DNA of 64,000 nucleotides, taken from positions 3,765-67,764 of the forward strand of contig JAJZZA010000005.1 in the NCBI GenBank assembly GCA_021797825.1. Direction: 5' to 3'. The stretch is from Bacillota bacterium (GTDB lineage Bacteria > Bacillota > Sulfobacillia > Sulfobacillales > Sulfobacillaceae). Of this stretch, positions 1-64,000 are shown in pieces. The translations under genes were made by a program, and so were the position numbers. Every line of letters begins with the position of its first letter. Position 1 is the stretch's first letter. The notes below the pieces were generated by a model that saw only the letters and a list, made by a program, of their open reading frames with translations, was not told the DNA's origin and did not search any database.

Positions 1-877
1 GGGCGGCTCCCTGGACCTGCCACAGCGTTTGGGAACTGCCCGGAAATGGGGCGGCAATGGTGCCGTTGGGTCCTCGCAAATAAAAGAGCAAGTTGCGTGC
101 GGCATCGGAAATGTTGCTGATGTTGGTGATGGTCAGCGGCGATCCGGAAGAGGTGGCCGCCGAGACGACCAGGGTAAAGGGCAATCCCGCCGGCATGGTC
201 CCGCTATGAAAACCGGGATTCCAGCTCATGACCGATATCACGTCACCGTTGGCGCCAGTGGCGGACGCCGTATACGACGGGGTCAGGTTAAAACTGGTGC
301 TGGCGGCAGCCCGCGTAGACGGGCCGGAGGAGCCTGTGACCTGAGGCACCGGCGACGAGCGGTGCGGGGTAATTCCGCTTATGCTCCAAATGGCCGATGA
401 GACGGGAAGGGCCGGATCGACCTGGCGGGGGGGGATGATGGCGTGGATGATGAATCCCTGACGGGAGGTAACCCGCCATCCCGCCTCGGTTAAGGCCGCC
501 TTGGCCTTTGCCCATTGGGTGGCGGTGGGACCAAAACGCCGAGCGATTTGGGCTGGGGTGAGGAAGTGCCGATATAAGGGATTTCCGGGCGTACTGGCCG
601 CTTGGGCATACTGAAACAGCGATTGCAGGCCCGGAGAATTCATCATCACGCTGACTGGGCGCGGTGTCGTATAGCCCTTGATGGTGTTTAACTCTTGCTT
701 GACCAAAGCAGCGGAATACGCTGGTGTCGGCGGCAGCGAGTCGGTCACCGCAGGTTGATGAGCCAGAGTGGAAAGGCGCAACGGAGCTGGCGGCGAGGCA
801 GATGGGCTGGCCGCCCAGGCAGCGGTTGAGAGTTGCAGTACCAGAAAAACCGCCACGATGGCAGAAACATGTTTCAT
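1..877 (-). CDS. secreted protein with a sedolisin/kumamolisin (peptidase S53) pro-domain-like N-terminal region; C-terminus cut by the left window edge
   Basis: The frame is open on the minus strand from ATG 877-875 (AAGGGG about 12 nt upstream) to position 1, so it is missing from the ORF track. My translation gives MKHVSAIVAVFLVLQLSTAAWA/ASPS, a Sec-type signal peptide. It continues NSPGLQSLFQYAQAASTPGNPLYRHFLTPAQIARRFGPTATQWAKAKAALTEAGWRVTSRQGFIIHAI, which fits the pro-kumamolisin activation-domain pattern. The following S/T/G-rich part shows no clear S53 catalytic motifs. Confidence 0.5.
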   Translation of the reverse strand, partial: MKHVSAIVAVFLVLQLSTAAWAASPSASPPAPLRLSTLAHQPAVTDSLPPTPAYSAALVKQELNTIKGYTTPRPVSVMMNSPGLQSLFQYAQAASTPGNPLYRHFLTPAQIARRFGPTATQWAKAKAALTEAGWRVTSRQGFIIHAIIPPRQVDPALPVSSAIWSISGITPHRSSPVPQVTGSSGPSTRAAASTSFNLTPSYTASATGANGDVISVMSWNPGFHSGTMPAGLPFTLVVSAATSSGSPLTITNISNISDAARNLLFYLRGPNGTIAAPFPGSSQTLWQVQGAA

Positions 878-1144
878 CAGGCAGAACCCCTTAACGTACT
901 TGTTATGGATATGTCGAATTGTGCAATGTTCCTTAAGAGGTTCGCACCGGGGGGCGTGAATTCCTCTTTTTCGGGGAAAATTTCCACTTGTAGGAGGTAG
1001 CTGGAAGCGATTACGGGTTCACCGCGAGGAAGAGATCGTCGAGCGAAAGCAGATCGGGGAAAAGACGCGTGTGCCGTCATGAAACGGGCTGTTCCCCGGA
1101 TGGTGCGTCAGGTGAAGGATTGCGGTTATCCGGCCGAACGGGGA

Positions 1145-3178
1145 TTAGCCCGGCCAGGGCGGGGGCCAGGAGGGGTTGTCGATAAGATATTGTGGGCTAT
1201 TGGCGTTAAACAGCTGAATCAAGTCGGCGCTATGGAGGCGAAAGAACTCGCGGTTTTTCTCGGCCAGCTGGCGATAGAGATACAGTTGGTTGCCGAGGTT
1301 AAATCCCCGCGACATCGAGTCGGGACGGATCCGGTAATGGAAAAGCGGTTCCGGAATGGCTACGCCGCCAAATCCCTGACCGACCAGGCGGACTACGGTT
1401 TCATAATCCTCCATTCCGTATTCCAGGTCGGGGTCGTTTTGGCCGTATTGCAAGAAAACCGCCCGACGAAATACCAGGCTGCTGGAGTTGATGGTGTTGT
1501 GAAAAAGCAGATAGGGCGGCTCAGGGTTCCAGGTCGGCCAAAGTTGCGTGCTGCCGTCAAAATATTGGGTCCAGGCGCCCACGAAACTGACGTCCTGATA
1601 GTGGTCTAAAATCGTCGCTGCCCGCCGGTAGTAGTCGGGATGCACGCGATCATCCGCGTCCAAAAAGGCCAGATATTCACCCCTTGCGCGGGACGCGCCG
1701 CAATTGCGGGCAGCGGCCAGGCCGCGGTTGGGACCACGGATGACGTGAAGCGGATAGCATTGCTCAAGGCGGTAGAGGATGGCGATGCTGTAGGGATCGG
1801 TTGATCCGTCGTCCACCACCAAAATCTCAAGCTCCAGGTCGCGAACCGCCGTGAGGCTTTTAAGCGTCTCCGGGATGTAGCGGCCCAGATTGAAATAGGG
1901 GACGACCACGCTGAGTCGACGACTCGCTGTCTTTTCGTCTGGCACGCGAACCGGCTTGACCCGTATAAAAGGGAAAGAGCTTCGGGGTGTTTGGTTTAGC
2001 ACCTTTGCCAGCAACGCCTGGCGAGCTGCCATCACCCGCTCGGGATCGGTCATTGCCAGAGCGGTTTGCCGGGCCTTCTCACCGATCTGCCGGCAGCCGT
2101 CATCCGACAATGCCGACGCCGCCGAGATGGCAGCCGCTAACTCTGCGACATTGCCGGCCGGGAACAAAAACCCGTTTTGGCCGGATTCGATGATGGCTTG
2201 TTGCACGCCGGTGGAGGATGCGACCACCACCCGTCCCTGCATCATCGCCTCGATGACCACATAGGAGTAGGTTTCGAACCAGGACGGGATGACCACTATC
2301 CGGGATTCAGCCATCACCTTCTGCACCGCGTCCGGGGGCAGGGAACCCTCCCAAGCCAGCAGGCCGGCATCTTGATAGGTTTGGTATTGCACCGTGAGGA
2401 TGTCGGTTAATGACTGGTTTTGGGGGTGAAAGAAACTATCCCCGCCCACCACCCGGAGAGGCAGTCGCGAACCCTGATCCCATAACCGCTGAAATCCTTG
2501 CAGAAGCACCGTAATGCCCTTCATATACTGCACCCGTCCGATGTGCGCGGCTCCCTGACCAACCGCGGGCACGACCGATTCGAAGGGGAAATAGGGATTG
2601 GGAATGACCGTGGAGGCAAGCCCCGGCAAATGCTGGTCGAGGGCGGCCTGGATAAAGCGGCTGGGACAGATGATATGGTCGGCCGCCCGCAGCACAAACC
2701 GTTCCATCTCGCCGGTCCACCAGTCGGGGAGGCGGTAGGCCGGCGCGCGGTCCAGACTGTCGAGAATAAACTTGGGGCCGTGCATGGTCACTACGACCGG
2801 CACATGCTGCAACTTCGGGTCCAGCGTGTGCTTGCGCTGGAGCAAGAAATAGCCGATGCCGTTGAATTCCTGGGTTTCGATAACATCCGGCGCACCTTCC
2901 GCCGTGATAAGGCGGCTGACCAGGTCGGCGTAGTCATAACTGAGCCGGGCGGCCGGGCCGAGATTGTCCAGATGCGATTCGCGATCGTCCGGAAAGCGGA
3001 TGATGCGCGTGGGGCCATCGTACCGCATTTCGTATGGGAAAGCGGCCTCGGCATCATGCACGAAAACGGTTAGCGCATGGCCATAATGCGCCAGCAAACG
3101 GGACAGGTGCGCCCCGTAGGTCGCGATGCCGCCACCAAAATATGGGGGGAATTCGGTGGTAAGCAACCAGACATTCAT
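1145..3178 (-). CDS. bifunctional glycosyltransferase (N-terminal GT4/GT-B fused to C-terminal GT2/GT-A)
   Basis: 677-aa ORF. The N-half is MNVWLLTTEFPPYFGGGIATY ... VIPSWFETYSYVVIEAMMQGRVVVAS (GT-B type). The C-half is LSVVVPYFNLGRYIPETLKSL ... LVVDDGSTD ... FLDADD (GT2 DxD). ATG at 3178. Confidence 0.85.
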   Translation of the reverse strand: MNVWLLTTEFPPYFGGGIATYGAHLSRLLAHYGHALTVFVHDAEAAFPYEMRYDGPTRIIRFPDDRESHLDNLGPAARLSYDYADLVSRLITAEGAPDVIETQEFNGIGYFLLQRKHTLDPKLQHVPVVVTMHGPKFILDSLDRAPAYRLPDWWTGEMERFVLRAADHIICPSRFIQAALDQHLPGLASTVIPNPYFPFESVVPAVGQGAAHIGRVQYMKGITVLLQGFQRLWDQGSRLPLRVVGGDSFFHPQNQSLTDILTVQYQTYQDAGLLAWEGSLPPDAVQKVMAESRIVVIPSWFETYSYVVIEAMMQGRVVVASSTGVQQAIIESGQNGFLFPAGNVAELAAAISAASALSDDGCRQIGEKARQTALAMTDPERVMAARQALLAKVLNQTPRSSFPFIRVKPVRVPDEKTASRRLSVVVPYFNLGRYIPETLKSLTAVRDLELEILVVDDGSTDPYSIAILYRLEQCYPLHVIRGPNRGLAAARNCGASRARGEYLAFLDADDRVHPDYYRRAATILDHYQDVSFVGAWTQYFDGSTQLWPTWNPEPPYLLFHNTINSSSLVFRRAVFLQYGQNDPDLEYGMEDYETVVRLVGQGFGGVAIPEPLFHYRIRPDSMSRGFNLGNQLYLYRQLAEKNREFFRLHSADLIQLFNANSPQYLIDNPSWPPPWPG

Positions 3179-3338
3179 AAAATAGGGAAACGCTCCTTTG
3201 TGCGGCTACCCGATTATAGCGAGATGGGGTTTGAGGGGTCAACGATTGAGCAGAAGTTGCCGGTTGGCGGTGACGATGATTGCCTATTGTCTCCCCATTT
3301 CCGTATAATTCCGGTGAGACAGGGAAAGGGGAGCGCGA

Positions 3339-4517
3339 ATGGCTGAAGAGCGCATGTCGCCATTCAGTACCGATTACGTCGAGTTGCTTTTTCATTGGCA
3401 CCGGTATCAGTCGATTGGGACGGCAACAGCCGGCAAGCGGATTTTGGAGGTAGGTTGCGGTACCGGCTATGGGGCGGATTATCTGGCCGAAACGGCTGCA
3501 CAGGTGGTCGGCGCAGATATTGATGGCGATGTCGTCGCGGAGGCCAGAAGTCGTTATCAGCGACCCAATTTGGAGTTCGTCACCGCATCTGCCCAATCCC
3601 TGCCATTCTTGTCCGCGTCGTTTGACGTGGTGGTCATGTTCGAGGTTATCGAGCATCTCGAAAGGGACCAGCAATGGTGTGTTCTAAGCGAGGTCCGGCG
3701 CGTGCTGACACCCAACGGGTTGCTGTTTTTGTCCACTCCCGACCATGCCCGGACCGTGCTCTACGGGACCGCCAATCCGTATCACGTCGGGGAATTGACG
3801 GAGCCGGAGTTGCGCGGGCTGTTGTCTGAGCAGTTTGCCGACGTGGCGATCTACTATCAAGATGTGGATGCCGGCAGTTTTCTGTGGGCGGCCGATCAAG
3901 ACGCCACGGGTTTTGCAGGGTATGCCATGACTCTTGATCCAGACGGCGGCGGGTCCAAGCCCGCACCGGTTCATTTCCCGCTACACTTGACGCTAATCGC
4001 GGTGGCCAGTTCAGACGGCGCCCCGCTCCCCAGACTGCAAGGGTTTTGCGTCAACCGCGACCGCGTCATCTGGAATCGGCTGTGGGCGGATCTGGCGGAT
4101 GCGAAGTGGCTGTCGACGGCAAAGCAAAAAGAGGTCGTAGAGCTTCACCAGGCCAAAGCCAAAATCCACCTGGACAACCGGGCGTTGTCGGACGGCTACC
4201 TAAAGTTGTCCGTGGAGCATGACCAGTTGCAAACGGCCCATCGGAATGCAATGGCAGAACGGGACAGCCAACTTGCCGCACGAGACGCCGAATTAGCCAG
4301 AGTGCTTAATGACCTGGCCGGTTCCCAAGCCCGGTTGGCCAGTCTGCAAGGACGTTTGGATGATATCACCACCCGCTTGCAGATTATCGAAAACGCCAGG
4401 TCCTGGCGTCTCATTCAACGTTATTGGCGCTGGATGGAGCATTCACCCCTGAGTCGGCCGGCCCGGTGGTTTCGTCGCCTCATCATCCGTGATGAGAATT
4501 CCAGGTTCCTGAAATAG
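3339..4517 (+). CDS. class I SAM-dependent methyltransferase with a long C-terminal coiled-coil and a W/R-rich amphipathic tail
   Basis: 392 aa. Motif I is ILEVGCGTGYGADYL, followed by FDVVVMFEVIEHL and LTPNGLLFLSTPD. Residues about 250-365 look like heptad repeats (LHQAKAKIHLDNRALSDGYLKLSVEHDQLQTAHRNAMAERDSQLAARDAELARVLNDLAGSQARLASLQGRLDDITTRLQIIE). The tail is SWRLIQRYWRWMEHSPLSRPARWFRRLII. SD AAAGGGGAG lies 5 nt before the ATG. Confidence 0.85.
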   Translation: MAEERMSPFSTDYVELLFHWHRYQSIGTATAGKRILEVGCGTGYGADYLAETAAQVVGADIDGDVVAEARSRYQRPNLEFVTASAQSLPFLSASFDVVVMFEVIEHLERDQQWCVLSEVRRVLTPNGLLFLSTPDHARTVLYGTANPYHVGELTEPELRGLLSEQFADVAIYYQDVDAGSFLWAADQDATGFAGYAMTLDPDGGGSKPAPVHFPLHLTLIAVASSDGAPLPRLQGFCVNRDRVIWNRLWADLADAKWLSTAKQKEVVELHQAKAKIHLDNRALSDGYLKLSVEHDQLQTAHRNAMAERDSQLAARDAELARVLNDLAGSQARLASLQGRLDDITTRLQIIENARSWRLIQRYWRWMEHSPLSRPARWFRRLIIRDENSRFLK

Positions 4518-5442
4518 CGAAAATGGCGCCGGACCCCCCAGGCAGGGCCCATGGCTGGTGGTCGGGACAGGCGGGGCACGGGATGGCCTCCCTTACACGA
4601 CACGCTTCACCGCCTCCCAAGTTTCCCCATAGATTTTGTCGCGCCGTGAAATGGCCCCCGTGAGTTTCGCGCGCTTTGACCGTGTTGTTTAAAGCCTCCC
4701 ACTCCGCGGGGCAGGTATCGGCGACCTATTCCAGCACTCTGCAGGAAGAACCCCAGGGGATATCGGAGACGTTAACCGATTACACACCGGTTATGGGATC
4801 CGCCTGGACGATAGCGTTGGGGCTGGTCCGGAGAAACGACTCCAAATGAGTGTGCGCCGTCTTCGGCGAGGTTCAGTTGTTGCCAAAAAAGCCCCGCAGT
4901 CTGCCAGGTGCGTGAATTTGGCGCAGCATACGAGTTCTCCGCGAAGGTCCGAAAGACCGGAAGTTGACGGGGTTTGGTCGAGGTGGCCACCTGGGCGGCT
5001 AACCGGGCTTTGCAGCATAGGCCATTCGGCGGGGGGGGCGAGGGCCGGTACGAGACCCAGACTCTGGACGACCGATGGTGCGGCTTGCGCGCCGGCTGAG
5101 GATTGGCCCGGTGGCGCAAAACGCCGGTGAGAATGGGTTGGTCCGGTGCATGGGGGGCCATCGCGGCGGTTGGACCCGTTTTGCGCCCATGCTCCGAACG
5201 ATGGGGTGAATCGCGGAGTGGGCCATGACAGCTAGCGGGAGACCATTGGTGTCACAGAAGGACAGGCTTCAGCGAAGTCTTTGCGCTGCCGGCCATCGGC
5301 CCCGGGTTTATGGCGTCTTCCTGAGGACAGGGCATGGAGACCCCGCCCAGGTGGTGGGCGGCGCCCCAGGTCGGGGGCGGGACTACGTCTGGTGGCGAGC
5401 TGGTTGGCGAGTGGCGATCCGTACCCACATAAACGGGCCGGC

Positions 5443-8400
5443 TCACCGGGGGTGTGGCAGCGGTTTATTTCTTGTGCCAGGTTTCGCTCGGAGGTCTGGT
5501 TCCCCGAGCAAGTTCTCAAACAGTGCGCGATACCGCTCTTCGGTACGGGCCTGGTTAAAGTCCCTCATGGCTGCCTCTCTCCCGTTTAAGCCCATTTGGA
5601 TCATCCGGCGGCGGTCTTTCGCCAAGCTTCGCAAAGCGTTGACATAGGCCCCAATGTCAGCCGGGTCCGGGATTAATATGCCGACGTGATCCTTAAAGAG
5701 TTCTCTGATGGCGCCGATGTCGGGTGCGACGATAGCCCGCGCGTGGGCCATGCCCTCGAGAAGAACGAGCGGCAGCCCTTCGTAGTCGGAGGTTAGCAAT
5801 ACGGCATGGGTTTTTTCGTACCAAGCGGCCATCGCGTCGGCGGGAACCGTTCCATGCAAGACCAACTGGCGGTCTAACCCGTATTGACCGATTCCAGTTT
5901 CCAATTCATGACGGAGGGGACCGTCGCCGAGCACATGGATGGTGGCGGGAATGTTGCCATCCTTTAAGCCTTGGGCGATGGGGATAAGGCGGTGCGGCGC
6001 TTTTTGTGGATCCAGCCGCACCGGAACGACGACATGAAGACGTTCGTCGGGACTAAGCGGCGGCACGTTGGGCGGGAGATTCACGCCCAAGTAGATGACG
6101 TCCACTTTGTGTGGCTCGACGTAATAGGTTGTTCGCAAGCGATCCTTGAGGTGTTGGTTAATGACCACGTAACGGTCCACCAAATTTTGATAACGGCTGG
6201 TGGCGTACCCGATCCATCCCCCGCCGGGTTCTTCCAGGTGAAATTGCAATAGGGTTTTGACCCGGTGTGCCCGGAAGTGCGGGAGCGTGTCATATCCCAC
6301 CTTGGAGTGCATGATGTAGGCGACGTCCGGGGATTTTCGCTTGATCAGCTCGACGAGCAGCTCGATGCGGGCGTTGTCGTCCGCCAACAAGGAACCCAGA
6401 TCCCAATACTCGCTGACCTGGGGGAGGACGAGAGAAATCCAGGTGTTGTCGGCGGGCTCGGTGGTTACGAACACAATGTCGTAGCGTTCCCCCGGCAATC
6501 CCCGAATGAGGTCGACGAGGGCTCGATCGGCTCCGCCTTGCACGAGATGCGGAGCGATCACAAACACCTTGAGCCTGCTTCGTCGCCATGTCATCCATCC
6601 GCCGCTGCCGCCGGTCGCCGTCATCCGGGGATCCGGGGAGGGTTGGAGAAATTCGGGCGCGATGAGGGTGCCGTTGGCGGTAAGACTTCGTTGGGCCCGC
6701 AGCATGAGGTCTGGCTGGGGGTAGCGGTGAGCAAGGGCTTGACCGGTCACGACCACATCGTAGGACCGGTCGGCGGGAACCGCAAAAGCCAGGTCGTATA
6801 CCCCGGCATGCGGCGGGGACTGTTTGAGCGATTCGATGGTCGGCGAGGAGAATTCGAAGATATCGAGTGGCCCCTGCAACCCCAATTGTGTGATGATCTC
6901 CGGCGAGTCGGCTCCGAGCAGGGCGGTGCGACGCGAATGCGGGAGCGCCCGGAACACGGATGCGAGCTCTTCGCCGATAACCGGGTTGGTGTTTGTCGTG
7001 GGCGTGTGGCGTGCGGCATGGGCGGCGATCCAATCGGGGTGGCCGAGAACCGGCGGCGGATTTTCCGGGTGCCAGGCGGCGGATGGCGTAACCGGTGGGG
7101 CCGCTGCTACTCCGTCATAAAACCGGAGGGGCGTGTAGTGCCGAAAGCCTTGGTCCAACAAGATGCCGCGATCATCGGGAGCAAGGGTGTCCGAGGCGGT
7201 TCCCGCCAAGGGCGGCTGCGGATGGGCAAGGCTCCGGCGAATAATTTGGCCTGCCTGATAAAGATGGTAAAAGGTTTGGTAGGCGTTGTCGAATCCGACG
7301 CGGGGGGCTATGAAGCGTTTGCCAAAATTTTTTAGCCAGCGCGAGATCCGTTTTTCCCGCCGCCCGGCGTGCACGACAGGGCGATCGCTTAGCTGTTGAC
7401 GCTCCGGGTCCCACCATCGTAATGATGTGGCCGTCTCGGTTAACGCCCAGAGCGCATCGGCCGATTGCGGGGCCAAGGCCAGGAGCTCTCCGAACAAAAA
7501 CCGGGATGCGAGCAACAGAGCGGAGGGACGAGGCCCGTCGGCGTTGCCGATGGCGATGGCATTGATCGTGCCATCCCATTCGGCGACAGTGAGCAGTTTT
7601 TCAAATAGGGCTCGATCTGTCGTCAACAGACCGGGGTTGTCCATCAAGACCAAAACAAATCTTCCGCGGACCGTCGCGAGCTGTTGCAAAAAGGAACCTT
7701 GGTCGGGACTCGGCACCCAGTCGGCGAAAGTCTGGCTTTTCCACTGAGTCGGGTCGGGCGATCCCATCAGGCTAAGGCCCGGCGCCCAGACGCGTTTAAT
7801 GGCCCGTTGGTGCCTGGGGAGATACAGCGTGGCGAGTTCGCTTTCGATTTTCGCCATCAGTTGCCGTTTTTTTTGGTCGGCTGCATTGACCATGGAATAT
7901 CCCCAGCGGCGGTAGAGAAAGGTGTGGCCTGCCAGGCGTACTCCTTGAAACCCGTAGACGCCGAGACGCAAATGAAATTCCCAGTCTTCATACCCGTCTT
8001 TCATGGTTTCGTTGTACTGAAACCCCCAGTCGAAGATGCGCCGGTCGATGAGACAACACGCGTCGGCAAAGTTATCGGTCAGGAGCCGGTAGAGATTATA
8101 GGGTTGGTGCGGCACGTAACGATCTTCCAATCCAAATAAGACCTTGTCCTGGTAGACGAACATCACGTCAGGGTTATCCGTCTGAGCGGATCGCATGCGC
8201 TCGACCAATTGCGTGATAGCCGCCGGGGCCAATCGGTTGTCGGCGTCCAACGGCAAAATGTATCGGCCACTGGCGTGCGCGATGCCGACATTGCGGGCGC
8301 GGCTCAATCCCCCGTTGGCTTGCGTGACCAATGTAAAGGAATAACGGGCTTGAAGACGGCGGATTTCGGATTGGGTGTCTAATCCTGACCCGTCATCGAC

Positions 8401-8583
8401 CACAATCACCTCGAGGGCAGGGTAGGTTTGGTCTGCGAGGGACTGCAGCGCCTCGCCGAGAAATAGTCCTTGGTTGTAGCAGGGTACCACAACGCTGACA
8501 ACGTCGTCCTTGTGGGTCACTCTGTTATGATCCTCCATCCCTAGATTGGGTATCCACTTTGCACATTGCGCCAAATTCGACAA
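5443..8583 (-). CDS. multidomain glycosyltransferase (GT2, then a ~400-aa middle region, then GT4)
   Basis: 1046-aa ORF. The N-terminus is VVSVVVPCYNQGLFLGEALQSLADQTYPALEVIVVDDGSG ... PLDADN (GT2). The C-terminus is KVFVIAPHLVQGGADRALVDL ... EGLPLVLLEGMAHARAIVAPDIGAIRE (GT4). The middle contains a methyltransferase-fold-like stretch, YDVVVTGQALAHRYPQPDLMLRAQRSLTANGTLI, without a recognisable SAM motif. The track start 8583 is TTG. ATG 8538 or GTG 8520 (GGAGGA 10 nt upstream) is more likely. Confidence 0.85.
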   Translation of the reverse strand: MSNLAQCAKWIPNLGMEDHNRVTHKDDVVSVVVPCYNQGLFLGEALQSLADQTYPALEVIVVDDGSGLDTQSEIRRLQARYSFTLVTQANGGLSRARNVGIAHASGRYILPLDADNRLAPAAITQLVERMRSAQTDNPDVMFVYQDKVLFGLEDRYVPHQPYNLYRLLTDNFADACCLIDRRIFDWGFQYNETMKDGYEDWEFHLRLGVYGFQGVRLAGHTFLYRRWGYSMVNAADQKKRQLMAKIESELATLYLPRHQRAIKRVWAPGLSLMGSPDPTQWKSQTFADWVPSPDQGSFLQQLATVRGRFVLVLMDNPGLLTTDRALFEKLLTVAEWDGTINAIAIGNADGPRPSALLLASRFLFGELLALAPQSADALWALTETATSLRWWDPERQQLSDRPVVHAGRREKRISRWLKNFGKRFIAPRVGFDNAYQTFYHLYQAGQIIRRSLAHPQPPLAGTASDTLAPDDRGILLDQGFRHYTPLRFYDGVAAAPPVTPSAAWHPENPPPVLGHPDWIAAHAARHTPTTNTNPVIGEELASVFRALPHSRRTALLGADSPEIITQLGLQGPLDIFEFSSPTIESLKQSPPHAGVYDLAFAVPADRSYDVVVTGQALAHRYPQPDLMLRAQRSLTANGTLIAPEFLQPSPDPRMTATGGSGGWMTWRRSRLKVFVIAPHLVQGGADRALVDLIRGLPGERYDIVFVTTEPADNTWISLVLPQVSEYWDLGSLLADDNARIELLVELIKRKSPDVAYIMHSKVGYDTLPHFRAHRVKTLLQFHLEEPGGGWIGYATSRYQNLVDRYVVINQHLKDRLRTTYYVEPHKVDVIYLGVNLPPNVPPLSPDERLHVVVPVRLDPQKAPHRLIPIAQGLKDGNIPATIHVLGDGPLRHELETGIGQYGLDRQLVLHGTVPADAMAAWYEKTHAVLLTSDYEGLPLVLLEGMAHARAIVAPDIGAIRELFKDHVGILIPDPADIGAYVNALRSLAKDRRRMIQMGLNGREAAMRDFNQARTEERYRALFENLLGEPDLRAKPGTRNKPLPHPR

Positions 8584-9028
8584 CCGGGGCCAAAGATCAA
8601 ATTCCGCTGCACTGACGGTCTCCCGGTTATTTTATCAGACTTCTCCGAGCAGGGCGGGTGTGTGGAGAGGAGCCGGTCGTGGACGCGGTGTCGGGATCGA
8701 ACAGTTCCCCGGCACGCAGGGGGTTCCGCCGCTGGCGAAAATTTCTGTTGTCGGGAGAATGACACCGTCATCCTTGCAGGGAATTCGGGCAGTCTGGGCG
8801 AATACCCTTAGGCTCGGGCGCGGCCAGCTGCGGACAACGGTTTTGCGGCCGTAGCAGCAACTGGCTGTGCGCGGTGGCGCGCTGCCCGGTTCGGCCGGAA
8901 GTCCTATTGCGGTCCAGGGAGCCGCCATCCGCCGGATTGTGCTTGAGAGTTCTGCTGGGAGACCGAGCCCCCGTTCGCCAGGGTTAGCCAGATTGTTCAG
9001 CCAGCCCGGCTGTTCACAAGATTGCGAG

Positions 9029-10531
9029 GTGAATCGCGTGGTCGAACCACATACCAAAGCGGGCGGGTACCAACTCGCCAAAGTGGTGGGCGTGGTCGCG
9101 GTCATGGCTTCGGCCCTATCCCAGGAATACGGCTCCGGGATTAATTTTGTCGCCACCCAAAGTCTGGGGGTCTATCCCACAATCGAGTCGCTGGTGCCGC
9201 TCGCCATGTTTGTGACCGGACTCTTTTATCTTCCCAAAGTCTTTCTTTTCATGCGGTTTGGCAAAATCATGCCGCGCGCCGGCGGCAGTTACGTCTGGAT
9301 TACCCGAAGTCTCGGCATGCAGATTGGCTTTATCGTGCATTTTCTGTGGTGGGCGAGTCTGGCGTTTGCGATTGGCGTGCTGGCCTTTGCCTTCGGAACC
9401 TTTTTATCGGCGGGCCTGGTCAGCGCCGGGCTGGCGGGCGGCACGTTTTTTGTAACGCCCTGGGGGCACATCCTGGCCGGAGCGGTGGCGATTTGGCTGA
9501 TATTTGCCTTGCATTACCGGGGCATCGGCAATTATGCCAAGTTGGTCACGATTCTTCTGGGAGCGGTCTTGCTCGCCGCCGCCATTGTGGTGGCGGTCGG
9601 GTTTAGCCATACCCCGGCGCTCTTCGTGCAAGCCGCCCAATCCAAACTGCATCTGGCGGTAACGGTGCCAGCTCATGCCCCGGCTCCCAGCCTCTCGGCC
9701 TTCCTCTCGGTCTGCACGCTGTTTATTTTCGCCTATGGCGGGATTTCCGCGGCGCCGTTTCTGGGCGGCGAGGCCAAAAACGGGGAGCGGTCGATTCCGC
9801 TCGGTATCTTGTGGGCCTGGCTGGCGGCGGTGGTTCTTTTCACCTTGGTGGCGGCGGCGCTCTTTCATAGTGCCCCGTGGTGGGCGATTGTCACTCTGAT
9901 TCACCATGGCGACACCGCGTACGCCACCACCCCGGGATTGGTCGGACTCTTGGGCGCACCCGCCTTGGCCGCCGGGCTTAACCTGCTGGTTGCGCTCATC
10001 GTGGGTAAAACCATCGCGCCGCAAATGATGGGCACCTCGCGGCTGGTATTCGCCTGGGCTCAGGATCATTTGTTCCCCGCCCGGTTTGCCCAAACCAGCC
10101 GGTGGCACACGCCGTCCGCGGCGCTGCTGCTAAGTGCCGTCATCGGAACGCTCTCGCTGGTGCAGTCGTCATTGGTGGGGTGGTCGATCGGGGTTACCTT
10201 TCGTTCCATCGCCATCTTGCTGGTGCTGGCGCTGCTCGGCATCGGGGTATTAAATCTTCGCTGGGGATCGCGTTTTCGCAACACCCCGTGGCGCGAGCCG
10301 ATTGCCAAGGGATGGGGCGTCCTGGTCGCGGCCATCCTCGGCATTGCCATCGCCGTCGCCCTCATCGGCAGTGTGCTGGTGGTGCCAAAGACTCCCTTCT
10401 ACTTTCAGCCCGCCTTTCAGGCCCTTGTGGCGGTTATCGCCGGCGTGGCGATTTACCAATGGGCGTCGGCCAAAGCCCGCGCCAGCGGGATTCAAATCCA
10501 CGAAATTGCGGAAGATTTGCCGTTGGAATAG
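9029..10531 (+). CDS. APC-superfamily amino acid/polyamine permease
   Basis: The polytopic membrane protein begins YQLAKVVGVVAVMASALSQEYGSGINFVATQ and has about 12 hydrophobic segments. The track ORF starts at 8867, but its first ~54 aa are Arg/Pro/Gly-rich and not membrane-like. GTG 9029 or 9038 is likelier, and the start remains uncertain. Confidence 0.8.
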   Translation: MNRVVEPHTKAGGYQLAKVVGVVAVMASALSQEYGSGINFVATQSLGVYPTIESLVPLAMFVTGLFYLPKVFLFMRFGKIMPRAGGSYVWITRSLGMQIGFIVHFLWWASLAFAIGVLAFAFGTFLSAGLVSAGLAGGTFFVTPWGHILAGAVAIWLIFALHYRGIGNYAKLVTILLGAVLLAAAIVVAVGFSHTPALFVQAAQSKLHLAVTVPAHAPAPSLSAFLSVCTLFIFAYGGISAAPFLGGEAKNGERSIPLGILWAWLAAVVLFTLVAAALFHSAPWWAIVTLIHHGDTAYATTPGLVGLLGAPALAAGLNLLVALIVGKTIAPQMMGTSRLVFAWAQDHLFPARFAQTSRWHTPSAALLLSAVIGTLSLVQSSLVGWSIGVTFRSIAILLVLALLGIGVLNLRWGSRFRNTPWREPIAKGWGVLVAAILGIAIAVALIGSVLVVPKTPFYFQPAFQALVAVIAGVAIYQWASAKARASGIQIHEIAEDLPLE

Positions 10532-10586
10532 GTCTGCCGAGAGGACTGCGGCGGATTACGCGGGGGGGGGGCTGAAGATTTTCGGG

Positions 10587-10629
10587 CAAAGGGCACCGGA
10601 CCAGCGACACCGGGTGCCCTTTGCGTTTT
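10587..10629 (+). terminator. rho-independent terminator downstream of the permease
   Basis: CAAAGGGCACC (10587-10597) pairs perfectly with GGTGCCCTTTG (10613-10623). The stem is followed by CGTTTTGG. Confidence 0.6.
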
Positions 10630-10693
10630 GGGGCCGCTCCGCGTGGCCTGGGGCCGGCAGGATGGCGGTCGGCGTTGGCGCGCACCGCAGCGT

Positions 10694-11650
10694 TTAGCGT
10701 CCGGAGTCGAGCCGCAGGAACCGTCGCGGCCGGCGGCTTGGCCACTGCTTGCGGATGGTTCGTGCGCGGTGCCGATGGCGCCACAAAAAACCCAGCAGGG
10801 CGCGGGCTTCGTCGAGTCGGGAGGGGTCGCGGCGGGAGCCGCTGGCGGCATGCAGCAGATAATGGGCGAGACTCCAGCCGAGAACATGGCGCGGGTAATA
10901 TTTCAGCAGCAGGTAAAAGCGCGCCTGTTCAGCCTGGGCATGGCGGGCGAGGGGGTTGATCGGGTTGGAGTGGCCGGGCCAGTGCAGCAGACGGGAGGCG
11001 GGAATGAAGCGGGTGACGAAGCCGAGGCGGGCGAGACGGATTCCGATTTCGGTGTCGTCGTGCCATTTCAGCAAGGTGTCGTCCAAAGGCCAAATCGCCT
11101 CGCCGCCTTCTCCCCGTAAGACCAGGCCGCAGCCCATGGCGTAGTCGACCGGGAGTTCGGCCCAGGCTTGCAACTGTTCGCGCTGGGTGGCGGCATCTTC
11201 TCCCCACAAGCGGTCGTGGCCATGGCCAGCGGCGTCGAGCACGGACCCCGCGCCGTTGATGCGCTGGCCCCCTTCCATCAGCACCAACGGAGCCACGGCT
11301 CCCGCATCCGGATACCGATTTAGCGCGGCCACGGCCTCGACCAGCCATTCCGGCAGGGCCTCGCCATCGGCGTCAAGAAATCCCAGCAGCGGATGCAGGG
11401 CTTGACTGACGGCCAAGTTCCTGCCCCCCGCCACCCCCAGGTTTTCATGCGATACGATGGGCCTAACCCGCGCGTCGCTCAGGTAGCGTTGGATAATGGC
11501 CAGACTGTCGTCGGTTGAGCCGTTGTCCAGCACGATCAGTTCGCCCGGCGAGGGCGTGAGCCGTAAGACCGATTCGATGGCGCGCGCGAGAACCGCTCCG
11601 CCGTTGAAATTGACGATGATGACCGAAACGTCCTCGACACGGTAGGGCAA
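10694..11650 (-). CDS. family 2 glycosyltransferase
   Basis: 318 aa with VSVIIVNFNGGAVLARAIESVL ... LIVLDNGSTDDS ... FLDADG. TTG start with GGAAAGGA 9 nt upstream. Confidence 0.8.
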   Translation of the reverse strand: MPYRVEDVSVIIVNFNGGAVLARAIESVLRLTPSPGELIVLDNGSTDDSLAIIQRYLSDARVRPIVSHENLGVAGGRNLAVSQALHPLLGFLDADGEALPEWLVEAVAALNRYPDAGAVAPLVLMEGGQRINGAGSVLDAAGHGHDRLWGEDAATQREQLQAWAELPVDYAMGCGLVLRGEGGEAIWPLDDTLLKWHDDTEIGIRLARLGFVTRFIPASRLLHWPGHSNPINPLARHAQAEQARFYLLLKYYPRHVLGWSLAHYLLHAASGSRRDPSRLDEARALLGFLWRHRHRARTIRKQWPSRRPRRFLRLDSGR

Positions 11651-11730
11651 GCGGCAGCGTCCTTTCCAAAATCTGTCCTCTCTAGGGTATGGTACACTGA
11701 ACCGAAAAGGTTGGCGAGGCGTGGCGCACG

Positions 11731-12786
11731 ATGCAAGTCGGCATGGATGTGCGGGTTTTGTCGGTGCAGAGGCAATGGACCGGGGTGGCGCAATATATTG
11801 CGGGGTTGGTGCGAGGATACCAGCACGATGCCTCCGGTATTGCGCTGACGGGGTTTTCGATGGAAGCGGAGCGGTCGGCGCGGGTTGGGATTCCGGTAAC
11901 GGTCATCAAGGCCCGTGCCGGGATCCCTTGGCAGTCGGCGCTGCTGCCCCTTCAGCTCTCCCCCCGGCAGGTTTCGGTGTTCCACGGTCCCGCTTTTTCG
12001 GTGCCGCCGCTGGCCCGGGTTCCGCGCGTCGTGACGGTTCACGATTTGGCGTTTGTGCGCATGCCGGAAACCGTCAATGACGATACCGTGGCGTATCTCC
12101 GGCGAGTCGTGGCGGCCAGCGTGCGATCCGCCGCGACGGTAATCGTCCCCTCCGCCGAAGTCCGCGACGATTTGTTGGAATGGATGCCGCGGCTGAGCGC
12201 GGCTCGCGTGCGGACTATCCCGCTGGGGGCGGACCGGCTGCCGATGCCGCCGCCAGCGCCCTCTCCGCTTGCTCAACCCTATCTGCTGCACGTCGGGACA
12301 ATGGAGCCGCGCAAGAACCTGGGACTGCTGCTGGACGGATTTCGGCGGCTGATCGAGGAAACCTCCCTGCCTCATCGACTGGTGCTGGTGGGTGCCGCGG
12401 GATGGAAGAATTCTGATCTAGCCGAAAAAATTGGAGGGCTGGGCGACCGGGTGGTTCTCCCCGGATACGTGGGCGATCAGGAACTTGCCCGCTATTTCGT
12501 TCACGCCGCCTTGTATGTATCGGTCTCCCGCTACGAAGGTTTCGGGTTAGGAACCGTCGAGGCGCTCCGCTTTGGAGTCCCAGTGCTGGCCACGCCGACC
12601 GGCGTGATGCGCGAACTGACCGGTCCGGGTGTGACCCGGCTCCTCGCAGGCACCGCTGACGAGTTGGCCGCCCTGCTGCATCGCCAATTGGCTGGCGGGT
12701 CAGGCCGCGCAACGTTGGCGGTTCCGGGTTGGCGCGAGACCTGGCGGGCGCATGCGCGTCTTTACCGGGAGGTTGCGGGAAGCTAA
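11731..12786 (+). CDS. family 4 (GT-B) glycosyltransferase
   Basis: 351 aa with the C-terminal GT-B signature YVSVSRYEGFGLGTVEALRFGVPVLATPTGVMREL. Its stop overlaps the stop of the convergent gene at 12783. Confidence 0.85.
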   Translation: MQVGMDVRVLSVQRQWTGVAQYIAGLVRGYQHDASGIALTGFSMEAERSARVGIPVTVIKARAGIPWQSALLPLQLSPRQVSVFHGPAFSVPPLARVPRVVTVHDLAFVRMPETVNDDTVAYLRRVVAASVRSAATVIVPSAEVRDDLLEWMPRLSAARVRTIPLGADRLPMPPPAPSPLAQPYLLHVGTMEPRKNLGLLLDGFRRLIEETSLPHRLVLVGAAGWKNSDLAEKIGGLGDRVVLPGYVGDQELARYFVHAALYVSVSRYEGFGLGTVEALRFGVPVLATPTGVMRELTGPGVTRLLAGTADELAALLHRQLAGGSGRATLAVPGWRETWRAHARLYREVAGS

Positions 12787-13481
12787 AGCAGGGTGCGCGC
12801 GCGGGGGACCCGCATGCGGCCTTTGGCGCGGGCGGGGGGCCGCAGCACCAGCATCGTGCCTGCGGCCAGCCCGGCCCAAGACATCGCCACCACCCGCGCA
12901 AGGGTGCTGACCGGGGCCAGATTGGCGTTGATCAGGCTGACTTCCCCGATTACGCAGAGCCAGCTCATGACATATCCCGACCACCCGAGCCAATTCGGCA
13001 GGGTTTGGTAGCGAATTCCGGAGATGGTTAAGCTACCGATGGTGATGGCGAAAAACATCAGCTCCAGATCTCCGATGGCATCGCCAAAGCCGGCGGCATA
13101 AAGCGCCGCCGTGATGGCGCCCGGAGCCCCGTCGGCGGCGGAATGCATCGCCGCGGAGGCCAGTCCGACCCGGATCGCGACGATCATCACCTGCCCGGCA
13201 ACGCCGATGATGGAGACATACGCCCAGGTTCGGCCCTCCAGCGGATCCGGGCTTTGCACGGCGGCAACCAAAGATGCGCCAAATATGGCGTAAAGTCCGA
13301 TCAGAACGGCGCGCATCAGGTTGATCCAACCTAGCTCGACTGCGTGGGCGCGGAAGAATTGCACAATAACCGAAGCAGGTTGGATAGCCGACGGAAATGC
13401 CAGCAGGTGATTGTTTAGAATCGTGAAGAGAAGTCCAACCAGCCCCGCGATGCCTCCGACTTTGCGGATGTTCAGTTCCAC
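12783..13481 (-). CDS. integral membrane protein of unknown function
   Basis: 232 aa. GTG start with GGAGGA 5 nt upstream. It has several hydrophobic segments (IAGLVGLLFTILNNHLL, LIGLYAIFGASLVAAV, IIGVAGQVMIVAI, and others). I recognised no catalytic motif. Confidence 0.6.
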   Translation of the reverse strand: MELNIRKVGGIAGLVGLLFTILNNHLLAFPSAIQPASVIVQFFRAHAVELGWINLMRAVLIGLYAIFGASLVAAVQSPDPLEGRTWAYVSIIGVAGQVMIVAIRVGLASAAMHSAADGAPGAITAALYAAGFGDAIGDLELMFFAITIGSLTISGIRYQTLPNWLGWSGYVMSWLCVIGEVSLINANLAPVSTLARVVAMSWAGLAAGTMLVLRPPARAKGRMRVPRARTLL

Positions 13482-14100
13482 GTTCGTCCTCCATGATCGC
13501 TATTCATTGGTATTGGGTGTTGTGCGTAGGTTGGCCGGGCCCCGGACGAAGGACGGAGGCCTCACTCAACCGGTCCCGCGGGCCGATTGGCGGCGGCGGG
13601 TGCCGGCATGGCATCCAGCTGCGGGGGGGCTTGGCGAAAATGCGCCCGCCCGCCGAATTAGCCGCTCCGCCCGAATGCACTGTCCAAAAAACCCCAGACC
13701 GCCTGCCGTTTTTCGCGGCACTTAAAGAGAATTATTCTCTCTTGGTTAAATTGTATCATGAGTGAGGGCCAGTCCGGTAGTCCCGCCATGCGGGCGGGGG
13801 CATTTGCGGACCCATTGGCACCGAACATCCTGGCGCCGGGACTACCGCACAGGACAGGAGAGGAGTGAGCAGCGCGGTACGCCTAAGGGGATGAAAAACG
13901 CGCGGGCTAAGGATAACCCGGAGGTGGGGGTCTCCGGCGGCCTTCGCGTCCAGATTCCCGGGATCTTGGGTGAAGGGGCAAGGCGGGTCTTTTTCCGGAT
14001 GCCCAAGCCCATCCGATCGCGGTATTATCTGATCATGAACCGGACGCTGCAGCCGTCCCGGTGATGGCCGCCACCCGGGCCTACACCCTTTGACAAGAAC

Positions 14101-15534
14101 GTGGCGGCGCGACAAGGAGGAATTCCCATCGAATCGGTAGCCGACCAAATCCAGCGGCTGTCATTGGAGGCGGCCAAAGCGCTCTTGCTCCGGCTGGCTC
14201 AGGATCCGGCCATTGGCGAGAAGATGCGTCCCTGGCTCTCAGCCAAGACCCCCATCTCGCCGGTTCCGGCAGCGGACGTTAGGCGACAAGTGAGACGGGC
14301 CTTTAGGTCCGTCAGGGAGGTGGGCGCCGATGAGGCGCTTTGGTATGTCAAAGAGGCGGTCGACGGCTTAGAGCCCTTGCGGGCCCAAGCCGAAGAGCTA
14401 TTGGCTCAGGATCAGGCGCGCGCCGCCTTTGAGATGTTGATGGTTCTGGTCGACGCCTACCTTGAGCCGTGGCAGGAACTGGAGGAGGAAGAGGACGGGG
14501 AGGGCAGCCGATTCTTGTCCGAGGTGGCGTTTGTTCTGATTCAGGCGGCGCTATTGGTGGAGTTGGATGCGGAGGAACGCGCCCTGTGGCAGGCCAAGGC
14601 CAGCGAGTGGGACGACATCGTGCGGGATTACGGGGTTGGCGAAATGGCGGCGGTAAGTCGGGCGTTGGCCACCGGAACGGCGGATCCCGAGGCTCCGCGA
14701 GACGAGGCCCTGTCTCCGGCCGAACGCCAGCTGGCTTTGGGGTGGCTAGCGATCGTATTCCGCCAAGACGATCACCAGCGATATCTGGAGTACTCCGACC
14801 GCGCCGGCTTGCGCGCAGAACATGCCCTTTATCTGGTGCATTTGGGTCGCGTGGAGGAGGGGATTGCCTACGCCCAGCGGCATCTGGATAATCCGGATGA
14901 TATGGCCGCAGTGGTCACTCAACTGTGGGCGGTCGGTTCCGGTGCCCCGGCGGTGGCGCTGGGGATGTGGGCGCTGGCCCAGGATTTGGCACGGTATCGC
15001 CCGCTAGCCCAACTGGTGGCCGAGTTGGCGGACGGACTGGGCGATCGGGATGCCGCCTACCAGTCTCACCAGGCAGCGTGGACAGTGGACCCGTCGGCAG
15101 CGCGTTATGCCCGCATCAAAACCTTGGCCGGTTCGGATTGGCCCACCATCGCGGAACACATTTGGGCCGAGTTGGGCGAGAAGGGGATTTTGCAGGTGGC
15201 GGTTACGATCTTCTTGAGCGAGGGGCGAATCCAGGACGCCATGGCTCTATGCGACCGGCGCAGTTGGTCCCAGGCCGAGGTTTGGGGGGAGGTCGGCAGA
15301 GCCGCCGTGGAGGTGTCGCCGGATTGGGTGATTGACCGGCTCGGTTCGCAGGCGCTAACGCTGGTAGAAGCGGGAAAATCGTCTCATTATCAGCAGGCGG
15401 CCGGGTGGCTGGCCATTGTGCGCGATGCCTATCAGGCCAAGGGCGAAGCCGCAGCCTGGCAAAACTTGAAATCCGAGCTCTTGACCCGGCATCGCCGAAA
15501 ACACGCGTTGGTCCCCTTACTTAACGGCTTGTAA
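14101..15534 (+). CDS. hypothetical acidic, Leu/Ala-rich (probably all-helical) protein
   Basis: 477-aa ORF with coding-like third-position GC. I recognised no motif. The start is ambiguous: GTG 14101 has no SD, while AAGGAGG (14114-14120) lies inside the frame, 7 nt before an in-frame ATC (14128). Confidence 0.6.
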   Translation: MAARQGGIPIESVADQIQRLSLEAAKALLLRLAQDPAIGEKMRPWLSAKTPISPVPAADVRRQVRRAFRSVREVGADEALWYVKEAVDGLEPLRAQAEELLAQDQARAAFEMLMVLVDAYLEPWQELEEEEDGEGSRFLSEVAFVLIQAALLVELDAEERALWQAKASEWDDIVRDYGVGEMAAVSRALATGTADPEAPRDEALSPAERQLALGWLAIVFRQDDHQRYLEYSDRAGLRAEHALYLVHLGRVEEGIAYAQRHLDNPDDMAAVVTQLWAVGSGAPAVALGMWALAQDLARYRPLAQLVAELADGLGDRDAAYQSHQAAWTVDPSAARYARIKTLAGSDWPTIAEHIWAELGEKGILQVAVTIFLSEGRIQDAMALCDRRSWSQAEVWGEVGRAAVEVSPDWVIDRLGSQALTLVEAGKSSHYQQAAGWLAIVRDAYQAKGEAAAWQNLKSELLTRHRRKHALVPLLNGL

Positions 15535-15698
15535 AGCGGCGTCCCGGCCTAGTGGGATCGGCGGCTGGGCAGCAGCGTTGGGCGGGTCGGTCGCCCATGG
15601 CCCGTGAGGGCGGGCGCGAGCCCAACGGGTGGGACGGAGCCCAGACCCGATCCCAAAGGCCCCGGGTGTCGGTCGGAATGGGTCGTTGCCTGGGGCTG

Positions 15699-16100
15699 TT
15701 ACGTACCGGGAGAAATCATCACCCAAAGCTCACGGGTGCGCGGTCCGTCGAATTCAGCCAAAAACACGCCTTGCCACTGTCCGAGGGCCAGACGGCCGTC
15801 ATCCACAATGAGGGCCACTGACGGTCCAATCAATGAGACCAGGATGTGGCTGTCGGAGTTGCCTTCGGCATGTTGAAATCCGACCATCCCGCGCGGAACC
15901 GCCTGTTCCGCATAGAGCAGGAAATCGTCGACCACGTGCAAGTCCCAATTTTCGTTGACCGTGAGCGCGGCGGTGGTGTGGGGCGAGTAGACCACGGCGA
16001 TGCCGGTCTGGATGTCCGAGGCGGTGATGGCGCTTTCCACTAAGGCCGTGACATCACGCAATTCCCGGCGCTTTTGGGTATTAACCGTGTACCGTTGCAT
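15699..16100 (-). CDS. YjbQ/UPF0047 family protein (secondary thiamine-phosphate synthase-like)
   Basis: MQRYTVNTQKRRELRDVTALVESAI ... VVYSPHTTAALTVNENWD ... EGNSDSHI matches the UPF0047 pattern. ATG 16100 has AAGGGA 6 nt upstream, whereas the track start at 16118 is TTG. Confidence 0.85.
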   Translation of the reverse strand: MQRYTVNTQKRRELRDVTALVESAITASDIQTGIAVVYSPHTTAALTVNENWDLHVVDDFLLYAEQAVPRGMVGFQHAEGNSDSHILVSLIGPSVALIVDDGRLALGQWQGVFLAEFDGPRTRELWVMISPGT

Positions 16101-16628
16101 GACAATTCCCTTCTTCAATCAATGGTCCGGGCGAACCAAGAGTTTTTCGCCATCATAACATGTTTCGACGAAAAATGGCCTAGCGGAGCGGACCAAAAAG
16201 CGCCGTCCAGAGCGGCTGTGAAGTGAGCAGGGCGCAATATCCCATGCCGATCGCAAACCATTTGGCTGGTAGCTCCGTCGTCCGGCTCCGGGTTTGAGCT
16301 AAAAGGGTTCCGCATGCTATGCCCGGGCTTCTCTCTGGGTTAGGGAACGGTACGCGGTTACATAGGGTTTTGACGGGGAGCGGAGAAGGGAGGGGTGTTT
16401 TGGGGATGATAGCGGGTCGTCGTGAGAGCGTCAACTCACACGCTTGGCCGCCATCCGCGACAGCGATGGGCGTGAGCCGGAAACAAGATGACATTTCACT
16501 GCGGGTCGGGCTGTCGCACGCAAGATGCCGACCCCAACGATGACCGGTTGTCATCGATCGGGGAGGGGAGAGCTTTCATCTGGGCCACGCCGGGGCCGAG
16601 GGCGTGACGGCTGGCGGAGCGCAGCGGC

Positions 16629-16859
16629 CTATTTGTGCGAATGGCGATAGCGCAACTGCAGGAGAACTTGCCAGCTAATCGCTAAAACGGTCAAGATCCC
16701 CCACGCCGCCGCCAGGGTGTCTGCCCAAAAAACGGGTATGCGGCTGGTCGCGCTGACGGTGACCATGGTGGCCCCCAATGCGATGAGCCCCGTCAGCGTA
16801 CCGTTTTTCTTGTGAAATGGCAACGCGTCCCATTTTTGTCGCCAGGTCTGCTTAACCAT
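16629..16859 (-). CDS. small two-TM membrane protein
   Basis: An internal ATG at 16859 with AAGGAG 9 nt upstream gives 76 aa. The product MVKQTWRQKWDALPFHKKNGTLTGLIALGATMVTVSATSRIPVFWADTLAAAWGILTVLAISWQVLL contains two hydrophobic helices. The longer track ORF has no SD support. Confidence 0.45.
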   Translation of the reverse strand: MVKQTWRQKWDALPFHKKNGTLTGLIALGATMVTVSATSRIPVFWADTLAAAWGILTVLAISWQVLLQLRYRHSHK

Positions 16860-17058
16860 GGCCCCTCGCTCCTTTGAACGAAATGATGTCTCGGTCATCG
16901 CGCTTATTTTACCGCAGGTTCGGCGAACAGTCAAAATCTGGGGAGAACAGAGAAGGAACATTCGAAAAGCTTTCCTTATCGGTCCGCTTAGGCGGGGTGT
17001 TGAGGCGTGGATCTGCCTGGCAGCCATTACTATCCTCCGTCACGGTTAACCCTCTTGG

Positions 17059-17110
17059 GGGACCGGATACCCATCCGTCCTGAACTGCGGGACCGGATAC
17101 CCATCCGTCC
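17059..17110. repeat. two perfect 22-bp direct repeats (GGGACCGGATACCCATCCGTCC) with a 30-bp period
   Basis: Copies lie at 17059-17080 and 17089-17110, separated by TGAACTGC. The second copy is followed by GGGATGG and CGGATGG, either of which can pair with CCATCC(G). The repeat sits between the MFS stop (17343) and the small membrane gene start (16859). Confidence 0.85.
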
Positions 17111-17342
17111 GGGATGGCAGGGCGGATGGTGCGCGGAGAGTGCGAGCGGTCCGCACCCCAGACACGGGTTTGACGCCCGGCTGGCGACAAGCCCCGAATC
17201 CGGTCTTCAAAACGGTGGCGGTGGCATTGCCGGCGGGAACGCGAGCGACTGGCGGGTGGGGAGGGAGGGCCAGGGGCGGGCGCCTCGTCGTGGCTGCCCG
17301 CCCCTGGCGAGGGGATCCCTCGCGCATCCGCCCCCAGCGCCT

Positions 17343-18911
17343 TTAGAAGGCCTCTTCGGCCAGCGGCTGTTCGGCGGGGGACGGTTTGGCGGCCGGGAGT
17401 CCCAGCACGGAGACCAGCACGAGGGCAGCAAAGCCGATTCCCAGCAGAAACACGGCGTGCAGGCTCTGCCCCATGATGCTGACGATGGTGTTGCGCACCT
17501 CCGGCGGCAGCGCGGCGCGAAGATGGGGGACAATTAACACGGTGGTCAGGCGGGAAAAGGAAAAGGCGTGCAGGCTAGGGGTCGCGGCCGCCAGCGCCAT
17601 GGTGTTTTGGTTGAATAGCGCCCCCATCGCCGCCACCCCAATCGCCCCGCCGATGGTGCGAAAGAACTGGGTGGTGCCGGTGACCACCCCCCGGAGGTTC
17701 CAGGGCACGGCACCTTGCAGGGTTATCAAAAGGCCGGTGAGCGAAAGCCCCATCCCCGACCCCACCAATGCCGTGCCGATTCCCAGCACCAGCGGGGAGG
17801 CGCTCACTCCCCAGGCCACGCCCAGGGCGCCAGCGGCAATCATCAAGCCTCCCGCCACCGCCACCCGGCGATGGCCGACGCGCATCAAAAGCGGGCTCAC
17901 CCCAAAGGCGGTAATCGGCCAGGCCACCATCATGGGCGTGATGGCGCGGCCAGCCATGGTCGGCGTGCCGCCCTGCACAGTTTGCACAAACAGGGGAAGG
18001 TAGGAGATGAGGCCAAACATCAGCATGCCCGCGGCCAAATTGACCACACTGCTCAGGGCAATCAGGCGATCGCGAAAGATGGCCAAGGGCAGCACCGGCT
18101 CCGGCGCACGGGTCTCCCAGACTAAAAACCCGGCCAGCAGGGCCAGGCCGGCCAAACCAGTGGCCGATCGCAGGGAAGGGGACCAAGCGGTCTGCAGCAG
18201 GGCCGCCATAACCAGCACCACCGCCGCGCTCATCAGCCCGGCACCGACCAGGTCAATGTCGTGCGGGCGCCGCGCGATCACCTCATGGAAGGTGCGCCAG
18301 AGAATCAGGAGAACCAGCAGTCCAATCGGCAAATTGATCTCAAACACCCACCGCCAGGAGGTGTTTTCGACGATCCAAGCCCCGGCGAGCGGGCCCACCA
18401 CCGCTGCCAAGCCCCAGACCGCCGAGAACAGCCCCTGCACCCGGCCGCGTTGTTCTAACGTGAAGAGATCGCCGACGATGGTCAACGCCACCGGCAGCAC
18501 GCCGGCCGCGCCGAGTCCCTGCAATGCCCGAAAGAGAATCAACTCGGGCATGTTGACCGCTGCCCCGCAGAGGGCCGACCCGACCGTGAAAAGGGCCGCG
18601 CCCGCCAGAAAAACCGGTTTGCGACCGTACATGTCGGCCAGTTTGCTGTAAATCGGAACCGGTGTGGTAGACGTCAGCAGATAGGCCGAAAAGACCCAAC
18701 TGTAAAGCGAGACGCCGTGCAGACTGGCGATAATGCTGGGCATGGCGGTGCCGACAATGGTCATGTCCAATGCCGTCAGCATCATGGCCAGCAAAATGGT
18801 GGCCACGATCCAGGTCTTGCTATGGGTTCTCGGAACCAAAAACATGACCTCCTTGTCATCGGGTTTGGGGCGCCACGGGAATTTCCCGAACCATGCCGCG
18901 AAAAGCCGCAT
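17343..18911 (-). CDS. MFS transporter, DHA2 (EmrB/QacA-like, 14-TM) family
   Basis: LDMTIVGTAMPSI, YSKLADMYGRKPVFLAGAALF and many TM segments are present. The start is uncertain: ATG 18911 (GGGGG upstream) or ATG 18845 (AAGGAGG immediately upstream). The track start 18986 is unlikely. Confidence 0.85.
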   Translation of the reverse strand: MRLFAAWFGKFPWRPKPDDKEVMFLVPRTHSKTWIVATILLAMMLTALDMTIVGTAMPSIIASLHGVSLYSWVFSAYLLTSTTPVPIYSKLADMYGRKPVFLAGAALFTVGSALCGAAVNMPELILFRALQGLGAAGVLPVALTIVGDLFTLEQRGRVQGLFSAVWGLAAVVGPLAGAWIVENTSWRWVFEINLPIGLLVLLILWRTFHEVIARRPHDIDLVGAGLMSAAVVLVMAALLQTAWSPSLRSATGLAGLALLAGFLVWETRAPEPVLPLAIFRDRLIALSSVVNLAAGMLMFGLISYLPLFVQTVQGGTPTMAGRAITPMMVAWPITAFGVSPLLMRVGHRRVAVAGGLMIAAGALGVAWGVSASPLVLGIGTALVGSGMGLSLTGLLITLQGAVPWNLRGVVTGTTQFFRTIGGAIGVAAMGALFNQNTMALAAATPSLHAFSFSRLTTVLIVPHLRAALPPEVRNTIVSIMGQSLHAVFLLGIGFAALVLVSVLGLPAAKPSPAEQPLAEEAF

Positions 18912-19035
18912 GTGACCCCCGGCGGCTTCATGCGGCCGGGGGGCGGGTTCTGCGGGCGTGTGCGGTGCTGTCCCGCCGGGAAGCACCGCGCGTCACTATC
19001 GAATGTATTGTATCACGACCAGAGAGGTGTCCGCC

Positions 19036-20307
19036 CTATTTTCCTGTGTAGTCCGCTCCCACCGTGATCTTGAGGTCCCAGGGCGTGGTGTGGTAGGGCG
19101 CGAACTGGCTGACGGTGGGACCGAGCAGGGCGGCCAGCCGCGCTCCCAGGAAGCGGTCACCGGTGGTATTGATGAGGACCGACCTGTGGTGGGTGTGGTG
19201 GTTGGCCCAACCTACGCCGGTGACGGTGTAGCCATCCTGCTCGAGGGTCTTGGCCAAGGCCTGGGCCGGCGCCAGCGAGGCAGTGCCGCTGTCAATATAG
19301 ATTTTGAGACTCTGTTTCTGGGCGGCGGTTAGCGGTTCGGCCAAGAGCACGTCCTGCACCAAAATGGTGGAGAGGTGCGCGTCGTACGTCCAATAGGAGA
19401 GCGGTTGATGCAAAATCGGATCTTGATAGGTCGAGGAGTGGCCGGGCACCGTGCCGAAGCGCACCGCCGAGAGCGGGATGTGGCGGGCAAAGAGCGCTAA
19501 GGAGACGATCTGGCTGGTATTCAAATTGGTGTAGGCCAAGGCATGCGACAGGTCACTGGCCAGCTTGGGAATCAAGGGGATGTATTTTGGTTGCAGCAGT
19601 TGTTTGGCGATGTCGCGCAAGATCTGCTGCTGCTGTTGGATGCGGCCGATGTCGCCTTGCGCCGTGTTGCGATAGCGGGCGTACTCCAGCACCTGCCAGC
19701 CATTGAGGTGATGCCAGCCCTTGGTGAGGTCAATGCCCAGTTTGCCGCCGCTGGGCTGATAGATCTCGGTTTGCGGAATGTACATGGTCATGCCGCCCAT
19801 GTCGTTAATCACATTGGCGAACTGGGCCATGCTGATGTAGGCGTAATAGTCGACGGGAACGTGAAAGGTCTGTTGCACCACTTGCACGGTTTCTTTGACG
19901 CCGCCCTCAAAGCTGGCCTCGGCGATCTTGGTGAGGCCGATGCCGGGCAGGTTGACGCGGGTGTCGCGGGGAATGGAGACCACGCCGACCTGATGGGTGG
20001 CGGGATTGATGGACACCAGCATCAGGGTGTCGGTGCGATCCTGCGCGGTGCGCGACATCACCACCTGGTTTTGGGCATTGGTGACCAGGGAGCTGCCCAT
20101 TAGCAGGATGGTAATCCGGTGGTTAAATTGGAAATGAGAGGAAAAATGATGGTTGATGGGCGCCGTGTTGAACGTATCCTTTAGGTTGGCGTAATACGCA
20201 TTGACGCCGTACGCGACCCCCCCCAGCACCGCGATGACGCCCGCAATCCCGATGAGCCACCTTCCCAGTCGCCGGGGCCGGGGTTGACTGTCCTTGCGTC
20301 GTGGCAT
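19036..20307 (-). CDS. LCP (LytR-CpsA-Psr) family cell-wall glycopolymer ligase with a LytR_C-like C-terminal domain
   Basis: An N-terminal anchor RRLGRWLIGIAGVIAVLGG is followed by RTDTLMLVSINP ... VVSIPRDTRV. ATG 20307 has AGGAGA 6 nt upstream. Confidence 0.9.
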   Translation of the reverse strand: MPRRKDSQPRPRRLGRWLIGIAGVIAVLGGVAYGVNAYYANLKDTFNTAPINHHFSSHFQFNHRITILLMGSSLVTNAQNQVVMSRTAQDRTDTLMLVSINPATHQVGVVSIPRDTRVNLPGIGLTKIAEASFEGGVKETVQVVQQTFHVPVDYYAYISMAQFANVINDMGGMTMYIPQTEIYQPSGGKLGIDLTKGWHHLNGWQVLEYARYRNTAQGDIGRIQQQQQILRDIAKQLLQPKYIPLIPKLASDLSHALAYTNLNTSQIVSLALFARHIPLSAVRFGTVPGHSSTYQDPILHQPLSYWTYDAHLSTILVQDVLLAEPLTAAQKQSLKIYIDSGTASLAPAQALAKTLEQDGYTVTGVGWANHHTHHRSVLINTTGDRFLGARLAALLGPTVSQFAPYHTTPWDLKITVGADYTGK

Positions 20308-20643
20308 GGTCACTCTCCTATCCGTCCGCGCTACCCGTCCCGAACATAAAAAAGAGCCCAGGACGGGACATTGTCACTTCCCCTTATCCTAAACGATATT
20401 GGATGGGAGTGGGTGACAGGGTCGGGGAAAATTCCTGTTTTTCGACGGGGAATTCCCTCCTCATCCGCCAATCGCCGGAGGAAATGGGGTATTGTGGTAC
20501 GGTTGCGGTGCGGTCGCGGGCGGATGGTGTCGAAAGTTGCTTCCGCGATCATCTTGCCGTTAAAGTATTCATATAGCCTAAGGGTATGAGGGACGCGAGT
20601 GATCGCGCGAAAATTTTTCTGTGAGGGAAGAGGGCGAAGCAAC

Positions 20644-22539
20644 GTGTGCGGGATTTGTGGCATCGTGCCTCCGCCGGGAGACGCGGTGGATCCGTTCGTG
20701 CTGGGCCGCATGATGCAGGCGATGATCCATCGCGGACCGGATGATGCCGGGCAATGGGTGGGCGGCGGACAGGCCCTGGGTTTTCGGCGGCTATCCATCT
20801 TGGATCTGGCGGGAGGCCGCCAGCCGATGGCCAACGAGTCCGGGTCGGTGGTGTCGGTGGTGAACGGGGAGATCTACAACTATCGCGAACTGCGCGACGA
20901 ACTTCGCCGGCGGGGCCATCGCTTGCACTCCAACAGCGACGCCGAAGTGGTTCCCCACCTGTTCGAAGAGGGGGGCATCGCCGGACTCACCGCCCGCCTG
21001 CGCGGGATGTTCGCGCTGGCGCTGGTGGATCGCGCCACCGAGACCCTCTATCTGGTCCGCGATCATTTTGGCATCAAACCGCTCTATTACAGCCAGTCCG
21101 GCGGCGGGCTGTGGTTCGCGTCGGAAATCAAAAGCCTCTTGGCTTCGGGGCGGGTGAAGCCGGAACTGGACCTAAGTTCGCTGTGGAACTACCTCAGCTT
21201 TCAATATGTGCCCGAGCCAGGCACCATGTTCGCCGGCATTCAAAAGCTGCCCCCAGCCCATTACCTGGCTTTCCGGCGGGGAACGGCCAGCCTCACCCGC
21301 TATTGGCAAGCCGCCTTTCGGCCGGACGACCGCTGGACGCTGCCGGATCTGGCGCTGGCGATTGAAGAGCGGCTGAGGGATTCGGTGCGTCGGCACATGG
21401 TCAGCGACGTGCCGCGCGGAGCCTACCTGTCAAGCGGCATTGACTCCAGCGCGGTGGTGGCCTTGTTGCGTGAACGGGAACCGGTGGACACGTTTAGCAT
21501 CGGGTTTTCCGGACGGCACGGGGAGATCAACGAACTGTCCCTGGCGGCCCAAACGGCGCAGCAGCTGGGCACCCGCCACCATGAGGTCATCGTCACCGCG
21601 GAACGCTATCAGGCCGAACTGCCGCGCATCATCAGGGCCCAGGAAGATCCCATCGCGGACCCCAGCGCCCCCGCCCTGTATTTCTTGGCGGAAGAGGCCC
21701 GGCGCTATGTGACCGTGGTGCTGTCCGGGGAGGGTGCCGACGAGCTATTCGCCGGCTATCCCATCTATCATGAACCTTATGCCCTGCGGCCGTTCGCCTG
21801 GCTGCCGGCCGGGATGCGGGCGGCGGTGGGCCGTTGGGCGCTCCGGCTGCCGCCCGGGCTTAAAGGGCGCGGATACCTTGAGCGCGGAGCCGAGCCGCTT
21901 GAACACCGCTTCATCGGCAACGCCAAGATGTTTAGCGATCCGGAAAAACGCGCGCTGCTGACCCCGGCCGCGACGGCTCGCGCCACTCCCGCGGCCTGGG
22001 AGCTGACCGCGCCATATTGGGCGCCTACGACCGGATTGGATCCGGTGACCCGCATGCAGACGGTCGACTGTCACACCTGGCTTCCCGGCGACATCCTGAT
22101 GAAGGCCGACAAGATGTCCATGGCCCATTCGCTGGAGTTGCGGGTTCCCTTTCTCGATGTGCAGGTGTTTGAGCTGGCCGCGACGGTTCCCGAACGTTAC
22201 AAAGTCGCGGGCGGCACGACCAAGTACGCGCTCCGCGAGGCACTGCGGCCGCTCTTGCCGGAACCGCTGGCGTCGCGTCCCAAACTGGGGTTTCCCATCC
22301 CCATCCGACGGTGGATTGGCCATGAGATGCGGGAATTTGTGCGTGACCAGTTTGCGTCCGCCGACGTTCTGTACTTTAACCGGGCGATGCTGAGGGATAT
22401 ACTGGAGGCCGAAGGTCCCACGGTGATCAATCGCGACCGGAAATTGTGGACTATTCTGGTGTTCTTGCTTTGGCACCGGGCATTTCTGGAACAGCCGGTC
22501 CGGGCGGAGCGGCCCGAGTGTCCGGCGGAGCGGGTTTAA
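20644..22539 (+). CDS. asnB: asparagine synthase (glutamine-hydrolysing)
   Basis: GTG 20644 gives (M)CGICGIV, the Ntn Cys. The sequence continues GPDD ... NGEIYNY ... SDAEV and has the PP-loop region GAYLSSGIDSSAVVALL and SGEGADELFAGY. Confidence 0.9.
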   Translation: MCGICGIVPPPGDAVDPFVLGRMMQAMIHRGPDDAGQWVGGGQALGFRRLSILDLAGGRQPMANESGSVVSVVNGEIYNYRELRDELRRRGHRLHSNSDAEVVPHLFEEGGIAGLTARLRGMFALALVDRATETLYLVRDHFGIKPLYYSQSGGGLWFASEIKSLLASGRVKPELDLSSLWNYLSFQYVPEPGTMFAGIQKLPPAHYLAFRRGTASLTRYWQAAFRPDDRWTLPDLALAIEERLRDSVRRHMVSDVPRGAYLSSGIDSSAVVALLREREPVDTFSIGFSGRHGEINELSLAAQTAQQLGTRHHEVIVTAERYQAELPRIIRAQEDPIADPSAPALYFLAEEARRYVTVVLSGEGADELFAGYPIYHEPYALRPFAWLPAGMRAAVGRWALRLPPGLKGRGYLERGAEPLEHRFIGNAKMFSDPEKRALLTPAATARATPAAWELTAPYWAPTTGLDPVTRMQTVDCHTWLPGDILMKADKMSMAHSLELRVPFLDVQVFELAATVPERYKVAGGTTKYALREALRPLLPEPLASRPKLGFPIPIRRWIGHEMREFVRDQFASADVLYFNRAMLRDILEAEGPTVINRDRKLWTILVFLLWHRAFLEQPVRAERPECPAERV

Positions 22540-22563
22540 AGGGATGAAGGAAGGAGGGGAGCC

Positions 22564-23463
22564 ATGGCGCCAAGCAGGCAGACGCCGTCGCGACGATGGC
22601 GGTTTCCGAAACGGCTGGCGGCCTTGGCGGTCGCCACCGTTAGCCTCTATTACGGCGGCCAGGCGGTCATGGGCGCGGTGCGGCTGTCGTCGGTGCCGCC
22701 GTCCGGGGCCGTGACCCCCTCATCGTCAACTCCGCCCTCGTCGTCGGCCGTGCGTTCGTCGTCGGCACCCTCCGCCTCGTCGTCGGCCGTTTCGGCGTCA
22801 AGCGCCAGCGCCCAGCCGGCGGCCCAGGCGCTTCCCGCCTCCTACCTCATTCAGGTGCCGGCCAAGGACCAGTACCCGCAATTGCCCAACGGCTGCGAGG
22901 TGACCAGTTTGGCCATGCTGATGACCGCCGTGGGCCATCCCGTGAGCAAGATGACCCTGGCCCAGCAAATGCCGGTCGACCCAACCAAGCTGGTGTTGAC
23001 CTCGACCACCGCAGACGGGGAGACCGTGCATCATGTGCAGTATTGGGGCAATCCCAACGTGGGTTTTGTGGGCAGCGTCTATCAGGCGGGCGAGGGCTAC
23101 GGCATTTACCACGGGCCGATGACCGCATTTTTGAACCGACTGTTGCCGGGCCGCGCAGAAGATCTGACCGGGAAGCCGTTTTCCGACATTCTTCAGCACG
23201 TCGCCAGCGGCATCCCGGTGGAAGTCTGGACCACGACCACCTTTCAGCCGACCAGCGACTGGGTGACCTGGCAGAGCCCCGAAGGATTGGTGACGGCCAC
23301 CCCGTTGGAGCACGCGGTGCTGTTGGTGGGCTATTCCCCCGGCTATCTCTATGTCAATAATCCGTTAAACGGCGTGGCCGCCCAGAAAGTGCCGGAGGCC
23401 CCCTTCATTCAGGCCTGGCAGCAATTGGGCGGGCAAGCCATTACCGTGCGGCCGGATAGCTAA
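22564..23463 (+). CDS. membrane-anchored C39-like cysteine peptidase domain protein (YvpB-like)
   Basis: Signal anchor LAALAVATVSLYYGG, then a Ser/Ala/Pro low-complexity linker, then QYPQLPNGCEVTSLAMLMTAVG (candidate catalytic Cys) and EHAVLLVGY. A strong SD (GGAGGGGAG) precedes the ATG. Confidence 0.75.
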   Translation: MAPSRQTPSRRWRFPKRLAALAVATVSLYYGGQAVMGAVRLSSVPPSGAVTPSSSTPPSSSAVRSSSAPSASSSAVSASSASAQPAAQALPASYLIQVPAKDQYPQLPNGCEVTSLAMLMTAVGHPVSKMTLAQQMPVDPTKLVLTSTTADGETVHHVQYWGNPNVGFVGSVYQAGEGYGIYHGPMTAFLNRLLPGRAEDLTGKPFSDILQHVASGIPVEVWTTTTFQPTSDWVTWQSPEGLVTATPLEHAVLLVGYSPGYLYVNNPLNGVAAQKVPEAPFIQAWQQLGGQAITVRPDS

Positions 23464-23467
23464 ACCG

Positions 23468-25090
23468 TTAAGTGGCTCCGCGCAGATGCTCGGCATACTC
23501 TTCTCGCAGCGCCCGTTTCAAAAACTTGCCCACCGAGGTCTTGGGAATTTCAGTGATGAAAACGACGTCGTCGGGAATCCACCATTTGGCAAAATGCGGA
23601 CGCAGCGAATCCAGCAGGTCGGCTTTGGCTGGCGGGTGCGCGGGGTCTTGGGGGACCACGAAGGCCACCGGCCGCTCATCCCAGCGCGGGTGCGGCAAGC
23701 CCACCACGCAGGCTTCAAAGACCGCCTGGTGAGCCATCAGCATATTCTCCAGGTCCACGGACGAAATCCATTCCCCGCCGCTCTTGACCAGATCCTTGGT
23801 GCGGTCGACCAGCCGCAAATAGCCCTCGGCGTTTATGGTGGCAATATCGCCGCTGTGCAGCCATCCGTCCTGAAAGGCCTCCTGTGATCGATCGTCGTGG
23901 TAATAGGAGTCAGCCACCCAGGGTCCGCGCATCAAGATTTCTCCCATTTCCTGGCCGTCCCAGGCCACGTCCCCGTTAAGACCCACCACCCGAATCTCCA
24001 TCCCGGGCACGGCCATCCCTTGCAGCGCGCGCACATTTAGCTTCTCGGCCGGGGACAAATCGCGGTGGGCGCGCTTAAGCCGGGCGATACTGGCCAAAGG
24101 GGCGGTCTCGGTCATGCCGTAGGCATGCACAAAGGGAATCCGGTAGCGCTCCTCGTAGGCCTGAATCAGGGCGCGGGGCGCGGCCGAGCCGCCGCAGAGG
24201 ATGGCGCGCAGCGGGGGCGGCGGGGATTGGCGGGCGTCGAGTTCGCGCAATACGCCAAGCCACACCGTGGGCACCCCGGCCGCCAGGGTGACGTTCTCGC
24301 CGACCATGAGATCGACCAGGTCGGCCGGGGTGGGGGCGGGGCCGGGCAAAACCTGGGGGGTGCCGAACCAGACGGCGGCAAACGGCATGCCCCAGGCATT
24401 GGCGTGAAACATGGGGACGACCGGCATCGCCACGTCCTGTTCCGAGAGCGCGGCGCTGTCGGCCAGGCCAAGGCTCATGCTGTGGAGGTAGATTCCGCGG
24501 TGGGAATAGAGCACGCCCTTGGGATTGCCGGTGGTGGCGGAGGTGTAGCAGAGTCCGGCCGGCTGCCGCTCGTCGATGGCCGGATAGGAAAAAGCGTCGG
24601 ACTCCGCCGCCAAGAGCGCCTCGTAGTCCAGGATGGGAAAGGTGGTAGGCGGCAACGGCGTGTTGTCGCCCATGACCACGACCGCGGATACGGTCTGCAG
24701 CCGGTCGTGGATGGCGGCGACAAGCGGCAGCAGCGACTGGTCCACCAGGATCACTTTGTCCTCGGCGTGGTTGATGATGTAGGTCAGGTGGTCCGGCGAC
24801 AGGCGGAGATTGACGGTATGAATGACCGATCCCATGGCGGGGATGGCCAGATAGGCCTCCAGATGCCGGTGGTGATTCCAGGCCAGGGTGCCGACGCGGT
24901 CTCCCGGTGCGACCCCGAGCCGGGAGAGGGCATTGGCCAATTGCCGCACTCGCCCGGCGTATTCCCGGTAGGTGTAGCGGAACAGGCCGTCGGCTGTTCG
25001 CGACACAATCGGGTTGGTCGGAAAGAGCTGTTCGGCGCGCGTAACAAATGACTGCAAGGAAAGCGGGTAGTCCATCATTTCAGCCAACAC
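23468..25090 (-). CDS. AMP-dependent acyl-CoA synthetase (medium/long-chain fatty acid-CoA ligase)
   Basis: 540 aa. It has the MLAEMMDYPL N-terminus typical of this subfamily and the AMP-binding motif LCYTSATTGNPKGVLYSHRG. YGMTE, SGDIA, DRTKDLVKSGGEWISS and PKTSVGKF are also present. Confidence 0.9.
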   Translation of the reverse strand: MLAEMMDYPLSLQSFVTRAEQLFPTNPIVSRTADGLFRYTYREYAGRVRQLANALSRLGVAPGDRVGTLAWNHHRHLEAYLAIPAMGSVIHTVNLRLSPDHLTYIINHAEDKVILVDQSLLPLVAAIHDRLQTVSAVVVMGDNTPLPPTTFPILDYEALLAAESDAFSYPAIDERQPAGLCYTSATTGNPKGVLYSHRGIYLHSMSLGLADSAALSEQDVAMPVVPMFHANAWGMPFAAVWFGTPQVLPGPAPTPADLVDLMVGENVTLAAGVPTVWLGVLRELDARQSPPPPLRAILCGGSAAPRALIQAYEERYRIPFVHAYGMTETAPLASIARLKRAHRDLSPAEKLNVRALQGMAVPGMEIRVVGLNGDVAWDGQEMGEILMRGPWVADSYYHDDRSQEAFQDGWLHSGDIATINAEGYLRLVDRTKDLVKSGGEWISSVDLENMLMAHQAVFEACVVGLPHPRWDERPVAFVVPQDPAHPPAKADLLDSLRPHFAKWWIPDDVVFITEIPKTSVGKFLKRALREEYAEHLRGAT

Positions 25091-25139
25091 CCCTTTACGG
25101 ATTTCTCCCTCCCCATTGTAAACCGAGCCCTCAGAACAA

Positions 25140-25155
25140 GCGATAGGTCTATCGC
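25140..25155. promoter_or_regulatory. 16-bp perfect palindrome GCGATAG-GT-CTATCGC, candidate operator upstream of the acyl-CoA synthetase gene
   Basis: It lies 50-65 nt upstream of the GTG at 25090. A TACAAT -10-like hexamer sits between the palindrome and the start on the minus strand. Confidence 0.35.
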
Positions 25156-25608
25156 AAAACTCGCATTGTTCACGATATTGCGGCGATGTCGAACCGTTGC
25201 CGGCGGACTCCCCGGCCCCGCGCCCGGCCGGCTTGGGGAGTCAGCGGGCAGGGGTGTCGCCAGGCCGTTTTCCGCAGATCCGATGCGGCCGGATCATCTG
25301 GCGTGTGACCCCCCAGCTGCTTGGGGGTTCGCGCGCAACCCGTGCCTCGAGACCGGAACCGGGTTGGCGCGCTGCGGCGCTTTGAGCCCAGGGTCCTGCC
25401 GCCGGGAGGGAACCATTGGGCAGGACATCAGTCGGGAGAAAAGCCCAGAGCCGTCGGCCGGGGCGCGGGCGGGCTATGCCCGATCGTTAACATGCACGGT
25501 TCACACCGTCCGCGCTCATGCCAACAAAAGGCGAACGGCTGGCCGCCCCCGATGACGGCGCCGGGAGACACCTTGCGCAACTCCCGGCGGGTGCCCTCGA
25601 CTCTCTTA

Positions 25609-25983
25609 TCAGAGCAAGCGGACCGCCATCGTTACCGTGCCTTTGGGGGTATGGCGGGACACCACCAGCACGGTGGCCCCGGTGTGAATGGACGCTGCGG
25701 TGATGGTGGTCTTCTTTTGGCGGAAATGGGTTTTCGACGAAATGGGGAAGGTAAATTGGGTGCCGGCTTTGGTCTTGACGACGATTTGGGTGGCCGAGAG
25801 GCTGACCACTTGGCCCTTCACACGATGCAAGTGCGGCTTTTTGTGGGGGTGCTTGGACGCGCTGACCGAAGCCGAGGCAGTCGTATTGCTGGTGTTGGCC
25901 GAGGCGGTTGCGCCGCACCCGGCCGTCGCGGTGGCCAGCGTGCCCGCTAGCGCGATGGTGGCCACCCACGCCCGAATTTTCAT
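25609..25983 (-). CDS. small lipoprotein (beta-rich, DUF5666-like by eye)
   Basis: An internal ATG at 25983 with GGAGGG 9 nt upstream gives 124 aa. MKIRAWVATIALAGTLATATAGC carries a lipobox Cys. It is followed by a Ser/Thr/Ala linker and VKGQVVSLSATQIVVKTKAGTQFTF. The 220-aa track ORF extension has no support. Confidence 0.6.
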   Translation of the reverse strand: MKIRAWVATIALAGTLATATAGCGATASANTSNTTASASVSASKHPHKKPHLHRVKGQVVSLSATQIVVKTKAGTQFTFPISSKTHFRQKKTTITAASIHTGATVLVVSRHTPKGTVTMAVRLL

Positions 25984-26218
25984 CAATGTTGTCCCTCCGT
26001 CTGAGACGCCGGGGAAATCTTGGGCAGATTCCGCAGCCCAGCATCTTGCAGTCTTCAGACAGACTATATGCCGATTGGCTTCAGAACGGCTGAGCGGTAC
26101 CTGAAACATGGCTGAAAGTTCGCGCCCGGCCTTGGGGCCGGGGTGGCGAGACGGGGAGGGGAGCGCGGATCCGTTCCGGGGAGAAGTCCGGGTCGGGGGC
26201 GGACGCGCGCTCACGTCA

Positions 26219-28078
26219 TCAGCGCCGGTCGTGCGCGTAGACCACGGTATTGCGTTGGGCTTTGGCCTCATAAAGGGCTTGGTCGGCTTGGCGGAAGAGG
26301 GTGTCGACGACGTCGGGAAAAGGGCAGGCGGTCTCGGTCAGGCCGACGCTGACCGTCATCCGCAGGGAGCCCTTGGCCAGGCTGTGCGGGGTATCCGACG
26401 CCGCCGTCGCCAGGCGGATGGAGTTGGCTAGGGTGACGGCTTGGCGAACCGGCAAATCCGCGCAAATCAACAGAAATTCATCGCCGCCGTAGCGGACCAG
26501 AGTGTCGGGCGGGCGTTTAAGGCTGCTGACCAGGGTGACGAAGCGCTGCAGGATCTCGTCACCCACCAGGTGGCCGTGGCGGTCGTTGATCTGCTTGAAG
26601 CGGTCGATGTCCAGCATCATCACCACCACCGTGCCTTGCGTCCGGCTGAGCAGCCGCTCCAACTGAAAGATGCCATATTCGCGGCCGTAGGCTCCGGTCA
26701 GGTTGTCGCGCAACGCCATTAACCGGTCCCGGTCGAAGACGGATTTCCAAAATCCCAGGCCCAAACCCAAGACCAGGATGTAGATGCCCAGCAGGCGGTG
26801 GTTCGGTCCCAGCAGCCAGGCATAAGCTCCGGTATAGATGCCCACCACCATCAGCGCGGGAGCCAACGGCAGCCGCATCATGGCCATCAGCATGCCCACA
26901 AAAATCAGCGGCAGAAACGGACTGGCCCGGCCCCCGGTAGAAAACGTCCAGCTTAAGATCAAGATCAGGTCAATCAATGTGGTGACATACGGCACTTGCA
27001 AGAACCGCCGCCACAAGCCATAGTAGATGCCGATGAGATCCAGGCCGGCCAAGATCCAGCCCAGGATTAAGGTAATCCAGGGCAGGCGTTCCAGGGCCTG
27101 CGGAGGATGCGCCAAAACCGCCCACATCACGGTGTTGGTGGCGACAATCAAAAGCCGCAGCGGCGACAAAATCCGCTCCGCGCGAAGCTGCACGTGCCAA
27201 AGCCATAACGACTCGCCCCAGCTGGGCCAGGCCGAATGCATTCGTCCGGAATCCGGCGGAATGGCGGCTGCCGCCGGTGCGGCCGCGCTGTCCGTGGGGG
27301 GAAACGGGCAGGTCTGCGCCAGGGTTTGGTCGGTCCAGTAGTCTGCCGGCGCGGCCTCGCCCAGCGCGTACCCTTGCACCGCCTGCACCGTCCGCGACCG
27401 CAGGGCGCTCATCCAGCCCTTTTCTTCCACCCCTTCGGCGATGACCACGGCGCCGACCGTGGTGGCCCATTCGATCCAGTTGTCAAACCGCTCGGGGTGA
27501 CCGGCCAGATACTCGTGTAAGAGCAGTTGGTCCAGTTTGACATATTGCGGACGCAGCAGGGCCAGGCGTTCTTGCGTGGCGGACTTGACTCCGGCATCGT
27601 CCAACGCCAGGGATACGCCCCGCGCCTGCCAGTTGGTGGCGCCGCGGGCGGCCTTGGCGATATTGTCCACAGCGGTTTCGGTAATTTCCAACACCACCGA
27701 ATCCAAGGGGCGGCAGGACTGAATTTGGTGGCTGAGCTCGCCCACCGCACGGCCGTCCAATTCCAGCGATCGTGCCGAGACATTCAAGAAGAGTTTGCCG
27801 GGCAGGGTCTGGGCGTCTTTAAGCGCCGTGGCGATGGACAGTTGGTCCAAGGCATCCTGCAACTGATTGGTCTCGGCCCAAGCCCACACTTCCTCGGGAG
27901 TCAACGGCTCCGGGAAACGCGCCAGGGCTTCAAAACCCAAGAGCTGGTGGTTGCAGAGATCCCAGATCGGCTGAAAACTGTGGTTCAGGCCGCGTTCCAG
28001 GATAAGGCGGATGCGTTCCTCGGAGAGAGCGGCCTCCTCCGCGGCATGCAAAGCGCCCGGGACCGTGTCGATGGGCAT
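26219..28078 (-). CDS. c-di-GMP turnover protein with the reversed domain order EAL, about 6 TM segments, then GGDEF
   Basis: EAL domain motifs: FQPIWDL ... LGFEALARF, VVLEITE, LALDDAG, VKLDQ, VIAEGVEE, QGYALGEA. A hydrophobic block spans residues about 290-450. GGDEF domain motifs: GREYG ... MLDIDRFKQINDRHGH ... KRPPDTLVRYGGDEFLLI, where RPPD lies 5 aa before GGDEF and fits an RxxD I-site. SD AAGGGAGG lies 6 nt before ATG 28078. Confidence 0.85.
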   Translation of the reverse strand: MPIDTVPGALHAAEEAALSEERIRLILERGLNHSFQPIWDLCNHQLLGFEALARFPEPLTPEEVWAWAETNQLQDALDQLSIATALKDAQTLPGKLFLNVSARSLELDGRAVGELSHQIQSCRPLDSVVLEITETAVDNIAKAARGATNWQARGVSLALDDAGVKSATQERLALLRPQYVKLDQLLLHEYLAGHPERFDNWIEWATTVGAVVIAEGVEEKGWMSALRSRTVQAVQGYALGEAAPADYWTDQTLAQTCPFPPTDSAAAPAAAAIPPDSGRMHSAWPSWGESLWLWHVQLRAERILSPLRLLIVATNTVMWAVLAHPPQALERLPWITLILGWILAGLDLIGIYYGLWRRFLQVPYVTTLIDLILILSWTFSTGGRASPFLPLIFVGMLMAMMRLPLAPALMVVGIYTGAYAWLLGPNHRLLGIYILVLGLGLGFWKSVFDRDRLMALRDNLTGAYGREYGIFQLERLLSRTQGTVVVMMLDIDRFKQINDRHGHLVGDEILQRFVTLVSSLKRPPDTLVRYGGDEFLLICADLPVRQAVTLANSIRLATAASDTPHSLAKGSLRMTVSVGLTETACPFPDVVDTLFRQADQALYEAKAQRNTVVYAHDRR

Positions 28079-28115
28079 CAGCCGCCTCCCTTCGTGATTC
28101 CCCGTGGGCGCCGGC

Positions 28116-29795
28116 TTACGACCCGTGCAGGGACGCTTGGGGATCCGGGGGACTGTCGGTGGGCGTTAGGGCCGTCTGCAACTGGTAGTAATAGGTGTCG
28201 CGGCCATCTTTTAGGATGTAGCGGTGCAGACCACCGCCGGCATTATGGTAGAGAATGGAGCGGTCAACCTGGTCGGCCAGTTTGACCAGGATTTCGATGG
28301 CGGGCACGCGCAGCGCGCCTTTCAGGGAGGGCACCTCACTCTCTACCACCGGAATCAGCAGATCGCCAAACTGGGCCGCAATGCGGTCGATTGCGTTGTG
28401 GCGCCGCCCCCAGCGGCGCTTCATGAGCCAGGTCAGCAAACCCAGCAGGACGGCCGCTCCCCATCCCGCGCTGGCCACCAGCCGCACCTGGCTGACCGGG
28501 GCCTGGACGGGCCCGATGCCCAAGGTGTTGGGAACCATCACCGGGTCGTTCACATGGCCGGTGAAACGGGTGGAGAGTTGCACCAGCGGGCCGGTGCCGG
28601 GATTTAAGGAGATGAGCTGCATCAGCAACGGGCTGTAGCTGAAAGTCAAGGGCGGAGCCAAGTGGGCGCTAAACGGCTCGGCCAACAGGCGCCCGTGCAA
28701 AGTCACCCGCGGCGTGACGGTCAAGGTGTAGGTGTTATAGGGCACTTCCGTCTCTTGGTTGACTTGCAGAATCCGGGCATTTAACGCATCCGTGTTCAGG
28801 GTGCCTTTCAGGGCAAACGTGGGGCCGGTCCAAACGGTTTGCGGAGCCAGGATCCAAGAGCTGCTCCAACCCGAACTGCTCGTCATGTTGGCGATGAGTT
28901 CGCCTTGGCCCTGGACGCTGCCCGCTTTGGGCAGCGGCGAGCTCCACTGCCCCGCAAAGGCGATGGTTACGGTGTGGGTCAATTTCAAAAACACGCTGGA
29001 TCCCGGCGTTACCATTCCACTCGGATAGACGGTTCCTTTAGGCACCACAGCCTGATACAAGAATTGCCCGCGGACTTGGTAGGGAACGCTCCGCCAGGCA
29101 GTGCGTTGCGTCGGGCTGAACCAGGCCCAAAGCGCTCCGACCAGACAGATGGCGGCGAAAACTTGGATGGCCGCCGCCGCCCAGGTATAAACCGCCGGGC
29201 TGGTTTTCGCGTTGCGAGTCGCACTCACACTGACCATACCCCTTTCTCTTCCCAATCCAGGCCGACGCCAGCTGCCCGGGCGGCCCTTTCGCGACGGTTG
29301 CCGGCGAGCCGCGCGCGAACGGGTCTCGCTCGCGCCGCCCCAAACCAGCAGGGCGAGACCGGCCATCAGCCAGGCCGCATGCCAGGGTTGATGAAAAAAC
29401 GCCAACCAGAGGCCGACATGCGGCAGTGACCACCAAAGCCGGCCCACGATCTGTGAAGCCAGCGGATGATAGGCGTCGGGCACCGGGTTGTTTAGCCCTT
29501 TGAACACATAGCGCTGACCGATTTGGCCCACGATCTGATGAAACAGCACCGCGTGCAGCTGAAGATTGTGATAGGCCGCCAGCTGTCCGATCTGGTAAGC
29601 AGGCGATGTTGTCACCGCCACTAACTCATCGGCGTGAAACCGCGGCAGCATGCTGGTGCCCTTTACTACCAAGTAGGTCTTGTTGCCGCCAAATTGCGCG
29701 GGCGCCACATTGAGCCAGGCCCAGACGGCCAACAACAACCCCAGGGCGAGCCAGAAGTAGGCGAAGGGTCCGCGAGGAGTTTGGCGACGGTTCAT
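28116..29795 (-). CDS. SipW/ER-type (S26B) signal peptidase I domain fused to a ~400-aa three-TM module with a beta-rich exported domain
   Basis: Residues about 10-140 align by eye to B. subtilis SipW. VKGTSMLPRFHADELVAV carries the candidate catalytic Ser. VLFHQIVG carries the candidate His. FKGLNNPVPD ... IVGRLWWSLPHVG corresponds to the KGDNN..D box, with the first Asp replaced by Leu. These are followed by a second TM, an Arg-rich linker, a third TM, a ~220-aa S/T/G/V-rich segment, a fourth TM and an ~85-aa cytoplasmic tail. ATG 29795 has AAAGGGG 9 nt upstream. Confidence 0.7.
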   Translation of the reverse strand: MNRRQTPRGPFAYFWLALGLLLAVWAWLNVAPAQFGGNKTYLVVKGTSMLPRFHADELVAVTTSPAYQIGQLAAYHNLQLHAVLFHQIVGQIGQRYVFKGLNNPVPDAYHPLASQIVGRLWWSLPHVGLWLAFFHQPWHAAWLMAGLALLVWGGASETRSRAARRQPSRKGRPGSWRRPGLGRERGMVSVSATRNAKTSPAVYTWAAAAIQVFAAICLVGALWAWFSPTQRTAWRSVPYQVRGQFLYQAVVPKGTVYPSGMVTPGSSVFLKLTHTVTIAFAGQWSSPLPKAGSVQGQGELIANMTSSSGWSSSWILAPQTVWTGPTFALKGTLNTDALNARILQVNQETEVPYNTYTLTVTPRVTLHGRLLAEPFSAHLAPPLTFSYSPLLMQLISLNPGTGPLVQLSTRFTGHVNDPVMVPNTLGIGPVQAPVSQVRLVASAGWGAAVLLGLLTWLMKRRWGRRHNAIDRIAAQFGDLLIPVVESEVPSLKGALRVPAIEILVKLADQVDRSILYHNAGGGLHRYILKDGRDTYYYQLQTALTPTDSPPDPQASLHGS

Positions 29796-29817
29796 CCCGG
29801 CTTGCCCCTTTCTCCGC

Positions 29818-29985
29818 TCAGTGCGAGGCGTCGGCCGACGGGGAGGGCAGGGGAATGGAGACGGTCACTTGGGTGATGCCGGCTCCCGAAGGCGCGACCG
29901 TATTGGCCGCCAGCAAGCCTGCCAGGACGCTTCCCACCAGTGCCATGATGGCGAGGCTCAAGATGACCCCGCTGGTTTGCCGCAT
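29818..29985 (-). CDS. 55-aa signal-peptide mini-protein (predicted mature part about 25-30 aa)
   Basis: ATG 29985 (GGGTGGGA 5 nt upstream) gives MRQTSGVILSLAIMALVGSVLAGLLAANTVAPSGAGITQVTVSIPLPSPSADASH. The track TTG start (30027) lies inside the T-run of the upstream terminator. The post-signal motif A-x-N-x-V-x-x-SGAG is shared with the upstream gene product. Confidence 0.45.
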   Translation of the reverse strand: MRQTSGVILSLAIMALVGSVLAGLLAANTVAPSGAGITQVTVSIPLPSPSADASH

Positions 29986-30021
29986 GACGTTCCCACCCTT
30001 TCCGCCGGCTGGGGACGGACA

Positions 30022-30055
30022 GGACAAAAAGGGAAGGGGTGAAACCCTTCCCTTT
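30022..30055 (-). terminator. intra-operon rho-independent terminator/attenuator between the two small secreted-protein genes
   Basis: AAAGGGAAGGG (30028-30038) pairs perfectly with CCCTTCCCTTT (30045-30055) around a 6-nt loop. On the minus strand the stem runs into TTTTTGT. It begins 10 nt after the stop at 30066. Confidence 0.65.
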
Positions 30056-30065
30056 ACCCCCCGGC

Positions 30066-30494
30066 TTATTGCGCCGCCGACACGTTTAACAGGACCGACG
30101 GTTGGACAGGGGCTTCCGGTCCCGGTCCAGTCGCGCTGCAGGACCAGCCGGTGACACCACCGAGGTAGCTGCCGGTCAATGTGCAGGTGTAGTTCCCGCC
30201 AGGTCCGGGGCCGGGTCCAGGTCCACCGAACCAGGCGAAGGCGCTCGCGGCCGCGCCACCTCCCGGCATTGGGGTGAGCAGAAACTGGACGGTCTTAATG
30301 TGCTGGCCGTGAGGTCCCAATGTATAGTGAATCTGCGATACGTTGTAACCGGTAATGGTTCCGGCGCCCTGGCCCGCTCCCGATATGGGGACGTTGTTGG
30401 TGGCCATAAAGGCGTAGGCGGATCCTCCCAGTAACACCGCGCCCCCGATGGGCAACAGGAATCGGACCACACGGGATGCTTTTTTCATCCGCAT
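30066..30494 (-). CDS. small secreted protein (about 115-aa mature) with a Gly-Pro repeat and a Cys pair; candidate subunit/substrate of the adjacent SipW-type peptidase
   Basis: GAGGAGG abuts the first ATG (30503) and lies 9 nt before ATG 30494. The product MRMKKASRVVRFLLPIGGAVLLGGSAYA/FMATNNVPISGAGQGAGTITGYNV ... is a signal peptide with an AYA cleavage-type site. Its h-region GGSAYAF resembles the GGGTWAAF/GGTFAYF of SipW-dependent TasA-type signal peptides. The mature part contains GGPGPGPGPGGN and YTCTLTG ... GWSCSATG. Confidence 0.6.
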   Translation of the reverse strand: MRMKKASRVVRFLLPIGGAVLLGGSAYAFMATNNVPISGAGQGAGTITGYNVSQIHYTLGPHGQHIKTVQFLLTPMPGGGAAASAFAWFGGPGPGPGPGGNYTCTLTGSYLGGVTGWSCSATGPGPEAPVQPSVLLNVSAAQ

Positions 30495-30742
30495 CAGGTT
30501 CATCCTCCTCTTGGGATTGGAACGGGTGAGCCATGGCTCCTTGCCGGTCGGTCGCGCTACTCCCCTCCACCCCGCGACAAGCGCCCGATTGCTTCGCGGG
30601 AATCACCAGGTTCCGTGCATTCCGCTCCGCCATCACCATAGACGATCGGACAGATGCCGATAATTGGCCAGGGGAGGGATTTTTGGGCAACGCGGAAGGC
30701 TAGGCCGCAAGAGGCAAGCATCCGACCCAGGTTAAAACAGAC

Positions 30743-30758
30743 TAGGTCTAAAGACCTA
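30743..30758. promoter_or_regulatory. perfect palindrome TAGGTCT-AA-AGACCTA in an AT-rich island overlapping a candidate promoter of the LuxR-type gene (-10 TATTAT 30757-30762)
   Basis: Read directly from the sequence. The surrounding 30731-30770 is the only AT-rich patch in the 370-bp divergent intergenic region. Confidence 0.4.
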
Positions 30759-30770
30759 TTATTTTGCGAA

Positions 30771-30840
30771 ATGTGTCGAAGCGAAAGGAAAACCGGTGCG
30801 ATGTGTCGAAGTAGCTTAACCCCCTCGGGTGTGTCGCGAC
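30771..30840 (+). promoter_or_regulatory. phased direct repeats ATGTGTCGAAG (two copies exactly 30 bp apart) plus a degenerate third copy GTGTGTCGCGA
   Basis: Perfect 11-mers lie at 30771-30781 and 30801-30811. The third copy at 30829-30839 shares the TGTGTCG core. All lie between the candidate -10 and the LuxR-type start codon at 30877. Confidence 0.5.
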
Positions 30841-30876
30841 GCAACGGGTTTTTTGAAACGGAATGGAGGATCACCA

Positions 30877-31566
30877 ATGGCCACGCCACTTAACCTTGTC
30901 ATCATCAGTGGATCGCCAATCATGCGGGTGGGTTTAAAAGCCATCTTTCAACACGACAGCACATTTTTCGTGCATGCCGACACGCCGGAAGAACTGGACT
31001 CGATCGTTAAACGGGTTGCCAATCCCCGGGCGTTCTTGCTCGACATTGACCAGGGCGAGGCCTTGCGCGGGGCGGTGGCCCGGATTGCCGCCTGGGAGAT
31101 GCGGTCAAAAGTTGCGGTGCTGGCTTCTTTCGACAACGAGTCCCTGGTCATGGAGTCCATCCGGTTGGGGGTGGACGCGATTTTGGACAAGGCGAGCAAT
31201 CCCGAAACCATTCTTGAGAGCTTGAAGCTGTTGTGCAGCGAGACCGACGCGAACGTGATTTTGATCTCACCCTCATTTTGGTCGCATTTTGTGGTGCCCA
31301 AAATCCTCCATTTTACCGATCCCGCCAAATTTAGCCTTTTAACCCGCCGCGAACTGGAGATCCTGGCATTGCTGGATAAGGGTTACACCAATTTCGACAT
31401 TGCCAGCGCGTTGGTGATTTCCCCGCATACCGTTAAACGCCATGTGGAGCACGTTCTAAAAAAATTCGACGCCAAAGATCGCCATGAATGCACCCGGCTG
31501 GCCCATTCCGCAGGGATTTTGCACACCGCCCGCCGCCGGGAGGCATCGGTTGACACCATCGCCTAG
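30877..31566 (+). CDS. LuxR/NarL-type transcription regulator with an atypical receiver-like N-domain
   Basis: ATG 30877 has GGAGGA 6 nt upstream. The C-terminal HTH is LTRRELEILALLDKGYTNFDIASALVISPHTVKRHVEHVLKKFD. The N-domain has a receiver-like layout (LNLVIISGSPIMRVGL ... AFLLDIDQGE ... VAVLAS ... ILDKASN), but SGS replaces the usual acidic DD pair. Confidence 0.8.
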   Translation: MATPLNLVIISGSPIMRVGLKAIFQHDSTFFVHADTPEELDSIVKRVANPRAFLLDIDQGEALRGAVARIAAWEMRSKVAVLASFDNESLVMESIRLGVDAILDKASNPETILESLKLLCSETDANVILISPSFWSHFVVPKILHFTDPAKFSLLTRRELEILALLDKGYTNFDIASALVISPHTVKRHVEHVLKKFDAKDRHECTRLAHSAGILHTARRREASVDTIA

Positions 31567-31928
31567 GGGCCGGCGGCAGCTACCGCCAGGCGAAGCGCGA
31601 CCGGTTCGCGGGTTTTCTGCCGGATGAAGCGGGAGACGTCATTTGGCCGCAAAGCCGGGGGACTCCCCGGACGGGGCGCGGATTGTGGTGAAAGCTCCTT
31701 AGCCGACCCCAGCGTTCTCCCCGCGACCCGCCTAAGCGGCCCATGGCCTAATATGCGCGGACTCTTGACCCCGTGACCCCGGGCATGCCGCTTGGCGCCG
31801 CAGCGGGCGGCGGATCCGGCGCCGGCCAGACCGAGGCGGGATGCATCCAACCTCGGCCAAAAGCGGGAGGAGGTGGTGGCGATGGCCGAAAAGCGCCCGT
31901 CACCCCACGCTCCGCAGGGAGTTGCCAT

Positions 31929-32149
31929 ATCGCTTGCAATAAGGCGCAAGCCGGCATAAGGGTGGTATGGATAAGACCTGGACGAACACGGAAATCGCCG
32001 ATCGACCTGTCTAGGCGAAGGTGATCCACGACCGCGATGGCAACGCGGCGATCAACCGCAAGGGGCTGGCAACCCCCGCTCCTCTACCTCTGGCGGCGCG
32101 GTCAGCAATGGGCGAGACGGGGTTCGCAAATCCGGACGTCGCCGGGTAA
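31929..32149 (+). pseudogene. decayed 3' fragment of an IS200/IS605-family tnpB (OrfB) gene
   Basis: Two frames are involved. Frame A (31929-) reads IACNKAQAGIRVVWIRPGRTRKSP, resembling the TnpB Y-K-A...G..V..V.P..TS segment. Frame B follows an in-frame TAG (32012) and reads KVIHDRDGNAAINRKGLATPAPLPLAARSAMGETGFANPDVAG-stop. This contains the RuvC-III-type D-R-D-x-N-A-A-x-N motif and the usual ...A.GE... tail. The zinc-ribbon segment between the two pieces is missing. Confidence 0.5.
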
Positions 32150-32306
32150 GCCACGCCAGTCAGACACCAAGCCACACCCGCTGGCTTGTGCGGCTTCGGG
32201 GCACAGTATTGCGCCCCCATCTATAGCCGAAAAAGCTTCGCTCCAGAACCGCCGAAGAGCGGGGACGCCCGGTCCGGCCCCGCTGTTGTCGAACCGGTTT
32301 GGCCGC

Positions 32307-33467
32307 TTACGGTTCGATGCGGCGGAAGCGAACGACGCTTAGCCAGCCCACGGCTACTACCCAAAGGGCCATCACCGCGAACGCCCAGACCAATCCTAAG
32401 CCCGCGACACCGGACTGCAGGGCAGTCTGCCCATTCCAGGCCGCCATCAAGTTGAAGTCGACCATGGGGTCCAGGCCGATCACGGCGCTGCCCGCCAATA
32501 AGTGCCAAAATCCGGTGGAAATCAGCAAAATCGTGCAGAGAAAAGCGGACATGCTAACGGTCCGGCTCAGGAGCGAGATGCCCGTCATGATCACCACCAA
32601 GGCGGCCAGACCCAAGATGGCCAAAAGCACGGCGGCGATGTCATACTGCCACTGGGAGACGATGAAAAAATGCTGCGCGGCCACCGGCAGGACGGTGGGT
32701 GGAGCCCCCGCAAACGAGTTTTTACTGGTCTGCATCCGGATGCCCAGCGCGTGCGGCGCGTAAGCCGGCCCCACCCCCATGACGATGCTGGCCAAGGCAA
32801 AAATGCCGACAGCCGAGGCCAGTGCCTGCAAGGCGACCAGGGCGCTGGTGGCCAGCACTTTGGCGGCCAAAATGCGCCCGCGCTGGAATCCGTGCAGGAA
32901 GAGAAAGGGGATGGTGTGGTCCTGACGCTCGCCGGAGACGGTGTCGTTGCTAAAACCGACCACCATCATGGCAAACATGATGACGGCGGGGCCGGAGAAG
33001 ACCAGGCCAAGCAGACGCAGCCCGCTGTCCCGGGCGGTGTTAAAGCGCGTGATGCCGTGCGCCAGGCGGTAGTGGTCCAACGCGATCAACAGGGCGGATT
33101 GGCCGGCGTTGGGACCCGAGCCCGACGCCTGGCTTAGCCGTTTTAAGTCGCTGGCGGTGCGCATGGTGCCGGTTTGGGGAGTGCTTTGCTCGATCTGCAC
33201 CTGTGCCGCCTCCTGTTGGGCCAGTTGTTGGCGCAACAGGGGTTTTTGTTTGGCGGAAGCGGTTTTCAGTTGCGCTTTGGTCTGTTGGATGGCTTGGGCT
33301 ATGGACGCGGCGGGAGACTGGGCGGACAATTGCTGCAACATGCTTTGTTCGGTACGCCAGGCGAACCCTACAGTCGCCAGGATGATGACCAGGGTTCCCG
33401 CGATAAAGAGGAATTTTTTGCGGGCCCAGATTTTTTCCCATTCGTTGCGGAAGATGAGACCAAACAC
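32307..33467 (-). CDS. ABC-2 type transporter permease with a long Gln-rich exported/coiled segment after TM1
   Basis: 386 aa. TM1 is KKFLFIAGTLVIILATVGFAW. It is followed by a ~140-aa Q/A-rich stretch and then 5 hydrophobic segments. It lies directly downstream of the ATPase gene. Confidence 0.7.
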   Translation of the reverse strand: MFGLIFRNEWEKIWARKKFLFIAGTLVIILATVGFAWRTEQSMLQQLSAQSPAASIAQAIQQTKAQLKTASAKQKPLLRQQLAQQEAAQVQIEQSTPQTGTMRTASDLKRLSQASGSGPNAGQSALLIALDHYRLAHGITRFNTARDSGLRLLGLVFSGPAVIMFAMMVVGFSNDTVSGERQDHTIPFLFLHGFQRGRILAAKVLATSALVALQALASAVGIFALASIVMGVGPAYAPHALGIRMQTSKNSFAGAPPTVLPVAAQHFFIVSQWQYDIAAVLLAILGLAALVVIMTGISLLSRTVSMSAFLCTILLISTGFWHLLAGSAVIGLDPMVDFNLMAAWNGQTALQSGVAGLGLVWAFAVMALWVVAVGWLSVVRFRRIEP

Positions 33468-33485
33468 CGATGCATCTCCCCCTCG

Positions 33486-34391
33486 TTATGTCTTGGATCG
33501 ACCGGCTATGGACAAATAGCGTTCCTCGAGTTGGGCAGCTGTCTCCGCGACCCGATAAATGCGGATACCCGCGGTAGTGAGGCGGACCACGATGTCCGGA
33601 ATGCTCTGGTACGCAATATTGAGTCGGATCTGGTTGGCGACCCTTCCCGGGGTCGGTTGCCAGGCGGCCAAAATCGCCAGCGCTTCATCCACCGGATCCA
33701 CTGTCAGCTCGATTTGGGTCGCGGAGCGTTCGATCAATCCCGTGGACTCTTCACTGACCAGACGGCCTTCCTGGATGATCAGCACCCGGGTGCAGAGTTG
33801 TTCCACTTCGCTCAGCAGGTGTGAGGAGAGCAGGATGGCGACGCCATCCGCCGCGAGTTGCTGCAGTTGCTGGCGCAAGTCGCGCATGGCTTCGGGATCC
33901 AGGCCGTTCATCGGTTCATCCAGCACCAACAAACGGGGGTCTTGCAACAGGGCGAGGGCTAGCGCCAGTCGCTGGCGCATGCCGAGCGAGTACTGGCGAA
34001 CCGGCCGATGGGCGGCATGATCAAGACCAACCTGTTCGAGTCGTTCCATAATCCGGGTGCGATCTTTGTCCAGGTTGCGCAGGCGCACGGCCTGGCGGAT
34101 ATTCTGAAATCCGGTCAGATATCCATAAAAGCGCGACTCCTCCACGATGGCCCCGGTATGGGCCAACGCTCCGGCGCGGTCGTGTAGGACCGACACGCCG
34201 TTAATCCAGATCTCGCCCCGATCCGGGCGGATCAGTCCCAACACCATGCGGAGCGTGGTGGTCTTGCCCGCCCCATTGGGGCCAAGCAGGGCAACAGCCT
34301 CTCCGGCTTCGATGCAGAACGCGATGTCGGAAACCCCGGTCCCCGCCGCAAAACGTTTGGCAATCGCTTTCAGTTCCAATACCGACGGCAC
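33486..34391 (-). CDS. ABC transporter ATP-binding protein
   Basis: Walker A GPNGAGKTTT, signature YSLGMRQRL and Walker B LLVLDEPMNGLD are present. GTG 34391 has AGGAGG 6 nt upstream, which I prefer over the track start 34436. Confidence 0.9.
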   Translation of the reverse strand: MPSVLELKAIAKRFAAGTGVSDIAFCIEAGEAVALLGPNGAGKTTTLRMVLGLIRPDRGEIWINGVSVLHDRAGALAHTGAIVEESRFYGYLTGFQNIRQAVRLRNLDKDRTRIMERLEQVGLDHAAHRPVRQYSLGMRQRLALALALLQDPRLLVLDEPMNGLDPEAMRDLRQQLQQLAADGVAILLSSHLLSEVEQLCTRVLIIQEGRLVSEESTGLIERSATQIELTVDPVDEALAILAAWQPTPGRVANQIRLNIAYQSIPDIVVRLTTAGIRIYRVAETAAQLEERYLSIAGRSKT

Positions 34392-35131
34392 CCTGTGACC
34401 TCCTGTCAGGCACTTTGTGGGGGAGACGGCACACACTTCCCCTTACAATAACGGGCCATTATGGATATATGTTACAGATCGTGGCCGGCGTCCGTGAAAA
34501 ATTTGCGCCGTCACCGGCGGCGAAGAGGGAGCGGCGGCCGTTTTGCCCCAGTGTTCGGCGTCAAAGATAAGAGGTTCCGGGTTGGGGGTGCTTGCTTTGC
34601 CGAGCGGCGTCTTGCCCCCGGCGTCCCCAATCGGTCGGGGCATCCCGCGGACCGCGGGGCGGAACCAGGCGAGTTGGCCCTCTTTTGGTGCGCAAGGGCT
34701 TTTCGGCGCGGTTCGATTGGCGGCGGGTGCGCTTGATCCGTAAAATGGGCGATTGCGGAACCGGGAAGCAATGCGGCATATGATGGGGCAAAACCGGGTT
34801 TGTTAGTAGTCGGAAGCAGCAGCTAGTCCCCACTTGAGCGGGAAGGCACACCGGTGAGACGCGCCCTGCGCAGGAAAACGGGAGCCGCGAGCCCTGTGGC
34901 CCGAACCAACCGGAGCACCCGGTTTGCGTCAATCGGGCGCAACGCCCGAGAGAAATGCGGTGCGGGTTGGGCCTCTGCCAGGAGAAAGCGTTTCGGGTTG
35001 CGAGAAAGGCGTCTCCCAGTCAACCGCAATCTCCGTGGGGCTTCCATCATGCGGGATTGCGGACTGCGCCAGGTTCTCAGGGATGGGTGGCCAAAGCGCT
35101 CATGCTGCCCGACCCGGGCCAGGCATCGGCC

Positions 35132-36445
35132 TTAGCGTCGGCCCCATTGCAAAAGGGTTTGGATGATGATGTTCAGGTCTCTCAGCCAGTTCCAGGTTTT
35201 GGCGTAGTGGACATCGTAGGTGGCTTTCTCCTCGGCCGACGACCGGTAGGTGCCGGCGACCTGGGCTAAGCCGGTCAGGCCCGGGGTGGTGAGGTGGCGC
35301 AGATCATAATGGGCGATGTCCCGCCGGAAATCGTCGACAAAGACGGGGCGTTCGGGTCTCGGACCCACCAACGACATGTCACCGGCCAGGATATTCCAGA
35401 GCTGCGGGAGTTCGTCGAGGTGGGTGGTCCGCAACAGCCGACCAAGCCGGGTCACTCTCGGATCCTCCACGTCGGCGGACAGCACGGGTCCGGTGGAGGC
35501 TTCGGCGTTGGGAATCATGGTGCGAAACTTGACCAGCCGAAAGACCCGTCCGCCGGCGGTGACACGGTCTTGAAAAAAGAGCACAGGGCGGCCGGAATCC
35601 AGTAAGATGGCCAGGCCGATCGCGAGGTAAAGCGGCAGCCCGGCGACCAGACCCAAAAGCGCGATGACTACATCGGCCGCGCGCTTAAAGACCGCCGACC
35701 CGTGCCGGACCTTAAACGCCGCCAGCGAGAACATCGGCGCATCGCCCAGGCTGGTCATTTCCGCCCCGGCCACCAGCACGTCATAGCTGTCGGGCGTCCA
35801 TAGACAGGGAAGGCTTCTGGCCATGGCGGCCAAGAGATAGGGTTCGCGTTCGTCTTTGGCAACCCGGCCGATGACCACGGCACCGATGCCGTCCATTAAG
35901 GCGTCCGTCAACGGCGTCTCGGGGGTCGCCGTGCGGATGGTGATGCTTGGGAGAAATTGGCCGGCACGTACGGTCAGGTCGCCCCATTCCGACTCGGGTC
36001 CGACTACCAACACGGCAACCGAGGGAGCCGAACGCAGCATATAGGAGCGGTGCAGCAGGTGCCACACGCCGTAGAGCGGAATTTGGACGACGGAGGAAAT
36101 CAGGAAGACGGACCGCGGGTAGCCGATGTTGACGATTAAATAAGTCAGGGCCAAGGTCAGAAAGCTGTTGAGGATGACGGCGGTCACCACCGCGCTTTTC
36201 ATTTCAGTGGACGTCTTATTGGCGTAATGATAAAGGCCATAGACATAAAAGACGATGAGCAGCGACGCGCTTTCCCAAGGCAGGATGCGGAGATAGGCCT
36301 GCCAGTTGTAGGCGGGGGGCCAGGCATGGAAACGAAGCCAAAATGCCACCGTATTCGAAAAGTTGAGCAAGAGAAGGTCGACCAGCGCCACCATCATCTT
36401 GACCGAACGTTTTCGGAAATGCCGCAATCCCGTCACCTGCCTCAT
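35132..36445 (-). CDS. undecaprenyl-phosphate sugar phosphotransferase (WbaP/EpsL-type priming glycosyltransferase)
   Basis: An N-terminal membrane block is followed by GRPVLFFQDRVTAGGRVFRLVKFRTM ... DELPQLWNILAGDMSLVGPRPERP. ATG 36445 (AGGAAG 5 nt upstream) is preferred to TTG 36487. Confidence 0.9.
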   Translation of the reverse strand: MRQVTGLRHFRKRSVKMMVALVDLLLLNFSNTVAFWLRFHAWPPAYNWQAYLRILPWESASLLIVFYVYGLYHYANKTSTEMKSAVVTAVILNSFLTLALTYLIVNIGYPRSVFLISSVVQIPLYGVWHLLHRSYMLRSAPSVAVLVVGPESEWGDLTVRAGQFLPSITIRTATPETPLTDALMDGIGAVVIGRVAKDEREPYLLAAMARSLPCLWTPDSYDVLVAGAEMTSLGDAPMFSLAAFKVRHGSAVFKRAADVVIALLGLVAGLPLYLAIGLAILLDSGRPVLFFQDRVTAGGRVFRLVKFRTMIPNAEASTGPVLSADVEDPRVTRLGRLLRTTHLDELPQLWNILAGDMSLVGPRPERPVFVDDFRRDIAHYDLRHLTTPGLTGLAQVAGTYRSSAEEKATYDVHYAKTWNWLRDLNIIIQTLLQWGRR

Positions 36446-36513
36446 TGCATCTTCCTGTATTGTGGTGGATCCGACAGGTTTCTTCAACCGATTAAGGATG
36501 AAAACTTTGCAAA

Positions 36514-36542
36514 TTCTTACGAAAAAATGGAAATCCGTTTAA
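36514..36542 (-). promoter_or_regulatory. candidate sigma-A-type promoter of the priming transferase gene
   Basis: On the minus strand the sequence reads TTAAAC, a 17-nt spacer, then TAAGAA, within an AT-rich island (36490-36545). Confidence 0.3.
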
Positions 36543-37101
36543 TTGACCAAGAAGGAGCGGCGATTGCGGAAAACCTGGGCATGCTACAGAGGGTCTGGCA
36601 GGAATGAAAGGGATGGACCACCCGTGTCAGGGGGTACCCGATGGTTAAGGGGAATTGGCCTGGGGCACCGTTCGGCAAGCGATGCCGGCGCTGACCCGGA
36701 GGGAGGAGTTGGAACGTCGCGGCGGAGCGGTGACGGCTCTGGCAATGTCTGCTCCGATGGCGGCAAAGCGTAGCGGACGGCGTGCCTTATCCGGTGCCGG
36801 AACCGGCCGATGGGTTTGGTCAACGGCTGACAACCGCGGGCACCGGGTAATCCCTTCGCGTGTGATGGCGATCCCCTAAACCGGCGACCAGGGCGCTGGG
36901 GGGTGACTACGCCAAACACTTTCAGCGAGGGCCAGCCCTGGGGATGGGCGAGCGCGGGGGAGACGGTCATGGACCAGGCCATTCGCCTGTCTCAGACATA
37001 TTTCGGATAATATGCCATAATCACGGGCCTGCCCACCACTTCCACGCTGTCCTGAGTTCCTGGCTTGTGTCACATCCTGTCACAAGTCGACGGCAGAAGT
37101 G

Positions 37102-37110
37102 TGATATAAT
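37102..37110 (+). promoter_or_regulatory. extended -10 element TGATATAAT upstream of the PPIase gene
   Basis: This is a perfect TGnTATAAT, 36 nt upstream of ATG 37146. Confidence 0.45.
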
Positions 37111-37145
37111 GGACGCCATGTGCATTGAAAGGAGTCGGATGTCAT

Positions 37146-38096
37146 ATGCGAAGCAAGACAAGTCCGCTCGTGCTGGCTGGAATGGTTGCGGTGTTGGGCG
37201 CGGTCAGCGCAGGATGCGGAACCCAGGCGGCATCGGCGCCCAAGCCGACGCCTCTGGCTGTGGTGAACGGGCAGGCGATTACCCAAAGCGAGTGGCAAGC
37301 GGCCGTGGCCACCACGGATATCCTGCAAGGGGCCAAACTTCCTACGACGACGGCGGCCAAAAAGCAACAGGTGACCGAGTTGGCGCAACAAGCGGCGGTT
37401 AATCAATGGGCGCTGCATAACCACATCATTACCGCCAAAACCGCCTCCCAAGAGGCCAGTGCCTTTGTCAGCCAGAATGTGGCTTCGATGTTGGGAGGAT
37501 CCTCGAAAATCGCCGCGGCGCTGAAACCCTATCACGTCACCGAAAGCCAGGTGCAGAGTTTTTTGACCCAGGAAATGATTCTGCAGGCGGCGTTCTCCAA
37601 GGCAACCGCCAAGATCACCTCGCTGCCCAAAGGGACCGGCACCGCGTATTACAATGCGCACAAGTCGCAGTTCGTCACGCCTGCCCAAGCCGAAGTGCGC
37701 ATGATTTTGGTCAAAACCCAGGCGGAAGCGCAGAAGCTGCTGGGGGAGATTAAGGCGGGCAGCAGTTTTAGCGCGCTGGCCAAGAAATACTCGTTGGATC
37801 CCAGCAAAGCTCAAGGAGGATCGCTGGGATGGGTGGATCTCGGGGCCCAATCCGGCTTTGTTCCGGCCTTTTATCAAGAGATGGACAAGTTAAAGGCGGG
37901 ACAGTACGGCATCGCCCACACCCAGTTCGGTTGGCACGTCATTGAGGTGCAGGCGCTTAAGCCCAGTGCCCAGCAGTCCTATGCGACGGTTAAGAGCCAG
38001 GTGCAGCAGTCGCTGCTGCAGCAAAAGAAAAATGCGGCGTTTACTGCGTTTGTGACCGGATTGATGAAAAAGGCGCGAGTCACCTATCACGATTAA
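37146..38096 (+). CDS. lipoprotein peptidyl-prolyl isomerase (PrsA/SurA-like, parvulin domain)
   Basis: MRSKTSPLVLAGMVAVLGAVSAGC carries a lipobox. The parvulin region is ILVKTQAEAQKLLGEIKAGSSFSALAKKYSLDPSKAQGGSLGWV ... FGWHVIEV. Confidence 0.85.
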   Translation: MRSKTSPLVLAGMVAVLGAVSAGCGTQAASAPKPTPLAVVNGQAITQSEWQAAVATTDILQGAKLPTTTAAKKQQVTELAQQAAVNQWALHNHIITAKTASQEASAFVSQNVASMLGGSSKIAAALKPYHVTESQVQSFLTQEMILQAAFSKATAKITSLPKGTGTAYYNAHKSQFVTPAQAEVRMILVKTQAEAQKLLGEIKAGSSFSALAKKYSLDPSKAQGGSLGWVDLGAQSGFVPAFYQEMDKLKAGQYGIAHTQFGWHVIEVQALKPSAQQSYATVKSQVQQSLLQQKKNAAFTAFVTGLMKKARVTYHD

Positions 38097-38108
38097 GGAG
38101 AGGGCAAA

Positions 38109-38131
38109 GCGGCCGCAAGGCCGCTTTTTTT
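38109..38131 (+). terminator. rho-independent terminator shared by convergent genes
   Basis: GCGGCC-GCAA-GGCCGC is followed by T7. AAA precedes the stem, so it could also function for the minus-strand NDH-2 gene, whose stop is at 38131-38133. Confidence 0.8.
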
Positions 38132-39249
38132 CAAGACCGGGACCAAAACCGTCTATAGCGGCCAGCCATCGCGAAAACCCGCGCCAGTTTCTGACGATAC
38201 TGATGAAACGACAGATTTTTTAACGTGCGGGCCCCGTAGCCTCGAAGGGGAATGCCGCCGGTGAGCACCCAGCCCACCCCCTTGCCGGGATCCAAGGAGA
38301 TGAGCATGCCGCGAATTTTGGGGCGAAAGGGCGGGATCTGCGTCTCGCCCGCAATCCGCCGGGTAATGACCTCTCCGACGTAGGCGCCTGCCAGACTGGC
38401 TACTTGCGCGGTTTGGGGAATGTCTTCACCATCCACCGACACCCGCCAAATATCCCCGGCGGCGTAGACCCGCGGCAAAATGGCACCGTACGGGTCGGTG
38501 ATAGGATAGCCTTTGGCATCGAGCGGCAGCGGAGTCTGCCGGAGCCAGCGGGGCGGGGCGATGCCGCCCGCCCAAATCAAGACGTCATACGCCAAGTGAT
38601 CCCGTTCCAGCAACAGGCGGTCCGGGGTGACCTCCACCAGTTTCTGACGAAACATGAGCCGCACTCCCGCTTGGCTGAGCTGCTGTGCGGCGTAGGCCGC
38701 CAGTCCCACCCCCAAGGCGGGAAGCAGCCGGGAAGCCGCTTCCACCAGCCAAACATCGTGGTCATCGGCCAGGGTTCCGGCCACTTCCACCCCGGTCAAC
38801 CCACCGCCCACCACCACCACCCGTTGGTCGCGTCCGTAACGGAGCGCATCCTTAATGGTCCGTGTGTCCTGGGCGTTTCGCAAGGGACGCGAAATGGCCT
38901 GAAATCCGGGAATGGGGGGATACGCCGGAACCGAACCCGGAGCCAGTACCAACCAGTCGTAACCGATACGGCGGCCGTCCGCCAAAATCACCTGTTGCTC
39001 GTCGACCGCCAGGTTGCTCACCGCCTGCTGTACATGGGCCACGTCCAGATTGGCCAAAAGGCGTTCAAAGGGCACGATGTGGCTTTCGATGACATCGTGT
39101 TGGCGAAGCGCCTCCGGCAATTCCGGGATGAGCTCATGGCCCATGCTGGGATCAATCAGCACGAGATCCCGGTCCGGTAGATTGTGCAGAACCCCTAACG
39201 CGCCCAGTCCCGCATAGCCGCCTCCAACCACAACGATTTTTTCCCTCAT
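38131..39249 (-). CDS. type II NADH:quinone oxidoreductase-like FAD/NAD(P)-binding oxidoreductase (NDH-2)
   Basis: KIVVVGGGYAGLGA and RVVVVGGGLTGVEVAG are two dinucleotide-binding motifs, and YAAGDI is also present. GAAGGGG lies 6 nt before ATG 39249. A TATAAT hexamer on the minus strand (39335-39340) is a possible -10. Confidence 0.85.
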   Translation of the reverse strand: MREKIVVVGGGYAGLGALGVLHNLPDRDLVLIDPSMGHELIPELPEALRQHDVIESHIVPFERLLANLDVAHVQQAVSNLAVDEQQVILADGRRIGYDWLVLAPGSVPAYPPIPGFQAISRPLRNAQDTRTIKDALRYGRDQRVVVVGGGLTGVEVAGTLADDHDVWLVEAASRLLPALGVGLAAYAAQQLSQAGVRLMFRQKLVEVTPDRLLLERDHLAYDVLIWAGGIAPPRWLRQTPLPLDAKGYPITDPYGAILPRVYAAGDIWRVSVDGEDIPQTAQVASLAGAYVGEVITRRIAGETQIPPFRPKIRGMLISLDPGKGVGWVLTGGIPLRGYGARTLKNLSFHQYRQKLARVFAMAGRYRRFWSRS

Positions 39250-39715
39250 AGCTAGCCCCTTCTGCGCGCCGCAAATCCGTTCCGTGCGTGGTCTGCCCGG
39301 TAACGACTGGCGGATGCATGTAGTAACCTAGTCATTATACAAATTCTTGGGAGCGGTGTTGCGCGACAACGCCGACTGCCGGTTGCCCGCGGTCGAGTGC
39401 TGGATGGGAATGGTATTGTGACAAAAAGCACAATGTTCTGGAAGGCGATTTCAGCAAATGCGGGTGCGATCCAGCTTTAGGGGTTGGATGCGTGCTGTTG
39501 CGCCAAATGGGTGGAGGTGCTGAAATGGTGGGAATGCGGAGGAGCAGATAAAGTAAACGGGGCCTGGCCCGGGGTTTGCCGGGGCAGGCCGCCGTGAGGA
39601 GTTTGGGTTGGTCGAGGGCACTGGCATATGGCCCCCGCCAAACCCGGGGGCAGAGGACCGCCGGCAAACGTCTCCCTGCCTCCCGGGATAATGGGTCGAG
39701 TCGTCCCCCGCATGG

Positions 39716-40279
39716 TCAAGGCGAGTCGCTCGCCGGATCGGAGGCGGGTTCCCCGCCGATTTCCTGCGAGGCTCCGGTGGTGGTGCACGAAGCCTGCGAG
39801 GGGGGATAGGCGGCTTGCGACAGGACCGTGTCGGCTTGTTGCAGGGTCAGTGCGGACGGCAGTAAGCCGGGCAGCGGGATGATGGGATGATAGAGATATT
39901 TTATGGTGACCGTAATGTCCTGATTGGCTCCGGTCACGGTGGTCGGGGCCGGATCGAGCAGATTTCTGGGCGCTCCCGCCGAATTAAGATCGGAGAGCCC
40001 AAATCCCTGGTTGATCTGGGCGTCAACCTGTCCATAGACGGTTTGGCTGTCGGCGGCGTCGCCCGGGCACCCGATGGGATAGCCAATCAAGGCAGCCCGC
40101 GCTCCGACCCGGGCGGCCTGTTCGACGGTGACATTGGCATTGATATAAAGACCATAGGTGATGATGCCCAGCAACAGGAAGACCAACAACGGAGCTGCCA
40201 GCGCGAACTCCACTAAAGCCTGTCCCGACCGGCGCGTATCACGGACATTGGGAGCCCATAGGCCCCTCGGGGATTTCAA
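39716..40279 (-). CDS. TadE-like (Flp-pilus pseudopilin-type) protein
   Basis: RRSGQALVEFALAAPLLVFLLLGIITYGLYINANVTVEQAARVGARAA is the TadE N-terminal signature. TTG start with AAGGA 9 nt upstream. Confidence 0.7.
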   Translation of the reverse strand: MKSPRGLWAPNVRDTRRSGQALVEFALAAPLLVFLLLGIITYGLYINANVTVEQAARVGARAALIGYPIGCPGDAADSQTVYGQVDAQINQGFGLSDLNSAGAPRNLLDPAPTTVTGANQDITVTIKYLYHPIIPLPGLLPSALTLQQADTVLSQAAYPPSQASCTTTGASQEIGGEPASDPASDSP

Positions 40280-40315
40280 TTCATCACGTCCTTAACAGGT
40301 TAATAGGGACAGCAA

Positions 40316-41695
40316 CTACCGAATCAGGGTGATCTGGTTGACCGGCATCGTTGCGACCGACGTCGGCGGTGTGACGGTTAATCCACCGCTCAACTCTAAA
40401 TAATGAGCCACCACGGACGAGTTGACGAACGCTGAATTATGACCTCCAAAATGAATATTACCCGCCGGATCATAAACGTCGCCGTTGGTCAGCGACGTCG
40501 CGCCATCGAAGGACATGGTGCTGAGGTCGTTGGAGCAACTGCCGCTGGCCGGCGGGACCGTGGCCGTGGTCAGGGCCGAGACGGGCATGGCCGCCAAAAT
40601 CCACCGAGCACCGCTCGAGATCCCGTTGCCGCTGACCGTGGTGGCCCCGGCGAAGGTCATGTTGCCAAACGACACGACCGCTCCCGCCATGCTGAGAGAC
40701 CCTAGGCTGCTGTGAAAACGCACGTTGCCGTCGACGGCGAACTGGCCGTTGACCGTGCAAGCGCTGGCGGTCGAACACGCTGCGGGCGTAAAATATCCCC
40801 CGCTGCCGGTCTTGTAAACCCAGCCGTTTTGAGCCGCGTTGGCTTGCGTAATCTCGGTGTAGCCTTGCTTGAGCAGGTCGCCCAGAGTCCAAATCGGGGG
40901 TGTAATGGGCGGAGCGAAAAACGGCGTGGGGGTGGCCGAGGAGCCCGATTGGCTGGCGGTGGTGATCCAGGTGCCGGGACCTCCCATGGCTTGAGACGAT
41001 GAGACGATGATGTTGTTGGAATGGACCCAGACCGGGTTGGCCGACGATGCGTTGGAACTGTTGCCCTTGATTTTCAACGCAATGCCGCTGGTCGACGCAC
41101 CCGAGGGCGCGAGGTGGCAACCCTGGAAAAGGGTATAGTCAAACTGGCTGTTGGCGGATGCCGCACCCAGCGCCCTGACCGTAAAGGTTTTGATGCCAAA
41201 GACCCCGGCGAAACCGCCCGCGACGGTTTGTTGGGCGGTAACCACCACCGATAGCGGCAAGATATTGGCTCCGGGGTGGGAGGCATCGTAAGCACTGCCC
41301 ATTTGCACCACCACATTGCTGGACGAGGCGTCGTCGAGCGCGACGATGTTTCTTGCCTGACTAAAGGATGTCGAGGGATTGTACATATACTCTTGCGCAC
41401 CGGCGCGGGCTCCCGCGTCGACGGCGTTCTGCAGGTCGGTCTTGGCGAAATAGACGGTGCCAATGGTGACTCCGGCCGCCGCCATGCCTAACAACACCGT
41501 CATGCCCAGCACCACAATCACCAGCGACTGCCCGGATTGGGCCCGCGTCGGGATGCGCCAATTCATCGTTTGAATATCCGCCAGTTTGGTTGAAATGGTC
41601 CGTATCCATTGCATTAGGAAGCGCGTGGCCCGGAGCGGGCTGCCCCTTTCGGCTCGCTTGCCGCCAGTTATCCATTGGGCGAATGGCCGTTTCAC
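40316..41695 (-). CDS. TadG-like N-terminal domain protein with a long Ser/Gly/Asn/Thr-rich, probably beta-helical, C-terminal region
   Basis: GQSLVIVVLGMTVLLGMAAAGVTIGTVYFAKTDLQNAVDAGARAGAQE is the TadE/G-like pilus assembly N-domain pattern. GTG 41695 has AAAGGAGGTG 5 nt upstream and is preferred to the track start 41731. Confidence 0.65.
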   Translation of the reverse strand: MKRPFAQWITGGKRAERGSPLRATRFLMQWIRTISTKLADIQTMNWRIPTRAQSGQSLVIVVLGMTVLLGMAAAGVTIGTVYFAKTDLQNAVDAGARAGAQEYMYNPSTSFSQARNIVALDDASSSNVVVQMGSAYDASHPGANILPLSVVVTAQQTVAGGFAGVFGIKTFTVRALGAASANSQFDYTLFQGCHLAPSGASTSGIALKIKGNSSNASSANPVWVHSNNIIVSSSQAMGGPGTWITTASQSGSSATPTPFFAPPITPPIWTLGDLLKQGYTEITQANAAQNGWVYKTGSGGYFTPAACSTASACTVNGQFAVDGNVRFHSSLGSLSMAGAVVSFGNMTFAGATTVSGNGISSGARWILAAMPVSALTTATVPPASGSCSNDLSTMSFDGATSLTNGDVYDPAGNIHFGGHNSAFVNSSVVAHYLELSGGLTVTPPTSVATMPVNQITLIR

Positions 41696-41751
41696 AGTTC
41701 CACCTCCTTTGATCCCTTTGGGATTCGACACGATTCCAGGGAATCCCTTTA

Positions 41752-41781
41752 ATTATAGGGGATATTTTCATAATTTGACAT
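41752..41781 (-). promoter_or_regulatory. candidate promoter of the TadG/TadE-like pair
   Basis: On the minus strand the sequence reads ATGTCA, an 18-nt spacer, then TATAAT, in an AT-rich island. The leader contains GGGATTC...GAATCCC (7-bp inverted repeat) and a duplicated AAAGGGAT. Confidence 0.4.
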
Positions 41782-41945
41782 AGAGCGAGGTGACGAGGCT
41801 CGGGGTGCCCGGCATCCGCCCGGGCCGGGCGGGCACACTGAGGATCGCGCGGTTCGGCGGCGAGCGGAACGGGAGATGCCACGGGAGTGAAGAAGGGGTA
41901 CGGGTCAGGGTCCATCCCCAGCTAGCCGACTGCGCGCTGCCCCGG

Positions 41946-42842
41946 TTAAAGGCTGAAATGCATCTGCTCGGTGACGCGAAACGGTCGGGGTGAAGGGTAA
42001 CGGGAGGGGATCCCATATTTTTGGTAAAGACGCGCCAGTTGCGTGTGAATCCTGGCTAAGGTTTGGGGATCGGGGTGAGAGTGGTCTTGGTAGACCGCGG
42101 CCACGTTCTGGGCCTGGGCGGGAAAGGACTTAGCCAGTTGAGACAGGAAGTAGGGGCGGACGGCATCGCTTAACCGCAAGGGGGAGGCCATGATGCAGGC
42201 CACACCAGCTTCTTGGGCGGCATGAAACAAGGCATCCAGGGTCTCCGCCGCATCGGTGAGGTGCGGGATGACGGGAGCCAGCAAGAGGGCGGTAGGGATG
42301 CCGGCCGCCGCCAGGGTGTGAATGAGTTGCAGGCGCCGCGTTGGCGAAGCGGTGCCGGGCTCCAACCGACGAAGATCCGCTTCGTCCAACGTAATCAGGC
42401 TGACGTTTAGCTGGCACTGGCCACGGCGCCCCAACGGGCCTAACAGATCGAGGTCGCGTTCCACCAGCGGCGATTTGGTGCACAGGGTGAAGGGATGGCC
42501 GCTCACGGCCAGAGCCGCAATCGCGGCCCGGGTTAACTGGTGGCGGCCCTCGAGGGGCTGGTAGGGGTCGGTCGCCGTGCCCAAGATGATGACCTGTTGC
42601 GGGGGAATCTTGCGCAACTCTTGGGGGAGACGCCGACTCAAATTCGATTTGACGAACAGGACCCGCTCAAAGTCTTCGCCGACCGACAAATCGAAATAGC
42701 GGTGGGTCTCGCGGGCGTAGCAGTAGCGGCACGCGTGGGTGCATCCGCGATAGGGGTTAAGCGACCAGTCAAATCCCAGGCGCGAGCCGGCTGGCACCCG
42801 ATTCAAAAAAGATTGCGCCGATTTCACGTGAATGGTGCGCAT
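41946..42842 (-). CDS. radical SAM protein of the SPL / DNA-repair-photolyase-like (COG1533-type) group
   Basis: WSLNPYRGCTHACRYCYARETH is the CxxxCxxC cluster in the context typical of this group. GAGGAGG lies 5 nt before the ATG. Confidence 0.85.
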   Translation of the reverse strand: MRTIHVKSAQSFLNRVPAGSRLGFDWSLNPYRGCTHACRYCYARETHRYFDLSVGEDFERVLFVKSNLSRRLPQELRKIPPQQVIILGTATDPYQPLEGRHQLTRAAIAALAVSGHPFTLCTKSPLVERDLDLLGPLGRRGQCQLNVSLITLDEADLRRLEPGTASPTRRLQLIHTLAAAGIPTALLLAPVIPHLTDAAETLDALFHAAQEAGVACIMASPLRLSDAVRPYFLSQLAKSFPAQAQNVAAVYQDHSHPDPQTLARIHTQLARLYQKYGIPSRYPSPRPFRVTEQMHFSL

Positions 42843-42871
42843 CGCGGCCTCCTCATACCGAACATATGTTT

Positions 42872-42901
42872 ATATTACCGCAGTTGTTAGCAACTTGGCA
42901 A
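42872..42901 (-). promoter_or_regulatory. candidate promoter of the radical SAM gene
   Basis: On the minus strand the sequence reads TTGCCA, an 18-nt spacer, then TAATAT. Confidence 0.4.
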
Positions 42902-42965
42902 ATGTCTGTCATCGTTTTGTCATGATTCTTGACGACGATGTAAAAAAAAGCGCCAAGGCGGGGGG

Positions 42966-44609
42966 ATGGACGTGTCCGATTTGGCGGGATGGGTGTCGGC
43001 CAGCCCGGGGATCGACGCCGAACCGACCCGCCGCCTGTTGCGGGCCGCAGGACTCCGCGACCTCACCACGGCGGCCAGTGCGGGCGCCTCGCTGGGGGTC
43101 GGAAGTAGAGCGGGCCGGGCAGCTTCGCATCTGCATCACGAGCCTGGCCTCATGGTGGCGATGGTTGGCGACCTCGCCAATGGCCGTCAGTTGGCGGAGG
43201 CGCTGGGTATGGCGGACGATGGTCGGCAGTCGGCAGCCGCGCTGCTGGGAGCCGCCTACCGGCGATGGGGGACGGCGGCCTTCGGACGTTGCCGCGGCTC
43301 ATTTTCGGCGATACTGTGGGACGCGTCCACAGGGGCCATGCTGCTGATCAGCGATAGGGCGGGCGCCTTTCCCTTGTATTGGACCAACGTGGCGGGCCAG
43401 GTCATGGTATCGACCCGGATTTCGGCATTTCGGGCGTGCAAAGAGTTTGCGCCCCGAGCCGACGCGGAGCGGTTGGCCCAATGGCTCGGCGGGCTGTTGC
43501 CCGATGCGGAAACCATTTTGCCCGGGGTGAAGCGGGTGGCGGCGGGGGCGGTGGCGCGTTTGCAAGCGGACCGCCCGCCGCTGGTGGTGCCGGCGGCACC
43601 GTTAGGCGATCCTCCTCCCTCGCGGTACCGATACGCGGTGGACGCCATGGAAGATCGACTGCGGGACGCGGTGCGGCTTCGTGCCGTGCCCGATAGCCAG
43701 ACGAGCGGCATCTGGCTGGACGGGACCTTGCAAGCGCTCGTGCTGGCCGCGTTGGCAGTGCGCGAGGGGGCCGCCGACGGGCCCCTGCTGTGGAATCCCG
43801 ACGCGGCCGGCGCTGGGGACGCCCGGGTTGTGCGCACGGTGCAGCGCGATCTCGGGGTCGGGCTTGACGAGGTGACCCGCCGAGTCGAACCGGACGAGCT
43901 GGAATGGGCGATCCGGGAAATGCCGGAACCAAGCGCCAATCCGGCCGTGTTCCGGCTGCTGCCGGTATTGGCGGCGTGTTCGAACCGTATCGGGGATGTA
44001 TGGGCGGCCGCGGGCTGGACGGGCCTGGGCGGTCGTCGCGGCGACGCGGGGTGTGGGGTGTGCGAACTGGTCACGCCCGGGGCCCAGGCTGGCCACCGGG
44101 CCTCCCTGCCCCCCCGATCTGTCCCTGCTCCGGTGGCGCGGCCCGAGCGCGTGGTTGGCATCCTCACCGCGCTCGGCGTTTCGCGAGGCATCCGGGTGAT
44201 CGCGCCCTGGGGGGATCCACGGGTCTCCGTTTGGGCGGACGGTCTGCCCCCGGCGTGGCGGCGGCGACGGTTGGGCCGGCCCGATTTGCTGCAGGCGGTC
44301 GCGGCCAGGGTGATGACCCCGGCTGCGGCCAGAATGTCGCAGGGTGAACGGCCCTGGGCGCTGACGCCGCGCTGGCGGGCCTGGATTGGGGATTTGCTGG
44401 CGGGCCGGGCCATGCGTGAGCGGGGACTTTGGCGGATGGGCGAGTTTTGGTCCTATTATCAACACCTCGCGCAGGCCGACGGCCAACCCCTGCGGCCGGG
44501 ATTTCTGGATTCGCTCATCGCGGAACGCTGGTTGCAGCACGTGCTTTCGGCCCCCGACGGTACGCAGGAAGGGCAGGTGACGGGTGCCGATGCGGGTAGA
44601 GGATTATGA
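42966..44609 (+). CDS. asparagine synthase-like protein with degenerate catalytic motifs
   Basis: It aligns by eye to the window's own AsnB. MVAMVGDLANGRQLAEAL ... RGSFSAILWDASTGAMLLISDRAGAFPLYW corresponds to VVNGEIYNYRELRDEL ... [30 protein letters not shown]. There is no N-terminal Cys (the protein starts MDVSDLAG). The PP-loop position reads GIWLDGTLQALVLAAL instead of SGGxDSS. Confidence 0.7.
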   Translation: MDVSDLAGWVSASPGIDAEPTRRLLRAAGLRDLTTAASAGASLGVGSRAGRAASHLHHEPGLMVAMVGDLANGRQLAEALGMADDGRQSAAALLGAAYRRWGTAAFGRCRGSFSAILWDASTGAMLLISDRAGAFPLYWTNVAGQVMVSTRISAFRACKEFAPRADAERLAQWLGGLLPDAETILPGVKRVAAGAVARLQADRPPLVVPAAPLGDPPPSRYRYAVDAMEDRLRDAVRLRAVPDSQTSGIWLDGTLQALVLAALAVREGAADGPLLWNPDAAGAGDARVVRTVQRDLGVGLDEVTRRVEPDELEWAIREMPEPSANPAVFRLLPVLAACSNRIGDVWAAAGWTGLGGRRGDAGCGVCELVTPGAQAGHRASLPPRSVPAPVARPERVVGILTALGVSRGIRVIAPWGDPRVSVWADGLPPAWRRRRLGRPDLLQAVAARVMTPAAARMSQGERPWALTPRWRAWIGDLLAGRAMRERGLWRMGEFWSYYQHLAQADGQPLRPGFLDSLIAERWLQHVLSAPDGTQEGQVTGADAGRGL

Positions 44610-45525
44610 CCGATTCGGTTTTTCGTACCAGGATTATTGGACTGAGCGCCAATACGAGCACCTGGCGGAAATGCTGGCGCTGACGCGCCTGCTCCGGCCG
44701 GAGCGCGGGTGGCTGGCCGATTTTGGCGCGGGATTCGGGCGCTTGGGGGAAGCCTACGCCGGCACTCATGAAGGGGTTGTGCTGGTCGACTACTCGCTTG
44801 CCCTCTTGCGCCAGGCTCAGCGGCGGCTGGGCGGAGAAAGCCGCAACCGTTTGTGGGTGGCGGCCAATCTCTACCATTTGCCGTTTCGGACGGGCGTGCT
44901 GACCACGGGCCTGATGGTCCGGGTGCTGCACCATCTGGCGGCCAGCGAGCGCGCCCTGGCCGAGGTCGGCCGCGTCATCCAAAAGCAGTGGGTGCTGGAA
45001 GTCCCCAACAAGCGTCATGGCTTGGCACGGGTGCGGAGCGGGCTCGGCCGGGGAACCCGTGGAGAGATTCGCGGTTGGCACGCGGTCAACATTGCCACGG
45101 AGCCGGGCGGGGTGTTTTTAAACTACCACCCGCCCGCGCTAATCCGCAGTTTGCGGCGAAAAGGCTGGCAAATGGAGTCCGTGCGGAGCCTGTCGAATTT
45201 TCGCAGTGCCTGCCTAAAACGCCTGCTGCCCGCCCCCCTGCTGGCGAAACTGGACTTTATGGTCCAGACCCCGGCGGGAACGCTGGGATGGGGCCCGAGC
45301 ATGATGTATCGCTTGACCCGGCCGTATCAGCCGGCGGCAACGACCCCGGAATGGCCGGAATTGTTGTGCTGCCCCGCTTGCCGCGGGACTTTGCTCACCC
45401 CTGCGGCTGAGCGGATGGATTGCGCGAGCTGCCTTCGACGTTACGTGAAAACCGGCGGGATTTGGGACTTGCGCTGGCCGCCTGCGGGCGGTGACGGGGA
45501 TAGGGGTGGGGCACCCCGCGACTGA
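44590..45525 (+). CDS. class I SAM-dependent methyltransferase with a C-terminal Trm112-like Cys4 ribbon
   Basis: Motif I is WLADFGAGFGRLGEAY. The ribbon is LLCCPACRGTLLTPAAERMDCASCLRRYVKTGGIWDL. The start overlaps the end of the upstream gene by 20 nt. Confidence 0.8.
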   Translation: MRVEDYDRFGFSYQDYWTERQYEHLAEMLALTRLLRPERGWLADFGAGFGRLGEAYAGTHEGVVLVDYSLALLRQAQRRLGGESRNRLWVAANLYHLPFRTGVLTTGLMVRVLHHLAASERALAEVGRVIQKQWVLEVPNKRHGLARVRSGLGRGTRGEIRGWHAVNIATEPGGVFLNYHPPALIRSLRRKGWQMESVRSLSNFRSACLKRLLPAPLLAKLDFMVQTPAGTLGWGPSMMYRLTRPYQPAATTPEWPELLCCPACRGTLLTPAAERMDCASCLRRYVKTGGIWDLRWPPAGGDGDRGGAPRD

Positions 45526-45824
45526 GCGCAGCCCCGGCTCGGCACGGGCCGGTTTGGCCGGGCAATCGCACAGCCATGGTTCGCTGGGTGACTCGGTGTG
45601 CGTCCTGGATGTTGAGCAGGCCCTCTGGGCGTGCCGGGTTCTCATCAACAGCACGTGATACGATGTCATGAGGGGACCCCGGCGTCGCTTGATATCAGGT
45701 TGCTCGGGGGTGGGAGTCTTTAACCTTTAATGGCAACGGGCAGGTCGCCCTCGACGAAACCGCGGACAGGGTTGGTTGCCACCCCAATCATGCGTCCGGG
45801 CGCGGTGGGGGAAAAGGGGGGGCC

Positions 45825-46247
45825 ATGGGCAAAAAACGACGACAGTCGTCTATTCCGCGACGAAAGCGGATGCGACGCAGCGGACGGCTGCAAGCGGGCA
45901 AAACCTGGCTTGCCCGGTACTCCGGCAAGCATGTGGTCAAGGCCTATGCCAAGAACTTTGGAGTGGATGTGGAGTGCGCCATCGCGGAACTGCAGATGCT
46001 GGGCCACCCCTTGGAGGCCGCCGAACTAACGAGGCTGCGACGGGATGAAAAAGCGCGAATTGACGGCCGGCGGGCGCGGAAATTGGTGCGGTCGGCAACC
46101 CCTGCCGACGACATCGGGTTTTGGGATCTATTCCCCGTCGGCTGGGAGACGGCGGTGGACGACGACGCGGGCCGGGTTGGGGAGCGAGACCCAGCGAGGG
46201 AGACTGACGGCGAGGCGATGTTCCCGGACGGGCTTTGGCCGTTCTAG
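45825..46247 (+). CDS. hypothetical protein with a strongly basic N-terminus and an acidic Trp/Phe-containing C-terminus
   Basis: ATG is preceded by GGGGGAAAAGGGGGGG, and third-position GC is coding-like. The sequence is MGKKRRQSSIPRRKRMRRSGRLQAGKTWLARYSGKHVVKAYAKNFGVDVECAIAELQMLG ... FWDLFPVGWETAVDDD ... FPDGLWPF. I recognised no family. Confidence 0.55.
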   Translation: MGKKRRQSSIPRRKRMRRSGRLQAGKTWLARYSGKHVVKAYAKNFGVDVECAIAELQMLGHPLEAAELTRLRRDEKARIDGRRARKLVRSATPADDIGFWDLFPVGWETAVDDDAGRVGERDPARETDGEAMFPDGLWPF

Positions 46248-46386
46248 GCGGCTAGAATAGCCAACGTGCGGGCTTTGGCCGGCCCCGGGTGAGCGCGGCA
46301 GGGCCGCCGAGATGGCTTTAAGGGCTGTGGTTAAAGTGGCCGGGAAGGCTTTAGGCGAGCCTTCCCGGAGCGACAGGTGGATAAGG

Positions 46387-46626
46387 CTACTGACCGGCGG
46401 CCGGCGACGAGTCGGCGGCCCCTCCGGTTTGCTGCAACCCCGACTGAACATTGGGACCGGACTGCAGGTTGGCGCCGGACTGGAGATTGGCGCCTGACGA
46501 CACCGCCTGGGTGCTGACTGCGGTGGGCGTGGTCGGCGCGCCGTGGGCCGATGCCGCCACCGGGGCGGCCAGACTTCCTGCCGCCAGCAACAAGCCGGCG
46601 GCGGAGCGAACGATCCAAGGTGACAT
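46387..46626 (-). CDS. small secreted protein with G-x-N-[LV]-Q-S hexapeptide repeats
   Basis: GAGGAGG lies 7 nt before ATG 46626. MSPWIVRSAAGLLLAAGSLAAPVAASA/HG is a signal peptide. It is followed by SGANLQSGANLQSGPNVQSGLQQTG. The gene lies 90 nt downstream of the histidine kinase gene on the same strand. Confidence 0.6.
   Translation of the reverse strand: MSPWIVRSAAGLLLAAGSLAAPVAASAHGAPTTPTAVSTQAVSSGANLQSGANLQSGPNVQSGLQQTGGAADSSPAAGQ
46423..46494. repeat. four tandem 18-bp units encoding the hexapeptide repeat
   Basis: Plus-strand units are 46477-46494 GGACTGGAGATTGGCGCC, 46459-46476 GGACTGCAGGTTGGCGCC, 46441-46458 CGACTGAACATTGGGACC and 46423-46440, which is degenerate. Confidence 0.8.
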
Positions 46627-46715
46627 TGAGATCCTCCTCTAAACAGTGAGATGGCGGAACTTGGCGTCCCAGTGTCAGCATGGGCTCGCACCATGAACAC
46701 GGGGTAACGGGCGCA

Positions 46716-48113
46716 TTACAATTCTCTGACCACCGGTTCGGGCGGCAGTGTGATGCGGACCAGGGCACCGTGCGGCAAATGGTTTAGAGCCTGGATGGTG
46801 CCGCCGTGGCGCTCGACGATGGTGCGGGCCAGCGCCAAGCCGAGGCCGGCGCCGTGGCTGCCGGAATGCTTGGCAAACGGATGGAACAGATAGGGGAGCA
46901 AGTCTGGGGGGAATCCCGGGCCGTCGTCGCTAAATTCCATCACCAGCGGGCCGGATTCGGCGGGGGGGTTTATGGTCAGGTGCGCGGAGGGCGAGTCGGG
47001 AGCGTGTTTGGCGGTGTTGGCCAGCAGAATATCCAACACTTCGAACATCATCGCCTGGTCCCAATGCACCGTGATGTCCGGCAGCGGGGCGGTGATGCGG
47101 GGGGGATTGGCCTGACGGGCGGCCCATTTTTGCAGCAGCGAGGCGAGCGGCGCAGCCTCCCGCCGCACCTCCTCAAACCCTTCGAGCGCGGCCAGCCGCA
47201 GGATGGTTTCGACCGTCGCGTTAAGCCGCGCCAATTGCCCAGCCATGACGTCCAGTGATTCTTTGACCAGACTGGGATCGTGCAGGCCCCAGCGCTCGAG
47301 CATGGAGACGTAGCCCATCACCGACGCCAACGGGGTGCGCAGCTGGTGGGAGGCCTGGGCGACCACCAGTTCCTGACGGGTGAAGCTTTCCTGCAGCCGA
47401 TCCAGCATGCGATTAAACGATTCCGCAAGCACCCAGACTTCGTCGCGAGGCCCGACCGGCGCGATGCGCCGGTTTAAGTCGTGGCCGGAATTGATCTGCA
47501 GCAGGATTCGGGTCAGGCGCCGCACCCGCCCGTAGGAACGGTAGGAGACGAAGGCGATGACCAGCGCCAGCGACCCCAAAATCGCCGCCCCGACCGTCAT
47601 CAGTCCCTGGCCGACCGTATTGACCGCCGAAATCGCCGGGGCCAGCGAGACGGCGGCTTCGACCCGGCCTACCATCACCCCGTATTGCGTAATGGGAGCC
47701 GAGGCCCACACCGCCGGGCCGGAGGGGAGCTGCACCAGGGGCAGCGCGACCCCCCAGAGCGGGATGGCTCCCCAATGCAGGGGCACCCAGGCCGGTGGCG
47801 AGTTGGGCAAAGAGACCGGCAAGTTGGCAGACCGCTGTACCACCGCGCCCGCGCTGGAAACCTGCAGAAAAACCTGATGGCGGCCCGCCGCCATGGCCAC
47901 CATGCCGGGATCGCCCAGCGAGAGATGCTGGCTGGCGGCACTGGGCACGGAGGCCAAGGCTGCCGACTGCTGCGCCAGGGTGCGGGCGGTCTGCGCGGCG
48001 CTTTGGCTCAGGTGCAGGCCGACATCCCACAACAGGGCGCTTCCCAAAATGCCCAGCGCCAGCACAATGCTGACCAGCGACCAGAGGGTCAGGCGGGCGG
48101 CCAGACTGTTCAC
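46716..48113 (-). CDS. sensor histidine kinase (two TM, periplasmic loop, HAMP, HisKA, HATPase_c)
   Basis: The H-box is ASHQLRTPLASVMGY. The G-boxes are DDGPGFP and GAGLGLALARTIVERHGG. GTG 48113 overlaps the regulator stop (GTGA). Confidence 0.9.
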   Translation of the reverse strand: MNSLAARLTLWSLVSIVLALGILGSALLWDVGLHLSQSAAQTARTLAQQSAALASVPSAASQHLSLGDPGMVAMAAGRHQVFLQVSSAGAVVQRSANLPVSLPNSPPAWVPLHWGAIPLWGVALPLVQLPSGPAVWASAPITQYGVMVGRVEAAVSLAPAISAVNTVGQGLMTVGAAILGSLALVIAFVSYRSYGRVRRLTRILLQINSGHDLNRRIAPVGPRDEVWVLAESFNRMLDRLQESFTRQELVVAQASHQLRTPLASVMGYVSMLERWGLHDPSLVKESLDVMAGQLARLNATVETILRLAALEGFEEVRREAAPLASLLQKWAARQANPPRITAPLPDITVHWDQAMMFEVLDILLANTAKHAPDSPSAHLTINPPAESGPLVMEFSDDGPGFPPDLLPYLFHPFAKHSGSHGAGLGLALARTIVERHGGTIQALNHLPHGALVRITLPPEPVVREL

Positions 48114-48784
48114 GTGGACCGCACCACATATCCCACCCCGCGGACGGTTTCGATTGCCAGTTGACTGTTGCTGTCGTGCAGTTTTCGCCGGAGGCGGCTT
48201 ACGGTGACGTCGACGATGTTGGTCTCTCCGGCGTAATCAAAGCCCCAGATCTGCTCGAGCAGGCGGTTGCGCGATTGCACCCAGTCCCGGTTTAGCAGCA
48301 GGTGCTCCAGCAGCTGGTATTCCAACGGGCTTAACAGCATGGCCTGGCCGGCCACCTCAATCCGGTGCTGGTCGCGAAACAGGGTCACGTCGCGGGCCAA
48401 GAGGGTTCTGCCGCCTGCCAGCGGCCCATTGCGGCGCCGGACCACGGAGCGCACGCGCGCTGCCAATTCCTCCATGTTGACCGGTTTGACCAGATAGTCG
48501 TCGGCGCCGACATCGAGTCCGGCTACCTTATCCGGCACTTGCCCGCGGGCGGTTAGCATAATCACCCCGATGTCGGAGGTCTGGCGCACCCGCCGACACA
48601 CCTCAAGACCGCTCATGTCGGGTAGCATGACGTCGAGCAGCAAACAGTCAAACCGCTTTTCCCGCAGGCGGTTAAGCGCGCTCCGGCCTTCGGCCACCGC
48701 GTCGACGGCAAATCCGCAATGGGTGAGTTCCAGTTCCAAAAGACGCGCCAGCGACTGTTCGTCTTCCACCACCAGTACCTGCAT
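48110..48784 (-). CDS. OmpR-family response regulator
   Basis: ATG 48784 (AAGGGGGA 5 nt upstream) gives MQVLVVEDEQSLARLLELEL ... CLLLDVMLPDMSG ... MLTARG. The winged-helix part is LSPLEYQLLEHLLLN ... RRKL ... IETVRGVGY. The upstream 58 aa of the track ORF are unsupported. Confidence 0.9.
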   Translation of the reverse strand: MQVLVVEDEQSLARLLELELTHCGFAVDAVAEGRSALNRLREKRFDCLLLDVMLPDMSGLEVCRRVRQTSDIGVIMLTARGQVPDKVAGLDVGADDYLVKPVNMEELAARVRSVVRRRNGPLAGGRTLLARDVTLFRDQHRIEVAGQAMLLSPLEYQLLEHLLLNRDWVQSRNRLLEQIWGFDYAGETNIVDVTVSRLRRKLHDSNSQLAIETVRGVGYVVRST

Positions 48785-49085
48785 GAGGTCCCCCTTTGGG
48801 TGTCGGGGAAATCGGCCCTGTCCCGCCGCCATCATCCGCGGGAGATTCCCCGACGTTCCCCATCCAATCGATCCAGTGCCCCCATTATAGCAAGCCCTCG
48901 ACGCGCGGCGCGTGACTGCGGGCGACCCGGCGGCGGGGTGACCCGACGGCACCGGCAACGGGCGCGGATTTGCCGACGCGCCGCCTGGACGGCCCGGGTG
49001 AAGGCCGCATTTCCGCCGCGCCGCGGGTGGTTAAGGCCCTCGCCACCGGATTCGCTCCGGCTGGCGGGGACGACCTGGCGCAAAG

Positions 49086-49094
49086 TGGTATCAT
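49086..49094 (+). promoter_or_regulatory. extended -10-like element TGGTATCAT upstream of the small membrane protein gene
   Basis: TGnTATCAT lies 70 nt upstream of ATG 49164. Confidence 0.3.
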
Positions 49095-49163
49095 GCAAGA
49101 AAAGGCCTCTTGATGCCTGCAGGCAACGGCAGGCGGTTCGGTTGGGGGAAAGGAGCGCGGGCG

Positions 49164-49448
49164 ATGGGACGGACACTGGCGGGAATCGGCATTGCGGTCA
49201 ATCTCTTCATCCCGGGAGTTGGCACGCTCATCATGGGCAAATGGCTCAGCGGGGGTTTGCAAGTGGCGGGATTGGCGCTGGTGGGATTGCTGCATCTCAT
49301 CAGTATCGGGCTCTTGGGCTTTGTGTTCGGCCCGGTTGCCGCCCTGCTTTGGGGCGGGATCTGGGTTTGGGCGCTGGTCGGCGGGATTTTGACGTATGTC
49401 GACCGCAGGATTGGCGGCCGGGATCCGCGCCGTCTGGGGTCTTCGTGA
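49164..49448 (+). CDS. small membrane protein (3 hydrophobic segments)
   Basis: AAAGGAG lies 8 nt before ATG 49164. The sequence is MGRTLAGIGIAVNLFIPGVGTLIMGKWLSGGLQVAGLALVGLLHLISIGLLGFVFGPVAALLWGGIWVWALVGGIL. Confidence 0.55.
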   Translation: MGRTLAGIGIAVNLFIPGVGTLIMGKWLSGGLQVAGLALVGLLHLISIGLLGFVFGPVAALLWGGIWVWALVGGILTYVDRRIGGRDPRRLGSS

Positions 49449-49876
49449 AAAGCGCCCGCTTGTTCGTGTATGGCAGCCTGCGGTTGCCGGCAGTGCAGGC
49501 CGCGCTGCTGGGACACCGGTTGCCATCGTGGCCGGCCGCGATCCGCGGCTACCGCGCCTGGACCTGGTCGGACTTGCCCTATCCGGCGGTGTGGCCGCAG
49601 GCGGGCGGAACGGTCCAGGGGCAGGTGCTGCGGGTGCCAACCGGGGACTGGCGGCTTTTGGATGCCTGGGAGGAGACTCCCCGCCGCTACCGCCGCCGGC
49701 CGGTGACGGTCCGCTTGGCCGACGGGCGGACTTGGCATGCCGAGGTGTATGTGGCGGCGATATTTCCCGGGCCTGTGCCCTGGCGGGGACCGGAACAGCT
49801 GCCCCCGCTTGAGGCGCTAGCGGCGGAGGCGGCGGGGGTGCGGCGCGCGGAGTTGGGCGGTCGGCAGTCCCTGTAG
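49445..49876 (+). CDS. gamma-glutamylcyclotransferase-like (AIG2/GGACT fold) protein
   Basis: GTG 49445 overlaps the upstream stop (GTGA). (M)KSARLFVYGSLRLPAVQAALLG ... GYRAW ... LPYPAVWP ... VQGQVLRV ... LDAWEETPRRYRR fits the AIG2-like pattern. Only the last ~143 codons of the 385-aa track ORF appear to be real. Confidence 0.75.
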   Translation: MKSARLFVYGSLRLPAVQAALLGHRLPSWPAAIRGYRAWTWSDLPYPAVWPQAGGTVQGQVLRVPTGDWRLLDAWEETPRRYRRRPVTVRLADGRTWHAEVYVAAIFPGPVPWRGPEQLPPLEALAAEAAGVRRAELGGRQSL

Positions 49877-49907
49877 CGGCCAGCCGCTAAACTCTCCCCA
49901 TGTCCGG

Positions 49908-50678
49908 TTACGGCAGGGTACGACCCAAAAACCGGCCCAGATTGGTCGTGGTCTGCGTGGCCCAGCCCCGATCCGGCAAGGGATGGACCCGGTCGAGCCA
50001 GGTGGCCAGCGCCCGCAGGTCGCGGGGCGAACTGGCTGGAGCCGGGTGGGGACCATGGGGCCAGGGCGCATCGGTTTCCAATAATATGCGGTCAACCCGC
50101 AGGTGCGCCAGCAACTCCTGGTCGCGAGCCCGCCACGTCACCTCGGGCGTGATGCCCACGTAATAGCCCAAGCGCACGATTTCCCGCACGTCTTCCGGCG
50201 ACGCCTTTAACCAGTGAAAGACCACCGCGGCCAACCGGAAGCGGGCGAGGGACTCCAGCATCGGCCGCACCGCGGTGTGAACCGCATGGACAATCACCGG
50301 CAGCCCGCGGTCTTGCGCTATTTGCAACTGACGGGCGCTGAGGGCGGCGTGGTAATCACGGCCGGCCTGGTCGACCGCATGATAGTAGGGCTGTCCGATC
50401 TCTCCCAGCACATCCACCTGGCCCTGGCCAATGGCCGCCGCGAGCCGGTCGAGGGCTTCGGGATCATGGCGCTCCCGCTCGGGGTGCAGCCCATAGGCGT
50501 GCCACCAGCGCCAACCCGGCACGGCTTGCGCGATGTTACGGGCCAAACGCCGGGTAGCGCGCCAACTGGCGTCGTCGCCCGATACCGCCACCGCCCCGGT
50601 GACGCCGGCCAGGGCCGCGCGGCGAATTTGCTCCAATGGGGCGGGCATCGCATCCAGGTGCAGATGGCTGTCGATCAC
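49908..50678 (-). CDS. TatD-family metal-dependent hydrolase
   Basis: GTG 50678 overlaps the stop of the thioesterase gene (GTGA) and gives (M)IDSHLHLD. Further His/Asp/Glu positions are typical of TatD (WWHAYGLHPE, EIGQPYYH, PVIVHAV, LETDAPW). Confidence 0.85.
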   Translation of the reverse strand: MIDSHLHLDAMPAPLEQIRRAALAGVTGAVAVSGDDASWRATRRLARNIAQAVPGWRWWHAYGLHPERERHDPEALDRLAAAIGQGQVDVLGEIGQPYYHAVDQAGRDYHAALSARQLQIAQDRGLPVIVHAVHTAVRPMLESLARFRLAAVVFHWLKASPEDVREIVRLGYYVGITPEVTWRARDQELLAHLRVDRILLETDAPWPHGPHPAPASSPRDLRALATWLDRVHPLPDRGWATQTTTNLGRFLGRTLP

Positions 50679-51103
50679 CGCTCGGACGGGAACAGCGGCT
50701 CCATGGGGAAGGCTGCGAGCCGGTCCCGCCAAGCCGCGGGCAAGGGTTCCGGACGCTGGGCCTGGTAGTTAAAGTGCACCAGCACGGCCCGCGCCCGCAC
50801 CACCAGTTCTCCCGAGGTCTCGTGCACAATCTGGTGATCGATATCGAAACTGGAATGGCCGAGACGGGAGACGCCGCTCTGGATGAGCAAGCTGTCGCGG
50901 TAAAAGGCCTGGCGCACATAATCGAGGCGGGCCGACGCCACGATAAACGGGACACCGGCAACGTCGAGCGCGTCGCGGACAAAATCCAGCCGCGCCTGCT
51001 CGAGATAGGTCAGGTAGACGGCATTGTTGACGTGGCCCGCCAAATCGGTTTCACCATACCGCACGCGAATCCGAGTTTCGTATGTTGGTCGCAAATAAGA
51101 CAC
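50675..51103 (-). CDS. acyl-CoA thioesterase, 4HBT/YbgC family
   Basis: The sequence is YETRIRVRYGETDLAGHVNNAVYLTYLEQARLDF. The start is GTG 51103 or TTG 51094, because GGAGGTG overlaps the former. Confidence 0.85.
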   Translation of the reverse strand: MSYLRPTYETRIRVRYGETDLAGHVNNAVYLTYLEQARLDFVRDALDVAGVPFIVASARLDYVRQAFYRDSLLIQSGVSRLGHSSFDIDHQIVHETSGELVVRARAVLVHFNYQAQRPEPLPAAWRDRLAAFPMEPLFPSER

Positions 51104-51163
51104 CTCCGTGGTCTACCCGAGTATACCATGGGGGGACCAAGCGCGGGGCGCGCAGCCCAGGCC

Positions 51164-54100
51164 TCATTCGGTGGAGATGTCGGGGTCGGTCTGAGCGGCT
51201 TGCGGCACCACTTTGACAAAGTGCTTGACCGGGTTGTTGGCCAAAATCTCCAGCGCCGCGATGCGATCGTCCTGTCCCGACGAGCCATAGGCTTCCACTA
51301 CATGCGCGAGCAAGGTTTGGACTGCGGCAATATCATCGGGGTTGAGTGCGGTAAATGCCACCTTGGCTGCGCGCGCCAGCCGGCTCGCGAGGAATTCGCG
51401 GGTCAGGCCGAGTTCCGGGGCCACCCGCAGGTAGACCGTGCCTCCGGTCATGCCGGAAGCCAGCCAGGGGCCGGGGTCGCCCAAGACCAGACCGCGCCCG
51501 CGGGTCATGTATTCGAAGCCGAAGCCTTTGATGGCGGCGCTGTCCCAGAGGGTCCGGGCTTGGCTGGGCGGGGTGACGCCATCGGCCAGGATGACCACAT
51601 CCGCCCCGGCCAGCCGGATGCCGGCGCGCGCGTCGGCGCCGCCCTGCACGATGAACGTGCCCCCCTGCGCACCGTATGCCAAACTCTTGCCGACGTGTCC
51701 CCCGTAATGCGCGCCGTTGGCGCCACGCCCCTTTAAGACGGCGATGGTGCCGCCGGAGGCGCCTTTAGCGACCCCGTCCTGCGCACCGCCGTGGGCCACC
51801 AGCGCCACCCCGTCGCTCAAGAAAGCCCCAAAGCCCTGGCCAGCCACGTCGCGCACCGGATTGACCACTGCCGTCGGACGTTCGGAACGGCGTATGCGTT
51901 GCCCGGAAATGCCGGTGCCGATGGTCCGGGTGCGCGGTTTGGACCATCGCGCGAACGCGTCCGGCAGCCGCCCGACTTCGCCCACCGCCTGCACGGCCTG
52001 GCTGGCCAACTCGTGGGAGATGGCGGCCGTCAGTTGTTGCAGGAAATCCTCATAACCGGCGAGCCCTTGAAACCGTTCCTGAATCAGCAAATGCGCTTGG
52101 CCCACCGCGTCGCTCAGCCGTTGAAACCCGAGCTGCTGCAGATTTTCCGTCAAACCCTCCGCCAGCCCGCGGAAAAATCGCACCAGGTGCTCCACCGCCT
52201 CGGCGGAGTCCTGCAGCCTAAAGTGCTTTAATCCGCGTTCTTGGGCTTCTTCCAGACTTTCGATCTGGGTGGTGATGCCGACGTGGCAGGTGTCGGACTG
52301 GCAACTGCGGCAAATGGTGCAGCCGAGCGCCACCATCGCCATGGTGGCGAATCCCACGCGATCGGCCCCCAGCAAGACCATGCGCATCACATCGTCGGCG
52401 CTGCGGAGCCCGCCATCCGCCCAAATCTCCACCCGCTCGCGCAAACCCGCCAGGGTCAGCGCGGCGTGGGTCAGCGGCACGCCGATGTCGGCGGGCAGTC
52501 CCACATGGCGCAGCGCATGCATCCGGGCGGCTCCGGTGCCTCCCTCGAATCCGCTCAAGTTGATGGCGTCGGCCCCGGCCTTGACGATCCCGACCGCAAT
52601 AGTGCCGATGTTAGGCACCACGGGGACCTTGACCACCACCCGCAGATCGGGATTGGCCTGTTTCAACTCGTCAATCAGCTGCTTTAAATCCTCAATCGAA
52701 TAGAGGTCGTGGTTGTTGCTGGGGGAGATCAAATCCACCCCCGGCACCGCGCTGCGGGCGTTGGCCACTTTGGCGGAGACCTTTTTTCCCGGCAAATGGC
52801 CGCCTTCGCCCGGTTTAGCGCCCTGGCCAATCTTGATTTCGGCATAGCGGGCGCCGTTTAAAAGACGCGTGTTGACCCCGAAGCGGCCGGAGGCCACCTG
52901 ATGCCCGCGCCATTCGTAATAGCGGCCAATCATGTCGGGAATCTCGCCGCCCTCCCCGTTCATGGAGAGCATGTTCAGCGCCTTGGCGGCCTCGGCGTAA
53001 GCCCGAAAAGCGGTTTCGCCCTGGGAGCCGAAGGACATCGACGAAATCACAAACGGCAAGTCGTGGTCGCCCACCGCCAGCGAAACCGGCAGCCGTTCGG
53101 CCTGCGGCTTGCCGCGAAAGCCGAGGGTATGGCGCAAGGCGATAGGATGTTTTTGCTCGACCGCGCGCGCGTGCGCCAGGTACTCCAGGCCGCTCAATTG
53201 GCCTTGCGCCATCTTGATCGCCCACTTGTAAATATACGGGGTCGCGTGCGAAACCGCCTTCGGTTTGACCTTTTCGCCCAGCTGCGCCAGGCGCAGGGCG
53301 ATGACGGTACGCCGGTGCGCCACCCAGTTCTCGTAGTCCGGAGCGGCGAACGAGATGACGCCCAGCACGTCCGCGATCTCGCGGGGCAGGCCAATGGCGG
53401 AGAAGACGTGGCCATAGCCCTGCAGTTCGTGGATTCCCATAGTCGACAAAATTTTCTCCAGTCCGCCGTTCATGACCGCGAGGGTGCTTTCCATCCGGTC
53501 GGGCGCCACCTGGCTCCAGATGAGATAGGGCACTAGCGCGTCCGCGCCTAGTCCGATCAGGATCATGGCGTCGTGCAGGTGGCGGATCATGCCGCTCCGT
53601 AAGACTATGCCGGCCCGCCGGCGCAGGCCCGCTTGGCGCAAGGCGCCATCCACCGCGCCGGTCGCCAGCGCCGGGTCCAGGCTGACCGAGAGACCCGCCT
53701 GATAGGCGTCGCGATCATCCAACACCAGCAGGCGGCATCCCGCTTGGACCAGCCGCACGGCGTCTGCGGCCAGAGCTCGGGCGGCCGATAACTCATCCGC
53801 GGCGGCCGCCAGTCGCATCGGCAGGGTGGCCGCGTTCCGGCCGAAGTGCGCGACCGCTTGCTCCGCCCCTGCCTCCGTCAGCCACGGGGAGTCGAGCCAC
53901 AACGAGGCAGCTCCGGCGATGCTCCGGCCGAGGTCGGGGCGCCCCCCCAGCAGCATGCGTAAGCGAAAATGCTCGCTTTCGCGTTCGCGGTCCAAGGCCG
54001 GGTTGGTGACCACCGCCACCGTCTCCTGCAGGAAGTCGCTGAGGGTGGTGATGCCGTCGTTAAACGGCCCCAGTGGACCGTCGTAGCCCAGTGAGCCGAT

Positions 54101-55450
54101 GGGTTCGTGGCCGTCCAGGGCTAACGTTTTGATCATGGCCTGGTCGTCGCGATGCCAACCGTCAGCCACGAGTTGCCAGTCGGGATAGACGGTGTGAGGG
54201 TTTTCCAGGGCAGGGGAGAACACCCGCAGCCCGGCGTCGCGGGGAACCCGGCGGGCGAGGCGGGCGGTAATCGCGTCGGAATGAACCACGCGGGCTTCGC
54301 CGCCCTCCTCCCATTCGATGGCAATGATCTCGCCGGGCCCAATGTTGTGCGGCTCGGCCACCCATTCCCCGATGGGCACCACGCCGGGCTCGGACGACAG
54401 CACATATTGGGTTTCGGTCTCAAGCAGCCATAACGGGCGCAGGCCCAGGGCGTCCACCCCGGCTACCACGCTCCGGCCGAGACGATGGACGATGGCCGCG
54501 GGACCTTCCCGCAATGGTCCCCAAAAGGCCTGCAAGGCATCCCACACCGCTTTCTCCGCGGCGGGCAGGCGATTTAGGATGGCGGGCGACGGACTGATGG
54601 CCAGCCGCCCGGCTTCGGCATGGGTCAGCCCAAACTGCCAGACCAGCGCGGTCAACAGGCGGTCAAGGTTCTGCGAGTCGCTGCCTTGAGGAATCGGTTC
54701 GATGGCTAACGCGGTCAGCTCACGCTGCAACCGGTCGATGGTATTGACCTCGCCGTTGTGGGCCAGACCTAAAAATGGCTGGACCCGGGCCAAGTCGGTC
54801 AGGGTGTTGGTGGAGAACCGGTTGTGGCCGATCACCGCGCGGGGCAAAAACTCGTGGCCGCCCCATTCCGTCTCGATGAGGTGGTGAAGAGTTGCCGGAC
54901 TCGCGGTCATTTTCACAATGGCCTGATGATTGCTAAAAGACGCCAGCCGTCCCGGGAACGCCCTCTCCAGCGCCTGCAACGCCTGCCACGCGTCGGACGT
55001 CCAGCCGTCCGCGGAGCGCGTGTAAAGCAGAGCGTGGGCATCCAAAGCGTTCTGGCCCTCGGTCAGTTCGACGTGCGCCATGACTCGCTGAAATCCAAAA
55101 GGGGTCAAAATCTGCGCGATGCGGTTGCGCGCCTCGCGTCGTTCCGACATGGGAGTTACCAGGGTCAAAATCCAAAAGTCCGGGCCATAGGCCGAACCGC
55201 CATGACCCGCCTCCTCAAGGCGGCGTTGCCAGACGGCACGGGGGATGTCGGTCAAAAGCCCGGTGCCGTCGGTGCGTTCGTCGACCCAGCCGGCCCGGTG
55301 ATCCATGAAGTCGAGCGCCCGCAAGCCGGTCACCCAGACCGGGGTGTCATGGGGGGCGGCTGGCCGCTTGGACACGGCGGCGTAGATGGCGCATGCGTCG
55401 TGCTCCCGCCCGATATATTGCTGGATGAAGTGTGCGTGTTGATTTTCCAT
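51164..55450 (-). CDS. gltB: glutamate synthase large-subunit-like protein (amidotransferase, central, FMN and GXGXG domains)
   Basis: 1428 aa. REHDACAIYAAV matches the EHDAC(G) propeptide/Ntn-Cys context of GltB/GltA. The FMN domain shows ISSMSFGSQGE and KIGQGAKPGEGGHLPG. The C-terminal part is a GXGXG-type repeat region (GHVGKSLAYGAQGGTFIVQGGADARAGIRLAGADVVI). GAGGGGG lies 6 nt before the ATG. Confidence 0.85.
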   Translation of the reverse strand: MENQHAHFIQQYIGREHDACAIYAAVSKRPAAPHDTPVWVTGLRALDFMDHRAGWVDERTDGTGLLTDIPRAVWQRRLEEAGHGGSAYGPDFWILTLVTPMSERREARNRIAQILTPFGFQRVMAHVELTEGQNALDAHALLYTRSADGWTSDAWQALQALERAFPGRLASFSNHQAIVKMTASPATLHHLIETEWGGHEFLPRAVIGHNRFSTNTLTDLARVQPFLGLAHNGEVNTIDRLQRELTALAIEPIPQGSDSQNLDRLLTALVWQFGLTHAEAGRLAISPSPAILNRLPAAEKAVWDALQAFWGPLREGPAAIVHRLGRSVVAGVDALGLRPLWLLETETQYVLSSEPGVVPIGEWVAEPHNIGPGEIIAIEWEEGGEARVVHSDAITARLARRVPRDAGLRVFSPALENPHTVYPDWQLVADGWHRDDQAMIKTLALDGHEPIGSLGYDGPLGPFNDGITTLSDFLQETVAVVTNPALDRERESEHFRLRMLLGGRPDLGRSIAGAASLWLDSPWLTEAGAEQAVAHFGRNAATLPMRLAAAADELSAARALAADAVRLVQAGCRLLVLDDRDAYQAGLSVSLDPALATGAVDGALRQAGLRRRAGIVLRSGMIRHLHDAMILIGLGADALVPYLIWSQVAPDRMESTLAVMNGGLEKILSTMGIHELQGYGHVFSAIGLPREIADVLGVISFAAPDYENWVAHRRTVIALRLAQLGEKVKPKAVSHATPYIYKWAIKMAQGQLSGLEYLAHARAVEQKHPIALRHTLGFRGKPQAERLPVSLAVGDHDLPFVISSMSFGSQGETAFRAYAEAAKALNMLSMNGEGGEIPDMIGRYYEWRGHQVASGRFGVNTRLLNGARYAEIKIGQGAKPGEGGHLPGKKVSAKVANARSAVPGVDLISPSNNHDLYSIEDLKQLIDELKQANPDLRVVVKVPVVPNIGTIAVGIVKAGADAINLSGFEGGTGAARMHALRHVGLPADIGVPLTHAALTLAGLRERVEIWADGGLRSADDVMRMVLLGADRVGFATMAMVALGCTICRSCQSDTCHVGITTQIESLEEAQERGLKHFRLQDSAEAVEHLVRFFRGLAEGLTENLQQLGFQRLSDAVGQAHLLIQERFQGLAGYEDFLQQLTAAISHELASQAVQAVGEVGRLPDAFARWSKPRTRTIGTGISGQRIRRSERPTAVVNPVRDVAGQGFGAFLSDGVALVAHGGAQDGVAKGASGGTIAVLKGRGANGAHYGGHVGKSLAYGAQGGTFIVQGGADARAGIRLAGADVVILADGVTPPSQARTLWDSAAIKGFGFEYMTRGRGLVLGDPGPWLASGMTGGTVYLRVAPELGLTREFLASRLARAAKVAFTALNPDDIAAVQTLLAHVVEAYGSSGQDDRIAALEILANNPVKHFVKVVPQAAQTDPDISTE

Positions 55451-55841
55451 CGGCGACCCCCTCGAGAAATGTGAATGGTTTCACGAAAACCCGTATACTT
55501 ATGCATTACCCTAGCCAATTTCTTGTATGCAGGCGACAAACGGGACGAAAACGGCTCCCTGCAGGGAACAAAATAAGCAGTCGCAAGGATAACAGGACCT
55601 TACGCCGAGTACGCCCGCACACCACAAAACCGGTATGCAGGGATAGAAAGACATTTGATATCACTATACGGCACTTGGTATGAAGTTTCAATACTGCCGT
55701 CGGTTCCTTCCATACGGGGTTGGGCGCGTGTCAGCCCTGCTCCGCTGTATGAATATGCGGCAAACCTCCGCGGCGAGTTGACCCGCGGCCCTGCCGAAAT
55801 ATGCGGTAAAATGGCTTTAACCCTGAGTGGTGGAGGACATA

Positions 55842-56903
55842 GTGCGGATCCTGGAACTGATTACGGGCGGGGAACCCGGAGGGGCGCAGCGCCACCTGGT
55901 GGCTCTGACCCAATACTTGGCGGCGGCGGGCGAAGAGATGACGGTGGTGCACGGGGGCGGGTCGTGGGTCGCCAGCAGGCTGGCCGGGTGCGCGCGCATC
56001 GTGCGGCTGCCGGATTTGGTGCGCGCTGTGCGTCCGGGGAAGGACTGGCGGGCGGCCCGCCAGTTGCGCCGGATGCTGCTTGGGGATCCTCCCGACCTGA
56101 TCCATTGCCACAGTTCCAAAGCCGGGGTGGTCGGGCGCTGGGTTGCCGGCCGCCTCGGCATTCCGGCGGTGTACACGGCGCATGGCTATGTGTTTCAAGA
56201 TCCCACCCGGGCGGGCTGGGAGCGGCGTCTTTATCGCCGGCTGGAGGCTTGGGGAGCCCGGCATGCGGCGGCGGTGATTGCCTTGACCGAGGCGGATGCG
56301 GCATTTGCCGCGGGCGCCGGGGCCAAGCCGCGCACCTACTATATCCCCAACGGGGTGCCGATTCCGCCCGCGCCCCGAAGGCGCCGGCCGGGTCCCCCGA
56401 CGGTCGGGTTTCTGGGGCGTTTTTCCCGCGAGAAGGGTCTGGACACGCTGCTGCCGCTGGCGCGGCGGGAGACGCAGTGGCGGTGGCTGTTGGCCGGATC
56501 GGGTCCGCAGGAGGAGATGGTGCGGGCGGCGGCGGCGGCCGCGCACATCACCTGGCTGGGCTGGATCGAAGAACGGGATCCGGATTTTTGGGAGGCGATT
56601 GATCTGTTGGTGCAGCCCTCTTGGAAAGAGGGTGCGCCCTATACCGTGCTGGACGCCATGGCGGCGGGGGTGCCGGTGGTGGCGACCCGGGTGGGCGCCC
56701 TGTCCTCCATGCTAGGGGCCGTCGACCCGGCGCTGTTGGTGGAGCCGGGCGACGGCGCCGGCTTAAAGCGGGCCATCAATTTCGCCTGGACGCACCGGGA
56801 GCGGCTGGGCCGGGCGTGCCACCAGGAGGCGCGGGCGCGATTTGATATTCAAGACCAGCATCGGACAACCCACGCGGTCCTCTTGGAAGCGGCGCGACGA
56901 TGA
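55842..56903 (+). CDS. family 4 (GT-B) glycosyltransferase
   Basis: GTG 55842 (GGAGGA 5 nt upstream) gives (M)RILELITGGEPGGAQRHLVAL. KEGAPYTVLDAMAAGVPVVATRVG is also present. Confidence 0.85.
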   Translation: MRILELITGGEPGGAQRHLVALTQYLAAAGEEMTVVHGGGSWVASRLAGCARIVRLPDLVRAVRPGKDWRAARQLRRMLLGDPPDLIHCHSSKAGVVGRWVAGRLGIPAVYTAHGYVFQDPTRAGWERRLYRRLEAWGARHAAAVIALTEADAAFAAGAGAKPRTYYIPNGVPIPPAPRRRRPGPPTVGFLGRFSREKGLDTLLPLARRETQWRWLLAGSGPQEEMVRAAAAAAHITWLGWIEERDPDFWEAIDLLVQPSWKEGAPYTVLDAMAAGVPVVATRVGALSSMLGAVDPALLVEPGDGAGLKRAINFAWTHRERLGRACHQEARARFDIQDQHRTTHAVLLEAARR

Positions 56904-57940
56904 CCGTGCTGATTGTCTCGGCGGTCGATCCGGCGGGACCGCCGCAAGGCGATCGCAACCGGCTGATGGGTGCTGTGCGGGCCGTCGAGCGGCTCGGCGG
57001 AGCGGTGACGGTGGCGGTTGCCGGCCAGCATCCCGGGCTGGTTCGCGCAGCCTGGCCGATCCGCCTGGGCGGTGCCTGGCGCTCGCCTTACATGCTTCGC
57101 TCCGGGTGGCATTGGGCGGGTTCGGCGGTGGACGGGGTCATCGCCTTTCAACTGCGGATGGCGCCGGTGGCGCTGCGGGTGCCGGCGGCCTGGCGGGTGC
57201 TGGATCTGACCGACAGCCTGGATTGGTACCGGCGGGGTTTGGGTTGGCGGCCGGGGGCCTGGATGAAACAGGCGACGCTTTGGGGCGTGGGGGCGGAAGA
57301 ACGCCGCTGGGCGCCCCGATTTGACCAGGTGTGGGTGTCGGCCGCGCCCGACCAGAAATGGCTGGCTGGGCGCGGGGTCGCTGCGCTGGTAGTGGAAAAC
57401 GGGGTTGCCGAGTGCCGCCGTCTGCCGCCCGGGGATCCCCGCCACCTGCTGTTGGTGGGCAACTTTGCCTATCTGCCCAACCGGCAGGGATTGTCGCATA
57501 TGCTGGCCCTGTGGCCGGGGCTGGCAGCCGCGGGCTATCGCCTGACGGTGGTCGGCGAGGGCAGTCAGGGCCTCTTCGGGCCGGGGCTGAGGGGCCAGGG
57601 ACGGGTCCCCGATTTGCTGCCGTATTACCAGGCCGCCGGCATCGCGGTCAGCCCGGTGCGGTGGGGGGCGGGGAGTCCCAACAAGGTGCTGGAAGCGTTG
57701 GGTTTTGCCCGTCCGGTGGTGGCCGACCCGGGCGGCGTGGGCGGGCTGACGGAACGGCAACGGGCGGCCGTGGAGGTGGCGCGGACGCCGGGGGAGTGGC
57801 TAAGTGCCTTGGAGCGGTTGCAAGATCCCGCCTGCTACCGGCAGAAAGCCTGGCAGGGAAGCCAGGCGGTGGAGCTTTGGGGAGAGGCGGCGGGACGCGC
57901 CCTGGGGTGCTTGCCGGTTGGCTGGGACGATCCGCCGTGA
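56900..57940 (+). CDS. GT-B fold glycosyltransferase (GT4-like, divergent)
   Basis: ATG 56900 overlaps the upstream stop (ATGA). The sequence shows LLLVGNFAYLPNRQGL ... GSPNKVLEALGFARPVVADPGG. Confidence 0.7.
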   Translation: MTVLIVSAVDPAGPPQGDRNRLMGAVRAVERLGGAVTVAVAGQHPGLVRAAWPIRLGGAWRSPYMLRSGWHWAGSAVDGVIAFQLRMAPVALRVPAAWRVLDLTDSLDWYRRGLGWRPGAWMKQATLWGVGAEERRWAPRFDQVWVSAAPDQKWLAGRGVAALVVENGVAECRRLPPGDPRHLLLVGNFAYLPNRQGLSHMLALWPGLAAAGYRLTVVGEGSQGLFGPGLRGQGRVPDLLPYYQAAGIAVSPVRWGAGSPNKVLEALGFARPVVADPGGVGGLTERQRAAVEVARTPGEWLSALERLQDPACYRQKAWQGSQAVELWGEAAGRALGCLPVGWDDPP

Positions 57941-57956
57941 CCGGGTTGCCCGGCGG

Positions 57957-58883
57957 TTAGCAACCCTGTTTTAAACCGAGGTTGTCAGGTAGCAGGGCGG
58001 CTCCGGCCAGAGCGGGGGAGGCCAGGTGAATCCTCGCGGAGAGATCCGGAATGGTCAGGATGGCCGCTTCAATGGCGGCAGCCACCAAAACCGCCTCCTC
58101 CGGAGCGGCCAGCGCGAGGATGGTGGGTCCCGATCCGGAGAGGGTGGCGATGACGGCGCCGGCGGCTAAGGCGGCCTCGATAATCGCGTCCATGCCGTGG
58201 ACCAGGGCCCGGCGATACGGTTGGTGCAAGCGGTCCTGGCCGGCGATCTTCAAAAGCCCCCAGTCGCGCCGCCACAACGCGTCAATCCAAAGACCCAGGC
58301 GCTGCGCGTTAAAGACCGCGTCGTGCCGGGAGACGCGCTCGGGCAAGAGGGCCCGCGCGGTGCTGGTCGACACCTCGTACTGCGGAATTACCAGCACCGT
58401 GGTCAGTTCGGGCGGCCGGTAGCGGTGGACTTCTACCCGCGCCCCGTTTTGCCAGGCCATGACCAAACCGCCGTAGACCGCGGCGGCGACATTGTCGGGG
58501 TGCCCCTCAATCGCAACCGCCCATTGCAACAGGTCATCGACCCCGAGGGGATGTTCCAAACAGGCGTTGGCCAGCGTCAGTCCGGCCACCACGGCGGCGG
58601 CGCTCGAACCCAGGCCGCGACCCAAAGGGATTTGGCTGGACACGATGAGATGGCCGCGCGGCATCGGCTGGTGCGCTACGGCCCGGTGCAAGGACTCCGC
58701 GCTTTGCCAAATCAAGTTGGTTTCGTCCAGGCTGACTTGGCCGCGGCCTTCGCCGTGGACTTCGATGTCGAGCGCACGGGCGGGGGTAAACCAGCATTCC
58801 AGCCACAATTCCAGGGCCATGCCTAACGTGTCGAGGCCCGAGCCGAGATTAGCGCTGCTGGCGGGGACCTTAATGTGCCACAT
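57957..58883 (-). CDS. thrB: homoserine kinase
   Basis: The sequence starts MWHIKVPASSANLGSGLDTLGMAL. The GHMP motif is IPLGRGLGSSAAAVVAG. Confidence 0.9.
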   Translation of the reverse strand: MWHIKVPASSANLGSGLDTLGMALELWLECWFTPARALDIEVHGEGRGQVSLDETNLIWQSAESLHRAVAHQPMPRGHLIVSSQIPLGRGLGSSAAAVVAGLTLANACLEHPLGVDDLLQWAVAIEGHPDNVAAAVYGGLVMAWQNGARVEVHRYRPPELTTVLVIPQYEVSTSTARALLPERVSRHDAVFNAQRLGLWIDALWRRDWGLLKIAGQDRLHQPYRRALVHGMDAIIEAALAAGAVIATLSGSGPTILALAAPEEAVLVAAAIEAAILTIPDLSARIHLASPALAGAALLPDNLGLKQGC

Positions 58884-58913
58884 GGTCGCGCGGTCAACTC
58901 CCTTTGACGTGGT

Positions 58914-59942
58914 TCAGGCGTGCTGCAAGGCGTTTAGGATGGTGGCGCTGATGCTGTCGGGACGGGTCAGCACCGGATTCAGCGAAGTCCAGCGCAACGG
59001 GGTGTCGGTGTCTTTGAGTCCCGATCCGGTCAGCACCAGGGCGACGTCGCCGGCCGGCAGGCGTTGCTCCGCGCGGAGCTTAAGGGCGCCCGCGTAGGCG
59101 GCGGCGGAAGCCGGTTCGACAAAGACTCCGCCCTGGGCCAGTTGCGCTTGGGCCGCCAGAATGGCGGCGTCGTCGACCGCAGTGAAAAAACCGTCGGAGG
59201 CGGCCACCGCCTCCCGGGCGAGCTCCGCGCTAGCGGGGCGCCCAATCCGGATGGCCGACGCCACCGTTTGCGGTTTGGCGATGAAGGCGCCTTGCACCAT
59301 CGGATCGGCGCCCAGCGCCTGAATGCCGAATAGGCGGGGAATCCCGCGTCCAACCCGCCGGAATCCATGGAAATAGGCGGAAATGTTGCCCGCGTTGCCT
59401 ACCGGCAGGATAAGCGCGGCCGGTGGGCCGGCAAGCGCCTGCACGATTTCATAGGCTCCGGTTTCCTGACCCCGAAGCCGCCAGGGGTTGACCGAGTTGA
59501 CCAGCGCCAGCCACTCGCTGTGCTCGTCGGCCGTGTGCCGGACGACATCCAAGGCCACGTCGAAGTTGCCTTCGACCTCCAGCACCTGCGCGCCATGGGC
59601 GGCGGCCTGCAACATTTTTTGCACGGAAATCTGGCCTTTGGGAACCACCACAAAGGCCATCAACCCGGCGCGGCCGGCGTAGGCGGCGGCGGAGGCGGCG
59701 GTGTTGCCGGTCGAGGCGCAAATCACCGCCCGTGCCCCCGCGTGCCGGGCAACGCTGACCGCCACCGTCATACCGCGGTCCTTAAACGACCCGGTGGGAT
59801 TGCACCCCTCCAGTTTCAGCCAGACCCGGGTGCCCTGCCAAGTATCCCACAGAATAAAGGGGGTGTGGCCTTCCCCCAAGGTCACCGGAGCCAAGTCGGG
59901 AAGATCGAGCCACTGCCGATACCGTTCGATAAGGCCTGACAC
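58914..59942 (-). CDS. thrC: threonine synthase
   Basis: The sequence shows TLGEGHTPFI ... KLEGCNPTGSFKDRGMTVAVS (PLP Lys) ... ICASTGNTAASAAAYA ... PVGNAGNI. GTG start with GAGGTGG 4 nt upstream. Confidence 0.9.
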   Translation of the reverse strand: MSGLIERYRQWLDLPDLAPVTLGEGHTPFILWDTWQGTRVWLKLEGCNPTGSFKDRGMTVAVSVARHAGARAVICASTGNTAASAAAYAGRAGLMAFVVVPKGQISVQKMLQAAAHGAQVLEVEGNFDVALDVVRHTADEHSEWLALVNSVNPWRLRGQETGAYEIVQALAGPPAALILPVGNAGNISAYFHGFRRVGRGIPRLFGIQALGADPMVQGAFIAKPQTVASAIRIGRPASAELAREAVAASDGFFTAVDDAAILAAQAQLAQGGVFVEPASAAAYAGALKLRAEQRLPAGDVALVLTGSGLKDTDTPLRWTSLNPVLTRPDSISATILNALQHA

Positions 59943-60043
59943 TGAACCACCTCGTCTTATTATCGCGCTAATTGAGCAAATGGTACCACAATTTGACGGG
60001 CGCGGGGCGTCGCGCCGGCAATTTCGTTCGGCCTGCCGCGAGC

Positions 60044-60787
60044 CTAAGCCAAGAGCTGGCCCATTGCCTCGGGCGTCAGCTTAAGGCCGAGGTAAAATGG
60101 GCCGAAGTCGGCGAACCGCGCGCTGACCTCATCGAAGCGCATTTCATAGACCAGTTTTTTAATCGCCACCAGATCGTCGGCGAACAGGGTCACGCCCCAC
60201 TCCCAGTCATCGAGTCCTTGCGACCCGGTTATCACCTGAATCACCCGGTCGTGATAGCGCTGGCCGATCAGGCCATGGCTTTTCATCATGTCGCGGCGTT
60301 GCTCGCGCGGCAGCATATACCAGTTGTCGGCTCCGGCACGCCGTTTGTTCATGGGATAAAAACAGACCGTGCGCCACGGCGGCACCGCGGGTTGCAGCCG
60401 TGATTTGAGATAAGGGTTGGCGTCGGGATTTGGTTCGCCCCGCGCCAGATACTTGCTGAGCTCGACCACTGAGAAATAGGAATAGGCGCGGGTAAGCAGC
60501 GCGCCGGCGGGCGACCGGTCGAGCTCCGATTCGATGGCCGCCAATTCGCCCGGATCGGCGCGGAAGTTTAGCAGCAACAAATCCGCCTTGTGTCCCAACA
60601 CCTGATAGATCCCGTAGCTGCCGCGGTCCCCGGCCGCCTGCCGCGACCAACCGGCGGCCAGATCCAGCAACGCGCTGCGGGCCTGCTGCCGCGCGCGGGC
60701 GTCGAGGCTTTGCCAGTGCGCCCAGTCGATCCGGCGAAAATCATGCAGCGCGTACCAGCCTTCCAATGTTTCCACCGCTTCACTCAC
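60044..60787 (-). CDS. hemQ: chlorite dismutase-family coproheme decarboxylase (HemQ/ChdC)
   Basis: The sequence shows LEGWYALHDFRRIDW ... YFSVVELSKY ... VCFYPMNKRR ... NWYML ... FDEVSARFADFGPFYLG. GTG start. Confidence 0.85.
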   Translation of the reverse strand: MSEAVETLEGWYALHDFRRIDWAHWQSLDARARQQARSALLDLAAGWSRQAAGDRGSYGIYQVLGHKADLLLLNFRADPGELAAIESELDRSPAGALLTRAYSYFSVVELSKYLARGEPNPDANPYLKSRLQPAVPPWRTVCFYPMNKRRAGADNWYMLPREQRRDMMKSHGLIGQRYHDRVIQVITGSQGLDDWEWGVTLFADDLVAIKKLVYEMRFDEVSARFADFGPFYLGLKLTPEAMGQLLA

Positions 60788-61028
60788 CCGTTGTCACCTC
60801 GCCAACCCGGGGGCCTTAAGCTCCCAAAATTGTGGTCAGTATAGCACACCGCGAGACGGATGGGCCGATCGTAAGCGGGCTGTCGGCGAAGAGGGTCTTG
60901 GCGATGGCCTCGCTTGCGCGCCACGGTTGCGGGCGCCGCCCGGATTGGGCGAGAGGACGCCGCCCAGGCGGGTAAAAAAGGTTTATTCCCTGGCAAGAGC
61001 CTGCTAATCTGTGGTCAGGAGGTGTTTT

Positions 61029-61850
61029 ATGGAAGAGTCTGAAAAATATCGGGATATCCCGGCGGACGCGCTCGCGCGTTTGGACCGGACATCCGACCGG
61101 TATGTGTTTACCAGCGATTTGAGCGTCAATGAGTTTGTGCTGGTCGATGATGCCGGCTTCGAGCCGCTCGGGCTGGTGATGGGATCGTCCATTTACCATA
61201 TCGGCTATCAGGCGGCGCAGTGGTCGCAAAACCAGGAAATGACGGTGCTCTCGCAGGCCATGTACAATGCCCGCGAACTGGCCATGACGCGGATGGAGGA
61301 AGAAGCCGACGCGCTGAAGGCCGACGGCGTCATCGGGGTGCGGCTTGAGGTCAAGCATGCCGAGTGGGGACAGCATTTGGCGGAATTCATCGCGATTGGC
61401 ACCGCCGTGCGCTCCAAAGACGGCGCCAGCCACCGCACCATCAAGGATAAACCGTTTACCTCGGACCTCTCCGGGCAAGATTTTTGGACACTGATGAAAA
61501 CCGGCTGGCGCCCGGTCAGTCTGGTGATGGGATCGTGCGTCTATCATATCGCGCACCAAAGCATGATGGCGACCTTGCGGCAGGTCGGACAAAACCGCGA
61601 ACTGACGGTCTATACCCAAGGCCTCTATGACGCCCGCGAACTGGCCATGGAACGGATGCAAAGCGAGGGGGCCGAATTGCGGGCGGCGGGCATCGTGGGC
61701 GTGCATCTGCATGAAAACCATCATCAGTGGGGAGCCCATGTGGTGGAGTTTTTTGCGGTGGGCACGTCGGTGGTGAAATTCGGCCCGTCGTCCCTGCAAG
61801 CCCCCGGCTTGGTGCTACCGTTAAACGATCCCATCGGATGGGGGGGTTGA
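61029..61850 (+). CDS. protein with two tandem YbjQ/DUF74 domains
   Basis: AGGAGG lies 6 nt before ATG 61029. Domain 1 is FTSDLSVNEFVLVDDAGFEPLGLVMGSSIY ... ARELAMTRMEEEADALKADGVIGVRLEV ... EFIAIGTAVR. Domain 2 is FTSDLSGQDFWTLMKTGWRPVSLVMGSCVY ... ARELAMERMQSEGAELRAAGIVGVHL ... EFFAVGTSV. Confidence 0.75.
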   Translation: MEESEKYRDIPADALARLDRTSDRYVFTSDLSVNEFVLVDDAGFEPLGLVMGSSIYHIGYQAAQWSQNQEMTVLSQAMYNARELAMTRMEEEADALKADGVIGVRLEVKHAEWGQHLAEFIAIGTAVRSKDGASHRTIKDKPFTSDLSGQDFWTLMKTGWRPVSLVMGSCVYHIAHQSMMATLRQVGQNRELTVYTQGLYDARELAMERMQSEGAELRAAGIVGVHLHENHHQWGAHVVEFFAVGTSVVKFGPSSLQAPGLVLPLNDPIGWGG

Positions 61851-61851
61851 G

Positions 61852-62862
61852 ATGGGGTGGTTTCGGCGGCGGCCCCCGGCCGGGAACAATCCGGCCGACG
61901 GGGCAAGCCCAAGGGAGTCGCGGTTTCGGCGCTACAGCCCGGAAACGGCCGCCCAGATTCAGCGCGACCAGGAGGCCTTGGAGCGGGGCGACTTGCCGGA
62001 AGGGGCGCTAACCCGCATCCGGCGGACCACCGCCGGCGAATTGCCGTGGATGAGCACGCTGTCGGTGCCCGGGTTGGCTTTGGCGGAGCAATTGCGCGCG
62101 GAGCCGGTGGTGCAGGTGGCGGGCAGCGCCTATTACCACGCCGCCACCGATCAGGGCAACCGGGTGTACCTGGATTCCAATCTGGACGCGGCCAATCTGG
62201 TGCGGGCATATTACCAGGCCAAAGATCTGGCGATGGGTCGGCTGGTGCAGGAGGCGGCGCTGGCGGGGGCGCACCTGGTATTGGACGCGCGGCACGAATT
62301 TTCGCGGGAGGAGACCGTGGTTACGTTTAGCATTATCGGCACCGCAGTGCGGCTGCCGGGCGTCGACCGCCCGAAAACCCCGCTGGTCAGCCCCTTGGGC
62401 GGCGACGACTTGCTCAAGCTGCTTGCGCGCGGATACCTGCCGGTGGGTTTCGCGTTGGGCTACCATTGGCATTGCATGCCGATCGGCTTTGGAACGCGGC
62501 AAAGTCTTCGCTCTTTTTGGAATCAGGAAGCGACGCAATTGACCGAACGGTTTATGCATACCCGCAGCAACGCGATGCAGCGGATGGCGCAAGATGCCCG
62601 CCGCCAGCATCGGGTCGACGGGTTGGTGGGGGTGTCGGTCAGCTCGCGGCTGGAAGAAACCGAACTCCGTTTTGTGGGCGGCTACGGCATGGGCGGAGGG
62701 GTGACCATCGAAGGCATGTATTATCCTTACGGACCCGAAGGATCTTTGGAAGTGCCGGCCGTCAACGCCGAGTTTTTCGCGACCGGTGCCAGCATCGCGC
62801 GGGTGGCCGCCGGGCCCGCCAGCCGTTACCAAGTGAGCCACTATCTCACGGCGGAGGTCTAA
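61852..62862 (+). CDS. second protein with two tandem YbjQ/DUF74-like domains (paralogue of the upstream gene)
   Basis: It starts 1 nt after the upstream stop. Domain 1 is MSTLSVPGLALAEQLRAEPVVQVAGSAYY ... AKDLAMGRLVQEAALAGAHLVLDAR ... TFSIIGTAVRL. Domain 2 is LGGDDLLKLLARGYLPVGFALGYHW ... MQRMAQDARRQHRVDGLVGVSV ... FFATGASI. Confidence 0.7.
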   Translation: MGWFRRRPPAGNNPADGASPRESRFRRYSPETAAQIQRDQEALERGDLPEGALTRIRRTTAGELPWMSTLSVPGLALAEQLRAEPVVQVAGSAYYHAATDQGNRVYLDSNLDAANLVRAYYQAKDLAMGRLVQEAALAGAHLVLDARHEFSREETVVTFSIIGTAVRLPGVDRPKTPLVSPLGGDDLLKLLARGYLPVGFALGYHWHCMPIGFGTRQSLRSFWNQEATQLTERFMHTRSNAMQRMAQDARRQHRVDGLVGVSVSSRLEETELRFVGGYGMGGGVTIEGMYYPYGPEGSLEVPAVNAEFFATGASIARVAAGPASRYQVSHYLTAEV

Positions 62863-63193
62863 GCGGGGGAACGCGGACGCCGGAGCTCCTGACGGCCTTG
62901 GCTCCGGGCTGCGGTCGACCGGTTAGGGGCAGGCGGGCGCATGATTGACGCCGCGCGGCGGGAGGCGGAGGATAAGCGGGGACGGCGGTCTTGACTTTCC
63001 GACGGGGTGAGATGACCGCTGGCGGAGGGCGTGGGTAGCTGGCCCGGTTGCGACGGGAGGGCCCGGGCGGCTGGCGGAGACGGTAGCGGACTGCAACATT
63101 TTTTATCGAGTGCCGAGCAGCGACTTGAGAAGGGGGGCACGGCGGCGCTTCGCCCCGCAGAGGAATCCGGAGTTGGCGCGCCGCCATCAGGCG

Positions 63194-64000
63194 ATGAGCG
63201 TACGACTGAAAAACTTCATCAACGGACAATGGGTGGACCCGGAAGGGGGCCGCTACCGGGAGGATGTCGACCCGGCCAACGGCGCCGTGCTGGCCGAGGT
63301 GCCGGCGTCGACGGCCGCGGACGCCGGACGCGCGATTGCTGCCGCCGCCGAGGCTTTTTCCGCCTGGCGCCAGGTGCCGGGCCCCAAGCGGGGCGAGCTG
63401 CTGTTCGAGGCGGGTCGCCTGCTGCAAGCCCGCAAATCGGCGCTGGCCGAAAAAATGACGCGGGAAATGGGCAAGGTCCTGCTGGAAACCGCCGGCGACG
63501 TGCAAGAGGGCATCGATATGGCCTTTTACATGGCGGGCGAGGGGCGGCGGAGTTTTGGCTACACGACTCCCTCCGAACTTCCCGACAAGTTCGCGATGGC
63601 GATGCGGGATCCGATTGGCGTGGCCGGGATTATTACCCCCTGGAATTTCCCGATGGCGATTCCCACCTGGAAGATCTTCCCGGCTTTGGTGGCGGGCAAC
63701 ACGGTGGTGTTCAAACCGGCCACGGAAGCCCCATACCTGGCCTATGAACTGGTCAGCATCCTGCAAGAAGCCGGATTTCCGCCAGGCGTGGTCAACTTGG
63801 TCTTCGGCTCGGGAACAGAAGTGGGAGAGGTCTTGCTGACCGATCCGCGGGTGGCCCTCATCTCGTTTACCGGGTCCAACCAGACCGGGCGGCATGTCGC
63901 CGCAGTAGCCGGGGCGGGCCTAAAGCGGGTGTCGCTGGAACTCGGCGGGAAAAACGCCATTATCGTCCTGGACGATGCGGATTTGGATTTGGCGGTGGAG
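63194..64000 (+). CDS. NAD(P)-dependent aldehyde dehydrogenase, 3' end cut by the right window edge
   Basis: The frame is open from ATG 63194 to the window end and is not in the ORF track. My translation gives [19 protein letters not shown] ... [32 protein letters not shown] ... [13 protein letters not shown] ... [13 protein letters not shown]. Confidence 0.9.

What the first reader, a model, noticed from the sequence alone, without database searches (positions are those of the whole stretch)
29818..30494. Two small exported proteins share the post-signal motif A-x-N-x-V-x-x-S-G-A-G
The upstream product reads ...LLGGSAYAFMATNNVPISGAGQGAGTITGYNV. The 55-aa product reads ...VLAGLLAANTVAPSGAGITQVTV. 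The same short motif sits right after the hydrophobic core in both, which suggests a common recognition or cleavage determinant or a shared N-terminal assembly strand. The larger protein also has a GGPGPGPGPGGN tract and two Cys residues 17 aa apart. The smaller one would mature to about 25-30 aa (NTVAPSGAGITQVTVSIPLPSPSADASH), which is about the size of a peptide or a minor capping or initiator subunit.
Basis: seen in the sequence. Interest (0 to 1): 0.6.

Follow-up and report, generated by a model that had tools for sequence, protein, structure and literature searches.

The report
Strand-only mini-subunit in fibre operon
Two neighbouring secreted proteins share a motif that marks a large, unannotated family of small proteins always encoded beside their own signal peptidase; the system probably builds a biofilm fibre, and the 55-residue protein looks like a subunit reduced to its signal segment and assembly strand.

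Summary
A-x-N-x-V-x-x-S-G-A-G occurs twice in the six-frame translation of the whole 3.6-Mb genome (0.07 expected). Both copies lie in these adjacent minus-strand genes, directly after the hydrophobic segment.

The 142-aa protein belongs to a large family with no Pfam or NCBIfam model: 1,176 clusters at 50% identity. The motif is the most conserved part of that family (A-Y-A|F-x-A-x-N-x-V-P-x-S-x-A-G-x-G). In all 13 loci with enough flank, the gene sits just upstream of an ER/archaeal-type signal peptidase. Where that peptidase was read in full and scanned, it is fused to DUF5305.

The 55-aa ORF is a real gene. Four genomes keep it in the same position, with a Shine-Dalgarno site, an MR(Q/H) start and dN/dS of 0.16-0.44. 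It retains only the hydrophobic segment, the motif and one further strand-like stretch. Three distant loci carry a 133-148-aa RTX protein with the same N-terminal motif.

Best reading (about 0.5): a TasA/AbpX/Tafi-like donor-strand fibre system in which the motif is the exposed N-terminal strand. The mini-protein would be a body-less, TapA-like primer, cap or membrane-tethered placeholder. Polymerisation, cleavage and expression are untested, and my co-fold attempt was inconclusive.

The parts
30066..30494 (-). Major subunit gene, 142 aa (ORF open from 30503). It has a signal peptide ending A-Y-A, about 15 unstructured mature residues, then a roughly 100-aa Ig-like beta-sandwich with two conserved Cys and the C-terminal L-x-V-x-A-A-Q.
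   Evidence: AF2: residues 47-145 mostly pLDDT 70-90, residues 1-46 below 50; family of 1,176 clusters; no Pfam or NCBIfam model.
30360..30410 (-). Predicted mature N-terminal segment of the major subunit, FMATNNVPISGAGQGAG.
   Evidence: Family logo with period-2 conservation at mature positions +1 to +8 and invariant N, A, G, G. AXA|F cleavage register inferred from the logo and from the hhalign match to camelysin-type signal peptides.
30020..30063 (-). Stable hairpin between the major gene and the mini gene (11-bp core stem at 30028-30055). It is followed by UUUUUGU in this genome only.
   Evidence: -41.1 kcal/mol, z = -2.7. The GGGAAGGG...CCCTTCCC arms are conserved in all four loci that have the mini gene. 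The simple terminator scan did not flag it.
29992..30003 (-). Shine-Dalgarno-like GGAAAGGGTGGG, 6 nt upstream of the mini gene's ATG.
   Evidence: Equivalent purine-rich sites precede the MR(Q/H) start in the three orthologous loci.
29818..29985 (-). Mini gene, 55 aa: MRQ, a 24-residue uncharged segment, the motif (A26-G36 at 29878-29910), the strand-like ITQVTVSI, and a Pro/Ser-rich tail.
   Evidence: dN/dS 0.16-0.44; also called as a gene in public annotations.
28116..29795 (-). Dedicated ER/archaeal-type signal peptidase I (residues 14-150) fused to a DUF5305 module (Pfam match at residues 439-537), 559 aa.
   Evidence: TIGR02228, E = 1.3e-10, 41.4 bits, below the 51.85 cut-off. (PF17231, 34.4 bits, above the cut-off of 29). 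(Ser48, His86 and Asp107 invariant across seven relatives).
26219..28078 (-). EAL, membrane segment, GGDEF protein (c-di-GMP turnover), the next gene in the string.
   Evidence: EAL 4.8e-31, GGDEF 2e-34; in the distant locus L025 an EAL domain is fused directly to the peptidase-DUF5305 protein.
30829..31566 (+). Divergent LuxR/GerE-type regulator with a weak receiver-like N-terminal domain.
   Evidence: GerE 1e-15; Response_reg 0.0026, below cut-off. A GerE gene occupies the same position in L013 and L014.

Best explanation
Shown:
- The shared motif is the hallmark N-terminal segment of a widespread, unannotated family of secreted beta-sandwich proteins, about 100 residues when mature.
- These genes are consistently followed by a dedicated ER/archaeal-type signal peptidase I. 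Where that peptidase was read in full and scanned, it is fused to DUF5305.
- Second proteins in the same operons carry the same N-terminal segment. In distant lineages these are 133-148-aa RTX calcium-binding proteins. In the window's clade it is a 55-60-aa mini-protein.

Inferred:
- The peptidase cuts after A-Y-A. This exposes F-x-A-x-N-x-V-P-x-S-x-A-G as a flexible N-terminal donor strand.
- That strand inserts into the sandwich of the next subunit, as in TasA, AbpX, Tafi and archaeal threads, giving a biofilm or surface fibre under c-di-GMP control.
- The mini-protein supplies that strand without a body. If cut at the equivalent register (G23|L24), a 32-aa peptide would fill the free acceptor groove at one fibre end. 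It would then prime or cap polymerisation, as the minimal TapA(1-57) construct does for TasA.
- If it is not cut, it is a membrane-tethered strand that anchors or chaperones the newest subunit.
For: Motif and chance: 2 hits in the genome against 0.067 expected, in adjacent genes.

Family: 1,176 clusters at E <= 1e-3 and 425 at E <= 1e-10, with full-length matches. No Pfam or NCBIfam model exists. N, A, G, G, G, Y are invariant. Conservation alternates with period 2 at mature +1 to +8: 3.5, 2.6, 3.9, 2.1, 4.3, 2.5, 4.1, 2.3 bits. That is the signature of a strand with one buried face.

Structure: AF2 gives a seven-strand sandwich, and the first ~15 mature residues are unstructured. This parallels the 16-residue unstructured donor strand of AbpX monomers.

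Linkage: a signal peptidase lies directly downstream in every locus with enough flank. Its Ser, His and Asp are invariant. Published work treats DUF5305 as a peptidase accessory in AbpX and Tafi fibre loci, sometimes fused to the peptidase, often near c-di-GMP enzymes.

Minor proteins: RTX proteins in L025, L027 and L029, and two homologues, carry A-x-N-x-V-P-x-S after their hydrophobic segment.

Mini gene: found in four genomes from three genera, always between the major gene and the peptidase, with a Shine-Dalgarno site and an MR(Q/H) start. dN/dS is 0.16-0.44. It keeps the family-invariant N, V, S/T, A, G positions, and all four copies have Gly at the position equivalent to -1.

Precedent: TapA and TasA share N-terminal residues. 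A strain secreting only TapA residues 44-57 forms normal biofilm (PMC10151520).
Against: No polymerisation evidence exists for this family.

Foldseek finds no significant PDB match: best E = 0.094, with no TasA or AbpX entry among the 50 best matches listed. Sequence searches find no solved or annotated relative. hhalign against neighbouring camelysin-like proteins aligns only the signal peptide, at 8.7% probability.

My co-fold surrogate did not dock the mini strand confidently. It was a stop-read-through fusion of the major and mini genes from L016, and the mini part scored pLDDT 41-52.

Absolute invariance of N, A-G and G is stronger than a donor strand usually needs. It would also fit an enzyme recognition site.

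The mini-protein's long hydrophobic segment and the L/A at -3 make cleavage uncertain.

Sister-clade loci work without any mini or RTX gene in the flanks I saw.

Expression could not be checked.
Confidence: 0.5

Rival explanations
1. The motif is mainly a substrate-recognition or cleavage determinant for the dedicated peptidase-DUF5305 enzyme, extending past the cut site as the SipW-cognate signal class does. All client proteins of the operon share it for that reason alone. The mini-protein would then be a co-substrate, or a membrane-bound pseudo-substrate that tunes peptidase activity. It would not be a structural part of a fibre.
For: Invariance of N, A-G-x-G is near 100% across clusters that share less than 50% identity. 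Three otherwise unrelated protein classes share the motif and always sit next to this peptidase. The mini-protein looks like a signal anchor that would sit beside the enzyme in the membrane. The co-fold gave no confident strand docking.
Against: Period-2 conservation and the unstructured-then-sandwich layout are what donor strands show in AbpX and TasA. RTX minors keep N-x-V-P-x-S but not A-G-x-G, so the full motif is not required in every client. In TasA/TapA the shared N-terminal residues are the assembly strand. The two readings do not exclude each other.
Confidence: 0.25
2. The mini-protein is a secreted signalling peptide precursor, exported and trimmed like Phr-type peptides. Its product would be sensed by the adjacent membrane EAL/GGDEF protein or the LuxR-type regulator. 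The resemblance to the major subunit would only reflect its origin by duplication.
For: It is a small exported product encoded between a regulator and a c-di-GMP enzyme that has a multi-pass membrane segment. Its tail diverges quickly between genomes.
Against: The part under strongest constraint is the segment shared with the structural protein (AAN.V.PSGAG.TQ), not the tail. No known pheromone family matches. RTX minors with the same N-terminus occupy the equivalent role elsewhere.
Confidence: 0.08
3. The mini ORF is a decaying remnant of a duplicated 5' end of the major gene, or of a truncated minor subunit. It would have no function of its own.
For: MAFFT aligns it to the first ~60 residues of the major protein with one 5-residue gap. 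Sister loci carry tandem full-length paralogues. It is restricted to 3 of 210 genomes of the class. Its dN/dS is higher than that of the major gene, 0.16-0.44 against 0.08-0.11.
Against: The frame is open, and the start codon, Shine-Dalgarno site and length are kept in four genomes whose synonymous sites are saturated (dS 0.6 to above 3). dN/dS is below 1 in every pair for which it could be computed, and the family-invariant residues are retained.
Confidence: 0.07

Closest known systems
Bacillus subtilis tapA-sipW-tasA (TasA fibre, TapA initiator, SipW peptidase)
   Same: A dedicated ER-type signal peptidase sits in the operon. Major and minor proteins share their first mature residues. In the AF2 model the N-terminal segment of the major protein is flexible in the monomer. 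A TapA construct that secretes only residues 44-57 supports biofilm (PMC10151520), which is what the mini-protein resembles.
   Different: There is no detectable sequence or fold similarity to TasA/camelysin. The subunit is half the size, an Ig-like sandwich of about 100 aa. The peptidase is fused to DUF5305. The minor protein has no Ig domain at all and may stay membrane-anchored.
AbpX-type and Tafi-type loci of the TasA superfamily (Pyrodictium abyssi AbpX, bioRxiv 10.64898/2026.01.04.697558; Haloarcula and Natrinema Tafi, PMC11821415, PMC12337348)
   Same: The subunit gene sits next to a TIGR02228-type peptidase and a DUF5305 accessory, which is sometimes fused. The monomer has a ~16-residue unstructured N-terminal extension, an aromatic residue at its start and two Cys. 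Minor subunits share the strand. c-di-GMP enzymes and regulators lie nearby.
   Different: In my searches the subunit family matched no Pfam or NCBIfam model and no solved structure; I did not compare it with AbpX or TafA sequences directly. It is not acidic or calcium-type like AbpX. The minors are RTX proteins or a 55-aa strand-only protein rather than tip adhesins or anchors with pilin-like domains.
Chaperone-usher pili (Pap and Fim terminator and chaperone strands)
   Same: The concept is the same: a strand from a non-polymerising partner fills a subunit's groove until it is exchanged, or caps the fibre.
   Different: There is no outer membrane, usher or periplasmic chaperone, and no homology. 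The comparison is an analogy only.
Sulfolobus thread filament Saci_0406 (PMC9715654)
   Same: It is a donor-strand fibre made after SPase I cleavage, with a highly conserved first few mature residues. A conserved Asn forms a proposed isopeptide bond with the new alpha-amine. The family here has a 100% invariant Asn at mature position +5.
   Different: There is no homology. In threads the Asn lies in the head domain, not the donor strand. Nothing here indicates a covalent link.

Membership tests
TasA/camelysin family (Pfam PF12389, Peptidase_M73) | Sequence match to the family profile | tested here: not met
   No Pfam hit for the 142-aa protein or for 24 other family members at E <= 0.1. hhalign against three camelysin-like proteins from related genomes aligns only the signal peptide, at 8.7% probability.
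TasA/camelysin family (Pfam PF12389, Peptidase_M73) | TasA-like jelly-roll fold | tested here: not met
   Foldseek of the AF2 model against PDB gave no match at E <= 0.001. The best was 0.094 to an unrelated copper protein, and no TasA or AbpX chain appears among the 50 best matches listed. The model has only moderate confidence (pLDDT 65).
SipW-cognate class signal peptide (NCBIfam TIGR04088, recalled from memory) | Match to the short signal-peptide model | tested here: not met
   No NCBIfam hit at E <= 1 for either protein. I could not confirm that this model is in the release searched. By eye and by hhalign, GGSAYA|FMATN resembles GASSFA|NFTTN.
Donor-strand fibre loci with dedicated SPase I plus DUF5305 (AbpX/Tafi type) | Adjacent ER/archaeal-type signal peptidase I with intact catalytic residues | tested here: met
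   TIGR02228 E = 1.3e-10, but 41.4 bits is below the curated 51.85. Ser48, His86 and Asp107 are invariant in seven relatives.
Donor-strand fibre loci with dedicated SPase I plus DUF5305 (AbpX/Tafi type) | DUF5305 accessory module, separate or fused | tested here: met
   PF17231 scores 34.4 bits against a cut-off of 29 and is fused to the peptidase. The same fusion occurs in L025 and L029.
Donor-strand fibre loci with dedicated SPase I plus DUF5305 (AbpX/Tafi type) | Beta-sandwich subunit with a free N-terminal extension of about 10-16 residues | tested here: met
   AF2 gives a sandwich at residues 47-145 and pLDDT below 50 up to residue 46. Conservation has period 2 at mature +1 to +8. This is model-level evidence only.
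Donor-strand fibre loci with dedicated SPase I plus DUF5305 (AbpX/Tafi type) | Subunits polymerise by donor-strand complementation | tested here: inconclusive
   No multimer predictor was available. A single-chain surrogate, the major-linker-mini read-through from L016, gave no confident docking.
Donor-strand fibre loci with dedicated SPase I plus DUF5305 (AbpX/Tafi type) | Minor proteins of the locus carry the same N-terminal strand | tested here: met
   The mini-protein does. So do RTX proteins in three distant loci and two homologues.
TapA (B. subtilis fibre initiator) | N-terminal residues homologous to those of the major subunit | tested here: met
   The mini-protein shares N, V, S/T, A, G at family-invariant positions, and MAFFT aligns it to the major protein's N-terminus.
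TapA (B. subtilis fibre initiator) | Central complete Ig domain; sequence homology to TapA | tested here: not met
   Only 27-32 residues follow the hydrophobic segment, which leaves no room for a domain. The mini-protein may work like TapA(1-57) but is not a TapA family member.
Unannotated ~100-aa subunit family defined here | A-Y-A|F-x-A-x-N-x-V-P-x-S-x-A-G-x-G...I-S-G-Y, two Cys, C-terminal L-x-V-x-A-A-Q | tested here: met
   The 142-aa protein has all of these features. The mini-protein has only the N-terminal part.

The most novel reading that the evidence does not exclude
The 55-aa gene encodes a natural body-less subunit: a genetically encoded donor strand, either free or membrane-tethered. 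It would prime, cap or chaperone a donor-strand fibre, and in this clade it replaces the RTX-bearing minor subunit. The fibre itself would belong to a very large, undescribed branch of peptidase-coupled fibres. Its invariant N-terminal N...A-G-x-G signature could mean that cleavage is coupled directly to strand hand-over by the peptidase-DUF5305 fusion, or that an Asn forms a covalent link as in archaeal threads.
Probability: 0.3. Interest if true: 0.75.

Novelty: new variant of a known kind. Interest (0 to 1): 0.55.

Why it matters
Fibres made by donor-strand exchange with a private signal peptidase and a DUF5305 helper were recognised only in 2022-2026, in TasA, bundling pili, Tafi and AbpX. 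This locus points to a further subunit family of more than 1,000 clusters that no profile library names. The family has an unusually sharp N-terminal signature and a compact two- or three-gene module that could be reconstituted easily.

The mini-gene is a natural version of an engineered result: TapA's N-terminal peptide is enough for biofilm formation. That makes a direct test possible of whether a bare strand can start, cap or anchor such fibres.

The direct fusion or adjacency of EAL and GGDEF enzymes links assembly to c-di-GMP signalling.

Tried and rejected
- NCBIfam and Pfam scans of both small proteins and of 25 family members found nothing.
- A PDB sequence search with the family profile returned 0 hits at E <= 10.
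- Foldseek of the monomer model against PDB gave only generic Ig-like matches, none significant.
- hhalign against camelysin-like proteins of related genomes aligned the signal peptide only.
- Co-folding surrogate. In L016 the major stop codon is in frame with the mini gene, so I read TAA as Q to obtain a natural major-linker-mini chain. This is a modelling trick only, not a claim of read-through. AF2 left the mini part at pLDDT 41-52.
- MAFFT would not place mini orthologues on the fusion's C-terminal part. It aligned them to the major N-terminus instead, which is itself informative.
- Short hits in the representative search (91-119 aa) were checked as possible further mini-proteins. They look like frameshifted or truncated majors.
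- I looked for an RTX minor or any other motif carrier in the window's own genome and found none.
- I looked for a VKOR gene downstream, as in L013, and found none in the window.
- I rejected the longer TTG start at 30027 (69 aa), because the Shine-Dalgarno site, the hairpin and the orthologues all fit the ATG at 29985.

Full report
**What is at the coordinates**

The finding lies in a minus-strand gene string.
- A 142-aa secreted protein is encoded at 30494..30066. The ORF is open from 30503, but the GGAGG site is 9 nt from the ATG at 30494, and orthologues start MR(V/I)KK.
- A stable hairpin follows.
- A 55-aa ORF is encoded at 29985..29818.
- A 559-aa protein is encoded at 29795..28116.
- A 619-aa EAL-membrane-GGDEF protein is encoded at 28078..26219.
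- A LuxR/GerE-type regulator is divergent upstream.

The 559-aa protein is an ER/archaeal-type signal peptidase I. It matches TIGR02228 at residues 14-150 (E = 1.3e-10, below the curated cut-off). It is fused to DUF5305 (PF17231, above the cut-off). Its catalytic Ser48, His86 and Asp107 are invariant across seven relatives, although the Asp of 'GDNN' is Leu in this clade.

Both quoted sequences are correct. The strict motif A.N.V..SGAG occurs twice in the 7.18 million six-frame residues of the whole genome, in these two neighbouring genes. The expectation is 0.067 per genome. A relaxed version that requires a preceding hydrophobic stretch also finds only these two genes. One detail is off: the Cys pair is 15 residues apart, not 17.

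**The small ORF is a real gene**

The same ORF lies between the major gene and the peptidase in three further genomes:
- L013/L014, a metagenome contig;
- L015, a hot-spring Bacillota MAG;
- L003 = L016, another hot-spring Bacillota MAG.

Each copy is 55-60 aa, starts MR(Q/H) and sits 6-8 nt after a purine-rich Shine-Dalgarno site. Pairwise dN/dS is 0.16-0.44 while synonymous sites are near saturation; the major gene gives 0.08-0.11. M1, R2, A15, G18, G23, A27, N28, V30, P32, G34, A35, G36, T38 and Q39 are invariant. Public annotations call it as a gene.

A six-frame profile search of 210 genomes of the class finds it in three species from three genera of one family. It is therefore a young, clade-specific gene.

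**The motif is the signature of a large unannotated family**

A profile of the 142-aa protein and nine orthologues hits 1,176 clusters at 50% identity with E <= 1e-3, and 425 with E <= 1e-10. Most hits are proteins of 120-140 aa. None of 25 sampled members matches Pfam or NCBIfam, and none has a relative in PDB by sequence.

The family logo reads A-Y-A | F-x-A-x-N-x-V-P-x-S-x-A-G-x-G-x-G-x-I-S-G-Y.
- N, A-G, G, G-Y and a later Y and F are invariant or nearly so.
- There are two conserved Cys and a C-terminal L-x-V-x-A-A-Q.
- A or G sits at -1, a small residue at -3, and an aromatic residue at +1. This places cleavage after A-Y-A.
- That register matches how the signal peptide aligns to camelysin-type SipW substrates from related genomes.

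Information content alternates at +1 to +8 (3.5, 2.6, 3.9, 2.1, 4.3, 2.5, 4.1, 2.3 bits), as expected for a beta-strand with one buried face.

AF2 models residues 47-145 as a seven-strand Ig-like sandwich, mostly at pLDDT 70-90. Everything up to residue 46 is unstructured.

**The link to the peptidase is system-wide, and so is motif sharing**

Every locus with enough flank has the peptidase directly downstream of the major gene. This covers nine loci in the window's order and four distant ones.
- L022 has a major gene followed by a peptidase that runs off the contig end, so DUF5305 could not be assessed.
- L025 has a peptidase-DUF5305-EAL triple fusion.
- L027/L028 and L029 have a 488-522-aa peptidase; DUF5305 is on record (faint) for L029 only.

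In L025, L027 and L029 a third gene encodes a 133-148-aa RTX (HemolysinCabind) protein. Its N-terminus carries the same segment after a hydrophobic stretch, for example ...VVLAASNTVPPSGAS and ...SAVAASNTVPASN. Two further homologues show it too.

The module is therefore major + peptidase-DUF5305 + a minor protein with the same N-terminal handle. The window's clade lacks the RTX minor and has the mini gene instead. Its sister clade has one or two full-length majors and neither kind of minor in the flanks seen.

**What the mini-protein is**

MAFFT aligns it to the first ~60 residues of the major protein with one 5-residue gap. It consists of:
- a hydrophobic segment;
- the handle, (L/V/A)-(L/M)-A-A-N-x-V-x-P-S-G-A-G;
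- a second strand-like stretch, (I/V)TQVxVxI, which corresponds to the major protein's first core strand TITGYNVSQI;
- a short Pro-rich tail.

All four copies have Gly at the position equivalent to -1, so the Asn falls at +5 as in the majors. This favours cleavage at the same register and would give a 32-aa product here. On the other side, the hydrophobic segment is 23-24 uncharged residues (Kyte-Doolittle 2.3-2.7) with one basic residue. The major protein has 17 residues before the cut (1.6) and 4-5 basic residues. Position -3 is Leu in three of the four copies. An uncleaved N-in/C-out signal anchor is therefore a serious alternative.

**Most likely mechanism**

Published systems supply the frame.
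- TasA fibres form by N-terminal donor-strand exchange. TapA shares TasA's N-terminal residues and starts the fibre, and secreting only TapA 44-57 is enough for biofilm (PMC10151520).
- Tafi and AbpX fibres pair subunits with a dedicated TIGR02228 peptidase and a DUF5305 accessory that is sometimes fused. They have minor subunits that co-assemble through the same strand, and they often sit near c-di-GMP enzymes.
- AbpX monomers have an unstructured 16-residue donor strand that begins with an aromatic residue.

By analogy, the peptidase exposes F-x-A-x-N-x-V-P as a donor strand. Majors then polymerise, and the minors use the same strand to occupy the one free groove. The mini-protein would do this with no body, either as a free primer or cap, or as a membrane-tethered placeholder or anchor.

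Shown here: gene reality, family, motif, linkage, motif sharing and the modelled fold. Inferred: cleavage site, polymerisation and the mini-protein's role.

**Against, and rivals**

No sequence or fold similarity to TasA or to any solved structure was detected; AbpX and Tafi subunit sequences were not compared directly. Membership in those families therefore fails, and only 'works like' stands.

My co-fold surrogate did not dock the mini strand. It used a fusion obtained by reading the L016 major stop codon as Q, purely as a modelling device.

The near-absolute invariance of N and A-G-x-G fits an enzyme recognition site at least as well as a donor strand, so a recognition or pseudo-substrate reading is the main rival (0.25). 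A signalling-peptide reading (0.08) and a decaying-remnant reading (0.07) are less likely, for the reasons given under each.

**Novelty and verdict**

The kind of system has been known since 2022-2026. I reproduced that layout independently in L025, L027 and L029. I found no description of the 55-aa strand-only minor.

I rate this a new variant of a known kind, with interest 0.55.

Noticed in passing
window 30020-30063 (minus strand); L013, L015, L016 equivalents: A GGGAAGGG...CCCTTCCC hairpin directly after the major gene's stop codon is conserved in all four loci that carry the mini gene. Only the window's copy is followed by a U-run. It could attenuate or stabilise the transcript so that major-subunit mRNA exceeds downstream mRNA.
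   Followed up: partly
window 28116-29795 (residues 100-107 of the peptidase): The 'GDNN' box reads GLNN in this clade and GEAN in a SipW-like relative. The downstream Asp107 is invariant, along with Ser48 and His86. This fits the later Asp being the catalytic one, as in the eukaryotic SEC11 (recalled from memory).
   Followed up: partly
L025:5473-7809: A single 778-aa protein fuses signal peptidase, DUF5305 and an EAL domain. This couples c-di-GMP turnover physically to the processing enzyme of this fibre-like module.
   Followed up: partly
L019 (3483 and 4088) and L020 (3415 and 4022): Sister-clade loci carry two full-length tandem paralogues of the major subunit and no mini gene. A duplication of this kind could be the source of the mini gene.
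   Followed up: partly
L010 and L011 (genomes G004, G016 of the same family): Relatives also have classical camelysin/TasA-like genes (PF12389 just below cut-off, signal ...GASSFA|xFT) next to a short SipW-like peptidase. Two different peptidase-coupled systems therefore coexist in this bacterial family.
   Followed up: partly
P0050, P0059, P0127 (family members from the representative search): Some family members carry a roughly 40-residue insertion containing Cys immediately after the first core strand.
   Followed up: no
L013:10103-10510: A VKOR-like gene (faint Pfam hit) lies downstream of the module in one orthologous locus. This is of interest because the subunit has two conserved Cys. 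The window has no equivalent.
   Followed up: partly
window 30093-30128 region of the major gene (GGPGPGPGPGGN): The Gly/Pro tract is a length-variable loop. Orthologues range from no tract to GPPGPGPGPGPGPGPGPGPHGQG, and it is the only low-confidence part of the modelled sandwich.
   Followed up: partly
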